A stretch of DNA of 63,121 bases, the filler included, from Olpidium bornovanus S191 (Eukaryota; Fungi; Olpidiomycota): assembly GCA_017911155.1 (NCBI GenBank). It is 29 parts of 29 records of this genome, joined end to end, with 100 filler letters (N's around TTAATTAATTAA, not from the genome) between each part and the next. Parts side by side here need not be neighbours in the genome. Positions count along the whole stretch, not along the records: positions 12,100 to 16,739 come from JAEFCI010000260.1; 28 more parts are not named here. One strand, 5' to 3'. Of this stretch, positions 1 through 63,121 are shown in pieces. The first letter of the stretch is position 1. Each line of letters begins with the position of its first letter. The position numbers and the translations under genes are program-made. Under the pieces are notes generated by a model that saw nothing but the letters and a program-made list of their open reading frames with translations, was not told the DNA's origin and searched no databases.

Positions 1-620
1 CATGCGAGTCAGGCGGTCGCTGCAGAGGCCAGCTCGGTCTGTCCGCCGCCCGCGTCCGGGCCTCCCAACCCGTGCAGAGCTTTCCGCGTCCGCATTTTTC
101 CGCGTACTCGGCGAACGGCGATGCAGGTGTTCCGAGGAAGCCGTTTGTGCGCGAGAGTGTTCGCTCTTCACCTCCGTGCTCCCTTCCGACGCAGATTCCG
201 ACATTCGATATATGGACTTCCGTGCCCACGCCTTCTTCTCCGCCTTGCTCGTCGCCGACGTCGTCGACGTCGTCGCCGTCCTCGTCCTCGTGTTCGATGT
301 CGTCTTCGCCATCGCCGTCGTCATCGTGAGAGTGGCAGACCATAACCCAGTCCGGCTCGAAATCGGAGTACTGCACTGCGTCGCCGACTAGTCCGGAAGC
401 AAGCCACAAGGACAACAGCAGGTGCGGGGCGGCCAGGAAACGCGTCCGCTCGGGGAGGGCCGATCGGTGCATCGACGGCGGCGCCCGGCGGCGAGCGCTC
501 AGCGGCTTCGCGGGGCGCAGATCGTCGTCCGTGAAAACGCGTTGCGCCAGCGGCCGCGCGATCCGCAACCGGGGGCTCTGGCGAGGACCACCCGGTGTGC
601 TCACGCGAAAGGCGGAGCGG
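1..620 (-). CDS. Partial hypothetical protein with an acidic D/E tract (..VMVCHSHDDDGDGEDDIEHEDEDGDDVDD..)
   Basis: Long stop-free minus frame running off position 1, with GAC/GAG-rich codons. No recognisable domain. Confidence 0.4.
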
Positions 621-1042
621 CCGTGTGATCGGAAGCGCAGGGGGCGGGGGACGCGTAGGCCGCCCGAGGTCGAAAGCATCCGCCGAACCGAACGCACGCG
701 GGCATAACCAGCGGGAGCCACGGAGCGGTCCGCGTGCGGCAAGGGAGATCGGACTGCGCCGCTCCGGCGCGGCCGCGACTCAGCCCGTGCGATGCAGGCA
801 CGGTTTCGTGAAGGGCTTTCTCCTCGGGCGGGCGTTCTCAGGGCGGGGACGGGGAGCAGCTCGCAGCGTGAGGTGTGGCGCGCCAGGGTGCTGCGGCTCT
901 GTTCCCCCTCAGCGCGCGGCTTGCGAAGGCGAGCGTGCGGAGAAGGAGCGGGAAAGGGGGGCCGCCAAATTGCGCGTGAAATTCGGGAATTTTATTTTTA
1001 CGTGCGAGCGGGGTTGTCCGCGTTTTTCGGCCGCCGTTTCTT

Positions 1043-1083
<41 letters not shown>

Positions 1084-1086
1084 GCC

Positions 1087-1134
<48 letters not shown>

Positions 1135-1475
1135 GCGGCCCCGCGTTTCCTGACTGGTGTAGAGCGCGCGGCGCGCCCGTCCGCCGCCCGCCTCGCGCCC
1201 GGGAAGAGCGCGCCCACCGCGCCCCGCCTTACCCCCTCCCAAGCCTCGCCTCCTTGACGCCAATCCCGGATGGTCCGAGCCGAAGGCCGGCCGCGCGACG
1301 CCAGGAGAGAAGGAGAACAGCGGGGGAACTTGCTCGCTGTGGCCCAAACAGCCATTTTCTGCGGCTTCCCGCGGGNNNNNNNNNNNNNNNNNNNNNNNNN
1401 NNNNNNNNNNNNNNNNNNNTTAATTAATTAANNNNNNNNNNNNNNNNNNNNNNNNNNNNNNNNNNNNNNNNNNNN

Positions 1476-1518
<43 letters not shown>

Positions 1519-1526
1519 AAAAAAAG

Positions 1527-1586
<60 letters not shown>

Positions 1587-1606
1587 AAAAAAAAGACAAA
1601 AAAAGA

Positions 1607-3474
1607 ATGCCGGGAAGGCCGCGCCGGGACCAGGCGGCCGCCGATTCCGGTCCCGGTCACCTCCGCCGCTTTCATCACGCCCTGCGCCATCCGGCGATGC
1701 GGGCCCCGCCCCCCGGTGGCGGACCGCATCCCGTCGCCGTCACGTTTCCGCCCGAGCCGCTCGGCGGGCGCTCCGGGACGCCGAGCGGCGGAGACGAACA
1801 GCAGCCGCCCGCTCTGTCGGGACCCTGGGCGATCTCGGCGCCCGCGCCCGCAACGGCCGTCGGCGTGGAGAGCGCGTCGCCGTCTCCGCCGGGGTTTCCG
1901 ACCGCACAGGGGGCCCCGCATGCCCGCCCGGACGACGCGTCGAGCGACTTGCACCACGACCTCGCGGACAGCGGCCTCGGCCGTCGACGCTTTTCTTGGC
2001 ACGGCGGCATGCTCTCCTCGGCCTTCGCCGACGCATCGCGGCGCCAACATACCAACCAAGTTACGCAGCAGCAGCGGCAGGCCCTAGACCGCCTCGTTCT
2101 CCTTGACGACAACACGCCGATCACCACAGCGTTCGACGTTGTCAGGCGAAAGGCCGGCGTCCCGACCAGCCCGCTGTCGTTCCTGCAAACCTCGTCCGTC
2201 CTCCTCTATCTCGTCAACCGGCTGCCAGACACTGAGTTGCGCGTGTTCACGGATGCTGCCGCGGACGGCGCGAGGCTGGTGCCTCCGCGGACGTTGGACG
2301 TTTGGAAGATCGGAGGCAAGTTCCTCAAGCTTCGCATCAACGTGCAGCCGGACGGGACGTTCGAAGGGTGGAGGCCAAGAAGTACGCAGGTAGACGAAGC
2401 GGGAACGGGGTTTTCACGGTGCATCGTGCCAGGCTCAAACCCGGTCACGCGCGCGATCTGACGTTCCTGGCTTCGAACACGGCGTCGGTCAGGCGCGTCC
2501 CGTACAGGTCGACCGCGTCGCTGTCTGTTATTCGATGAAGACGGACACGTCGCGGTGTCGGCAGGGAGCCCGGGTCCTGAGAAGCCACGAGAGCCACACG
2601 CAGTCACCCACGCTGGTTTCGCAAGGCTGGATAAAACGACTTTTGCCGAAGCCCATCGGCACGGCTTCCATTGCCGTGGAGAGTTATATTCTTTTTGACG
2701 ACGGCGAGCATCCCTCGTCTAAAGGGCCGTTCCCAATCCTGTTGATATTCCGTGAGGTGGGATTTGGATCGTCGAGGCCCGTTTTGTTTTTGTTGGGGGA
2801 AACGTGAGCGCCGTTTTTTTTTAAAAAAAAAATCTCGGGTCTCTTTCCCATTCCTCGCCGTTTTTTAGACATCGACCCCGATTCCGGACCCTTCGGACGC
2901 CCGCAGCGTGCCGAGGCTGCACTTTCTCTCGCAGCATTTCCCGCTAGAACCGCAGCGGGAACCAGCGCTTGCCGAAATCCCGGCGCCCGCCCGGTGCAGG
3001 TCGGCCGGCAGCGCGGGCGCGTGCCGCCATGCGTCGCCCGCGCATTCACTCCCGGAGTTCTCCCCGCTGTCGCAGCTGTCGGCGGCCTCCGCCGGGGGCG
3101 GCGCGCACGAAGCCTGGGAAGGCTGCGCGGCGAGAGGGCCCGACTCGGTGCCGGCGTTCCGGTTCTCCGGTCCCGCCGGTGGCTGCCTGCCGCTCGTCGC
3201 GGGGATGACCGGCGGCGCGGGCCCGGACGGCGGCGGGCGGCCGGTTTCCTTCTTCCGCGCCGCTCTTTCCGAGGACGCTGCCGGCGAGTTCACCGGCGGC
3301 GACGACGACGACGACGACGCCGACGCCGACACCTACCGTGACCCGGCAGACAGCGCCGAGGAGCTCGTGCAGGCAGTCCGCCACCTCCGGCTGGAAAACA
3401 GCCTGCTCAAAGGCCAGATTGGCACCCTGCTCGGCGTGAGCCCGAGCGACGACCCTCCGGCGTACGACTACTGA
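1607..3474 (+). CDS. Three-exon hypothetical protein (exons ~1607-2389, 2508-2756, 2869-3474)
   Basis: Two GT..AG introns (2390-2507, 2757-2868), both phase 0, join three ORFs in frame. Short coiled-coil near the C-terminus (EELVQAVRHLRLENSLLKGQI). Confidence 0.7.
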
Positions 3475-3722
3475 ACGACGACATGGGGGGGAAGTCGCCG
3501 GGGGGGACCGATAGGGATTGATTCAGTGAGGTTCCCCTCCCTCCAAAAAAAAGTGAGGGGGGTGGGGCGTTATGCGGAGGTATCTCGAATCCATTTTATC
3601 GTNNNNNNNNNNNNNNNNNNNNNNNNNNNNNNNNNNNNNNNNNNNNTTAATTAATTAANNNNNNNNNNNNNNNNNNNNNNNNNNNNNNNNNNNNNNNNNN
3701 NNCCCCCCCCCCCCCCCCCGCC

Positions 3723-3783
<61 letters not shown>

Positions 3784-4293
3784 CCCCCGCCCTTCCTTCC
3801 GCCGTGCTCTGAGGCAGACGCCGTCACCCATCGTCAGCAGCTTCACAGCGGGCTCTCACACCTTTCCCCCTTCCCCCCCCCCCTCCCCTCCCACCCCTCC
3901 CATACCCCGCGGGGCGCGTTTCTTTTTTTGCAGTTGATTTTTTTTTTTGGAGGGTGTGTGTGTGTGTGTGTGTGAATCGGAAGTTCCGGGCCGCGTAGCG
4001 ACTTTATTTTTTTGTTATCTTTTCGCGCGCCTAATGTGAGGGGGAGGGGCTCTCTCTATTTTTTTGTTATCTTTTCGCGCGCCTAGGGGGGGGGGAGAGA
4101 GAGAGGGCGAGGGAGCAGAGATAGAGAGAGAGCAGAGAGAAAAATAAGAGATAAGGAGAGAGAATAAGAGAGAGAGAGAGAGAGAGAGAGACAAGCTTTC
4201 TCCGGGAAGTTTTTTTTGTTGGAGAATTTTCTCGAAAAATTTTTTTTTTGTTGGAGAATTCTCTCTCTTCTCACTTCTCGGTCTCTTACTTTT

Positions 4294-4328
<35 letters not shown>

Positions 4329-4344
4329 AAAAGAGACAGGCTCC

Positions 4345-5080
4345 CACATCTCAACATCCCTCAGAATCAGCTAAGTCCCTGTGAAAATTGCCTCATTTGC
4401 AAGTCCACTTGCATCCCGCATCCCCCTTCCACTGAAGTGTACCAACTAATGGCTCTTTGGCACACTGACGAGATTGGCCCCTATCCATTGGGCATTGATG
4501 GTTCCAAAATGGTCATTACGTTTATTGAGCACGTGCGTAGGTATCTCGAGGCATCATCTGTGCTCTCCGAGCGTTCAGCCATTGCACTTGCCAAGTTTCG
4601 AGCAAATACATTGCTTTATGGAACGCCTCTCAGGTCTCAAAATCAAGATCTTTGGGTGCGGACCGCGGAGGGGAATTTGTCTCTGATGCTTCCGCAGCTT
4701 ACCTCGAAAAACCGGGAATTCAATATCAACCTACGGTCAGAGAAATTTCCCAACAAAATGGGGTCGCCGAACGCGTCAGCCGCACTCTGGAAGAACGAGT
4801 TTGTGCTACACTCCACCACCCGCGCCTTCCGGGTCTCGCTTTTTGGCCTGAAATTTGGAAAGCCCGTTGTTTTCGCTTATAACTGCTCACCGCACTTTTT
4901 CGACAATGATCTTTCCAATCGCCTCGTCGGTCCTGCTTCTGATAATCCTTGATCGATTACGCGTTTTTGGGATGTTTGGGAAAAATGCCAGGGTGAGACC
5001 CTGGCATGCGCGGTACGACGAAAAAGTGAATTTCGTCTCAGGGGGGCAGAGTCGAAGGCAAAAACGCGGTAAAATTGATT
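4345..5080 (+). mobile_element. Degenerate Ty1/copia integrase fragment (frameshifted)
   Basis: CENCLICK..LWHTDEIGPYP..GSKMVITFIEH, then in another frame DRGGEF..GIQY..QQNGVAERVSRTL..LP..FWPE and LRVFG. These are canonical copia rve motifs. Confidence 0.85.
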
Positions 5081-5336
5081 GAATTATTGGCTGGGTGCGA
5101 GTGTAGAGCCGTGACTGTGAGGGGGGGGGGAGGGAGGTGTTAACGAAAAGGGGCGAAGCACCGTCCGTGCTCAGGGCCCTCCCGTGGTGCTTTCCGGCCT
5201 GCGCGTTCCCATATACAGTACCGCGTTCGCAAATTAAAGCCCCTTCTTTTCCTGGTTACCGGTCCGGCCTCGCGAGCCCGCGTTCCTTCTCGGCTCCAAA
5301 TCTCAGCAATTTCCCTTCCCCGTCACCCGCCCTCCT

Positions 5337-5378
<42 letters not shown>

Positions 5379-6446
5379 CCCCCCCCCCGCGCCCCCCCCC
5401 CGCCNNNNNNNNNNNNNNNNNNNNNNNNNNNNNNNNNNNNNNNNNNNNTTAATTAATTAANNNNNNNNNNNNNNNNNNNNNNNNNNNNNNNNNNNNNNNN
5501 NNNNCATGCTTCTCGCCGCCCCGCGCTCGCTCCCCTGCCGAGAAGGAAATGTGCGATGTTGCGAAACTGCCGCAGAACTTTCCTGGGCGGCGGAGGGAAA
5601 GGGGCGGGCGTTAGGGAGCGGCGCCAACCTCGCGCGAGCAGCGGGCAGTCGCGGGAATTCACGTGATCGCCCCTCCCCCCTGCCTCTGATGGTTTTTCTC
5701 CGGCAAAATTAGACGACTTTCCGTATGATTCAGTCGCCCAAGGCGAATAACTGGCGGAAACGATTGTGATCACGTCATGTCGCCGCACCTTGAAAGGAAA
5801 CGGCACGTTCCAAATCCCGGCGTCGCGGCAGTCATGCCGATTAACGGAGATTTCGGAGCGTGTATCATTTTACTGCAGCCGCAGAAAATTTCTACTTTGC
5901 GCGTCTGCACGTGCAAACGATGTCTAGTTAAACCACGGGAGAACTGAAAACTCTTTTAAAGCGAATAAAAAAACAGTTAGTATCCGACGAACCCCCGCCG
6001 TCCAACTCGGCTCGCGGCTCGCCCTGCGCCGTCTCGTCCCGCAGCCCCGTGCGACGCCACTCGAGCCGCAATCCGGAACGCCGCCCCTCCGTCGGGCCCG
6101 GGCCGGACCCAAAGCGATCTACCGAGCACACCGACAAACAAATGTGCAACCCAGGTTTCCAAGACGAAACGCTGCCCCCGGGCGGCCGGGGGCGCGTCGC
6201 TCGAAAGGCTGAACGCGATGAAACAGCACAAGCGGCGAGATCATTCCGCGCTCGGTGTTCCCGAACGGCGCGAAGGAGGAAAAACGAGTGCCCGCGGACA
6301 AACCCGTAGATGAACAACGACGGCCCCCCGATATCATCGATTTGGCTGCGCAGCAATGTAGTTCTGGGCGCCCAATCCCGCACCGTGGCGGGGAAAACCT
6401 CGAACAAGACTGCCTCGAGGACCACGGCCTTTATAATGCCGGTTCG

Positions 6447-6725
6447 GCTGGTATGTACGACTGGACTCGATTTATGGGGATTCGCAGTATTCAGATTTGC
6501 CGGGGATTCACGGGATTGGAATTCACTCTACGGGGGGAACTGCAGGATTCAGTATTTGCGGGATCCGTAGGGGGATTTCAAGGGGGGTCCACAAGATTTC
6601 GTGGGATTCAGGGGGGGGATTCCAGAAGATTCGCGGGATCTTCAGGGGGGGAAGGGAGGAGGGAGGGGAGGGCACGGGGTTAACGGGCTTCGTTGGATTC
6701 GTTGGCTTCACATGGATTCACCAGC
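6447..6725. repeat. GGATTC/GGATCC-rich degenerate repeat array bounded by GCTGGT...ACCAGC
   Basis: About 10 GGATT(C)-like units. Shares the ATTTGC(C/G)GGAT motif with 25905-26385. Confidence 0.5.
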
Positions 6726-7266
6726 ACAGGACCGTCGACAATCGCGTTTTCCATGTAGGAAAAAAAAAGGAAGCGAAGGAAAAATGATCATCGGGGCGGC
6801 TGAATTACTACGAAGGGTGTGGTCCCTAAACGAGCGTTTCTAATCATAAAACGCCAGTTGACCCATAAGTCGCAAACAGCTTATGCGAGGTTTCGACCCC
6901 GCTCCCAACTATAATGTAAATCACCCCCCCCCCCCTTCTCCCCCATGGCATATATCCACGCAAATCAAAACCGGCGCGGCATGAACGGCCGGGCCGGCCT
7001 CACGTGACCCTATACATTTTCGACACGCCTCTTTATTTGTCTCCGGAACTCGCGCGAGCCGAGCCAAAGGCAGGGAAGCAGGGGAGCGCCGGACGCGACG
7101 NNNNNNNNNNNNNNNNNNNNNNNNNNNNNNNNNNNNNNNNNNNNTTAATTAATTAANNNNNNNNNNNNNNNNNNNNNNNNNNNNNNNNNNNNNNNNNNNN
7201 AAAAAAAAAAAAAACAGAAAGAAGAGAGGGTCAGACGTTTCCGGAAAGCGGAAAGCCGCTTGCGCC

Positions 7267-7936
7267 ATGGAGTGCGCCGGATCGTCTTTCCTCGTCCTGC
7301 TGTTGTTCCTGCTCACTTGCCAGGTCAGCACACGCGCCCACACGCACGCGCGCCGCAGCACCTCCGGCTGCAAAGGCGGGAAAGCGCGCGGGAGCGGTTG
7401 AAGGGGAAGAGGGTGGCGGACTTTTTTTTTTTTTTCTTTCTCGGTTGTTTCGCTCACCCTTTTTCCCTTCCAAAAAAAAACCGCACAACAACAAGCCCGA
7501 CTTTGCGCTAGCCGCGGCGCGCGACGTCGGTCTCCAGGTGACGGGAGGCTTTTTCTCCGTCGTCCTCCTTGCCCTCGACGTCGTCGCCGTCGCGGAAGTC
7601 CTGCAGTCCGACCGCCGGTTCCTCGAAAAGTTCCTGTGGACTCTCGGCATCTTCGTCTTCCCGTTTTTGGGACTTCTCGCGTAGTGCGTTTGATTTTGCG
7701 GGCGACCCCCCTTTTTTTTTTTTTTTTTGTGCCCGGCGGGATAGAGTTGGTGGGAGAAGAGGGCGCGTTTCGGCGCGGTTTCGACGAAAGAGTTTTCTTT
7801 GTCGCTCGCCGCGCTCGGTCGGGGCGGGTTACTCACTTTTATTTTTCCTTTTTTTTTTTCTTTTTTTTTGTTCGCCAGCTTCTGCTACGGCAGACAGCAC
7901 ACTCAGGCGCAGTCTCAGTACGAGCAGATCGTCTGA
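7267..7936 (+). CDS. Complete 99-aa membrane protein with signal peptide and PLDc_N-like domain (exons 7267-7323, 7496-7680, 7879-7936)
   Basis: Spliced product MECAGSSFLVLLLFLLTCQPDFALAAARDVGLQVTGGFFSVVLLALDVVAVAEVLQSDRRFLEKFLWTLGIFVFPFLGLLAFCYGRQHTQAQSQYEQIV*. Matches the recalled fungal PLDc_N small-protein pattern (LD..EVL.S.R..K.LW..F.FP..GL). Confidence 0.8.
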
Positions 7937-8473
7937 GGCACGCGCCTCAACCGCGAAAGAACGACAAAATTTGCGACGTGTGGCGGGGCGGGAGAGCGGG
8001 GGGGGAATGAATCACGATGATTTTCGGCGAACGCGACTATGATAAAAAGCTCGTTCTGTTCACCGGGAGCTTTCGGCGACCCAAAAAAGAAGTTCTGTTC
8101 GTCGCCCCCCTCACCTACCCTCCTTCCCCCGACACCCCCACCCCCCCTCCCCCCTCTTCGAGGCAAGGGCCTTTTTGGGCTGTAATCTCTTGTCCGCGTC
8201 TATCCGTAGTACGCTTGTAAACATTTCACCTTTCCGCCCGCCCTGATCACCTGATGTTTGATGGCCCCCCAACCCGCCCCCGACCCCCCACCTGCGCTTG
8301 TAGCCTTTTGTTCTCAAACGCACGCCGGGAGCTTGTTTTCCGTTTTCTTTTTTTTTTTTTTTTTTTTTTTTTTTGGGAAACGGGCCTTCGGTAAAAAGGT
8401 TGCGCTGATTTGTTTTTGCAGCGGCCGTTTCGGATTGCCTGTATGTCCGCCCTCCTCCAGGCACCGCGGTATT

Positions 8474-8519
<46 letters not shown>

Positions 8520-9809
8520 CCTCTCCTCCCCCNNNNNNNNNNNNNNNNNNNNNNNNNNNNNNNNNNNNNNNNNNNNTTAATTAATTAANNNNNNNNNNNN
8601 NNNNNNNNNNNNNNNNNNNNNNNNNNNNNNNNAAACACTTCGTGCGCGTGGATTTTAAAATTCAACCGGGCAGAATCTCTTTTCGCTCGAAATTTCCCCG
8701 GGATCACCCCTCGGGGCGCGCCCAAAACCAAAAAAAAAAAAAAAAAAAAAAAACAAAAAAAAAAAAAAAAAAAAAAAAACAAAAAGAAAAAAAAAAGACA
8801 GACTGTAATAAATCCGGTCCAAGTCGATAAACCCCTCAGGTTGGATTATCGAAAAATTCCCGGGAAACCGGAAGGCTGCAAGACAAGACCCGTGTGGGAG
8901 GAGGAATTCGAAAAAGGAGGGGGGGGAGGTGGGGGGGGGGGTGTGTGGAGGGGGCAACGCAGGAGGCGTCGCGGAACGCGGAGGCCCCGAAAGCTGCTCG
9001 AACGGAGTTAAAAACGTTTTTTTTTTGTGCCCAAAGGGGCCAGTCGGACCTGTTCGTTCTCCTCCCCCTCCCCCCCCCGCATTTTTATACACGGTAATTA
9101 TCCTTGGTTGGAATTACGTGTGGGAAGGGGGGGGGGGAAGGGGGGGAAGGGGGGGTTGTTGAGCGAAGTGCGGCTTTTGGGGTCTTGTCTTTCAGCCGGG
9201 GAGGGGGAAAACGACGAAAAAACACTGAGAAACGAAGGATGTCGGCCGAGACGCCTTAACAGAAGATCAAGTAAAAAACGGGCGTCTGGAAAGGGTTGTG
9301 AGAACTTTCGGCAGGGTGGGGTAAGAAACCCCCCCGCGAGGGGGGTCTTGTAACTGCACTTCGTTCCGTGCGGGCGTTCGCCTTCGTTCCCCCTCCCCCT
9401 CCCCCTCCCCCCTTTCTGGTGCCGGCCCACTCGTTCCAATCGTCTTTAAGACTTCCTTTGGAACCCCGGCGATCCCTCCCGGGGAGCAGGACACCGACAC
9501 ACCGGCCGAGACCCAGAAACGCTTTCTTTACCGGTCGCCGGAAAGCGGAACACCTCCCCCCCCTCCCTCAGCCCGGCAGCACTAAATGCAGAGCGTTAGG
9601 AGTAAAGAATAGGCCTAAAAGGGAGCAGAGTAACAGGCAACGACGATCGATCATGATGTCGGGGGATCTTTTTTCATGGTGAATCTTTTTTTTTTTTTTG
9701 CAATGACGTGAGAAGGGATGATGTCGTTGTGAGATAAGCTTATTTTGGCGCACACAGAAAAAAGAACCCTCGTCGCAGCCGCTGCACACGCCACGCCATC
9801 GAAAAGTAC

Positions 9810-11999
9810 CTTATCGACAACTTCATGCCTTCTACTTTAACGGATCGCAACGCTTCCGTAACCTCAGGTTGTGGCGGCTTCAAACCGTCTCCACTGTTTG
9901 GCGGCGGTTCAACAGATCAGCCGGCCGGTGGTTCCCCCGTACGTTGGCATCGTATCGCGACAAACCGTCTGTTCCGCGTACCTGGTCGTCTTCTCGGCCG
10001 TCGCCGCCTGCGCCGCCTCGCTCTTACCGGAATAGATGAACTTGATCGGCGCCGGGGGAAGCGATTTCAGAGGCTGCCCGCCGGTCTTTTCGTACATCGG
10101 GCACACCGGGTTGGTGCGGATGTGTCCGATCTGGTCGCAGTTCCCGCACCTCCGCTGGTGTGGAGAAACGCCGGGGACGCAACGAACAAGACGGGAAGTT
10201 AAGTCAGAGCCACGTTCGCCAATTTCGCGTGCATTTCGCCCCGAAGCGAGGCACACCGCAAGCCGCCGACCTTCGACTCCTTTCTCGGGTGTGGCTTTTT
10301 CGGCGGGTTCGGCGCCTTCTTCCGGGCTACTCGGCCCTCCAGGGCCTCCTTCTCCTTCGTCGCCTGTCGTACCCTGCGGCGCTCCTGATTCCGTTTGAGC
10401 CTCGCCAGCTGCTCTTCTATCCGCTGCTGCATTCGTCGGTTCTTCTCGGCGTCGTCGGTTGGCTCCAGTTCCACCGTTCTTATTGCACAAATCCCCCCCC
10501 CGCCATTACGATAACCAAACGGCGAAGTGTCAGGAGCTTCCTCGACAAGCCGGAACCAACGGACGCCAGGCAGACGGCTCCGTCTGTCCAACCGGCAGGT
10601 CCTTGCCGTAGACCGAAGCGGGCAGAGCCGTTGGTGAGATCAAGGGAAACCGCGACCGACGTACGTTGTCGACTGCTCCTCGATCAGCTGGCGGTGTCGC
10701 AAGTACGCGTTTATCACCGCTGAATCCTTCACGGTTTCGGATTGCCACGAATCCTCCCCGTCCGGACCGCGTATCCGCCGTCGGATCACCAGCACCTTGT
10801 TCTGGCTCTGAGGTTGGTAAGACGTTCGCGACGAAAGCGAACCGGCGACGGAAGCGGCGTCGTCGTCGGAGTCGGCCGCGCGGTCGTAGCCACCGCCCTT
10901 GCCCCGTGACAAAGCAGGGGAGGATGCACGACTGCTGGGGCGGAACAGCTGCGTTATCGACTTGGAGCGCACCGGTTCCATCTCCAACGCCTGCAAAGAA
11001 ATTTTTCCGCAGGGCGGGGGATTCAGCCTTGAGGGGCCACACCATCACCCGAAAGCACAGGCAATTACGCGAGGCGACCCTACGTCAACGGCCTCCGATG
11101 TCGCCCGAGAGACGGGCTCTTCAGCCTCCTCGTCGGAATCCTGAATCTCGCTTTTGTCGCTCAGCGCCTGGTACTGAAGCCTCCATACTCTGTCAATCTG
11201 GCGCAACGGGTTGACGGTTGGCTGCCGCGGGAAAAACAAAGAATTCCAAAAACAGCGAAGAGGCGGAAACGAAATCGAACCTCCTCTCGGTAGGCCTGCT
11301 GCTGCTCGGCTACGTTATACTTGTGGGCGTTCTTCGGCAAATTGGCCAATTTGGCTACGTAAAATAAAGTCAGCTCCGAAACCCGTTTCCAGTTGCCTTC
11401 ATCCCCTCTGAAAACACTTCACCAGTTTCTAGCAAGCCTCAACGCGACCCTCCCAACCACGCGGGCATGCCCTTACCTAGCCTCTCTTCTTCTGACTCGC
11501 CAGCTCGGAGAAAGCTTCCTTTCATCGAAATGCGCACGAAGCTAAATCCCTCGCCGCGGCCCGTGGGGTCGCCCGGCCCGTGGATTTGCAGCATGGACTT
11601 GCCCTGCGTGGCGTTCACGAAGTTGCGCGTCGTAATCCACGGCGCCAGCTGCTCTTCGATGTCCAACTTGGTCTCCCCTTCCTCGTCAACGTCGCCATCC
11701 TCGGCCGTTTTGCCGTACCCAGTGTCCTGGAGGTGCCGCTGCCCGACCAGCATCGACTCATACAGCGCCACCTGGCCAACGCATAAAAGCGATTGTTGTC
11801 AATGGACCCGCGGGCTTTGTGGGACGAAGCAGAATACAACGAAAAACACTTCAGGAAACGCACCATTTCCGGGAGGATGAGCTTCCGGCACTCTTCCTCA
11901 CTTGGGATGGTTATCCGGCCCTTCGGCTTCCAGTAGCCGTTGTTGTGGCCCCTCCGGACAAAATCGCAGAATTCCTTTAGTCGCTGACGCATTTGCATG
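9810..11999 (-). CDS. TAF1: TFIID subunit 1, C-terminal part, multi-exon, 5' truncated at contig end
   Basis: RQRLKEF, LYESMLVGQRHLQDTG, EEQLAPWITTRNFVNATQGKSMLQIHGPGDPTGRGEGFSFVR, YNVAEQQQAY, and zinc knuckle RCGNCDQIGHIRTNPVCPMY. Confidence 0.96.
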
Positions 12000-12427
12000 N
12001 NNNNNNNNNNNNNNNNNNNNNNNNNNNNNNNNNNNNNNNNNNNTTAATTAATTAANNNNNNNNNNNNNNNNNNNNNNNNNNNNNNNNNNNNNNNNNNNNC
12101 CCTCGCGACCAAGAGGCCGCGAAGCGAAGACCGAGAGGGGTGGCGGTGGTGCTTTGCGTCCGCGTCCGCTCCGGACACGAAAAAAAATAAAAAAAAAAAA
12201 AAAAAAGAAAAAGAAGGCTGTGCGTTTTCCCCTCCCTTCCACCCGGAGTCTCGTTCCTCGCTACAGACAAGGCCTTTCTCCGTACCGAAAGAGTGCGGCA
12301 GAAGCCTCCCCTCCCCCTTTTCCCCCGGCCGCCTAGTCCGTTTTTTATTTCTTTTTAAATTCAACCTTTTCTCCGCCTCTTGTTGTTCCTCCCGCGGGTT
12401 TTCTTCTTTTTTTCTATTCTACGGCAG

Positions 12428-14104
12428 CTGGCGACCCCGCACGTCCTCGTCTTCGCGTCGGCGTTGTACCTCTCTCATGCCCGGAGGGGCCTCGTCGACG
12501 CGGCGGCGCAGGCGGCGACGGCGACAACTGTGAGCGCGAGGCGGGCGTGGGGCGGAGACGAGAGGCGGCGCGTTGGGACGGTCCGGGGTGCCGCCGCAGC
12601 GGTCGGCGCCGCCGCCCCCTTCGCAGGCGCCGCTTCCCCTTCCGCAGGCGCCATCGCCGCCGAGGAAAATCGGCCGGGCGCGCGCGCGACAGCGGCGGCG
12701 CCGCAGCGGCGCGTCGGAGGAGGGGGAGGAGGAGGAGAAGACGTCATTGTTGATGCGGGGAACGCGGCCGGAATCTCTGGGGACGACGACTACCGGGGCG
12801 AGCGGCGGCCGGACGACGCCGCTCTGCCTGCGGCGCGAGCCCTCGCCGCCGCCGCCGCCGCCGCCGGTTCCGGAAACCTGTTCGAGCAGATCACGAAGAC
12901 TTTGTGGCCTGTCCGCGTCGGTGCCGCCCGGCGAGGTCGGGAGGCGGCCGGCGGCGTCGACGCGCAAGAGTTGTCTACTGCAGAGGAAGCGGCGGCGCCG
13001 CCGCCAATCGCCCTCGGGACCCCTGCGACCTTTCGCCCCCCCGGCGGACGGGAGCAGGAGGCCGCGGCGCAGATTCCGCGCGCGGTGTCCTTCAGCGCCG
13101 ACTGGATGTACGCCGACAACCTGTCGCAAATCCTCGCAACACTCTCCCCCCCGAGGGAAGGCGCGCCGTACGCGCATCCGCCATCTGCGACATCAATCGC
13201 CCCTCCCACCCGAGATGAAGGCCGGCGCGTGCTGGATCGCCCGCAGGAAGCCGAGTCTCAGGCAGACCTATTGTCGGACGTCGCGGCGAGCAGCAGCAGC
13301 AGCAGCAGGTCGACCGGCCTGTTCAAGCAGATAACGGCGCTTTTCCAACGCGCGCCGGAAGCGGCGTTTTTGCCCGCGGCGGGATGCAGCGCGCCGCCGA
13401 CGCCTCGGGTCGCCCCGCGCATGCCGTCTGCGACAGCGGCAGGAGCTCCGACGGGCCATATTCCGACGCCCGTTCCCAGGTTCAACGCTGACGCCCTGTA
13501 CGCGGATAACCTCACCGAAACCGTCGGAACCCTGGGCGGGGCGCCGGCTGCCGCGTCTCCCGCGGCCCCGCAACCGGCCTCGGCGCGCCAGAAGCGCACG
13601 CGGTCGGCGCTGGAGTGGTCTCGGGCGGTGAACTTGGCGCAGGACCTGGATGCCGTGAAGCGACTGGAGCGCGAGCTGGTCTCGGCAACGGGCCTGACGC
13701 ACGCAGAGCCGCGTGCCCGCCGCAGCCGTTCTTCTTCTCCGAAGGCCGTCGTCCGCGCGTGCAGGGTGCGCCTCGTGCTCCACCGGGACGTCCTGGAGGC
13801 CTACGTCCGTCTCGGCTCGTACGACGACGCCCGCCGCGCTTTCGAGAGGTTCAGACTCCAGGCCCTCGCGATCTTCGCCGCCCCACCGCCGCCACCCGCC
13901 ACCAGGGACTGTCTCGCAGATCAGGAGCGGGAGGCGTGCGCCCGCCTGGTGTCTGCGGGATTGTACACGTACGTGCAGTTCCTGTCCACCCGGGCGGCCG
14001 GCCGGCACAACCGCGAGATTTCGACCTTGCTTAAAGAGGCGTCCGAACTCGGTTTGCAACCGAGGAAGGAGGGCAGGTCGATGTACTTTCCGCCGTCGGA
14101 ATGA
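12428..14104 (+). CDS. Large exon of a PPR-like protein with low-complexity, internally duplicated N-terminal half (5' exon upstream or missing)
   Basis: Long ORF after a polypyrimidine/CAG acceptor at 12427. C-terminal VLEAYVRLGSYDDARRAFERF resembles a PPR unit. Confidence 0.6.
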   Translation: MATPHVLVFASALYLSHARRGLVDAAAQAATATTVSARRAWGGDERRRVGTVRGAAAAVGAAAPFAGAASPSAGAIAAEENRPGARATAAAPQRRVGGGGGGGEDVIVDAGNAAGISGDDDYRGERRPDDAALPAARALAAAAAAAGSGNLFEQITKTLWPVRVGAARRGREAAGGVDAQELSTAEEAAAPPPIALGTPATFRPPGGREQEAAAQIPRAVSFSADWMYADNLSQILATLSPPREGAPYAHPPSATSIAPPTRDEGRRVLDRPQEAESQADLLSDVAASSSSSSRSTGLFKQITALFQRAPEAAFLPAAGCSAPPTPRVAPRMPSATAAGAPTGHIPTPVPRFNADALYADNLTETVGTLGGAPAAASPAAPQPASARQKRTRSALEWSRAVNLAQDLDAVKRLERELVSATGLTHAEPRARRSRSSSPKAVVRACRVRLVLHRDVLEAYVRLGSYDDARRAFERFRLQALAIFAAPPPPPATRDCLADQEREACARLVSAGLYTYVQFLSTRAAGRHNREISTLLKEASELGLQPRKEGRSMYFPPSE

Positions 14105-14383
14105 CGGCAATGTTTTACGCTCCACGCTGTCCTCAAATGAGCGGCGCGCACCCTCTTACTGCAGACGACCAAAAAAAAAAAAAGAAAAGTGGACGAACGC
14201 CCCCTCTACCGGGATCTTGTTTTTGCGCGCTCCGTGTCATAGTCAAACCGATATCATAGTCTGCATTCCCGAATAAAAGCTGACTCGCATAACGCGGTGC
14301 TGGCCAGCGTTTCGGCGAGAGCGTAGTATGTATTTTTAATCCCGGATCAAAGCGCTGGTGTGGCGCGCTCCCGCGTATCCCGT

Positions 14384-15460
14384 TCAGAACAGCCTTCCTA
14401 TGAGGACGGGTATGGCCGTCTCCGTGCGCAGGATTCTCTTGCCGAGGGATACGCAGCGGAAGCCGATGCTACGGAGGAACGCAACCTCCTCCGGCACCCA
14501 CCCTCCCTCGGGGCCAATTGCCAGCACCGCGTTCCGGGATAACGGGAGACCCCGCGGGCACGTCGCGACGCTGTCGTCGCTGCTGACGCCGCCCGGCGCC
14601 GCGGGGCCGTCGTCGTCCGCGTCGGGCGGGTGCGCGACAAGCTTCGTGGCGGCCGCGAACCAAGAGTCAGGGTCGACCGCGCCGTCCAAACCGGCCAGGC
14701 GACCGACGACGGCGTCCCACGTGTCCAACATCACCAGCTGGGGCAGGACGGTGTCTCTGGCCTGCTCGAGGCCCAGGAGGAGCTGCTCCCTCACCTCGGC
14801 CGGGCGGAGTTTCGTCGCGGACCAGTACGAGCGCTCGACGCGCGCGGCGGCGACCAGGACCAGCCTCGGCACGCCCAGGCTCGAGACGGCCTGCAGCACG
14901 CGGTGCAGCACCTTTGGCCGCGGGAGGGCCAGGAGAAGTGTCAGCGGCAATTTGGGAGGGGGCTCGGAACGCAGCTCCAGGATTTCCAGCTCAACGTAGC
15001 CCGGGTTGCCTTGCCGATCCCCGCCGTCGGGTGCGCCTCCTCCGGCCGCCGGCACTGCTGCTCCTTCGGCGCTCCCGTCGTCGTCTCCGCCTCCCGTCCG
15101 GGAGACGACGACGGCGGCCTCGTCCTCCTTCTCCTCCTCCTCCTCCTCCCGCCCCTCGCCGGCGGCCGTGCAGGTTCTTGTCCCCGTCGGCGCGACGGTT
15201 CCTTTCCTCTCCCCCCCCCTCTTCGCCTTCTTCGTCTTCGCCGCCGACCCCGCCTTGAACTTCCTCACCGCCAACGGGGGTGGCGGCGGCACTGTCACCC
15301 GGGCGGTTCCCACGCGCCCGCCGATCAGGCCCACGCTCACGGTGTCCCCCCGTCCGGGCTTCAGCACCTCGGCGACGTGCTCGTACCTCCTTTCACCCGC
15401 CGGCAGCCTCGCCGTCGTCTCCGACACGAAGTCTGCCTTGCTTAGTATGATCAGGTTCAT
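14384..15460 (-). CDS. rsmE: 16S rRNA (uracil1498-N3)-methyltransferase RsmE, Pseudomonas-type, 358 aa, no intron in the coding region
   Basis: MNLIILSKADF..RRYEHVAEVL..GDTVSVGLIGG, PPPKLPLTLLLALPRPKVL.RVLQ..LGVPRLVL..RVERSYW, EQLLLGLEQARDTVLP, and SPOUT motif LAIGPEGGWVPEE..SLGKRILRTETAIPVLIGRLF*. Confidence 0.95.
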   Translation of the reverse strand: MNLIILSKADFVSETTARLPAGERRYEHVAEVLKPGRGDTVSVGLIGGRVGTARVTVPPPPPLAVRKFKAGSAAKTKKAKRGGERKGTVAPTGTRTCTAAGEGREEEEEEKEDEAAVVVSRTGGGDDDGSAEGAAVPAAGGGAPDGGDRQGNPGYVELEILELRSEPPPKLPLTLLLALPRPKVLHRVLQAVSSLGVPRLVLVAAARVERSYWSATKLRPAEVREQLLLGLEQARDTVLPQLVMLDTWDAVVGRLAGLDGAVDPDSWFAAATKLVAHPPDADDDGPAAPGGVSSDDSVATCPRGLPLSRNAVLAIGPEGGWVPEEVAFLRSIGFRCVSLGKRILRTETAIPVLIGRLF

Positions 15461-16841
15461 TGCCGGGGCTGTGAAAAGCAGGAGTAATGGGGGGAAGGGG
15501 GAGGGGTTGGAATCTGCCGGAGTCCGCCGCCGGGGCAGCAGACCGTTGTGAAGCAGGTGACGATCGACGAAAATCGGCGTCCGGAGGCGCGAACGCCAAG
15601 CGGCCGCCGTAAATGTTTCGCCTCGTTTACGGCAAGAATGATTTTTTTCGTTTTGGGACCGGCCTTTACCCCCGACGACGCGAGGGGAGGAAGGGGGCCG
15701 ACCGGCGACGGCGCGCGGTTTGACGTCAGGGACGGGAGGAGAACGGGAGGGCGGTGGCGGCGGGCGGCCGAGCGGCTGACGGGAACTCTCCGAAGGGCGC
15801 AAAAACCCGGCGGGTTGCGAAAAATCACACAGAAAAAGACCACCGGCGCACTTTTTTGTTGTTGTTGTTTTTGTTGTTGGTTACGTTTTGGCATCAGCAG
15901 GGTGCCTGGCATATCGGGCGGGCGGGCTGCCGGTCCGCGACCGCTCTCTCGGAATCAACCAGGTCAATCCTTTTCTTTTTTTTTTGTTTTCAACCCCCGC
16001 CGGGCGTTTGGAAAAGTGGCGCTGGAATTCCTTCTCTGCAACGGGTCCGCCTACGGGGAAGAGGAGAGACGTGGACGACGTGTGCAACCTGTGTGGGAGA
16101 GAGGAAGGAAGAAGTCGTCGCGGGCCGGCGGGTCCGGCGACAGATGGCCGCCGTTGCGGCGCCTGCGTGGACGCAATTAAAAAAAAATTTCGCTGAGACC
16201 AGGAAAGCAGGTCAAATTCCGCACCGAAAACCCAGCCCGTCGCGACACGGGGAGTCCGGCGCCAGTTTCCTCATGAACAAAACCGAGTTGTTTTACCAAG
16301 ACGCGCCTGCTGCCAAACCAGCCTGTTTCCGACATCGTATTCAACGTGGGAAACTGCGACGACAGGCATATCATCCTCCCCACAAAACGGTGGGTGTACT
16401 TTGAGCGCCAGAAGCTTCGAGCCGTTGAGCACAATCAAGTTAGGCAACCGCTGTCGAGAGAAATTGTCGGAAGGGATTGCAGGCGGAGCAAGATGGCGGG
16501 GGCTCGTGCTGCACGGTGGTGAGGAAGCGGCGTCACGAAACCGAGGGAGAAACCGTCCCCGGGCTCCCGGCGTTCCCTTCTCCGCCGCGCTTATTTGGTT
16601 TGGATTTTGAGATCCACAAATGCCTGGCCAAACTCAAAGCAGCCCAAAACAGCCCAAAACAGCAGCTGTCCTCGACCCAAATTCACGATTGTCGTCAAAT
16701 GTTTAGGTGTGTCGAAAACAGGCTGATTTGGGTCCAGTCNNNNNNNNNNNNNNNNNNNNNNNNNNNNNNNNNNNNNNNNNNNNTTAATTAATTAANNNNN
16801 NNNNNNNNNNNNNNNNNNNNNNNNNNNNNNNNNNNNNNNCG

Positions 16842-16885
<44 letters not shown>

Positions 16886-16903
16886 ACCGCGAAAGCCGAA
16901 AAA

Positions 16904-16942
<39 letters not shown>

Positions 16943-17031
16943 TCGACCCCGTGCAGTAACGAAACCGCCCGCTCCTCAGCACGCTTGACGGCCCGGCCAC
17001 CACCGAGCAGCCTATCATCTGTCGGGCATAC

Positions 17032-17801
17032 TTTTTCAGTCCCGCGGCTTCGCATTTTACTTCCTCGGAGACCGGGTCTGGTCCGTTTGCCCGGACGGCG
17101 CGGTTGATGATCGCAAAGCGCTGGGCGATTGACCGCAGCTGGTAGAAGCCTGTCAGCCACGAAAGGCATATGCCGGCAAGCCAGAATCGCGCAGCCCGCT
17201 CCTGATAGATCTTGAAGTTTTTGAAATTGAACACTTTGACGCTGTGGAACTTCAAGTTCGGGCCCGGCCCCCACACCCGCCCTTGGTCAGACCTTCCGCA
17301 AAGTACGCCGCAGCGGAGCAACAGGCTTGAACGCGCGGCAGCCGCCCGGCTCGCCTCACCCATGTCAGCATGTCGTAAAATAAGTAGACAGCGTAAGAAA
17401 CGCTCTTCCCCATAGTCAGCCATCTGAGCACGTCATCCTGGATACTTTGACTTTTTACTAGCGTCTGAGCGTGTTCGACAGGCTTGCCGACGCGCAGAAC
17501 TGGACGAGAACAAATAAATGCGGCATCAGCAGGTCGGCATTCTCGTTGCCTCGTCAGAGGTCTCGTAGCAAAGCGTCAACGCCAAACATCAGAGCAGATC
17601 GGCCGTACGTCTCCTGCTCAAGCCCAGGGCGGACTTAAGGGCGTCCCACCGCGCAACCGCGTCCTTGGACGCCCCGTTCCGCTGCAAGTACCAAACGTAG
17701 AACCGCGCGTAGTACTGGCCGACCCGGTACAATTTGTCCCTGCCGTTGGTGGTGGCGAGGTATTTTATGAGAACGTCCACCGGCAGGTGTTGCGCCGGCA
17801 T
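17032..17801 (-). CDS. PEX11: Peroxisomal membrane protein PEX11, multi-exon, 3' end uncertain or truncated
   Basis: YLATTNGRDKLYRVGQYYARF..LKSALGLSRR|LLRVGKPVEH..DDVLRWLTMGKSVSYAVYLFYDMLTW|..ERAARFWLAGICLS, with GT-AG introns. Confidence 0.93.
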
Positions 17802-19163
17802 TCCGCAGATCTGCTTGTTCTCTGGGCCTCCACGCAAAACAACGTGACGCGTATTGTCGTTAGTCACGATTTGCCGCCCGCTCACGGAGGTCGTGAGGAC
17901 GGGCGGGTCCTGCCCGAGAGGACTAACCAAGACCGGGGTCGCCGGAGGGCTAGCTTGCGCAGCGAAGGCTGCAACGTCTTTCTCTCCGCAACAGGGCCCA
18001 CCAGCGTCCGATGCGAACGATGCCGCGCCGCTAACCGGGACTCCCCGCCGGGTTCTCCCAGAGTTTCCACTCCTCGAGCCTGCGCTGCGGGGGAACCGAT
18101 CGCTTACCGTGTCTCACGCAAAGGGCGAGGTTCCGTTTGGCTCCGGGCCCGGGTGTCTTCCTTCTTCCGAGGCCGCTGGGGCCGAGGATCACCCGCCGGG
18201 AGTATCGATCTCGGGAAAGGGTTCTCCGCGGCAACCTCTCTCTTAGCCGACGAAATGGGGGCGGAGGAAGGGGGGGGGGGGGGGGAAGGGGGGGGGGGGT
18301 GTGAATGACGGCGGTGGCCCGCGCGCGCCGCCGCTTGGAGCCTTTTGTTGTGGGACGGGGCAGTTTTCTCCGTGTGGAAAATACGCAAAAGTACTTCCGA
18401 CGCACGTCCGGCCGGCCCCCCCACAAACCAGAAAACGCGGAAGGCGAAAAAGGACGAGAATCACAGGCCGAGCGAAGGAAAGAAGCCGAGGCGAAAAAAA
18501 GGGAGGTCCGCCTGGGAGAGAAAGAGCGGACCAGAGGGTAAAGTGGAAAGAAAAAGTAGAAACTTAAAGAGCTATAGAGGCGTCTGAGCTCGCAACGCCG
18601 TCCCGCGCCCTGTGCCTTGTCCTGGACGAAACGAGAAGAAACAAAGCTCCGGGTAGCGAACGGGTCAAGGTGGTCGGAGGTGACTATTAAAATCTTAAAA
18701 ATTTGTCGGATGGAATGCTGAATTCCACATTTGTACCCTAGGCAGTGGTCTGCAAACTGGACAAGGACAAAACCACACTAGTCACACGGCACTTCTGGCT
18801 AATGAGCAATTTAAAACTCCAGTTCATTCCGAATGCCAAGCAATCTAAGTTCCTCTTTGTTCCAATAGCTCGTTCTCTTAAGGGTCTTCTGTAACCCTTT
18901 CATTGTTGGGGTGCTAGTTATAGAATGGATTGCTATGGATCTGGGCCTGTGCGGACGGAGGCGACACAATGCCACCGAGACGAAGGCTGCCTACCACACC
19001 CGCCGTGAAACCGGCTGGCGTCTGGAACATCCGAACAATAATATGATCAGGGGATTCTTTGCGGTTCTGGCAGCGCAGCCCGCGTCGTTGTCGCCCCGCC
19101 CCAAAAACAAAAAAAAAGCGGGCAGGAATAAGGGGGAAAAAAAAAATTTGCACTTTGGTTGCG

Positions 19164-19236
19164 AGGACGATGCGAGATTCGAACTCGCGTTACTGGAATC
19201 AAAATCCAGTGTGCTAAACCGCTACACTAATCGTCG
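19164..19236 (-). tRNA. trnQ-UUG: tRNA-Gln (anticodon UUG)
   Basis: Full cloverleaf: D stem GTGT/GCAC, anticodon stem CTGGA/TCCAG with loop TTTTGAT, T arm GCGAG-TTCGAAT-CTCGC, discriminator U. Downstream T-run terminator. C1:C72 mismatch. Confidence 0.92.
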
Positions 19237-19399
19237 CTATGTCCGTACCCTGCAACGGCCGTCGGACCTTCTTTAATCATTTACGCCCCATTTTGACGAG
19301 CCGTGCTTTCCTTACCTTCGCAGGAGAAAGTAACCATTTGCTGACGACTGTGCCCCCCCATCGGACGTAGCTCGGTAAGTCAGACGGCAACTCGCTCAC

Positions 19400-20400
19400 T
19401 TACGCTACTGTGCTGCCGCTCGTCGCAGCGCCCGTTTCCCTCGCCCCCCGCAGCTCGGCAGAATTGCCGACGATTTCTCGACGTGGGCGTGGACCCGCCC
19501 GCGCAGGGCTGCCGCGTTTTCCGTCAGGCGAGAACACGGCTCATGCCGCACGTGCGCAAGTTCGCTTTCCCTTCGGGGAAGCGGCTTGACAGTGCACTCT
19601 GGCAGCTTATCGACCGACCACCGGCAGTACGCTGCGTTTTTGGAACCACCTGGGTGCGTCACCGTTTCGCGCATGTCCGGCTTTTCTACGCAGGCGTGCC
19701 GTTGCGTTCCTCGCCGGAACTGCCACTGGAGACTGACCAGGACGAGATCAGCACGCGTTCCGGGAGCCCGGCTTGTGAAGAGCACGGCAGAAGGGTCACA
19801 GCGGACACTCTTACGAGCGAGCGTTGCCGTGGATGCCTAGCATGACTGGCGGCCAAAACGCGCCAGGCAGTATGGTACACCCGCCCTGTCCGCGCGTTCG
19901 CCCAAGTGGTGTCCGTCGGGCGGCTGGCGACTGGCCGGCTGGCGGCCAGCTGCGCGGTTAAGGCCTGGCATCACCTGACGACCGTACGATCTTGGTCAGC
20001 TTCCACCGGCAACGACCGAGATCGTGCGAGCCGCCTCCGCCGAACTTGTTCTTCATTGTCGCCGGCCGCTTCCTAGTTCAGACGACATGCTTCGCAAAGT
20101 CATCAAGTTGGCATACAAGAAGGACGTGCCGCGCGACCTTGCTTACCAAATGCCCCCCTTTTGAGCGATGCGTGCGGCACAAACGAGTATGCGAGGTGCC
20201 ACGGGCAGATTCTGTCGGCGACCGCTGATAAGGACATCTCGTTAGAGGCCTTCCCGGTACCAGATCCCTTTTTTTTGACGAGGTAGGGGATGAAAAGGTC
20301 AGTCGGTTTTGCGTTAGCAAGGACCAAACGAAATGGTACCAAGCACTCGGGCACTGAAGTTTAACGCTTCGGAGTTTACCGGGCAAGAACCGCCACTTGC
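19400..20400 (-). mobile_element. Highly degenerate Ty3/gypsy-like integrase remnant
   Basis: Scattered frameshifted motifs: LFIP, HRSKGGHL..HVV (HHCC-like) and GLPERVLIS (GxPxxxxSD-like). Confidence 0.35.
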
Positions 20401-22040
20401 CATGGAGCTGGATCGAATTCTTGGTGTTTCGGGGACCGTCTAGCTGTATTTTCGTGCTTTCGTGCTGGCCGTATTTCTTGCTGGCCGTATTTTCCCTGGA
20501 ACCCGGCCGACCAGCGTACAGNNNNNNNNNNNNNNNNNNNNNNNNNNNNNNNNNNNNNNNNNNNNTTAATTAATTAANNNNNNNNNNNNNNNNNNNNNNN
20601 NNNNNNNNNNNNNNNNNNNNNCATGCGGCCGACGGTGTCGGGCAATCAATGCCCCGGTAAATTATGCGCTTGGTGCATAAGGAGGCCCCCCGCAGTTCCA
20701 CCCCCCATACACACGCGCAACCCACCGAACTGAACAACAACAAAATAAAAGCAACGTAGCACCCTCTGAAGACGCTTTGACGGCCTCTCGTGGGGCTCCA
20801 AATCGACTAGTCTCGACCGCCTGTGACTGCGACGCCCCTCCGAGCGGGCGGTTGGCTGCTCCTGGGGTTGGAGGGCGGTATTGGGGAGCAAGGGGAGCGT
20901 GTCGAAGCCCGCGTCAAAGAGAGCTGTAATAACAGCAAGAAGAGGACTCCGCTGTCCCGCAGCCACCCGTACCTACGGCAATCCGCACGCGTAAAACAGC
21001 CCACTGCTGCCCGTCCCAGCCTGCCACAACCCCGCCGGAGTCAACATTCTCCCGACAATGGTCTTTGCCGGTAAAGTTCCACATTGAAGAGCGCACAAGC
21101 TTGGCAACAGTACGCTCTTGTTCCGAGGGCTTCTCGTGTCGCTCTTCCGTGCGGGACCCATTCGTGGCACGATTCATTTACCGATGACCTGGCGTTTGTC
21201 TCGTTCTGTGCGCTCGCGATGCCGTTGCTCAAGTGCGACTTCGGCCCTCGACTCAGGGAGGCGGTAGTGACACTAACTGAACTTACGTTGGGAAAAACTT
21301 CTTTGGCACATATCTATGGCTGTCCGACGGCCACAGACAGAGCATGGCGATAATTGGTGACGCTTTTTTGATTTGCAATCTAATTTACTCAACCTAAATT
21401 AGCTCTCTAATTTCCGAAATGACCGTTTGTGATGAAGGCAAAGAAATCCTCAAAGACCGTGAGCTTCGAGCCATTCTAAGGATATAGCAATTCTTCAGCT
21501 GATGAAACCAGCGTAGTCCAACTGGACTCCAGTGTTTCCACGTGTGCGACGCCTTGCCTTTGCCAATTAATAAGACACCAAAACGTTTTACTGAATTCTT
21601 TTCTTGTCTTGTCTGTCGCGCTTATGGGGAGACGATTGAATATTAATGTACTGCGGCAAGGTTCACAGCGTTGTATTCCTCTTCCTCGTCAGGTCTGAGC
21701 AGACTTGCTATCTCCAGACAGCCCGGGGGGAGGAGCCATTGGGCTCGGCCGCAGTCTCGTTGGTTAGGCGGCGCGGGGGGGGGGGGGGGGGGGGGTTCAG
21801 ACTAGCAGAAAACGTCTGCTCCCCCCATCGCTGCCTGGATGGTCGTGGCAGTTTTTCGACCTGCCAAGGTCGCTTCAAGTTGGGGCAGTTTACGACCTGC
21901 CGAGGTCGCCAGTCACGGCTCCTTGTCGGGAAACCGCAGGCAGTTTTAAGGACCTACCAGGGTCCCTGTCTCGGCGCAGTCGGTCGCCGAAGGCAGTTTT
22001 ACGTCTTGTCTAGAACGTCGGTCAATGGTGTGAAAAGTTT

Positions 22041-22284
22041 TTATGTCTTATCAAGGACGGGATCTTGCGCGAGGAACTCGCGCACTGCTTGTGGAGCACC
22101 CCTGAGATGTTCGGCCGGTTCCCACGTGTCCTCGGACGCGTCGTAGCCCTTCCAGCAAACGAGGTATTGTGTTTGTCCTTGGCGTCGACGTCGTCCAACG
22201 ATTCTTTCGATTTCGAACTCGTCTTTCACCGCGTCCATAGGGTCGGGTCGGGAGACGGCTTGTGGGACCGGGATCTCAGCGGGG
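22041..22284 (-). mobile_element. Chromodomain, probably the C-terminus of a chromovirus (Ty3/gypsy) integrase
   Basis: EFEIERIVGRRRRQGQTQYLVCWKGYDASEDTWEPAEHLRGAPQAVREF*. Terminal position in the ORF, followed by a repeat-rich non-coding tail. Confidence 0.85.
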
Positions 22285-22400
22285 NNNNNNNNNNNNNNNN
22301 NNNNNNNNNNNNNNNNNNNNNNNNNNNNTTAATTAATTAANNNNNNNNNNNNNNNNNNNNNNNNNNNNNNNNNNNNNNNNNNNNAAAAAAAAAAAAAAAA

Positions 22401-22559
22401 AGGAAAAAAACGCACGTACGGCGATTGGACGCCGGCCCACAAGGATCGAACGAAGCCCCGCTGGGCGTTTGCCCCCGCTGAGGAAAAAAACGCACGTACG
22501 GCGATTGGACGCCGGCCCACAAGGATCGAACGAAGCCCCGCTGGGCGTTTGCCCCCGCT
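22401..22559. repeat. Perfect 79-bp direct repeat with 80-bp period
   Basis: 22401-22479 is identical to 22481-22559. Confidence 0.95.
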
Positions 22560-22965
22560 CTGCGCGCGCGGGGAAGCCGAGGAAAAGAGGCGGGCGGCCA
22601 AGCGGCAGAAAACCTGCGGCCCCCGGGCAGCTCCGCGGATCCGGCTCGAATAAATTTTTCCCCGTTCTTGCTTCTTTTCCTTTTAGCCCTCTGCCGCTTG
22701 CTCTCCTCTCTCCTCCCTTTTTCTCTCTTTCTCTCTATTTCTCTCTCTCTTTCTCTCTCTCTTTCTTTCTCTCTCTCTCTGTTCTCTTCCTATTTTCTCT
22801 CTCTCTTCTCTTCCTCTGCCTTCTTTTTCTCTCACGGCTTTCTCTCTCTGTCTCTCTCTTCTCTCTTTTTCTCTACTCTATCTTCATCTCTCGTTTTCTC
22901 TCTCGCTTTCTCGCTCTCTCGCTTTCTCGGACATCTTCGGCAGACTGTGATCGGCCGGCGCGGGG

Positions 22966-24235
22966 ATGCAGGATGCGGTCCAGACAGAGCAGAATCGGGC
23001 CAGCCCTGTCATCAGGCAGCCGCAGGCTCTTCTGCAATCCCCGGCGACGCCTCCTTCTCGCAACATGTCTTTAACCTCCGATCTGCTTACAAGACCGCTG
23101 AGCGCCAGCAGGAACGGCCTAGGCTGCCTGACCTGCGGCCGCCCCGTGTACGTCCCACCTTCCTCCCCCGCGCTTTCCGCCTCCCGGAAGAAGAAGAAGA
23201 TGAAGGAAAAAAAAAAAAAAAAAAAAACGCCCCCTCCTTCTTCGCCCGTTCCGCGAACGGTTCCAGAAGCCCAACGGACCGGCGAGAAGCGAACCGCTGC
23301 TGCTCTGACCTCACAGGGGCACCCTTGTTTGTCGGCCCCAGTTATGCAGCAGAAGGCATCACAGTCGACGGTCAGCCTCTCCACAAATCCGTGAGTGGGT
23401 GACCGTGGCTTTGGCGTTCGGTGCTGGCGTTCGTCCCGTTGACCCAGCGGTGCGCTTCCCCTACACCTCTCTCCGGCAGTGCCTTCGGTGTGTGAAGTGC
23501 GGAAGGTCACTGCTCCTCACTTCTACGATCGTTCGACCGACCGGCGTGTACTGCCAGCAGCATGCTCCTGCCGAAGCGTCCATGTACAAGTACATCCGTC
23601 CGCTGACTTTGAACGGTGATTTGAAAGCGGGGAACTTGTCCATGTTCGAAGAAAAGCTGACGCGCAGACTGGAGGAAACCGACTGCGTTCGCCCCGACCC
23701 AAGCGATTCGCGACTGTTGCGAAAGCGACTTTCCGACCCTGACCTCTCCGAGTCGGCGCGGAGGGCCTTCGCCTCGGTGCTGGAGAATACGAACGGCCGA
23801 AGCGGTCACGACGTCGGCAGCTGTCTGCAGCCGACGAGCGCCGCGGACGCAGGGGTTCGAGCAACCGCGGGGAAAGGCTTTGCAGACAAGCAGGCGCAAC
23901 AGCCGAAACAGCCGCAGCAGCAGCCTCTTTTGCGCCCAGCGCCGCCGCCTCTGGTCAGAATCGAACGGCACACATCGCATACTCCAACCCTCGGGATGCG
24001 ACAAACGCCGGCGGGACCCGGCAAAAGTGGGGAAGGGGGCCCAGACCACGTACGCAGACATCAGCGGACGGCGACGGCGCCGGAGGACGGGCACGCCGGC
24101 CGAAGCCGCGACGACGCCGAGGTGACTGACGAGGAACGGCCAGGCGACTTCCTTAATCTATGCCTCGGTCTCTTCGACGGTTCTACTGAGGTTCGTGGTC
24201 GACTGGGGGGCATCCCCGCCAGTCAGAGAAGTTGA
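22966..24235 (+). CDS. LIM-domain protein (exons ..-23147, 23342-23390, 23480-~24190/24235)
   Basis: Splicing reconstructs CLTCGRPVYAAEGITVDGQPLHKSCLRCVKCGRSLLLTSTIVRPTGVYCQQH, a complete CRP-type LIM double zinc finger. Confidence 0.88.
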
Positions 24236-25904
24236 ATCCCGTGCCGGCGACTGGTCTGCCTGTCGAATCTGAGCAGAATGAGCGCGTTCTTAGTCCAGGA
24301 AGTCTGGCGAAAATTCTCAGGTCACTTCGACGATGGCATGNNNNNNNNNNNNNNNNNNNNNNNNNNNNNNNNNNNNNNNNNNNNTTAATTAATTAANNNN
24401 NNNNNNNNNNNNNNNNNNNNNNNNNNNNNNNNNNNNNNNNACCACGGTGCAGAAAATAAAGAAAGGGGGGGAGGGGGGGGGGTTGCAAGTCAAAGTGTCG
24501 CGGAGCCGGTAAACCACACCGGGCGCGCAATTGCAGCTACACTGCATTTGAAGCTGTCATGGCGGCTTTCCTCTCCTGGGATTCGGTTTCAAAATTTCAG
24601 CACAGCATCTCGGTGGACGCGCGTTCTCTCCGTTTCGCCGGTGAGGAGCTTTTCATCGGCGGTGTAGCTCGCTGGGATCAGGCAGTTCGCAGGATAAAGA
24701 GTTTCGGCTGGGGTTTGAATCCACAGTGCGCCCTTCGGCGCTCATCTATCGACGACGGACCAACTTTGGGAACGCCGCTTGTCGATGACGCCCACAATAT
24801 ATTGTTGTGTTGATTTTTTTTTCCGAACCTGTCCAGGACAAACGTCACCGTCCTGTCTCTGTCGCTGGCCTCGGTCACCGCTGCCCTTTGGGACAACCAC
24901 CTACCGCTTCGCCTATGTCCCCATTGAGAGTGCTTTTATGGCCCATTGAGTGGTTTTTGATTGCTCTGAAAATTGTCGCGTGCATCGGCTGACCTCTGCA
25001 GTCACTCGCTGGACTGATTCGTGAGCCGGTGGGCAATGTTTTGGTAGGCCCGTGGGCCTTCCCAGTTTGTGGGTGCCGGCCACCGTTCGCTTCGTCACCG
25101 GAAACTTAATGCAGCTTCACGCTTCCACATCGATCGCGTTACCGCTTGATTGTCTGCCGTTCTGATCGCTCCTTTACTGACCGTTCCGAACCTCCGCTCT
25201 TTCGCGCCCACTCGTCTGCTCACCACCCGCTCACTTTTTTCGCGCCGATAATTTCCGAGCTCGATCTGCCTTGTTGCTCGCTTTGCCTTGTAGTTCTCCC
25301 CACCCGCTAGTACGCTTTTCCTCCCGGGCAAGAAGAGGAGGACAAATTGTGTTTTTTATGCGGCTAGCTTTCTTTTAGGTAGTGCACTCGTTGATCGCAC
25401 GGGACGTTCTTCTTCCGCAAGCGGGGGAATTTTAGTGAAAACGCCTCGAGGAACACGATCAAGGGGCACGTCAAAATCATGCAGTGTGGCGGGGCAGGTG
25501 TGTATTGCACAGATAAATGGGAATCGGACTTACGGAAAAGCGGAATTCGGCGATTTGTCACAGTCCGCGACTCGTCCTTCCAAAATAGGATGGCAGANNN
25601 NNNNNNNNNNNNNNNNNNNNNNNNNNNNNNNNNNNNNNNNNTTAATTAATTAANNNNNNNNNNNNNNNNNNNNNNNNNNNNNNNNNNNNNNNNNNNNGGA
25701 AAAAATCGAAGTCGACGCGATCCGCGAAACACGGCTATATCACTGGTAACAGCAGCGCTCTGACACCTGGAAGGGGAAAAATAGCCAGCTTGGAACCTAG
25801 CGCTAATATTTCACCATGCGAGGGACGCCGCCCATTCCTTTCAACGATTATGCCGCTCTTGAGTTTGTCACCCGCCGTTTGGTCTCTCCCGGCCGTCATT
25901 AATC

Positions 25905-26385
25905 AAGCTGGTGGGTGGCGGGGGCGGGTGATGTGTGTCGCATCGTTTTTACCGTAGGCCCCCCCCCCCCCACACACCCCACTCGGTTCTCAAATAGAAC
26001 GAAAAACACCTTGCGTCTTTACAAACTTGCGAATATTGCAAATCTACGGATCCGGCAAATCTACGAATCCCGCAAATCTACGGATCCTGCAAATATGCGA
26101 ATCCCGCAGATCTGCGAATTCCGGCTCTGACTTTGGCTCCACGAACCTGCGTCTGCAAATCCCGCGAATCGGAATCTGCCAACTGTGGCTCCGGCTCGAC
26201 ATCCGCAATGTACGCAATGACGTACGCAACACAACGTATGCAGCGACGTACGCAACGTAATCAACGTATGCAACGTCCGCAACGTACATATTGTACGCAT
26301 CACCACACTTCACAGAAGATGACATCTGGCTACTTGGATCACACTGGCAGCTAATGAACACCCACACTGGCACATCCACCAGCTT
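25905..26385. mobile_element. MITE-like non-autonomous element with 13-bp terminal inverted repeats and subterminal repeat arrays
   Basis: AAGCTGGTGGGTG (25905) and CATCCACCAGCTT (26373-26385) match 12/13 as inverted repeats. Internal GCAAATCTACGG/AATC and ACGTACGCA arrays. No TSD found. Confidence 0.5.
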
Positions 26386-27426
26386 TGCTGTGCATCACTG
26401 TTTGCAAACGTAGCGTACGCTTGCCCTCCCCTCCCATCATCGCCTTTCTTTCCGTCTTTCCTTACAAGGCGTCGAGATTTCAGAGGTTCTGACGAACCGC
26501 TGCTTCTTCCAAAACCACAAATTCGCAGTTAATGTACTCAATGTACGACCTGGTTACCGTGATGTGCGGCGTGAGCATGACTTTTGATTCTACAAGCAAG
26601 GGTCACTATGTATAGGATGTGTATATCCCTGCACAGATCTTGCTCTTATTGACAGAGTGCCTCTGTAAAGAGAGATTTTACCTGGTGGAAATTCGTATGG
26701 CTCGTATTCTGGATGGACAGTGACTGTATGAAATTGCTGGAAAATTCTACGGTAACCTGTCATTTTTGGAACTGCCAGATTTGACACCAAGTTCGGTGAC
26801 GGATTCAAAGGTTGACCACCACGAGGCAGATGGGACAGCTGGATTTGACGCTGGATACGGCTGAGCCTAAAGCGGACCTCCCTCGCGCACCTGGGGGCGT
26901 AGCAAAACGTTCATGTCGCTGGGTGGGATAAAAATTAATTTCACGGGCGCGTCGCGTTAGTATTGGTCTGCGACGCGCACACGGCCGCGCCTGAGAAGGC
27001 CTGGAGGAAAGCGCGGCCGAGCAACGCGCCTTGCGCGATCTCGTGTCGTCGGACGCGCCGCAGCCTGCTGCCGTGTCGGTTCGGCGAAAGCACGCTGGAC
27101 GGAAGCGAGAAAGAGACGAACAGGCGGAGAACGCTGGCGCCGTCACGAAAACTCCAACGTCGCGGTGCCCGCGCGCCCCGCAACCTAGAGGAGACACACG
27201 GTTACATTTTAGAAGACGAAAAAACGCCTCTCCGCGCCCCCCCGCCGGCGAGAAAAGGAGAGTGCGCGCGGAGTGCGGCCTAAGAGAACGAGACGGAGAA
27301 AACGACGGGAAGCCGTCTCCGTAAAAGATAGAAGCGCGTTCGAATCAGTGCAGACCAGGTGACTTCGGCGTGCGACCTGGGTCCTGCCCTTCAACCCGCC
27401 GCCGGCAGCGTAATACAAACCGCAGA

Positions 27427-28634
27427 ATGCTCCCGGGTGCCTTTTTTCCCGCAGTCGTTCTGTTCGCGCTTGCATGGGAAGGCGCTGCCGGTGAGTTGTT
27501 TGCCCCATATGTTCGCGCGTTTTGCGTCGGGTCCCGCGCCGATTCCGCGGCGCACCGCCTCTGAAACCGCGGCCGCGCGCTAACGCCGAGAGCGGCGTTC
27601 ACAACCTTCCGCGCCCAGAAGCCGCGCCCCGGAAAACACTCCAGAAACGTTTCGCTTACCGGCGCCTTACGGTCGAAGCGGGCCGACTGGCCCACGCGCA
27701 GCTGACAGTCATGGACAACGACCCCACGCTCTTCGGATCCGTGTCCGGCGTCAACGGCTCAATTGTTACCCTCGTGCAGACCGACGTGCAGTTCCAGGCA
27801 TGGAAATCTGTCGCTGGTGAATTCGAGGACAGCGAAGCAGGCAGCGTTACGGCCTCGATCGGCGGCTTCAACCCCTGCTCGTGCGTGGAGCCCGTTCAGA
27901 CTTGCCGGCTCAACTGCACGTTCGAGGCGCAGGTTAATTACCTTTCCATCGTCAACTGGGAAGCCTGGGCTGTAGAGGTTAGTTTTCCACGTTTGCTCGA
28001 TGGGGTTTTCGTTTCCTCTTTCCCTTCTGTTCTTTTTGGCTTTTGGTGGCGACGAAAATGGCCCTTGCCCGGCAACGACGAGTGTCACCAATTATGACAC
28101 AGAGGGGCGTGTTCCCGCTGCACGGCGCGCGTGATCCGACGGTGCGCTATCCCTCGTGGGCCGCGGAAAGCCCGACGTGATTTGCGGATGGGTGGCCGTT
28201 CTTCATACTGCTTTCGTCCACTTCGCCCCCTCGCCATCGTTGCGGTCGTTTGTTGTGCGTCGTCGTACGCTTAATCTCTCCGGCCCGCCAGGTCGAACTC
28301 GTCCTTAACAACGTCCAGCAGGGCTCGGCAGAGCCGCCGGACGCCGGCGTTTCCGCTTTTCCGGCGGCGCCAACCGCCGCCTTCCCTGAGGGGCCGGCCG
28401 CCGCCGCGGAGGAGACGCCGGTGGAGGCGTTGACCGACGCGGGCGGCTCCGCCTTCCCCGCCGACACCGACGCTCCAGCTACGTTACTCGCGACAGGATC
28501 GACGCTCGAGATGCCTGCGGCGGATCCGACTGATGCAAACGCCGCCCTTACCTCGTCGCCCGTGCCAGCGCCGGAGACCCGTGCAGGCGCGCCGCCCGAC
28601 GCGGGCGCAACACTAAACACGCCTGGCCCCATGA
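27427..28634 (+). CDS. Secreted protein, 3' truncated (exons 27427-27490, 27619-~27978, ~28291-28634)
   Basis: Signal peptide MLPGAFFPAVVLFALAWEGAAEA|AP, KR dibasic site, globular Cys-containing region, then a P/A/T/E-rich tail. Intron phases are consistent. Confidence 0.75.
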
Positions 28635-29975
28635 NNNNNNNNNNNNNNNNNNNNNNNNNNNNNNNNNNNNNNNNNNNNTTAATTAATTAANNNNNNNNNN
28701 NNNNNNNNNNNNNNNNNNNNNNNNNNNNNNNNNNCATGATCAATTGTACGTATGATGATTCTCCCCGAAAATTCGTAGCTTTTCCGCATACGCGCAAGCA
28801 CCGCATCTGTTGATGCCGCCCGGCACTTTTCTGGATTGTCATTGGCGGTGTCGCGAACAGCTTCCAACCATCTGTGGACTGCAGCAGGTACGTGGCTCGG
28901 AGCGGCGGCGTGCGGGTGGATGGCCGACATCACGCAAGCCCAAAGAGCGCAGAAAATGTTTTGGCCGTGACCGGTGGATACAAAGTCATTGCGGCCCGTG
29001 CAGCATCAGGCACGTGGAATGAATAGGACGGGAGCACTTTTCAAACATTTCCGGAATTCTTACCGCCATAGAACCGCCCGGGGTGCCGATCTAGGAGTTT
29101 GCCAGATCCAAAAAATGCGACACCTGCACACTCCCGGACGTCAACAACGGTTTTCGAAGCACAAGACTGCAACCTGGCCCGACGCATCTCGTAGACTTTG
29201 GCGGCCGCATAAGAGACAGACGCAGCTGCTAACAAAGCTCCAACAAGTCGAGTAAGGACGCCGGTCGTTTTCTCTCGCAGGTCCTCGATAAAGCGTCCAT
29301 ATGGGGTCTGGAGTCCTCGGCTTATCCTATCGGACGAAAACGACAGGCTGCCTGGACTGCTCGGTGATGTCGGCCAGCCGCTCCCAGTTTTCGGTGTTCC
29401 GGTGGTTGCTGTCTGCCAACCTATGCAGCACTGCTCGCAGGTCAGCCACCGCGACCCTCCAGCTACTGTACTCGCATTCTCCGTGCGGAATGTGATCCTC
29501 ATCGATGATCAGGGTCAAGTCCAGGGCGGTGTGGATGGTTTCGTCCGTGCAAGTGTAGTGACTGCCGGACAGGACCTCTCTGTATACTCGTCAGCACAAT
29601 CGCGTTTATCTCCGCTATGCTCATCGCCGGCGGCAGTTGGCGGTGCAATTCCTTGAGCAGAGACAGCCCGCCGGGCCAGGCGGTAGCCCTCGTGGCGGGA
29701 GTGCTGGGTCGGATGGGGCGGGACAGAGGCGCCCGCTGGTTCCGGGAGTTGACCACAAACCGTTCGCGCATCAGTCGAGGTCGCACCCGGGCCGCCAAAC
29801 GCACGCTAAAGCCTTGTGGCACACGCAAACTCCTGGAGATGATTGACAATTAACTATGCACTCCACCATAATAACAATAACCCCCCTACCTCCCATAGGG
29901 ACAATCAAGGACAGACAGCCTGAAAAAGCAGCGGAAATTATAATAACAACCAGCAATTCATCTCACCACCGAACG

Positions 29976-30047
29976 CCCCTGATGGTCTAGTGGTATGATT
30001 CCTCGTTCGGGTCGAGGAGGTCTCCGGTTCGATCCCGGATCAGGGCC
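29976..30047 (+). tRNA. trnP-CGG: tRNA-Pro (anticodon CGG)
   Basis: TGGTCTAGTGGTATGATT A-box, CCTCG-TTCGGGT-CGAGG anticodon arm, TCCGG-TTCGATC-CCGGA T arm, C73, then TTTTTT terminator. C1:C72 mismatch. Confidence 0.93.
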
Positions 30048-31924
30048 CACTTTTTTATGTGGCTAATGCACTTCCTTTTTTTACAAAGGATCCGAAATGC
30101 TGACCTCTTTTTCCTTCATGCTGAATCTGCGAAGAGCATGCTAAATTCTGAACTACAGAAAGGTGGGGTTTTTTATGTATTACACCAAAGATGTTTTTAA
30201 ATGAAAAGAGGGGGGGGGAAAAGATGGCGACGAATAATAGCCAATTAAACTAATTATTTCATCTTGCCCTTCTCATCGGACGTTCACGGTCATTGCAGCA
30301 TCCTTCGGCCGGCTGTTGGCGTTTCGTCGTTCGTCGCACGGAAAGGCCCGAAAAAAAAAAGTTCCGGCTGGGGTCGCCAGGCCGGCTGACAAGACGGCGG
30401 CACCTGCGACGGCTGCTGTCGCTGCGGGGCGCGTGGTCGAAGGTGGCAGGCGGTAAACGAAGCGGCATCGGCGTAGTTTGCCAGCTGTTCCGATGTCCGC
30501 CGCCTTCCGATGTGGCGGAAAATGCCCCAGTCCATCCGCGAAAGAAAAACCAGAGGGCGCAGCAACAATACTGTTGCACATAATCACGTGCTTTTTTCTA
30601 AAGGTAAGCACTCCACCACACTGCCGGAGACCGTCTCTCTCGACAGTCCCCAAAAGAACCAGTACGAGGAAGAGTTGAACCGTAGAGGTGCAACCAGTTG
30701 TCATCCTCCATCGTTGCCTCTCTCCAAACGTTATGAGCCTAAAACTTCAAAAGACGCTCCTTGGAGCGCACTTTCTCCGCTGTGCGAGTCGTTGTCGCTG
30801 GTTCCCTTTTTTTTTTTTTTTTCCAAACGCTCCTCGGAGCGCACTTCTTCCGCGGCGCGAATCTCCGTCGCTGGAGTCCTCTTCCCCGAACTTACCCACG
30901 TCGAAGGTAAGTACCGCAGACGACCTAAACGTACGGCACACTAGAGGAACTGTAACACGGGAAGTACGCAATCTGCGCTCTGCGCTATTTGGAGATTCGT
31001 ATTTACGAGTTCTAGCTCCGGGTCTGGGTCTGCATGGCGCGAAGGCAACGCTATAGCAGTATTTTATGGGCAGTTGTAGGCAGACACCGGGAATGGAGGG
31101 GAGCGGCAAAATTCCTTAAACAACTCTCCTAATTCCAATTCCCCTCGCTGAGTTTCCACAGCCGCTCGCCTGATGAGCTCCTCGATCGGTCCGCTTTCTC
31201 TCTCTCTCTACCCCTTCCGCTCTCTCTCGTCTGCTCCTCTGCTCCTTCGCCTGCCCTTCGTCCTTTCGCGCTTCCTTCGTCTGTCCGTTCAAGCGTTCGC
31301 TCCGATTCTTGCCTCCTCTGCATTCTACGTTCGCTTTCGGGGTATGGGGAACGGTGCGGCCTATCTCGCACGCGTTGGGGGGGGGTATAGCTCTCGTACG
31401 GGCGGGAAACAAAGAAAGTGTTAAGGGAGGCCCACGACGGGCCACGTGTTAAGAGAGGCGGACACGGAGTGGATTCCTGAGCCGGCATTTCGGAGTTTGG
31501 GCAATAGATTTTGGAGTCACCCTAGCAGACCCTTCCGCCCTCTCCCCGCGGTCGTGTCATGGTGTGGGTCTTGGTAGTGCGCCTGCGTGGCGAGTGTGCT
31601 GGGTGAGCCCGTTAGGGTGAAACCCAGTGTCTGCCGTGATGAACGTCTGTCTGTCCGTCTGTCATTCTTCCCAGCCGGTCACATCACAGGCCTGAGGCTT
31701 TCGACCTCGGCTCAATCAGAAGCCTTCTTAAAACCTTCCAACCTACGTGGTCCGAATGGCTCGCCCAGCGCTGTTGGTGAGCCGCAGGCGAGTCGCAGCT
31801 CAATCAGGCTGTAAGGCCCTGGTACTGGCCGCTGGCTCGAAGAATATTCCAATGGGGAATTCTCCGAGGGCAGCGCCGCCACGTTGGTGTTGATATACCA
31901 CGTCGGCGGCTCCACTTACGCATC

Positions 31925-32285
31925 ACTGGTTTTGGATCTTGGTCTGGATAGTCATGTGATCGGCAACCAAATGCACCAGCGCACCCAGGCGCATCAACAG
32001 TGTTGTCTAGTGGTCTGCGGAACCCGATGACACCACGTGCTTCACACAGAGGCGCACCCGCCGCAGCCACTGACTGGTCTTGGCGCGGTCACGAGAGAAT
32101 GACATCACGCGACAGCAGACGCACTCATGCGGCAGCTTGCTCTGGCGGTTTGGCGCAACCATGACATCACGTGACCGGCACAGCGGACTGGTAACGGCCG
32201 CGTTATCTTGGGTGCAATCATGGCGTCACGTGATTGAACGGTTTGGCGGTCCGCAGGGAAGAGGTTTGACGGCGCAGCCGTGACA
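31925..32285 (-). mobile_element. LTR-like segment beginning TGTCACGG, related to the LTR at 45808-46008
   Basis: Shared blocks GGTTTGACG..GCCGTGACA, GTCTAGTGGTCT and TCTGGA..GTCA(C/T)GTGAT. An alternative left boundary is the TGTCA at 31555. Confidence 0.5.
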
Positions 32286-32803
32286 TGTACCCAGCGCCTA
32301 ATAAAAGGGTCACGGAAATCTTTTAATGGACATTTTTTTTTAAAAAAAAACGTAAAATTGCTTGGCAATTGGAGTAAGCCAGAGTGTTAAATTGCTTGAT
32401 AGCCNNNNNNNNNNNNNNNNNNNNNNNNNNNNNNNNNNNNNNNNNNNNTTAATTAATTAANNNNNNNNNNNNNNNNNNNNNNNNNNNNNNNNNNNNNNNN
32501 NNNNAATCACCGCCTGGGATGGCAGGTGTAAACGGGAGGGACTTCTCCCCGTAGAAACGATCCTGGAGGGACTTCTCCCCGTAGGAATGATCCTGGAGAA
32601 ACCGGGTCTGAAAGTGGATGGCATGTGTCATTCCAATATTATGTACGCTCGGCTTGCTCTCGTCGATCTCGCGCTCCGACTTTTGGCTGGTGTACGGACG
32701 GCGAGCGCGCGCGCGCGCGCTTCCCGAAATCCTTCTCAACCGAACCCCCTGTTCCGACACAGGCGACCAAAGCGTGTGCGGAACGCGCACAAAAACCGGC
32801 TCT

Positions 32804-34110
32804 TCACGCGCTCTGTAGCTGCAGAAGACCGACCTCCATTAGCTTTCGAAGTTTCTGGCGGACGTCGGCGTCGGGATGCTTGAGGTACCTGGAAAGGAAT
32901 TTTGACCGGCATCACCGGCGCGCCGTCCACGCTTCCCCGCGGGGGGCGAGGTTAGCGCGACAAAAAAGGGACAGGGATCCGCACCTTGACGCGGTCTGTG
33001 GGTTTTTGAGTATCTCCGCGAAAATCGCGGCAAATTTCGGGTCGCGGAGCGCCGACTTCGCCTCTGGGTCGGCCAGAACGCGCTTTGGGCCGGGGAGGGG
33101 AGCGGGAAAAGGAAGGAGGAAGGGGGGGGGGGGGGGTTGGGGGTTGGGGGGGGGGGGAAAAGGGGAAGCAGGCAAGTCCGTCATGAGCGAGGCACGGTAC
33201 TTCACCATCGACTGTTGGGCAGCGCCTGCAATTCTCAGATGAAGGGACCACCTTAACCAGCTCCTGCTCGTGCGGCTGCAAGCCATCCGGCAATTCGGCC
33301 GGAACTCTGTCCAGCTCGCCCAGACGATTTCCGAGGAGACCCGAATATTCCCGCAGAGGGCCGATGATGTCAGGCCGGCTCCCGAACTTCGCCAGCGCAC
33401 GCTTCGGGTCTTTGGCGAACATCTCCAGCGCGGCGCGGAACTCCGGCGACTTCATCGCCTTCGTCAGTGCCGGGTTGTTGACGACGCGCGAGACGAAATC
33501 CTCGCTCATGATTGCTGTGCGGTCCGAAAAAAAAAAATATATAAAACAGAGTCGGGGGCGGCCGGTAAACCGAATTGACCGCGCTGCGGGGGGGCCGTGG
33601 GGGAGGGGGGGGGGGGGATGGGGGGGGCGGGGGGGGGGGGGGGGGGGGGGGACTGTAGAGGGCCGGGAAGTGGGCGCGCCCCGCGCTGCCCGCGCCCGCG
33701 GCAAAAAAAAAAGAACCCCGCCCCCGAGAGAGGATTTACCTTCGTTCAGGAGCCCCGCGGGGCCGCTTTCCCTCATCGCGTCCTGAACGTCTCGGAAGCG
33801 CAGCGACTCGTCCCTCGCCTGCAGCGGCCGAACGGTCTCGATCTCTTTGTCGCCGGCCGGCGCCGACCGGACCTCGCCCTTCGGCGTCACGCGCGGGCGC
33901 GCGGCGGTCAAAAACCCTTTCTTGAACCCGAACGTCGGCGCCGCGCTTCCGGGCGCTCCCGCCGCCGGCGGGCCGGCCGCAGCCCGGCGCCGCTGTCGTT
34001 CCGCGCCCGTCAGCAGGGACTCGGTGTCCACCGTTTTCCTGACCCCGGTGCTTTCCGCGGGTTGCGGCCGCGCCGAAGGTTTCCCGGAGCGATCGCCTGC
34101 CTGACCTGTA
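32804..34110 (-). CDS. STI1/HOP DP-domain protein with GFKKGFL motif, multi-exon, 5' truncated
   Basis: Two DP-like domains: VVNNPALTKAMKSPEFRAALEMFAKDP, and LADPEAKSALRDPKFAAIFAEILKNPQTASR|YLKHPDADVRQKLRKLMEVGLL. Confidence 0.75.
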
Positions 34111-34223
34111 GCCGCGAAAAAGTGCCATGGAACGGAGCCCGTTGCGATCATCCGGAGATCTCAGGACCGTCCTGCAACTATGTTGTTCTCACGGGCGAAG
34201 GAGCAGGGAGAGGAAGTGTGGGT

Positions 34224-34266
<43 letters not shown>

Positions 34267-34469
34267 CGGGGGGTGGGCNNNNNNNNNNNNNNNNNNNNNN
34301 NNNNNNNNNNNNNNNNNNNNNNTTAATTAATTAANNNNNNNNNNNNNNNNNNNNNNNNNNNNNNNNNNNNNNNNNNNNAAAAAAAAAACATTCTTCTTTT
34401 CGGGCGGGGCACCAACTCGGCACGAGGCCCTCCTGCGGCAAAGGAAAAAGAAAAGCCCCCCCAGCTTAC

Positions 34470-36395
34470 GCGCTGTGCTTGAAAAGACGAAGCTCATGAA
34501 GAGCAGTCCGATTATGAATATGAAGATGCCGATCAGGACGGCGAGCCTCGCTTGCCGCACGACGGCGGTGATGGCGAACGCGGCGGAGACCATGCCCATG
34601 CCGAACAGCACGAACGTGATCCAGCTGATCATGAAGTTGGTGTCGGTGAAGACCGAGAAACGGAATATCTGCCCCAGGACGCACGTCACGAGGGAGCACA
34701 GTACAACAAGTATGAAGTTGGAGATGTACCTGCCGGGAGAGGAGAAGTCACCCCCCCCACCCACCCACCCACACACACACACACGCACGCACGCACGCAC
34801 CGCACCCGTAACACGCAGCGGGTCAGGTTTCAAAAGCAGAAAACAGAAAAGAAAAATGCGACCGTGGCGAGCGACGGGACGGAAGACTTTACCAGCCGAT
34901 CCAGTACGCCAGCGGTTGCAATCCCATCATTTCCATCCCGTGTTTCAAGTGCAGCTCTTTCTCGTTAACGATCGTGTTGAGGACGTTAATGAAAATAATC
35001 ATCTGGCGGAATGGGCGATTTTTAGAAGAATCGCACGCGAAGCCATTCCTTTTTTTTCCCTATTTTTTTTCTGTCGTTGTTCCACAGTGGGGCTACGATT
35101 CACCTCTGAACAAAAAAAGAACATTGCTCCCATACGACTGACGATGGTGTCGCCTGATCACAACGCACGGCACAATAGAAAAAAACGTGTCCGACATTAG
35201 AAACCAAAAAACGCCAAGAAATAAGATCACTTAAAAACCGGAAATACCCGCGGCGGAATACTTGCCGAGCGTAGCAGGGGGCACCAGCGGCCAATCCTTC
35301 ACGCTGAGTGTCACGTTGGTTGCGGTCAAAGCGGAAGGGTCGTTGTAGAACGTGACGATCGCCTCGTCCAACGTGCGAACCAGGCTAATGACCTCTAGGC
35401 CGAAAATGTCCCCCGCCGCGCTGTTACCGCTGACAGTCGAATTCGTCCATATTTCGTACTGGACGTTCGTCGGGGAGTCCGTAAACTGGAACTGCAAATC
35501 GAAACCTGTTTGTCAGCCCGTTTTTCGGGCCGCACGTGTCGCCGGCGGACGGGAGGCCGCGCGCGCGGGTGCGGCCGTCGCGCAAAGCGCGAAGCTCTTA
35601 ACCGCACAAACCTCTACTGCAAATTTCGTGACGTTGGGGTTCTGGAGGGCGTAGTTGTATATAAACTCGGCGTTTGCGACGGGTACCATTCCGAGAACCC
35701 CGCTGGGACGGGCGTTTATGTCGGCTTGTGACGCAGCGGGTAAAAAAAAAATGGAGAAAAAAACAAATAAGATGGTTGTCAAAGGTCAAACGCGCGAGAG
35801 GGGGGAAGACGCAGACAGCCCCTCTTCCCCCCCCCCTTCCCCCCTCCAGGAGGACACCCTTTGACGCGCAGCTGCCTGCGTACTGTATTGCTTTTCCAGT
35901 TTCCAAACGTTTCCAGTTCTCTGACCGTTGTACGTCGCGAAGTTTCTCATGATATTGACGGCCCGGTCCTCCGGCGGAGCGAACATGAGAGATATGCAAG
36001 GCTTTCCTCTGGCGGTCCCCCAGCACGTCTGGACGCCGTCGACGGGGTACGCCGTCGGGTGGTAGTTCGCCCTCGACAGCATCACGTTGTTTGCGCTTTG
36101 GAGTATCCACAAGAGGAAGAAGAAAACGAGGGGCCCAAGGAGCACCTGAGCAAAGGTCGACCTCCTGTAGCGCAGCTGCGCGCCCCGCGTGTGTGGGGAA
36201 GATGGAGAAGAGGAGGGGGGGGGGGATGGAAAAGCGCGGGCTTCTGTGAACTGCGCGGCCGGCGGGCGGAGCGCAACGCGAACGCGAAAAGCGGTTCGCC
36301 GATCTCACCTGCAGGACCGTGTTGCGCTTTAGCATTATCCATAGTTGGAAGAAAAATGTTCGTACGGTTTTTGGGATCTTTTCCTCTATCCCCAT
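34470..36395 (-). CDS. ABC transporter subfamily A, N-terminal part, multi-exon, 3' truncated
   Basis: FFFQLWIMLKRNTVLQVR N-terminal motif, first TM helix, large extracellular loop, and TM block YISNFILVVL..FVLFGMGMVSAAFAITAVVRQARLA. Confidence 0.85.
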
Positions 36396-36994
36396 CGCGG
36401 CGGAAATCTCCCCAAAAAAACGAATTAAAAAAATTACGAAAAGAACCCGGAGGACTGATCTGCGAACGCCGGGGGGGGGGGAGGGAGGGAGGGAGGGGAG
36501 GGCGAGAAGAAGTAATTTGGAGAGTGCGCGGGTTGCTTCTATTTTTTATATTTTTTATTTTCTTTTTTTCTTTTTTTTTTTGTTTGCGGCCAGCTGAGTT
36601 TGGACGCGTGGAAGAGCGGGGGGGCCCTGAGTCGCGTCGCTGTTGTTTTCGCCCCTCTTCCCCTTCCCCTCGAAATCCGTCCGCCGCGATCAAAAAAATG
36701 AAATTGCATCCTTGGGGGATCGGTTGCCCTGGAGACGGGAAACCATTTCGACGAAAACGGCACTCGGTCGAATTACTGCGGTACCTTGCAGACCTGAGAT
36801 GCTGAAAGAGGGGGGGAAGCACTACAGGAACGTCGAACCCCCCCCCCCCCCCCCCCCCCGGCGGTCCCCCGGCCGCCCCCCCCCCCCCCCCCCCNNNNNN
36901 NNNNNNNNNNNNNNNNNNNNNNNNNNNNNNNNNNNNNNTTAATTAATTAANNNNNNNNNNNNNNNNNNNNNNNNNNNNNNNNNNNNNNNNNNNN

Positions 36995-37147
36995 CATGAT
37001 ACTTGCTTGGCCCGTGAGACGGTTTGTGGCCATTGCCAGCTCGTCTTTCTCGTCCAGGCCTGCTCGTTCAAATGCGGATTCCAGCTTGGCAATGAAGTTT
37101 GCGAGGTCTGTTGCTCCGCCTGTGCCGGAAAAGGTTGGGAGTGCCGC
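36995..37147 (-). mobile_element. Ty3/gypsy Gag fragment
   Basis: LPTFSGTGGATDLANFIAKLESAFERAGLDEKDELAMATNRLTGQASIM, a retrotransposon-gag-like pattern homologous to IPKYDGKGG at ~46040. Confidence 0.6.
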
Positions 37148-37362
37148 TGTCGGCGCCCAAAATGGCCTTGGCGGGCATCGACCCCGACTTTGATTACTCT
37201 AGCTTCGAACCCCGTTTCCTCGATTTCGCTCGTTTTGCATTATTTCGTTCGTTTGCATTGTTTCGTTCGTTTTGCATTGTCATTTTGCATTGCGGGGGGC
37301 GGGGGGAAAATGCGAAAGGGGGCGCGTGAAAAGGGCGGGGGGGGGGGGGGGGGAGGGGGGTG

Positions 37363-37436
<74 letters not shown>

Positions 37437-39055
37437 CGGGTTCTCTGGCGGCGGCGTTAAGTCCCTTTGCCGGCCTGCGAAAAGACGGGGAAGCAGAAAC
37501 AACTTGCGGAGTTCGATTCCTCCTGTACCGCCCGCACCTGTTCTGCCGAACGGGGTAAGTCCCGTGAATATTTTTTTTTCCCGCCGCTTTTATCCCCTTT
37601 TTCCCCCACGACGGCCCGACGAATTAAAATCAGAGCCGGTTTTACACGGCGGTGGAACTTGGGTTTCGATGCCCAAAAATTCGATTGGGGTTTGTCCGCC
37701 TGTCACAGACTTATATCTGTCTACCCGTCGGGGCTCTCCCCCCCCCAGTCAGAGTCCGCCCCCCCCCCCCCAGTCAGAGTCCAGGCATTCTGACGGTTGA
37801 AGTCGCAGCCCTGCGGCACGCCTTTTTTTTTTTTTTTTTCTTTTCTTTTTTTCTTGATTTTTTCTCTCGTTTTATTCGGTGTTCGCGTGTCCGGTTTCTT
37901 GATACCCGCGCCGCTGGGCGGCCATCAAAATTGATAATTCATAAAACAGTTTCCACCTCCCCCCTCCCACATTTCCCCCAACCGACACAACAAAGAATCG
38001 CCGGCGACCGCCTGGCCTAAAAGGAAAATTATTGTGCCGTGGAAAACCGAGGGGGGGAGGGGGGTTAACGAGATTTTGCGCTTAACGATGTTGAAGGGAT
38101 CCGAAGGACATTGCGCGCATAAAAAAAAGGACAAAAACAGAAGTAAACACAGGAACTGGGGGGCGGCGCTGGATGGGGAGAGGGAGGAAGGGAAAGAAGG
38201 GGGGGGGGGGGGGGGGGGGGGGGGAACGGGAGGGGGAGAAGGACGGAAAAGGACAAGCGTTCCGGAAGGGTCAGCAAGGGGAAGCGACGGAGTACATTTT
38301 GTGTGCTTTTCTCCCAAATGTTTCGGAAATAAAGGGGGGGGGGGGGAAGGGGGGCGTTAAACGAAAAAAAAAAAAGGAATTCGCTTTTTCGGTTTTCGTT
38401 TTCTTTTCTTTTCTTTTCTTTTTCTTTATTCTTTATTCTTTTTTTTCTTTTTTTTTGCTCCTAACTTGCTGTTGTAACAGTGGTAGATAGAGGAAACACG
38501 TGTCGAGCTGCCGTTTGGATGCGGGCCAAAAACTTGAGGGTTTGATAAGAAATCAGCGAAATGCCCTGGAGCAAAACAGACCAGGGAGGGGCACGGAACT
38601 GTTTTCCCGGCTTCACTCGGCCGGCCCGAAGAACAGCTCGTTCAGCGACGAAGGCAGCAGGCCCTCTGACCCGAGGTCCATGNNNNNNNNNNNNNNNNNN
38701 NNNNNNNNNNNNNNNNNNNNNNNNNNTTAATTAATTAANNNNNNNNNNNNNNNNNNNNNNNNNNNNNNNNNNNNNNNNNNNNCCCACCCCCTACCCCACC
38801 CCGCCCTTGACCCCAAAGAGAGGAACGAAAAAGAAAGAAAGGGCGTGATCGAGGCGCTTTGGAATTCCGCTTTGTCAATTCTTTTTTTTTTCGTTTTTTT
38901 TAAAAACCGGGGGTTGCGTCCAGCGTCAAAACCTCCCCCCCCCCCCCCCCCCCGGGGCCCCCCCCCCCCCCCGCCCGCCCGCCCGCCGGAAAGCGAGGGC
39001 CGCAAAACGAAGCGCCGTGCGCCTGCGAGGTCGCGCGTGCCTCTCTGTGTGTGTG

Positions 39056-39087
<32 letters not shown>

Positions 39088-40008
39088 TCTCTCTCTCTGT
39101 GCTATCGTTGTCTGTTCTTTCTCCCTTTCTCGCTCGCTTTCTCTCTTTATTCCTCTGCACGCTCGTTTCGCCATCTGAGCAGAGCGCGCGCAAATTTGAA
39201 AGCCACCGCACGATATTATTATTATTATTACGACTAAAAAGTTAAAATCCCCCAAACTCCCTGGCTCGAATTCTGCTTGGCCGGCCAGAGAGAGAAAGAG
39301 AGAGAGAGAGAGGAAAAGATATTTCGAAAGAAAGAAAGAGAGAAAGAGAGATATATGAGGGGAGACGCAACATTTCCTTTTTGTCGGATGACGTTGCACG
39401 CAGGGCCCCCCTATCCGCCCGTTTACCCCCCCCCCCCTTTCATCGGAAGAGCGTGGCAAGTGAAGAATCACCGAGCGACGACGGGCGGTGATGATGACTG
39501 TACGCCCCTCGAGAGAGAGACAGAGAGAGACGAGAGACGAGGGACGAGAGAGACATGAGAGAGCTGTGAAGGAGGAAGTGGGAGGGAAGGGAATGGGGAG
39601 AGAGGGTGGGAAGAGTCCACACTTTTCTCTGTGTCCTTTTCACACACTCTGGAATGTGTAAAAAAAAAAATCAAACTTTACTTTCTCCTTCCCTCTCCCC
39701 CGTCATGGGCAAGTCCCCTCCCGCGCTCTCCTCCCCTTCTCCCCCTCCACCCCAACAAAAAAAAAACTCACAGGCGAAAAACGCCTTCCGGCAATACAAA
39801 AAAGGAGAAGTTCCTATATTAACACACGATGTCGGCCAGGAAAGTCTCCGACGCGCACCGGGAGGGTGTCACGACAGAGCACCACGACTGGACCCTGCTT
39901 AAGTGCGGCCTGCTCGTCTCAGACCAGCACGTCATCGTAATGTACGCCACGCGCCGGTAGACGCCGGAGACGCTGCCGCTCCTCACCCCCGCTCCCCGTC
40001 GCCCCTGG

Positions 40009-40064
<56 letters not shown>

Positions 40065-40164
40065 NNNNNNNNNNNNNNNNNNNNNNNNNNNNNNNNNNNN
40101 NNNNNNNNTTAATTAATTAANNNNNNNNNNNNNNNNNNNNNNNNNNNNNNNNNNNNNNNNNNNN

Positions 40165-43100
40165 CATGGACCATCGACGGTCGTAGTCCTTGTCATCAAG
40201 TTTGGAGTTGGATGACAAATGTTTAAGGCCCGCATTCTTCGCCGCAGAGCCTGCAGTTGTCCCTTTCCCAGGCGTGTCCGATTTCGGTAATGAGGATACA
40301 CCTGCGTGTTCGGTCACTGCCGCAGCCACAGGTGCCGCCGTGACGCCACCGGCAGTTGCCCCTTCCCCAAGAGTGTCCAATTCGGGTGGTAACAGTATAT
40401 CCGTCTGCTTGGTCGATGCTCCAGACGCCAGTGCCGGCATGGCAACGCCGGCAGTTGTCCCTTGTCTAGGCGTGTCCAATTCGTGTAGTGGGGATACATC
40501 AGCGTGGTCGGTCGATGCCGCAGCCACCGGTCCCGGCATGGCACCGCCGGCAGTAGTCCCTTCCCTAGGCGTGTCCAATTTGGGTGGTGACGGTACTTCC
40601 GTCTGTTCGGTTGGCGTGCCAGCCGCCGCTGCCGGCATGGCAACGCCGGCAGTTGTCCCTTCCCCTGGCGTGTCCAATTTGGGCCGTGCCGGTGCATCCG
40701 CGTATTCGGCCGTTGCCGCAGCCACCGGTTCCGGCAAGGAATCGCCGGCAGTTGTCGCTTCCCCAGGGACTTCCAATTTGGTTGCCGACGGTACTTCCGT
40801 CTGTTCGATTGATGTGCCGGCCGCCAGTGCCAATGTGGCAAAGCCGGTAGTTCTCCCTTCCCGAAACTTGTCCAATTTGGGTGGTGGTAATACATCTGTG
40901 TGCTCAGTTGACGCGGCAGCCACCGGTACCGACATGGCTCTGTCCGCAGTTCTGCCTTCCTCAAGCTCGTTCGATTTAAGCGGCAGCGGTCCGTCGGCGT
41001 GTACTGTTGATGCAGCAGCCCAGGGTTCCCCAGCAAGGTCGCGACTAAGTGGTAAAGGTTTCAACCTTTCGGAAGGTTCCGGGGCTGCAGGCGCTGCGCT
41101 GTCAATGCCGTGCATACCTTCTTCGCTCCTCCCCTTACCCCGCCCGGTGGGCTGGGTTAGTTCTGTGCGTGACGGGTGACCACCTTCGTCTGCCACGGCG
41201 GGGGATTCACCATATTCCGCCGCAGCAGCCACCCCCCTTGCCGAATTCGCGGCTGTTTCCTTGCCGGGCGCAGTTGCAAACACCTGCGGTGCTGGGGTGG
41301 CGTCCCAAACGTCGGCGGTCTCGGTGTTTTCGCTCGCAGTATTGCTCGACTTCCACGGGTCGATTTCCCAGGAAGGCGCCACAGGCGGGGCTCCCCAACC
41401 TTCATCGTTCGTAGAAAAAGCGGACGTGGGTCGACAGGTCCACCCATTATTCATGGTTTTTCCCCCCCCGTCCACAGCGGGAATTGGTGCAGTCTGTCGG
41501 CGCACAGATGGTACGGGGGATTGCTGCTTCTTCAATTCTGCCGGGGCGCCCGCGGTGGGCCTCTGCAAAGCCAATAAGGACGTTCGATGGGTCGCCAAAT
41601 TATGGGCATCTCCAGCTTTGAATGTTGCCGCCTGAGCTGAAAAAGGAAACGACGGCTTAGATTTTGAAGGCGAATTTTGGATATCTGCGCCTTCTGCCAA
41701 ATATTCCTTCGCTTTAACGTCCTGTGTGGTCCGCTAAGTCAGCGCTTTTGCGGAATAATATATACACAGCGTTCGCAGGTCAAGTCTTTACCAAGGGCGT
41801 TTGCACGCACCTCTCTCAGCCGCGTGCTTTCCGGGACGCTCTGATACTCTTCTACGCCAAAAGCAGGCGGCCGGTCCGTGTTCAATGCGGCCTCGGTAAA
41901 AACAGGTGCGGGAGCGCACACAGGTGTCTTCAGACTACAGCCTAGTTTGGAATAAACTACCCTGTGAGCAGCGCGGCTAACGTCGCCCAATAACTATCTA
42001 CAGCAGGATCATTCCACAGTCACCAGAGACGGAGACGAATTCCGGCGCCAGTGCCGAAAGCCTTTTTGGCGTGGTCCCTGTTGTCAAAATGAAGGCGCGT
42101 TCGGTAAACCTCGGCGCGCACGCCTTCCAGCAGATTAAGCGCTTTCGATAGCCCGCCAACCCACGTTCAGTCCCGCCACCTGCGACCGCGGCACAAGGAT
42201 AATTCGGCAAAGCTTATCTAATTAACACCATCGGCATATCCGCTAACTTGGAGCAACAGCAACTTACTCCGGGATGTGCCGTCCTGGTTTCGGTCAATGC
42301 CCGGAATTACTTTGCTCAAAGGCGTGCTCACGCCCGGGGATGGCCTGGAGGGCGAAACTAGCGTGGCAGGTGGTGGTAATGAAACAAGGTGGGGGCCGAA
42401 TAGAGGTCAAGCACGATCTACTCCGAAGCGGCTTGTTCCTAACGCGACGGTTCGCCCCCTCACCGACAGTGGTTCCGTCCGGCTTCCGAAGAACGACCGG
42501 CGTCCTCTTCGGGTACTCAAACAGATTAACTTCAATCTCCTCCACATCCTCGTCATCGGACAGGTCTACATCGTGGTTGCTGCTCGGGGTGTACGCGACC
42601 GAGACGGCGGAACTCGAAGCTACCGATCGCGGTGCCGGAGAGTTCGGCACCGGGTTGGCGAAATTCTCACTGGCCCCTAAGGCGAACGCGGGGAAGAACG
42701 GCGGAGCAGATCCCCTTATGGACGGGGTGAACGACGACGCGCCGGGCGCAAGCGGCGAGGGCACGACTTGACCAGGTTTGGGGAGCGGGGGCGGTCGAAC
42801 GTTGGCGAACGGAACGGATTGCTGCTGCTGCTGCTGCTGCTGCAGCTGCTGCTGCTGCTGCTGCTGCTGGTAGAGCTGCGGGGGCTGCTGGAGCTGCTGG
42901 AGGCGTTGATGCTGAGACGGTTGGTTGTACAGGAGCATCTGGGTCCGCTGGTGAGCGTACTGCTGCGGCATAAGCGGCGAGTGAGGATGTTGCGTGAACG
43001 CGAGCGTCGAGGGCGGCTGCCGCTGCGGCTGAGGTAGCGGACAGTGCCCTGCGGCCACGTCGGGCGCCACCAACGTCCCCTGGCTTAGATGCGCCGCAGC

Positions 43101-43250
43101 CGGCGTCGCCGAGAAATCTGGCAGGGCCGAGGGGGGCACCGCAATCGGAAGGTAGTTGACACCGTCAAAGAACACGGTCTGGGTGTAGGGGAAGAACTCA
43201 TAAAGCCCAGGCTCCGCGGGCATCTCGCCAGGCGCGAGCCTCTTCCTGGT
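40165..43250 (-). CDS. Large low-complexity protein: Q-rich region, PAM2-like motifs and eight 32-34-aa repeats; both ends truncated
   Basis: ORFs 42294-43277, 41998-42210 and 40117-41700 can be joined through plausible GT-AG sites with consistent phase 1 at the last two junctions. Confidence 0.65.
40230..41050 (-). repeat. Coding tandem repeat with 198-bp higher-order period (A/B dimer of 34+32 aa)
   Basis: GCAGCCAC(C/A)GGT recurs at ~40322, 40520, 40718 and 40916. Protein unit is roughly PVAAASTEH.DV..PKLDTP.EGTTAG. Confidence 0.9.
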
Positions 43251-43319
43251 AACTTGCATAGTCAAACCCCTCACCAAGAGCGCAGGAAGTAAAAAGTGCG
43301 GGACGGGGGGGGGGGGGGG

Positions 43320-43350
<31 letters not shown>

Positions 43351-43641
43351 AAAAAAATTTGCGCGGCCGTTTCCGCTGGGAAGAGAGCTCGTTCGTTCTC
43401 CTCGCCGTTTTCGCCGCAGAGTTGGTTCCCCGCCCGGCCACCTCCGAGCCAACGCGGCGCGTCAGCCGCGAAACGGGCTGTGTTTTTCCGCCGACCGCCG
43501 CCGAGCTTTTCGAAACAGGCCCTGCGACGCCGGGGCGGGGCGGGGTGGGGGGGGTGGGGGTGGTGTGGGGAGGGACGGGAGAGGGTGGCGGGGTGGGCCA
43601 GGGAAAGAGAGGGACGGATCGAGTGCAGCCCGGCCCCGTCA

Positions 43642-43677
<36 letters not shown>

Positions 43678-43777
43678 NNNNNNNNNNNNNNNNNNNNNNN
43701 NNNNNNNNNNNNNNNNNNNNNTTAATTAATTAANNNNNNNNNNNNNNNNNNNNNNNNNNNNNNNNNNNNNNNNNNNN

Positions 43778-45678
43778 TCATGAGCGTGTTGCAGTTTCCG
43801 CCCAGAGCATCCCGCAGGACGTTGGAGAGCTTGGACTGCCGGTACGGGACGTGATCGCTGCCATCGGGTGCGCGCGCGCGTGTGTGGGGAGGCGGAAACT
43901 GGATCAAACCCCCGCGGGCTACGCCCGGCCTGGCCCGGCCCGCCTCCGGCAACCTTGGGCCGCTCACCGTCGCTTGTCCGCCAGGGCGATGATGACCTGT
44001 TCCAGGAACGTCAGGGACTTGTTGATATCTGCGGCCGGGAAAACGCGATCGGAGGGGAAAAAAAAAAAAACAAAAAAAAACAAAATATGAAATAAAAAAT
44101 ATTACCGGTGGGCGGGAGGGGAGTGCGGTGGGGACAAATCCGGGGAACTCGTTTAACCGCCGGGCACTCGCGAGATCCACCTGCTCCTTTTTCACGAATC
44201 CGCCCGGTAAAAAGGGACCGGGAGGGAAGGGGTTGAAGGGGGGGGTGGTGGGCTGGGGGACGGCAGTCCCGGGTTTCCCGCGGACTCACACATGGCTTCC
44301 TTGAGCGTCACCCCGCTGGAGTTCGTCTTGCTGAGGCGCTCGGAGCCGGCGAGGTCGACCAGGTTCAGCTTGGAGTAGGTCACCTTCTCGGACGACTCCA
44401 CGCGCGAGCGCGACTCGACGTGAATGGTGAATACGCAGTGCGACCTAGAGAAAGAGAAAGGGAGGGAGAAGTCCGTGAGGTTTCCGCAGACTAAACCGGC
44501 AAAAACAAAAAAAAAAAAAAAAAAAAAAAAAGAAACCAAAGAAGCACAAACGCAGAACACAAAAACAAAAGCCAAGACAAAAAAATGAAAAACCAAAAAA
44601 CCAAAAAGCAAATTAAACAGAAAAAGAAAAACAAAAAAAAGCCCACAAAACAAAAGAAACGGCAAAACACAGCAAGAAAAAGACCAAGAAACAATCATTT
44701 TATAGTGATTTATACAGAAAAGAAAACAGAAAAAACACGAGAAAAACAAAGAAACGATAAAAAACAGACAAAACCACAAAAAACCAGCAGACATAAAAAA
44801 GGGTGGCGTGCAAACGTCGGCTTCTCCGGGAGGAGGCCTGCGCGCAAAATGTAAAATTCATTACCTTGTCGAGTTTTTGTTCATCAGGTGGTCGGCGATT
44901 GACCTGTTCGCCTCTCCCTCGAACAGGTAGTACAGCGCCTCTTCCTCGCTATTAGCGACGGCCACGACCTGGCCTTTGACGGTGGCGACGCCTGCAAAAA
45001 CGGCGTCGGACAAAAAAAAATAGAAAGCAAAAGAAACAAAGAAAATGAAATAAAAATTAGATGATAAAAAATAAGAAATTTGAAATATACGAAAATAATA
45101 AGCATGCGAAAATAAAAAACCAAAAAAAATAAAAAATAAAAAAATAAAAAAATAAAAAAAAAATAAAAAAAAATAAAAAATAAAACAATAAAACAAAAAC
45201 ATAAAAAATAAAAAATAAAAAATAAAAAATAAAAAATAAAAAATAGAAAAAATAAAAATAAAAAAAATAAAAAGATAAAAAATATGTAAATAAATAAAAA
45301 TAAAAAAAAAACAAAAAAAAATTAAAAAGTAAAAAATAAAGGAATAAAAAATAAAAACAATAAAGCATAAAAAATAAAAATTAAAATATATATATATAAA
45401 AATTAAAATAATATATATAAAAATTAAAAATAATATATATAAAAAAATAAAAAATATGTAAATAAATAAAAACATAAAAATAAAAAATAAAAAAATTGAA
45501 AATATGAAAAAGGAATAAAAAATCAAAAGGTAACATATGGTGAGAGATTTTTTTCCGCATGCGAACTGGCGCTTCAGACGTTATTTTTTTTCGTCCTTTT
45601 TTTTTCTTTTTTTTTCTTTTTTTTGCTTTTTTTTTTTACCGTTCTTGTCGTCCACTACAGTCAACCCGCCGTCCGGCA
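43778..45678 (-). CDS. KIF9: Kinesin-9 (KIF9-like) motor domain fragment, five exons
   Basis: EEEALYYLFEGEANRSIADHLMNKNSTR|SHCVFTIHVESRS..SKLNLVDLAGSERL..LKEAM|YINKSLTFLEQVIIALADKRR|DHVPYRQSKLSNVLRDALGGNCNT. INKSLxFLEQ and GGNCN fit KIF9 better than KIF6. Confidence 0.88.
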
Positions 45679-45807
45679 NNNNNNNNNNNNNNNNNNNNNN
45701 NNNNNNNNNNNNNNNNNNNNNNTTAATTAATTAANNNNNNNNNNNNNNNNNNNNNNNNNNNNNNNNNNNNNNNNNNNNAGCCCACCACACCGCGGGCGCC
45801 ACCACAT

Positions 45808-46008
45808 TGGTGGGCCCGCCCGTCTTGGTCTTGGTCTTGGTCTTGGTCTTGATCTGGAGGTCACGTGATGTCGCGGCTAGACACACTGGTGTGTCTAGTG
45901 GTCTCGGCGATTTCTGGTTCACGTGACCGTTGCCCGGCAGGCGCTTCCCATGAGGGGCTTGACGCGGCCTGAGGGGTTTGACGCCACCTTAGCGGGCGCG
46001 CCGTGACA
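45808..46008 (-). mobile_element. Putative 201-bp 5' LTR (TG...CA) followed by a PBS-like TGGTGGCGCCCG, inserted into gag
   Basis: Minus strand starts TGTCACGG at 46008 and ends CCCACCA at 45808. After a 3-nt spacer, TGG begins at 45804. Confidence 0.6.
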
Positions 46009-46374
46009 AAACAGCCGTAATGTAGCAGTGCCACCTTTCCCATCGTACTTGGGAATCTCGTTGAATATCACCTGCGAGGTCTTTTCTGATCGAAGACGAT
46101 AATCGCCAGAAGGAAGGCGGGAATGGATGGGGCGGTCCTGTTGCCCTTGTTGTTGTTGGTCAACATGGTCAAGGAAATCGCGATGAACACGTTGCTTATC
46201 CAACTGAGCTTGGGCCTCGAGAAGAGCGCGACGGAGAGAAACGACTTCATCTGTCGGCGGAGCGAGAGGGGATGGTGATTCTGGAACGTCGCGGTCAGGG
46301 CCATAACCAAAACGACCAGAGAAGATGGCCCCACGTTCAGGTTTGTTCTCAGTATCCGGATTTTCCAGAGGCAT
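46009..46374 (-). mobile_element. Ty3/gypsy Gag N-terminus, interrupted
   Basis: MPLENPDT..coiled coil..VIFNEIPKYDGKGGTATLRLF, then the LTR sequence begins. Confidence 0.6.
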
Positions 46375-47099
46375 TGTACGGGTGACTGTCGGAGATAACG
46401 GCGGGAACGGTGTCGGCGCCCAAATGGTTGCCGCTGGATCGACGCCTTGCTATTAAATAGAGTCCATCGATTTCCTTTCCCGTAGTGGGGGGGGGTCGAC
46501 TTGCTTAAATCGATCGGTTTCCTTTTGCTTAAATCGACCGCCTTTCCTTTCGCTTAAATCAATTGCTTTTCCCTTTCGATCCCTTTGTTTTGAATTTCCC
46601 CCCCCCTTTTTTTTCTTCTCCTTTTCTTCGTTCACGCTCCTACCACTTCGCGCAAAAATTCCCCCGACGCCAAAACGTAAAAAGAAACGAGAGCAGAGTC
46701 GAAATTGCCGTCGGGCATCCGGAGGAGAGAGGTCGGGGTCGAAAAGCCGCCGTCGGGCAGCTCGGAGTCGAAGGAGTTAAGTTTCAAGCGTTTTCCTGCG
46801 CCGTCGGGCCAGGAGTAGAAGCGTCCGTCCGCGTGCTGGTGCTTTTGCGTCCTTCGAAAGAGAAGCGTCCCGTCTCCCCTCGCCCTGCTCTTTCGCAACC
46901 CCCCCTCTGTTACGCGCAAGCCCCCGGCGGGTTCGGTTCCGCGACCTGCCATCCCATTCCCTGTCCCATCGATCGCCCTTCGCCTTACTCTCCCCGACGA
47001 CGAGAGGGCTCCATCAAGGCGTTTCGATCTCGACAACGGCGCTTGAGCGGGTGCGGGCGCAGCAGGCGCAATAAGCAAAAGCGCTTCCGACGAGTGAGC

Positions 47100-47637
47100 G
47101 GTGAGCGGCAGCAGCGATGAGCGGCGAGCGCAGCCGGCCGGCGATTGCGGCGGCGGCGTAGTTGGTGGTGGCGAGGTCGGCGAGCTCGGGGCCGGAAGGC
47201 GAGAAGCGAGCTCGGACGGCGATGGCGAAAGGCGAAGCGGAGCTGCAGGGCCGAAGGCGAAGCCGCGGGGGCCGAAGGTGAAAACGAGCTGTGGTGGAAA
47301 GCGGCGGCGGCCGGAAAGAGGCGGCAGCGGCCGGAAAGAGGCAGCGGCGGCCGGAAAGAGGCGGCGGCGGCCGGAAAGAGGCGGCGGCCGAGAGCGCAGC
47401 GGCGGCGAAGAGCGCAGCGGCGGCGAAGAGCGCAGCGGCGGCGAGAAAGCGCAGCTGATGCGCAGCGGCGGGTGCGCAGCGGCGACGGTGAGCGGCGGCG
47501 GATGCGCAGCGGCGGGTGCGCAGCGGCGGGTGCGCAGCGGCGGGTGCGCAGCGGCGACGGTGAGCGCGCAGCGGCGGCGATGGCGGCGGCGCTGCGGCGG
47601 CGAAGCGAGCTCGGGGCCGAAGGCGAAGCGAGCTCGG
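47100..47637. repeat. GC-rich compound minisatellite (GCGGCGGCCGGAAAGAG x4, AGCGCAGCGGCGGCGAAG x3, GCGCAGCGGCGGGT x~5)
   Basis: Directly visible tandem units. Confidence 0.85.
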
Positions 47638-48629
47638 NNNNNNNNNNNNNNNNNNNNNNNNNNNNNNNNNNNNNNNNNNNNTTAATTAATTAANNNNNNN
47701 NNNNNNNNNNNNNNNNNNNNNNNNNNNNNNNNNNNNNCATGCATTTTTGGCTTCTACAAAGGGTGGTAGCACTAGCTAACGTAATAACCACATAAACATA
47801 TGTTGTAATTGGTGGCGCCCGGGGCCGAAAAACGCCGCAGCACCGGTTAGAAGTACGGTTGGGGACAGGGAAGGTGCAGCCACGTGCACCCGGCATCGGT
47901 GCTACCGACGTTCTGCGGTCAGAGCCGAAAGGGCTATGCCCCAGTTCGAGATGCCCAGTTGGCGGCCGAGCCAGGCCGATTAAAATCAAACCGCGACTGC
48001 GCCCACGGGACGCGTCCGACAAGCGCGGTTCTGCCAGGCAGACACGGTGACCCGAGGGCACGGAGCCCCACGGTCGCTTCCCCACACACCCCCACCCCGA
48101 CCTTCAGATTCGACAAACGGACGAGGAGGGGTCTACGGGAGTTCCCGCGCCCGCTTATGTGTGGAAAGGACGGGCAGCGTAGGCTGGGCGGGCAGACGTG
48201 CGCGACACTTCTCATTCTTTTCTTCAACTTTCGAATTTTTCTCTGTTCTTTCTTCTCCTTTTTCTTTTTTTTGTCGCTCGTCTTCTCACGCCCGCGTTTG
48301 CCAACCGACCGGGCGGAAGTTTCTGCGCGGGCGGAGAGTTCCGAGCCGTCAGGCAGTAGGGGGGAAAAAGAAAAAAAGAAAAGAGTCTATTGGCGTGTAC
48401 GTTGGGGGATATAGACTCCGGGAACACGCCCGAACCTGCCCTTTGGCGCCACTCACTCCGGTCGATGGGCAGACATGACGAGAGGGCGGCCGTCATAGAG
48501 CCACAACGGTCCTGCCGTTGCTCGACGCTACAGGGGGCGGTGGTGGAAGCCGCGTGTAGTACGAAAGGCGCCGGGCGGCACGTCCTTCCCCCGCGCGCCC
48601 CGCGTCGCTCACACCCACGCCGCCCGACT

Positions 48630-49271
48630 TTACGGACTGTTGATTCCGGCCCTCTTGGCCACCCTCCTTCGCGGCGCGGGGAGCGTCATCGTCACGGATG
48701 AGTAGGTCGGCGCCGCCGACCGCCCGGTGCTCCTCGAGGAGAACGACTCGGACGGCGCGAGGCGCGGCAGCGGGCGGCGGTCGTGGCCCTCGTCGTCCCG
48801 CCCGTCGTCCGTGCCGCCCGCGCGGGGCCCGCGGCCAAGCCCGCCGTAGTTCGCTTCGGGGCGGCGAGGTCCGACGGCCGACGTGGACGCGCCTTTGCAG
48901 CAACAGTCACCCCGGTCGCCGCCGCCGCCGCCGCCGCCGCAGACTCGTGCGGCCGCGGAACCCGAGTCGCCGCCGTCCAGATTTCTCCCGGCTTGCCTCC
49001 TCCGCGCCGGCTTGCCGCCTTCGCCGTTCTTGTCGTGGGCCCGCTTGTCCGGGTCTTTCTCCTTCCCCTTCTTCCTCCGGGCCGCCCTGCGGTTCTTCTT
49101 CGCGCGCCGGGCGCCCGGGCCGCCGTCGTCCGCTTCTGGCGGCGGCGGCCACGGGTGCGCCGCGCGGGCGCCGGGCAGGTGGCAGCGGCAGCAGGTGGCG
49201 AGGTGCGAGAGCTGGATGGCGCAGATGCAGAAGCACTCGGCGGCAGACCGCAGGAAGACGAGGCAGGCCAT
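48630..49271 (-). CDS. Hypothetical protein exon (Cys-rich N-terminus, K/R-rich stretch)
   Basis: ATG-initiated 213-aa ORF downstream of a pyrimidine-rich tract. No recognisable domain. Confidence 0.35.
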   Translation of the reverse strand: MACLVFLRSAAECFCICAIQLSHLATCCRCHLPGARAAHPWPPPPEADDGGPGARRAKKNRRAARRKKGKEKDPDKRAHDKNGEGGKPARRRQAGRNLDGGDSGSAAARVCGGGGGGGDRGDCCCKGASTSAVGPRRPEANYGGLGRGPRAGGTDDGRDDEGHDRRPLPRLAPSESFSSRSTGRSAAPTYSSVTMTLPAPRRRVAKRAGINSP

Positions 49272-49412
49272 GTTGGGGCGGGCGCAGGCACGGCGCGGAG
49301 GCGGGCAGGCCGAGGGAGAAGGAGGAGGAGGAGAAGGAGCGGCTCGCGCGTGTGGGCCGGAGGGCGGAAGAGGAGGATCGGGAAAAACGACCGAACGGCC
49401 GGCCGTCTTTCG

Positions 49413-49443
<31 letters not shown>

Positions 49444-50644
49444 ACTCACACACACTCTCTCACACTCTCTCCTGCCTGCCTTGGGCGGGGGGACTGACCC
49501 GAAATCTCTCCCCCTTTTTTTCTTTGCCCCCGCTCGTCCCCCCCCCCCTCCCCCCCGCCCCGCGTGTAGAGAATAAAGGGGCAAAATAAAGGGGGAAGCT
49601 TAGACACTGCGCGCACCAGCCAGCGTTGCCCCTTTGTAGAATCCCCAGCTCCCGTGGTATAAACTAGGGCCAGAGCAAACTAGTACACAAACGCCTACAG
49701 TTCTCCTTTTCTTCGCCTTCGTCTTCGGCCCGGCTCCAGCAGGTTATGAGCCCAAACCAACGACTCCCTGTCCAAAGCAAAGAAGAGGAAAAGGAAAGGC
49801 CAACCATGNNNNNNNNNNNNNNNNNNNNNNNNNNNNNNNNNNNNNNNNNNNNTTAATTAATTAANNNNNNNNNNNNNNNNNNNNNNNNNNNNNNNNNNNN
49901 NNNNNNNNACCCCCCCCCCCCCCCCCCCCCGGGGGGGGGGAAGGGGGGGGGGGGGGGAGGTCAGACCAAACCAGGCGTGCGACCGCGCGATCATTCGCAC
50001 GACTATTTATGTTCCTTCCGCGCGCCGCGCACCCCCTCGGCCGTGGCGGGATGGGGGTGGGGGGTTTGGTCTACCGGCCGCCGAAGGGGCGCGGTGCGCG
50101 TGCTGTCGGCCCAGGAGGCACGAGCATAGAGAGGCGGACGGCAGCCCCGCCGCGCGGGGCAAGGGGGGGGGGGGGGGGGGGGGGGGAAACAGGGACAGGC
50201 AAATCTATTATGCGTAGAGAAGAGAGCCCGTGCGAGCCATCCGATCTTCATTACTTTGGACGGCCGGAGGTGGGGTGTGTAGGAGATTGGGTGCAGCGCA
50301 ATGGGGCGGGGGGGCGGGGGGGCGGTTGGGGAAGGGGTGGGGGGATAACTCGGCTTTGAACGGGAAGATGAAGAATGAGGAAGAATAGTACGGCTCGGCG
50401 GAGCGAGTCTACGTAGCTGGCGGCATCCGGGTTTCTCCGGGAAGGCGCTGATGGACGTAATTTAAAGCTAGAGAGTGTTGTGTATACACAGGGCTTCACC
50501 ACGAGAGGATGTGGGGAATGGGAAACGGGCAGGAAGAGGGGGGGGGATGGTGTAAGTCTTGGTCGTGCGATGGGCGGCGGCTCGAGAAACCATTTTTGGG
50601 GGGTGGGTGGGTCCCCCGCGCGGGCGCGGGGGCCGGCCGTCCGC

Positions 50645-52177
50645 TCAGTTTTCTTTGTCGTCGTCGTCGCCGCGGGGACCGTCGACGGCGGGCCAGGCGC
50701 CGCCGCGGGGACCGTCGACGGCGGGCCAGGCGCCGCCGCGGCGGCCGAAGTGCTGGCCGTCTGCGCCGAGCCGGTCGCGGCCGGACGTCCCGTGCGTCCC
50801 CGTTTGCGTCGAAACGGACGCGAAGGACGTGCACGCCTCGCCGCCGTCCCCCTCGCTTTCCGAAACGAAGCTCCCGCCTTCGGCCGGCGGGCCGCGGCAT
50901 TTGCGGGGGCCGCCGGCGCTTCCCGCCGCCTTGCGGATGGGGATCGGGCCGTCCCGGCGGATCGGGACGGCCGGCCGGTGCGCGCGTTCGACGCCGCGCG
51001 GGGGGTCGGCGGCGGCGGCGGCAACCTCTGGGCAGCCTTTGTGATCCGAGCTCCGGACGCGGTGCCGCTTCGCCGACCGTTCGATTCGCGAGCAGCTGGC
51101 GTCCTTCGCGGGATCCTCGGAAAACGCCGGCGGGCCGGCCTGCCCCCGCGGCGCCCGGGTGATGACCGTGTCCCCGTCCAGCCAGCCGTCGCCGAAATGC
51201 AGGTTCAGGAACATGTCGACCAGCTCGTCCTCCGTCACGTCTTTCTGGTCAACCCGGGCGTCCGGATCGTGGAAGACGGGCGGCAGGCCGGAGAGGTAGG
51301 CCTTCACTCCGGCGCGGCCCTGCTCCGTCATGAGGTGCGGGACGCCTCCGGGTTTGCCGTCCGCGTGGGGGATTCCCTTCGAGGGGACGCTGACCCGCTC
51401 GCCGGTGGAGTAGAGGTCGACGACCGACAGCTCCCCGAGGGCGCCTTGGCGGAAGCGGGTTCCGGGAGCGGCCTTGCTCTTCGCGACGTCCAGCGGGAGC
51501 GGCCGGACGAGCTCGCCGTCGGGCCCCGCCGCCGCGCGCTCCGTCTCCACCTGCTCCCGAAGATTCCGGATCGTCGTCTCGGGCTGCTCGAACGCCTCCC
51601 CGTCTCTGCCGCGGTCGTCTTTCGGGTCGACTCCCGGAAGAGGCTTGGGCGGCGCCCGGTTTTCCTTGTCGCCGTCGTCGTCGTCTTCGGCGGGCGCGTC
51701 GGCCCCGCCTTCGCGCGCCGCCGCCGGGCGCGGCGCCGCGGGCGCCGGGGTGTCGGACCGGCAGTTCTCCGGCCTCGGCGTCCTCCCGGCGGCGACGCCC
51801 TGGTTCGCCTGCGCGAAGCGTCCTCCAAAGGGCTTCTTGACCAGGGCGTCTTCTTCTTCGACGGATCCCGCGCACGCCCGGTCGCCGGCGGGCGCGTTGA
51901 CGAGGAGGCTGAACGGCTTGCGCGCGCCCCGCTGCTGCGGCGCCGAGGTCGACAGGGCGGCTTTCTTGCGGGAGGCGAGCCGCCGAGGGGTGCGGCCGAG
52001 GACCTTTAGGTGCGTCCCCGGAGGACCGGCCAGGTTCTCGTCGCGCATGTCCACGTCGCCAAGCTGCAGGCCGGCGAACCCGTTGGTGAGCTCGCCGGGC
52101 GCGGCGCGATCCCCCTTGGGATCGAAGAAAATGGCGTCGCCGGGCAGGGCGTGCCTGTCACGGATCCCGAGCATTGC
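50645..52177 (-). CDS. Final exon of a disordered protein with a D-box-like motif and two KEN boxes
   Basis: 509-aa ORF after a T-rich/AAG acceptor. Contains RKPFSLLVN, GDKEN and terminal DDDDKEN*. Confidence 0.6.
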   Translation of the reverse strand, partial: AMLGIRDRHALPGDAIFFDPKGDRAAPGELTNGFAGLQLGDVDMRDENLAGPPGTHLKVLGRTPRRLASRKKAALSTSAPQQRGARKPFSLLVNAPAGDRACAGSVEEEDALVKKPFGGRFAQANQGVAAGRTPRPENCRSDTPAPAAPRPAAAREGGADAPAEDDDDGDKENRAPPKPLPGVDPKDDRGRDGEAFEQPETTIRNLREQVETERAAAGPDGELVRPLPLDVAKSKAAPGTRFRQGALGELSVVDLYSTGERVSVPSKGIPHADGKPGGVPHLMTEQGRAGVKAYLSGLPPVFHDPDARVDQKDVTEDELVDMFLNLHFGDGWLDGDTVITRAPRGQAGPPAFSEDPAKDASCSRIERSAKRHRVRSSDHKGCPEVAAAAADPPRGVERAHRPAVPIRRDGPIPIRKAAGSAGGPRKCRGPPAEGGSFVSESEGDGGEACTSFASVSTQTGTHGTSGRDRLGADGQHFGRRGGAWPAVDGPRGGAWPAVDGPRGDDDDKEN

Positions 52178-52454
52178 TTTTTGTTGGGTTTCTTTTTTTT
52201 TTCGGTTTTCCTCTTCGATCCTAGACCAGGCGCGGAAGGGGCGTGGTGCGAGGGCGGGGAAAACGCGGTTAAGGTGCGTACCGGTCGCGTTAGAACTTCG
52301 CTGCTTCGGTCCCCCCCGCGCGGAGGGGGGGGGGAATCGAGAAAGGATGGGGGGAAGACGAGGGCCAGACGCGGCCCAGGGAGAAAGCGGCGCAAAAAGC
52401 GCGTCGACGGCCGGGCCGGTCGGTCGAGCGGGGGGGGGGGGGGGGGGGGGGGCC

Positions 52455-52528
<74 letters not shown>

Positions 52529-52628
52529 NNNNNNNNNNNNNNNNNNNNNNNNNNNNNNNNNNNNNNNNNNNNTTAATTAATTAANNNNNNNNNNNNNNNN
52601 NNNNNNNNNNNNNNNNNNNNNNNNNNNN

Positions 52629-52629
52629 G

Positions 52630-52674
<45 letters not shown>

Positions 52675-52692
52675 CCCCCCCGTCTTTCAAAG

Positions 52693-52725
<33 letters not shown>

Positions 52726-53074
52726 GGAGGGGCGGAAACGTTGCCGGCCGGGGTCCGCGGCGCGGGGGAGGAGAAAAAAAAAAAAAGAAAGAAAAAAAAA
52801 ACGCGCTGGGAGGTTTTTTCACCCGCCCTCCTCCCCCCCCTCTTGCTCTCCCCTCCCGGCGCTACCCTCCCGACGCCGCGGGGTCCGCCCGACGAGAGAG
52901 AGCAAAAGAGCAGAGGAAGAGAGAGAGAGAGAGAGGGAGGGAGAGCGAAAGAGAGAAAGGAGACGTGTCTGTCTTGGCCGGGGAGGAGAGGCGTGGGGGA
53001 GACCCCGGGGGGCGGGGGGGGGGGGGGGGGAGGGGGGGGGGGGGGGGGGGAAGGCGGGGGGGGGGGGGGGGGGG

Positions 53075-53108
<34 letters not shown>

Positions 53109-53483
53109 CGGATAGCGCGTCGGGGCAAAGGAAAAAAGAAGTAAAAAATTTTCCGGCGGAGGGGGGAGAGGTTAGGCCAACACAAAAAGATTTATCAAAA
53201 AATTCCCCGGCTCGCGCGCTCCCTCCTTGCCCTTTCCGGGGGGCACACAACAAAAACACCGCACAAGCAGCAACCAGAACCCCGCAGCTGATACCGTTAC
53301 AACATCGCCTTCCCCCCTGGTGAAGAGAGGGGGAAGACCAAAACCAAAAAGCGGGCCGCCGTCTTCTTTTGCCTCTCTGCTTTCTCTATCTTTCTCGTTC
53401 TATCTCTCTCTTCTCTCTCTCTCTCTCTCTCTCTCTGCGCGCTCGCGGCCTCGCTGTCACGTCCACCTCGTCTCTCTCCCCCG

Positions 53484-53562
<79 letters not shown>

Positions 53563-53793
53563 ACCCCCCCCCCCCCCGAAATCCTCCCCCCCACCACCTT
53601 CCCCCTTCCCCCGCCTCCCGCGCGCCAAAAGAAAAAAAAAAACCTCTTAAAAGGCCCGCCCCGCACCGCTTCCTACCCCGGGTCCCCCCTGCCGCGACAG
53701 GCAAAACAAACAAAACTAAAAAAAAAAAAAAAAAAAAAAAAATCCCCAACCCCCCCACGCGCGGGGCCGCCCCCCCCCCCCGGACCCCCCAAA
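52629..53793. repeat. Contig made almost entirely of homopolymer and dinucleotide low-complexity sequence
   Basis: Poly-T, (GT)n, (GA)n, poly-G, (CT)n and poly-C tracts. Confidence 0.85.
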
Positions 53794-55119
53794 NNNNNNN
53801 NNNNNNNNNNNNNNNNNNNNNNNNNNNNNNNNNNNNNTTAATTAATTAANNNNNNNNNNNNNNNNNNNNNNNNNNNNNNNNNNNNNNNNNNNNCATGCTG
53901 GGAGGCCGGTACACGAGCGCATCGCTTGCTCGTTCTCTCTCTCTTTCTTTCTCTCTCGCTCTCTCTCTTTTCCGTTTTTTCACTCTCCCAACCAAAGTCT
54001 GTTGGTTGTCGGGTACATATTGCAAGCCGTTTCACCACCGGGAAGGAGGGTGTGGGAGGGTTGCACGTTTCATCGCCCACTTCACAAAGTGAGAAATGTC
54101 AACGGATGACCCAATTAAGGCGCAACAAAAACATTTAACGCGGCGATTCCCTCAAAAATTTTTATGTTGCTTTTACAGTAGTCTTTGCCTTTTTTGATTT
54201 CTTATCCTTTTTCTGCACTAAGATACTTTCGGGCGTAAGAATGAGCGCCGCCGACTGACGACAATGATGACCGCTAAATCGAAGGCTGCGGACCGCTCGC
54301 GCTCTTGGGCCGTCCATAGATCATTCTGGTTTTCCAATTTTTAGCTGCGGCGAGATGCAGCTATAGCCTGCTGAAAATGCAAACCTTCCCGCGAGATGCA
54401 ACAGCCAATCAGTCAATCACTGTCGGAATATTGCTAGCTTTTACCGGGCCGGCTTCCCGCCAACCACAGATTTTGTCACGGTTGCAAAGGCCAGCGCAGC
54501 TGAAACAAAAGCGGAACGTACAATGAAACTGGGACTGAATTGCGACGGCCTCGAAACTATTGTACAATTCTTTTTAGAAAATTGCCAGAGAAGAGCAGGA
54601 GAAAGGAGGGGGGATGGAAGGTGGGTAGGGGTACGGCATCTTCTGCCGTTTGCCTATCAGTCGCCGTCCAACCCGGGCACCGCCGAGGTCATTTGAAGAG
54701 ACGGACAAAAGAAATCATCGGGGGTTCTGAAGTTCCGCGCACGGCAGCCTCTCCTGGCCCGGGGACGCCATTCCGTGTCTCACGTCATGTCGGAACAAAC
54801 CAAGGGTGAACGTTGATTCGCTGAAGGCTGTTTTTGTTTGTTTTCTTTTTTTTTCGCCTTGGGAAGTCCAAAGAAAATTCTCTCGCAACAGGAATCGCCG
54901 AGAGAGAGGGAGAGAGAAGTCCCGTTCAGTAAGCGGAAGGTAAGACAGTCAAGTCTACAAACATCCCCGCCGGGGCGGTACGGCAGTGCCGTTATCGTTC
55001 GGACGGGGCGGGGTGTGGGGGTGTTGTCTCGACCGTTTTCGCCGTACGCGTCGCGCGGCTCTCCCCATGTCTCCCCGCTTTCGGCAGGTCGGGACCCCCT
55101 ATTTGGCCCCCGGGGGCGT

Positions 55120-55195
<76 letters not shown>

Positions 55196-55426
55196 NNNNN
55201 NNNNNNNNNNNNNNNNNNNNNNNNNNNNNNNNNNNNNNNTTAATTAATTAANNNNNNNNNNNNNNNNNNNNNNNNNNNNNNNNNNNNNNNNNNNNCATGA
55301 CGATTCCGCCCCTCCGCTTCTCTCGGCTGGATGAAAATCCCGGGCGCCGCCGCACGTGAGCGTCCGGGAAAAATCTTCGGTGGGCCTCGGGCGGCCAAGA
55401 AAAAAAAAAACAAAAAAAAAAAAAAG

Positions 55427-57797
<2,371 letters not shown>

Positions 57798-57831
57798 GGC
57801 CCGGCCGCCTTTGGGGCGCGCGGGCGTTTTG

Positions 57832-57866
<35 letters not shown>

Positions 57867-59989
57867 AGGCGGCGGACCGAAGAAGGGCGGGCGGAGAGTT
57901 CCCGCCGTCGAGGTCAGGGGGGGCGGGGGAGGAGGAAAATAAACAACAAAAAAATAAAACAAATAAAAAAGGGTTATTCTCACTTACCCGCCCCATGAGC
58001 ACGATTATTAGCCTACACACCTCCGTAACCCTAACCGTAACACCCGATACTCCCCCCACCCGAGCCACGATAGCCAGTGTCAGACCAAACCACGAAAAAA
58101 AACCCCCCGTATTCNNNNNNNNNNNNNNNNNNNNNNNNNNNNNNNNNNNNNNNNNNNNTTAATTAATTAANNNNNNNNNNNNNNNNNNNNNNNNNNNNNN
58201 NNNNNNNNNNNNNNCCATGGAGATGCCAACGTCCGCCAATGCTGGAGGGGCGCCTGCAAGCTTGCACTCCGCGCATCTTAGAACCCAACCCCCCCCCCCC
58301 CCCACCTCCGACGAAATGCGGGCGACATCATAACTCTCTCCCTGGCGTCTTTCGTTCTCGACTCCCGCGCGCCCACGCCCGGCGACGTTTTCAACCCTCC
58401 TGGCCCGTCCGGCTCGCCCCTTCTCTGCTCTCCTTCCGCTTTCCCCTTCCCCCCCCCCCCCCCCCTCCCGCCCCCCAACCCCGCCCCCCGCTCCTCCCCG
58501 TCCGCTTTGTTTTCTTTTTCATGCGGGATTGTCAGCGGACGGCGGGCGTACGGTCAAGAAAAGAAGAAAGAAAGAGAACGCAGGAAAAGCGAACCCTGCG
58601 GCGGGGTATAAAAAACGGGCGGGGTCCCGTCTCCTTTTTTTTTTGTTTTTTTGTTTTTTTTTTTTTTTTTTCCCCAACGTAAGCGCGGCGGTGAGAGAAG
58701 AAGAGGAGAGAGAGAAAACGCGCGCGCGTCGCACTTCCCCCGCTCCGTCCCCGCCCTTCCCCCCCCCCCAGCCCGCCGCCGCCGGCAGACGCGCAACCGT
58801 AGGAGCCGGGGTCCTCTCCGCCGCCTTCGCGCCCAGGGCGCAACCCCCGCGCGAGACACGCAGCCGCGGAGCGGTCCTCCGTCCTTCGCCGCCCGGGCGC
58901 ACCCTGCCCCCGCGAGACTCGCGGCGTCTTTCGCCCGGCGGAACAACAAAGCGCTCCCCGGCGGCCGCAAGAAAAAGAAAAAAACAAAGCGACCCGAGAA
59001 ATTTTAAGGCCGCTTGCGCTCTCTCGCGCCGACGCGCGCCAGACAGACAGACCGAGGCGAGACAGAAGTGAGACGGAGAGGAGACGCACGGGAGACGTCC
59101 CTGCCCGGAAGCAGAAAAAAAACAAAACGAAAAGCGGTGGGTGCGCGCGGTGACCCCGAGGTTTTTTCCGCGTGGGACGGGCGCGCACGGGGGAAGGAAG
59201 GGGGCCGGTGGGGAGGAGGGAGGGGGAGAGGGGCCCGGCCCGGCCGCGCACGGTGGCGGGCGCTATGGGAGGGGGGGCGGTGATCGAGCCGCTTCTAAAC
59301 ATTTCGCGGCTGACCGTGCTCCTTTTGCGGCTGACCACGACCAGCGCCTCCGTTTTCGCGTTTTCACCTTCAGATTGTCGTTTCACAGGCAAGACTTTCT
59401 CAAAATGGGCGTGATCACGCNNNNNNNNNNNNNNNNNNNNNNNNNNNNNNNNNNNNNNNNNNNNTTAATTAATTAANNNNNNNNNNNNNNNNNNNNNNNN
59501 NNNNNNNNNNNNNNNNNNNNCATGGGTGGGGGAAGAGAGAGAGAAAGTCGGGAGGTTTGCGACGCGCGTTGTTTTCATTTTTTTTCGCCTCGTGTCCTCC
59601 TCTCGCTATCTCTGTCGTTCCGCTCCCGCTCGTCTTCTCCCTCATCCTTCCTCCCCCTTCTCGGAGCAATCTTAACTATAACTATAAAGCATCCGTTCAG
59701 ATATAATATAGTGTTTGCTTCACCAAAATTGACTTGAACTGTAACTTCTCACGCCCGTGCAGCCAAAACATTCCACTTTCTGGTTGGCGGACCGCGAAAA
59801 AAAAACACCCCAATCACCTGCGCGGTAAACTGCTCGTGCCTCGCTTCGTTTGCTTGCGTTCCCAAGCCCTTCCCCATACTGTACACTTTGATGTTCACTT
59901 CATTTTTAGATATGTAATTATACTAGCTGTTCGGCCGGCCCTCCGGCCGGGCCTGCACAACTCTGAGCTACGTCCCAAAGGATATCTTA

Positions 59990-60470
59990 AACCACCCTCC
60001 GCGTACCTCCGAAAGCCACAATGCAAACAGGCATATCTGCAGGTATGGACGTGCAAGATTCGTTGTTGGTGACAGTGTAACATGAGACAGCTTGCCTGAA
60101 GCATCCACCAAAACAAGAACATAATGGAACGGCCCACTGTGTGAGTGGATCGGTCCACAAATGTCTCTCTGAAGTCTTGCGAGTAGCTCGGGAATTCTGT
60201 TGGTGACTTCCAACGTAAAGGACGGAAAATTAGTTTTTCTTTTGCACATGCTAGGTAAGTAGTATTGCGGCTGGAGGAAGTGGTGTGTCCCGCGAGGCAA
60301 TGACAGCTGCTGGCGAAATATTGTTTTGCCTGGATGTCCAGTCGCTTGAGATGGTGCCTGTCAATGACACCTGTCCCACGGTTGCGATGTTGCGGGAGTT
60401 GGCCCCGTCGATGGAGAAAGCCTCGGACTCGAAGGCGACCAGGCAGCGTAGCTCGTTGGGGGGTGGCCAT
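59990..60470 (-). mobile_element. Degenerate Ty1/copia integrase, Bianca-like
   Basis: LACAKEKLIFRP /frameshift/ LLARLQRDICGPIHSHSGPFHYVLVLVDASGKLSHVTLSPTTNLA. Confidence 0.85.
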
Positions 60471-60883
60471 GATACATCGTGTAGACGCAGCGGATTTTGT
60501 GGTGAGAAGGTGGTGGGGCGCTGTGCCGCAACGCCAGAGTCGAAGAGGAGCTGGTGTGAAGGTTCTCTCCGCCGTTGCGGTTCTCAGGAAAGACGGTACA
60601 GTGGCTCAGAGGGCGGCGCAGTGGCGGCGACCAAAAAGTGGGGAGGCGCGCGGGAGCTTCCCGGCGGAAAGGGTGCGAGAGAGCGAGCGGGCAGGCGGCC
60701 GGACGAGTGTGCTGGTGGCGACGGCCGAGACTCTTCCCACGGCGCAGACAGAAGACGATTGTTTAGCTTCGGGGCTCGGGGAGNNNNNNNNNNNNNNNNN
60801 NNNNNNNNNNNNNNNNNNNNNNNNNNNTTAATTAATTAANNNNNNNNNNNNNNNNNNNNNNNNNNNNNNNNNNNNNNNNNNNN

Positions 60884-61581
60884 CATGACTTTCCCGGTCA
60901 TACAGCAGATTTCCACGTCGCTGCGGATCATCGCCGGCGAGGACGGCACGGACTCCGGCCAGAAACGACTGAAGCAGCTCCACTTCAACGCCCGCTACTT
61001 TTCGACGCGGCTGCGGCATATGGGATTCATAGTTTACGGCGAAGAGAGCTCCCCCGTCGTGCCGCTGCTGCTGTTCAATCCCGCGAAGATCTCGTAGGTT
61101 CACCGGGGACCTTTTTCGCTTTTTTATTTTTCTTTCGCTGTCTTTTTTTTGTTTGTGTTTGCAGTCTGATTCCTGGGAATTTCGTTTTGGCACAAGTGCG
61201 TTTTCGCGAGAATGCCTGAGAAGAGGAATGGCTGTCGTCGTCGTCGGATACCCGGCGACGCCGATCATCTCCAGCAGAGTACGCTTCTGTCTGTCCGCCG
61301 CGCATTCCCGGAAGGACCTGGACTGGGTTCTGCAAAGACTAAGGTGGGACGAGAAGGCGATTTTCGGTTCTGCGAACGCCGCTTTATTGGCCTCCCGCGC
61401 TGATTTTATGCAAACTTCTTTTTTTTTGCTGTTTTCCAGCGAGGTCGGCGACGTGCTGGACTTGAAATACCGGAACCCGTGGTTCGGAAAGCCGTCGCGG
61501 GCCGCGCCGTCCAGCCCGCTGCCGGAAGACCCGTCGGCGCTGGACGACGTGAAAGACTGGTGGACGAGCGCCGAGGAGTAG
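60884..61581 (+). CDS. LCB2: Serine palmitoyltransferase subunit 2, C-terminal three exons
   Basis: [54 protein letters not shown]|[36 protein letters not shown]. Confidence 0.95.
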
Positions 61582-61781
61582 GACGGCCCCCCCCCCCCCC
61601 GGCCCCCCGGCCCCGGGGGATTTTCGCACTCCGCCCCCGAGGGGACGACGATTTGCAATTCTCTTCGCGAAACAAAAACCCGCGCGCGCGCGCGCGCTCG
61701 TGTCGCCGCCGCCCCCGTTCTGCTATATTTGAGCTAATATCCCCCGTTCTCTTTATTAATCAAGTGGGCCTTCCCCACTCT

Positions 61782-61884
<103 letters not shown>

Positions 61885-61995
61885 CCCCCCCCCCNNNNNN
61901 NNNNNNNNNNNNNNNNNNNNNNNNNNNNNNNNNNNNNNTTAATTAATTAANNNNNNNNNNNNNNNNNNNNNNNNNNNNNNNNNNNNNNNNNNNNC

Positions 61996-62253
61996 CACTT
62001 TCCGAAAGCGGACAACGCGGCCGATCACGACTTTTTCGCCAACCCCTACAACGTCCAGCGGCCCCGACTGTCCTCCCCGGAGGCCCCTCCCCCAGGCGAC
62101 CTGCCGGTTTTCATGCCCGGCGCCATCGAGCGCATTTTTCACACCCGCGTCGGCGACGGGCCCCGAGATCTCGGCAGCAGCGCGGACGCGTCGCTGTTGG
62201 ACGAGAGCGGCTTCCCGAAGCCGCCTGGCGCATTGAACAATCCGCGAATTTAA
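61996..62253 (+). CDS. C-terminal fragment of a hypothetical protein (HFPKADNAADHDFFANPY..NNPRI*)
   Basis: Open frame from the contig start with coding-like codon usage. Confidence 0.45.
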   Translation, partial: HFPKADNAADHDFFANPYNVQRPRLSSPEAPPPGDLPVFMPGAIERIFHTRVGDGPRDLGSSADASLLDESGFPKPPGALNNPRI

Positions 62254-63121
62254 CGCCCCGCTTTGACCATCAATCGGAAGGAAAACACCCTTGGGTCAGG
62301 TGGACCACCCCACGCGGCCACGCACGCGGGCGTTCTCGCCCGAATTGCCAACGCGACGGTGGCGCGTTGTTGAGTTTAGCTGCGGGTTTTCTCGGTCTGC
62401 CCCTCGGTACGAAAGCGAAGCCCAACCAAAAGTGGCGGAAACGAAAAACCCGCACACGTCAGGGCGAACGCACGGCGGGCTCGAGAGCGGGGTTGCAATT
62501 TTCCGCGCCTGGCAAGCAAGCGCGGTCGAAAACGGCGGCCGTCGTTAACGAAAAAAAAAAATGCCCCTGGCTTTTTTTTACATAATTTTGCAGCTCCCCG
62601 ACTTTTTTGAGTCGGCGGCGGCGAGAGAACGATTCGCTGCCGGTTCGGACGCCCGCTGCCTTGCTGCAAAAACGTAGGCGCGCCACTTGCGTGGTGGTGA
62701 CGGAGGACGGGGGCCCCCAGGTCAGGCGATATAATACGAGGGAGGGTGGGGGGGGTTGCCCGGGAAGGGGATAAACCCGTGCTAAGCCTGTACGATTTCG
62801 ACGGCACTGCCCAAGAGTCACTGGGTGATGTCGCGGCAGCCCCTGGAAGATCCGGAAGCGCCCGCGGCAGGTGCTTCAACCGCCGCGATGATCTTCTCTG
62901 CCTCTATCCTTGACTGCGCAGTGACGGTTCGGTGGCCGCGCTCCGCAGGGCGCGTATATGGACGGTGCTGTGTTTTGCCGCACGGCGAAAGCCGCTGACA
63001 AGACTTTGGGGGGGGGAAGGGGGAGGGAGGGGGGGGGGGGGGGGGGGTCCTCCTGCCGCGCCCGCTGGGGCGGGGGTTGTTCCCAAATCTGGGCCGGTTT
63101 CCTTCTTTTTTTTTTTTTTCC

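Follow-up and report, generated by a model that had tools for sequence, protein, structure and literature searches.

Olpidium bornovanus is a root-infecting zoosporic fungus, and one contig assigned to it carries what looks like a bacterial gene for a ribosomal RNA methyltransferase. This raises the question of whether the gene belongs to the fungus, where it came from, and which ribosome its product might modify. The original prediction, made from the sequence, was that of a Pseudomonas-type rsmE gene domesticated by the fungus, with an upstream exon that might supply a mitochondrial targeting peptide. The window analyzed comprises 63,121 nucleotides of the O. bornovanus S191 assembly (GCA_017911155.1), and the piece that holds the locus is the entire 4,640-bp contig JAEFCI010000260.1. 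RsmE has been considered almost exclusively bacterial, some plant (plastid) proteins aside (PMC1829167).

An open frame on the minus strand begins with an ATG at 15,460 and ends with a TGA at 14,386–14,384 (CDS 14,384..15,460), giving 358 codons without introns, internal stops or gaps. From base composition, the probability that DNA of 70% G+C stays free of stops over 358 codons by chance is roughly estimated at 1e-3. The encoded protein exceeded the curated thresholds of the RsmE family (PF04452/TIGR00046/COG1385), matching PF04452 (Methyltrans_RNA) with 96.7 bits (cut-off 23.9, E 1.4e-27) and TIGR00046 with 71 bits (cut-off 41). Frame and family matches together bear out the full-length intronless RsmE gene originally predicted. 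The best of the 23 matching RsmE-family models was NF008700 (PRK11713.5-4), which describes the second RsmE-like paralogue of Pseudomonadaceae, linked to tatC, and is also represented in Holophagaceae, Thermoanaerobaculia, Desulfuromusa and others. The score of 223.7 bits, obtained in two stretches, lies below the 252-bit equivalog cut-off, in part because inserts split the match. We know of no established biochemical target for this paralogue.

The Olpidium protein aligned end to end with the 235-aa bacterial proteins of this subfamily, with about 50–53% identity outside the inserts, and has the motifs PPxxLP-LALPRPK, LGLEQARDT, CPRG, GPEGGW and RILRxETA in common with them. The features named in the prediction as Pseudomonas-like, namely the MNL start, the PPPKLPLTLLLALPRPK block and the RLF end, were found in place and, together with LGLEQARDTVLP, aligned residue for residue with the Pseudomonas-type proteins P0002 and P0003. 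All 23 columns that are invariant over 21 subfamily members were retained, which shows that this is a genuine gene; G316–G320 (GPEGG), E232 and Q233 (GLEQ), R342 and E347 fall in such columns. Unlike in the rest of the subfamily, the RFxPFVED motif is diverged or replaced.

Compared with the bacterial proteins, the Olpidium protein contains three additional disordered inserts of about 115 residues in total. Insert 1 (residues about 58–147; 15,020..15,289, minus strand) is a low-complexity loop rich in G, A, E, P and K within the N-terminal PUA-like domain; it corresponds to an alignment gap in 20 of 20 relatives, is absent from the bacterial homologues, and has a pLDDT below 50 over residues 78–149 in the AF2 model. 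A similar low-complexity insert in the same loop was seen in the metagenomic protein P0173. Insert 2 (residues 257–263; 14,672..14,692, minus strand) was recognized by alignment and has low pLDDT at residues 259–265, while insert 3 (residues 280–296; 14,573..14,623, minus strand) is an acidic and glycine-rich loop ahead of the conserved CPRG, with low pLDDT at 291–295. Apart from the low-pLDDT inserts, the core (residues 1–60 and 150–358) was modelled with pLDDT above 90, and the predicted structure is that of an N-terminal PUA-like beta domain followed by a SPOUT alpha/beta domain. In a Foldseek search of the PDB, the best 28 matches were all RsmE-family structures (target-normalised TM 0.53–0.75), with full-length matches such as 5vm8, 1vhy, 4e8b and 4j3c ranking first at target TM 0.72–0.75.

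The characterised 16S rRNA m3U1498 methyltransferase of E. coli, RsmE (YggJ; PDB 4E8B), belongs to the same family (PF04452, TIGR00046) and has the same PUA-like and SPOUT fold as the Olpidium model (Foldseek probability 1.00, target TM 0.73), but the two are only about 15% identical in the structural alignment and match with 23 bits by sequence. Because the E. coli enzyme is a member of a different subfamily, that both would act on the same target nucleotide is something we infer.

The ends of the transcription unit were assessed with contigs from public runs, among them X1 and X4, which come from two studies and are labelled "RNA?", the library type being guessed. The 5' untranslated leader spans 15,461..15,725 (minus strand), to the limit of the run contigs, and contains the predicted polypyrimidine tract and CAG (15,471–15,469), 8 nt ahead of the ATG. 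An upstream exon spliced at this CAG was not borne out, since the X1 contig, extending to 15,648, and an X4 contig, covering 15,472–15,725, are both colinear with the genome and free of joints; no splice joint was found in the contigs of four public runs. In X4, one low-depth contig ends at 15,469 and another begins at 15,472 (depths 3.8 and 4.1), exactly at the CAG. We treat this as a break in coverage, because the depths suggest no branch and the X1 contig passes uninterrupted through the CAG at a depth of 37. On the 3' side, an X4 contig ends at 14,343 beside an A-rich stretch containing ATTAAA, leaving a short untranslated region (14,343..14,383, minus strand).

The GenBank model of the gene predicts 482 aa with two tiny introns and a long N-terminal extension. 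Neither intron (38 nt upstream, 42 nt in insert 1) is removed in any run contig, and both were rejected; insert 1 is kept in the X1 and X4 contigs, so the 42-nt intron is not seen there. As a matter of genome curation, the 482-aa model is thus unsupported by the run contigs. The nearest ATG upstream of the RsmE start lies at 15,894, 434 nt away, with 433 nt devoid of any ATG in between, and the RsmE ATG itself has an A at –3. Residues 1–30 carry four acidic and four basic side chains, giving an acidic to neutral N-terminus, and form the confidently modelled first beta strand of the PUA-like domain. An N-terminal targeting peptide, sought by upstream ATG scan, splice check, composition and the AF2 model, was therefore not evident, contrary to the prediction. 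Translation most likely starts at the ATG in the bacterial position, so that the protein would lack a classical mitochondrial presequence at its N-terminus.

Within the coding sequence, X1 and X4 differ from the reference at five positions, all nonsynonymous (I46L, G82V, G93R, R224T, A261V). Since this is combined with the diverged RFxPFVED motif, selective constraint on the gene may be relaxed, and together with the large disordered inserts such changes would fit a decaying relic that was transferred and is still transcribed while its methyltransferase activity is no longer selected. However, five of five nonsynonymous differences have a roughly estimated p of 0.24 under neutrality and are thus uninformative; three lie within inserts and two at variable positions. 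Moreover, the 358-codon frame is intact, the core fold is predicted confidently, and the 23 invariant columns, including the SAM-loop GPEGG and GLEQ, have been preserved despite about 50% overall divergence, leaving decay very unlikely.

Whether the contig is fungal at all is a separate issue. The O. bornovanus assembly was binned by tetranucleotide composition out of a metagenome of non-axenic zoospores (PMC7865070). Linkage of the gene to its flank was checked in an independent study of 2025, a 3,387-nt contig of which covers 12,258–15,648 colinearly and holds RsmE and its convergent neighbour together; that a single contig of another study's run spans both genes makes a chimeric assembly unlikely. 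RsmE and the neighbour lie on separate contigs in X4, with depths of 7.4 and 18.7, respectively. Most of the spacer at 15,726–16,739 is without coverage in X4, and X1 has none past 15,648. Coverage therefore tracks the genes and is lacking over most of the upstream spacer, which again speaks against a chimera and indicates that the RsmE gene is probably transcribed.

The neighbour is a convergent transcribed region (12,221..14,299, plus strand; X4 contig) that is unannotated in GenBank and contains a 574-codon low-complexity ORF (12,380–14,104). It had been described as PPR-like, a label that we could not confirm: the ORF matched no Pfam family, the best hit being TPR_14 at a sub-threshold E of 0.069, and its score against the ESM Atlas, 0.83, was under the useful range. 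Its last ~170 codons have a codon-position G+C pattern like that of RsmE. Apart from RsmE, no ORF of the 4.6-kb contig matched any Pfam family. Composition was also considered as a sign of foreignness and rejected, as the GC3 of RsmE (0.85) is close to that of the neighbour ORF (0.79–0.85) and Pseudomonas would resemble both.

The contig probably belongs to Olpidium. It is only 4.6 kb long, and no eukaryotic homologue could be identified for the neighbour ORF, so the assignment depends on the binning and on the recurrence of the sequence in runs labelled with one host organism. The opposing view is that the contig was binned wrongly and derives from a bacterium, or from a eukaryote other than the fungus, present in the root wash. 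This would be compatible with a composition-based metagenome bin in which no neighbouring gene is demonstrably fungal, and with the P0173 insert; in addition, a homologue in Saitoella, a yeast-like fungus of the Ascomycota, would alone have carried the contig through the authors' similarity filter. Against this, the contig has no bacterial-style packing, with one recognisable gene in 4.6 kb and a spacer of about 1.3 kb upstream of RsmE without any family match. Coding G+C is about 70% versus about 52–59% in the spacers, which contain A/T homopolymer-rich tracts. The sequence also recurs in public runs of five studies, all labelled with one and the same host organism, and the closest protein in an exhaustive search is fungal, namely that of Saitoella. 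Taken together, mis-binning appears quite improbable.

Homologues of the same subfamily were found in Saitoella complicata (XP_019022070) and S. coloradoensis (BFZ63672, "DUF558-domain-containing protein"). The S. complicata gene is intronless and lies on a 348-kb scaffold among genes for Lon protease, Costars, Erg28 and BRO1, and is thus linked to undoubted eukaryotic host genes. Both proteins, like that of Olpidium, start and end where the bacterial ones do and lack a presequence, but their inserts are at other positions, and identity between the Olpidium and Saitoella proteins is 48%, compared with 50–53% between Olpidium and bacteria. Among thousands of homologue matches, with names retrieved for 30 of the 150 representatives, every named one was bacterial or an obvious contaminant, except the Olpidium GenBank entry itself and Saitoella; these two genera provided the only fungal members. 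The original view that RsmE is not a standard fungal gene therefore needs amending, since two Saitoella species carry it, yet the distribution is patchy. Likewise, the orthologues in a vertically inherited fungal clade that would have spoken against transfer exist only in a weak, patchy form, through Saitoella. With a similar gene in Saitoella, the Olpidium copy represents a gene of patchy occurrence in fungi, as opposed to a single import from Pseudomonas.

Could such a pattern reflect an ancient organelle-derived eukaryotic RsmE that descended vertically and disappeared from nearly every fungal lineage? Two distant fungal lineages that group in the maximum-likelihood (ML) tree would be expected, and algal RsmE-like proteins with transit-peptide-like N-termini exist (P0324 from Haematococcus, P0315). 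A plastid precedent is also available: m3U has been detected in chloroplast 16S rRNA at the position equivalent to U1498, and Arabidopsis AT1G50000 is a putative plastid RsmE homologue (bioRxiv 10.1101/2024.06.14.598963). The plant and algal genes resemble that of Olpidium in being eukaryotic nuclear genes for a bacterial-type RsmE, the plastid enzyme serving a bacterial-type ribosome. However, the algal-type sequences cluster separately, with deltaproteobacterial-type proteins and not with the fungi; Olpidium has no plastid, and neither fungal protein has an N-terminal presequence. When the search was made with the 482-aa model and limited to proteins of at least 265 aa, leaving out the 235-aa bacterial proteins, the only eukaryote-labelled matches were a Diplonema contaminant and the distant Haematococcus protein; the Diplonema sequence, a EukProt entry, is contamination from Pseudomonas. 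No further eukaryotic homologue appeared among the top hits of the Olpidium and Saitoella queries, the ESM Atlas returned bacterial clusters only, and metagenome contigs scanned with fungal-specific patterns yielded only bacterial-size matches of at most 49% identity. A literature search on RsmE/DUF558 in fungi, or on horizontal transfer in Saitoella or Olpidium, found nothing relevant. Vertical descent would also require many independent losses and is extremely improbable.

With the nearest relatives overwhelmingly bacterial, horizontal transfer from bacteria is the best explanation. The gene falls among bacterial sequences and is missing from most of the recipient's relatives, as judged from the 30 of 150 hits named. 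The donor proposed originally was Pseudomonas, and pseudomonads are common on roots. A recent transfer of the tatC-linked second RsmE paralogue from a rhizosphere pseudomonad would agree with NF008700 as the best model and with the top bit scores of a 90%-cluster search, which went to Pseudomonas, Thiopseudomonas and Stutzerimonas (171–182 bits). Nevertheless, all ML trees (FastTree, quick and careful) placed Olpidium outside a well-supported Pseudomonadaceae clade, also when Saitoella was left out. In the careful tree, it was sister to Saitoella (UFBoot 98/SH-aLRT 91), near Acidobacteriota-like sequences. Constraining Olpidium to the Pseudomonadaceae cost 36.5 log-likelihood units, although the AU test did not reject this position (p 0.181). 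Identity to Pseudomonas is about 50%, not above that to Holophagaceae/Acidobacteria (52–53%), so the transfer was not recent, and Olpidium has RTETA and xGRL, as do Acidobacteriota proteins, in place of the RVETA of Pseudomonas.

In Pseudomonas, moreover, the gene overlaps with tatC and is followed by a chemoreceptor gene (P. putida locus L066: tatC 2210–3004, gene 3001–3708). No TatC was found by Pfam search of the whole contig piece, and neither tatC nor another recognisable bacterial gene lies near the Olpidium gene. Of the prediction of a Pseudomonas gene in a fungus, the bacterial type holds, and a recent transfer from a pseudomonad is unlikely. The best bacterial matches of Saitoella are Holophagaceae/Thermoanaerobaculia and not Pseudomonas. 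The Olpidium and Saitoella genes may have one origin or may derive from separate transfers from similar soil bacteria; support for their grouping dropped to 78 once taxa were added. Shared derived residues were rejected as a sign of a single fungal origin, because only two rare residues are common to both, not above random bacterial rows.

We therefore favor, as the likely reading, that the organism binned as O. bornovanus has a nuclear gene, transcribed and free of introns, for a bacterial-type RsmE SPOUT methyltransferase acquired from bacteria by horizontal transfer. This gene belongs to the subfamily in which the second, tatC-linked paralogue of Pseudomonas is found along with Acidobacteriota and Desulfuromonadales proteins; it keeps the bacterial start, stop and conserved motifs and has gained three disordered inserts. 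In the proposed mechanism, a dimer would bind S-adenosyl-methionine in the knotted C-terminal domain, and the PUA-like N-terminal domain would engage a small ribosomal subunit close to maturity, allowing N3 methylation of the universally conserved decoding-centre uridine equivalent to E. coli U1498. The subunit could be either the mitochondrial or the cytosolic one. Lacking a targeting peptide, the Olpidium and Saitoella enzymes might work in the cytosol or nucleolus, adding m3U to the universally conserved decoding-centre uridine of 18S rRNA; this seems rather doubtful, and we know of no record of m3U at this uridine in eukaryotic cytosolic small subunits.

Fungal nuclear DNA thus contains a bacterial-type RsmE, a placement that is secure for Saitoella and probable for Olpidium. 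If so, a ribosome-modifying enzyme joins the list of fungal genes taken from bacteria, which raises the question of whether the mitochondrial or the cytosolic ribosome is modified. Saitoella is culturable and offers a practical system for identifying the target. Should 18S rRNA prove to be the substrate, a bacterial enzyme would have been recruited to retune the eukaryotic decoding centre.

An uninterrupted minus-strand reading frame of 358 codons extends from the ATG at 15460 to the TGA at 14386-14384. The encoded protein matches the Pfam family PF04452 (96.7 bits against a cut-off of 23.9) and TIGR00046 (71 bits against a cut-off of 41), while the best of 23 matching NCBIfam RsmE-family models, NF008700, scores 223.7 bits and thus stays under its 252-bit equivalog cut-off. 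Bacterial proteins of 235-237 amino acids align with it from the first residue (MNL...) through the last (...RLF), and the sequence blocks named in the original prediction are identical or nearly so in this alignment. The predicted full-length RsmE without an intron is therefore borne out. Residues ∼58-147 (insert 1, inside the PUA-like N-terminal domain), 257-263 (insert 2) and 280-296 (insert 3) have no counterpart in the aligned bacterial proteins and form the low-confidence parts of the AlphaFold2 model, the remainder being predicted with a pLDDT >90. When the model was compared with the PDB by Foldseek, the top 28 matches were all structures of the RsmE family, with target TM scores of 0.72-0.75 for full-length matches such as 5vm8, 1vhy, 4e8b and 4j3c. 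Two metagenomic homologues, P0173 and P0131, carry independent insertions of 50-55 residues in the PUA-like domain loop that holds insert 1, and extra sequence is thus tolerated there in several lineages.

The GenBank model of the gene (P0001, 482 amino acids) starts from an upstream ATG at 15912 that is out of frame, adds a 138-residue N-terminal extension (15461-15912) via a 38-nt intron, and drops 14 codons of insert 1 (15206-15247) as a 42-nt intron. Contigs from four public runs were placed on the 4,640-bp piece. In X1 (2025, another study), a single 3,387-nt contig is colinear with 12258-15648, and coverage is absent beyond 15648. In X4 (2022, a third study), a contig of the convergent neighbour (12221-14299, depth 18.7) is separate from the RsmE contigs 14343-15286 (depth 7.4), 15262-15469 and 15472-15725, and the spacer above 15725 is uncovered except for one short contig (16012-16166). 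Both runs are labelled "RNA?" and the library type is only guessed; the gene-following coverage and gene-specific depths in X4 point to RNA and not contaminating DNA. No joints were found in the contigs of the four runs, with neither P0001 intron removed and no splice at the CAG (15471-15469) proposed as acceptor. Since neither annotated intron is removed in the run contigs, the 138 N-terminal residues of P0001 are probably an annotation artefact.

Two low-depth X4 contigs (3.8 and 4.1) are separated exactly at the CAG, one reaching 15469 and the other starting at 15472. These depths and the straight-through X1 contig suggest a chance coverage gap, although a minor form spliced here (15469-15472) may exist. 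With the contigs stopping at 15648 (X1) and 15725 (X4) and the X4 break at the CAG, an upstream exon is conceivable, but nothing supports one. Because no splice was seen and the 433 nt preceding the RsmE start codon, itself with an A at -3, contain no ATG, the simplest reading is that translation begins at the bacterial-position ATG. Residues 1-30, of which four are acidic and four basic, form a confident strand of the modelled PUA-like domain, which is unlike a mitochondrial presequence. The upstream exon with a targeting peptide that had been proposed is thus not supported as stated.

The window segment 12100-16739 is the entire contig JAEFCI010000260.1 of the Olpidium bornovanus S191 assembly GCA_017911155.1. 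The assembly derives from non-axenic zoospores washed from cucumber roots, its contigs were sorted by tetranucleotide composition in VizBin, and those with a non-fungal best match were retained only given an additional fungal DIAMOND match at 1e-30 (PMC7865070). Hence the contig is assigned to Olpidium by binning, not by proof. RsmE and its convergent neighbour are joined again in the independent X1 contig, evidence against a chimera made during assembly. The contig sequence was found again in runs of five studies that all bear the same coded organism label, and soil metagenomes gave a faint signal.

The neighbour is an unannotated plus-strand transcribed region with a 574-codon Ala/Arg/Gly/Pro-rich frame (12380-14104). 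A Pfam search of this frame returned no family, the best match being TPR_14 at E 0.069, and its earlier PPR label was not confirmed. The frame is backed by the codon-position G+C pattern over the last ∼170 codons only, and X1 shows an in-frame 3-nt deletion within a TTC repeat at 13729. No other frame on either strand of the contig matched a Pfam family, and ∼1.3 kb upstream of RsmE are without a recognisable gene. The G+C content is ∼70% in the coding parts, in contrast to ∼52-59% in the spacers with their A/T-rich tracts. The spacers on either side of the gene pair (12154-12240 and 15840-15880) contain long A/T homopolymer-rich tracts and CAA-repeat tracts. In Pseudomonas putida, by contrast, the RsmE homologue shares 4 bp with tatC, and a chemoreceptor gene comes next. 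The context is thus un-bacterial, yet not demonstrably fungal.

A word-indexed search with the Olpidium protein gave 6,018 matches. Apart from the GenBank entry of the gene itself, the 119 highest-ranking matches were proteins of 231-240 amino acids, and all named ones were bacterial, chiefly from Pseudomonas and Thiopseudomonas, and also from Desulfuromusa, Holophagaceae and Acidobacteria. When 1.84 billion representatives were searched exhaustively with HMMER, the top match other than the gene itself was P0121 of Saitoella complicata (XP_019022070; 159 bits, 53% identity over the matched stretches), and S. coloradoensis has a copy 95% identical to P0121; the supposed absence from other fungi thus does not hold. 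The S. complicata gene is intronless, is flanked by Lon protease, Costars, Erg28 and BRO1-domain genes on a scaffold of 348 kb, and genuinely belongs to the nuclear genome of a fungus. It is probably because of this homologue that the Olpidium contig cleared the fungal-match filter. A metagenome scan with fungal-specific patterns gave no match closer than 49%. Among proteins of at least 265 amino acids, only two other matches were labelled eukaryotic, a distant Haematococcus protein and a 468-residue Diplonema papillatum entry (P0271; EukProt EP00659, P004166). The latter is a TatC-RsmE-like fusion on a very short branch inside Pseudomonas, mirrors the overlapping tatC/rsmE-like pair of P. putida (L066:2210-3708), and is most likely Pseudomonas contamination in which a eukaryotic gene caller ran the two genes together.

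Olpidium and Saitoella were sisters in FastTree (246 rows, support 91), in quick and careful IQ-TREE LG+C20 analyses of 99 rows (support 89, and UFBoot 98/SH-aLRT 91, respectively) and in a quick analysis with extra taxa (support 78). In all trees the pair fell outside the well-supported Pseudomonadaceae clade, on an unresolved backbone adjoining Holophagaceae/Thermoanaerobaculia-type sequences, and either lineage remained on the deep backbone, not within Pseudomonas, when the other was left out. Constraining Olpidium with Pseudomonadaceae was 36.5 lnL units worse and was not rejected by the AU test (p 0.181). The phylogeny thus points to a bacterial origin inside this RsmE subfamily, and Pseudomonas specifically, the donor first proposed, is not favoured. 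Only two rare residues are common to both fungal proteins, and raw identity of the Olpidium protein is 48% to Saitoella, 52-53% to Acidobacteriota and 50-52% to Pseudomonas. A single shared fungal origin and two independent fungal acquisitions appear about equally probable. A separate clade is made up of algal-type proteins whose N-termini resemble transit peptides. P0324 (Haematococcus lacustris KAL6756033) and P0315 have LTT(E/T)S in place of the LR(V/T)ETA motif of the others and, in the present sampling, group with deltaproteobacterial-type sequences, not with a cyanobacterial group. With all named relatives among the best 119 bacterial, horizontal transfer, as originally predicted, is the best explanation for the Olpidium gene.

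Sequence and predicted structure demonstrate the family, fold and conserved motifs of RsmE in the Olpidium protein, and the characterised E. coli enzyme is the source for its putative mechanism (PMC9508554, PMC1829167). By this analogy, a dimer would dock onto the nearly mature small subunit through its PUA-like domain, and the SPOUT domain, with SAM as methyl donor, would methylate N3 of the decoding-centre uridine equivalent to U1498. The subfamily is the second paralogue in Pseudomonas, for which we know of no determined target, and for this reason we can only infer the target nucleotide in Olpidium. Since the sequence around U1498 is conserved in both mitochondrial and cytosolic rRNAs and both fungal proteins lack a presequence, either compartment is conceivable: the mitochondrial small subunit is a tentative candidate at somewhat less than an even chance, the cytosolic small subunit is rather unlikely, and action on another RNA or inactivity is doubtful to the same degree. 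Between the reference and the other runs, the minus-strand coding sequence differs at 14679 (A261V), 14790 (R224T), 15184 (G93R), 15216 (G82V) and 15325 (I46L), all nonsynonymous and none synonymous; the inserts hold three of these differences, the other two fall on variable columns, and five changes are too few to say much about constraint. Nuclear RsmE genes are already known from plants, and interdomain transfer is a known phenomenon. The secure Saitoella copy makes the question of function experimentally tractable.
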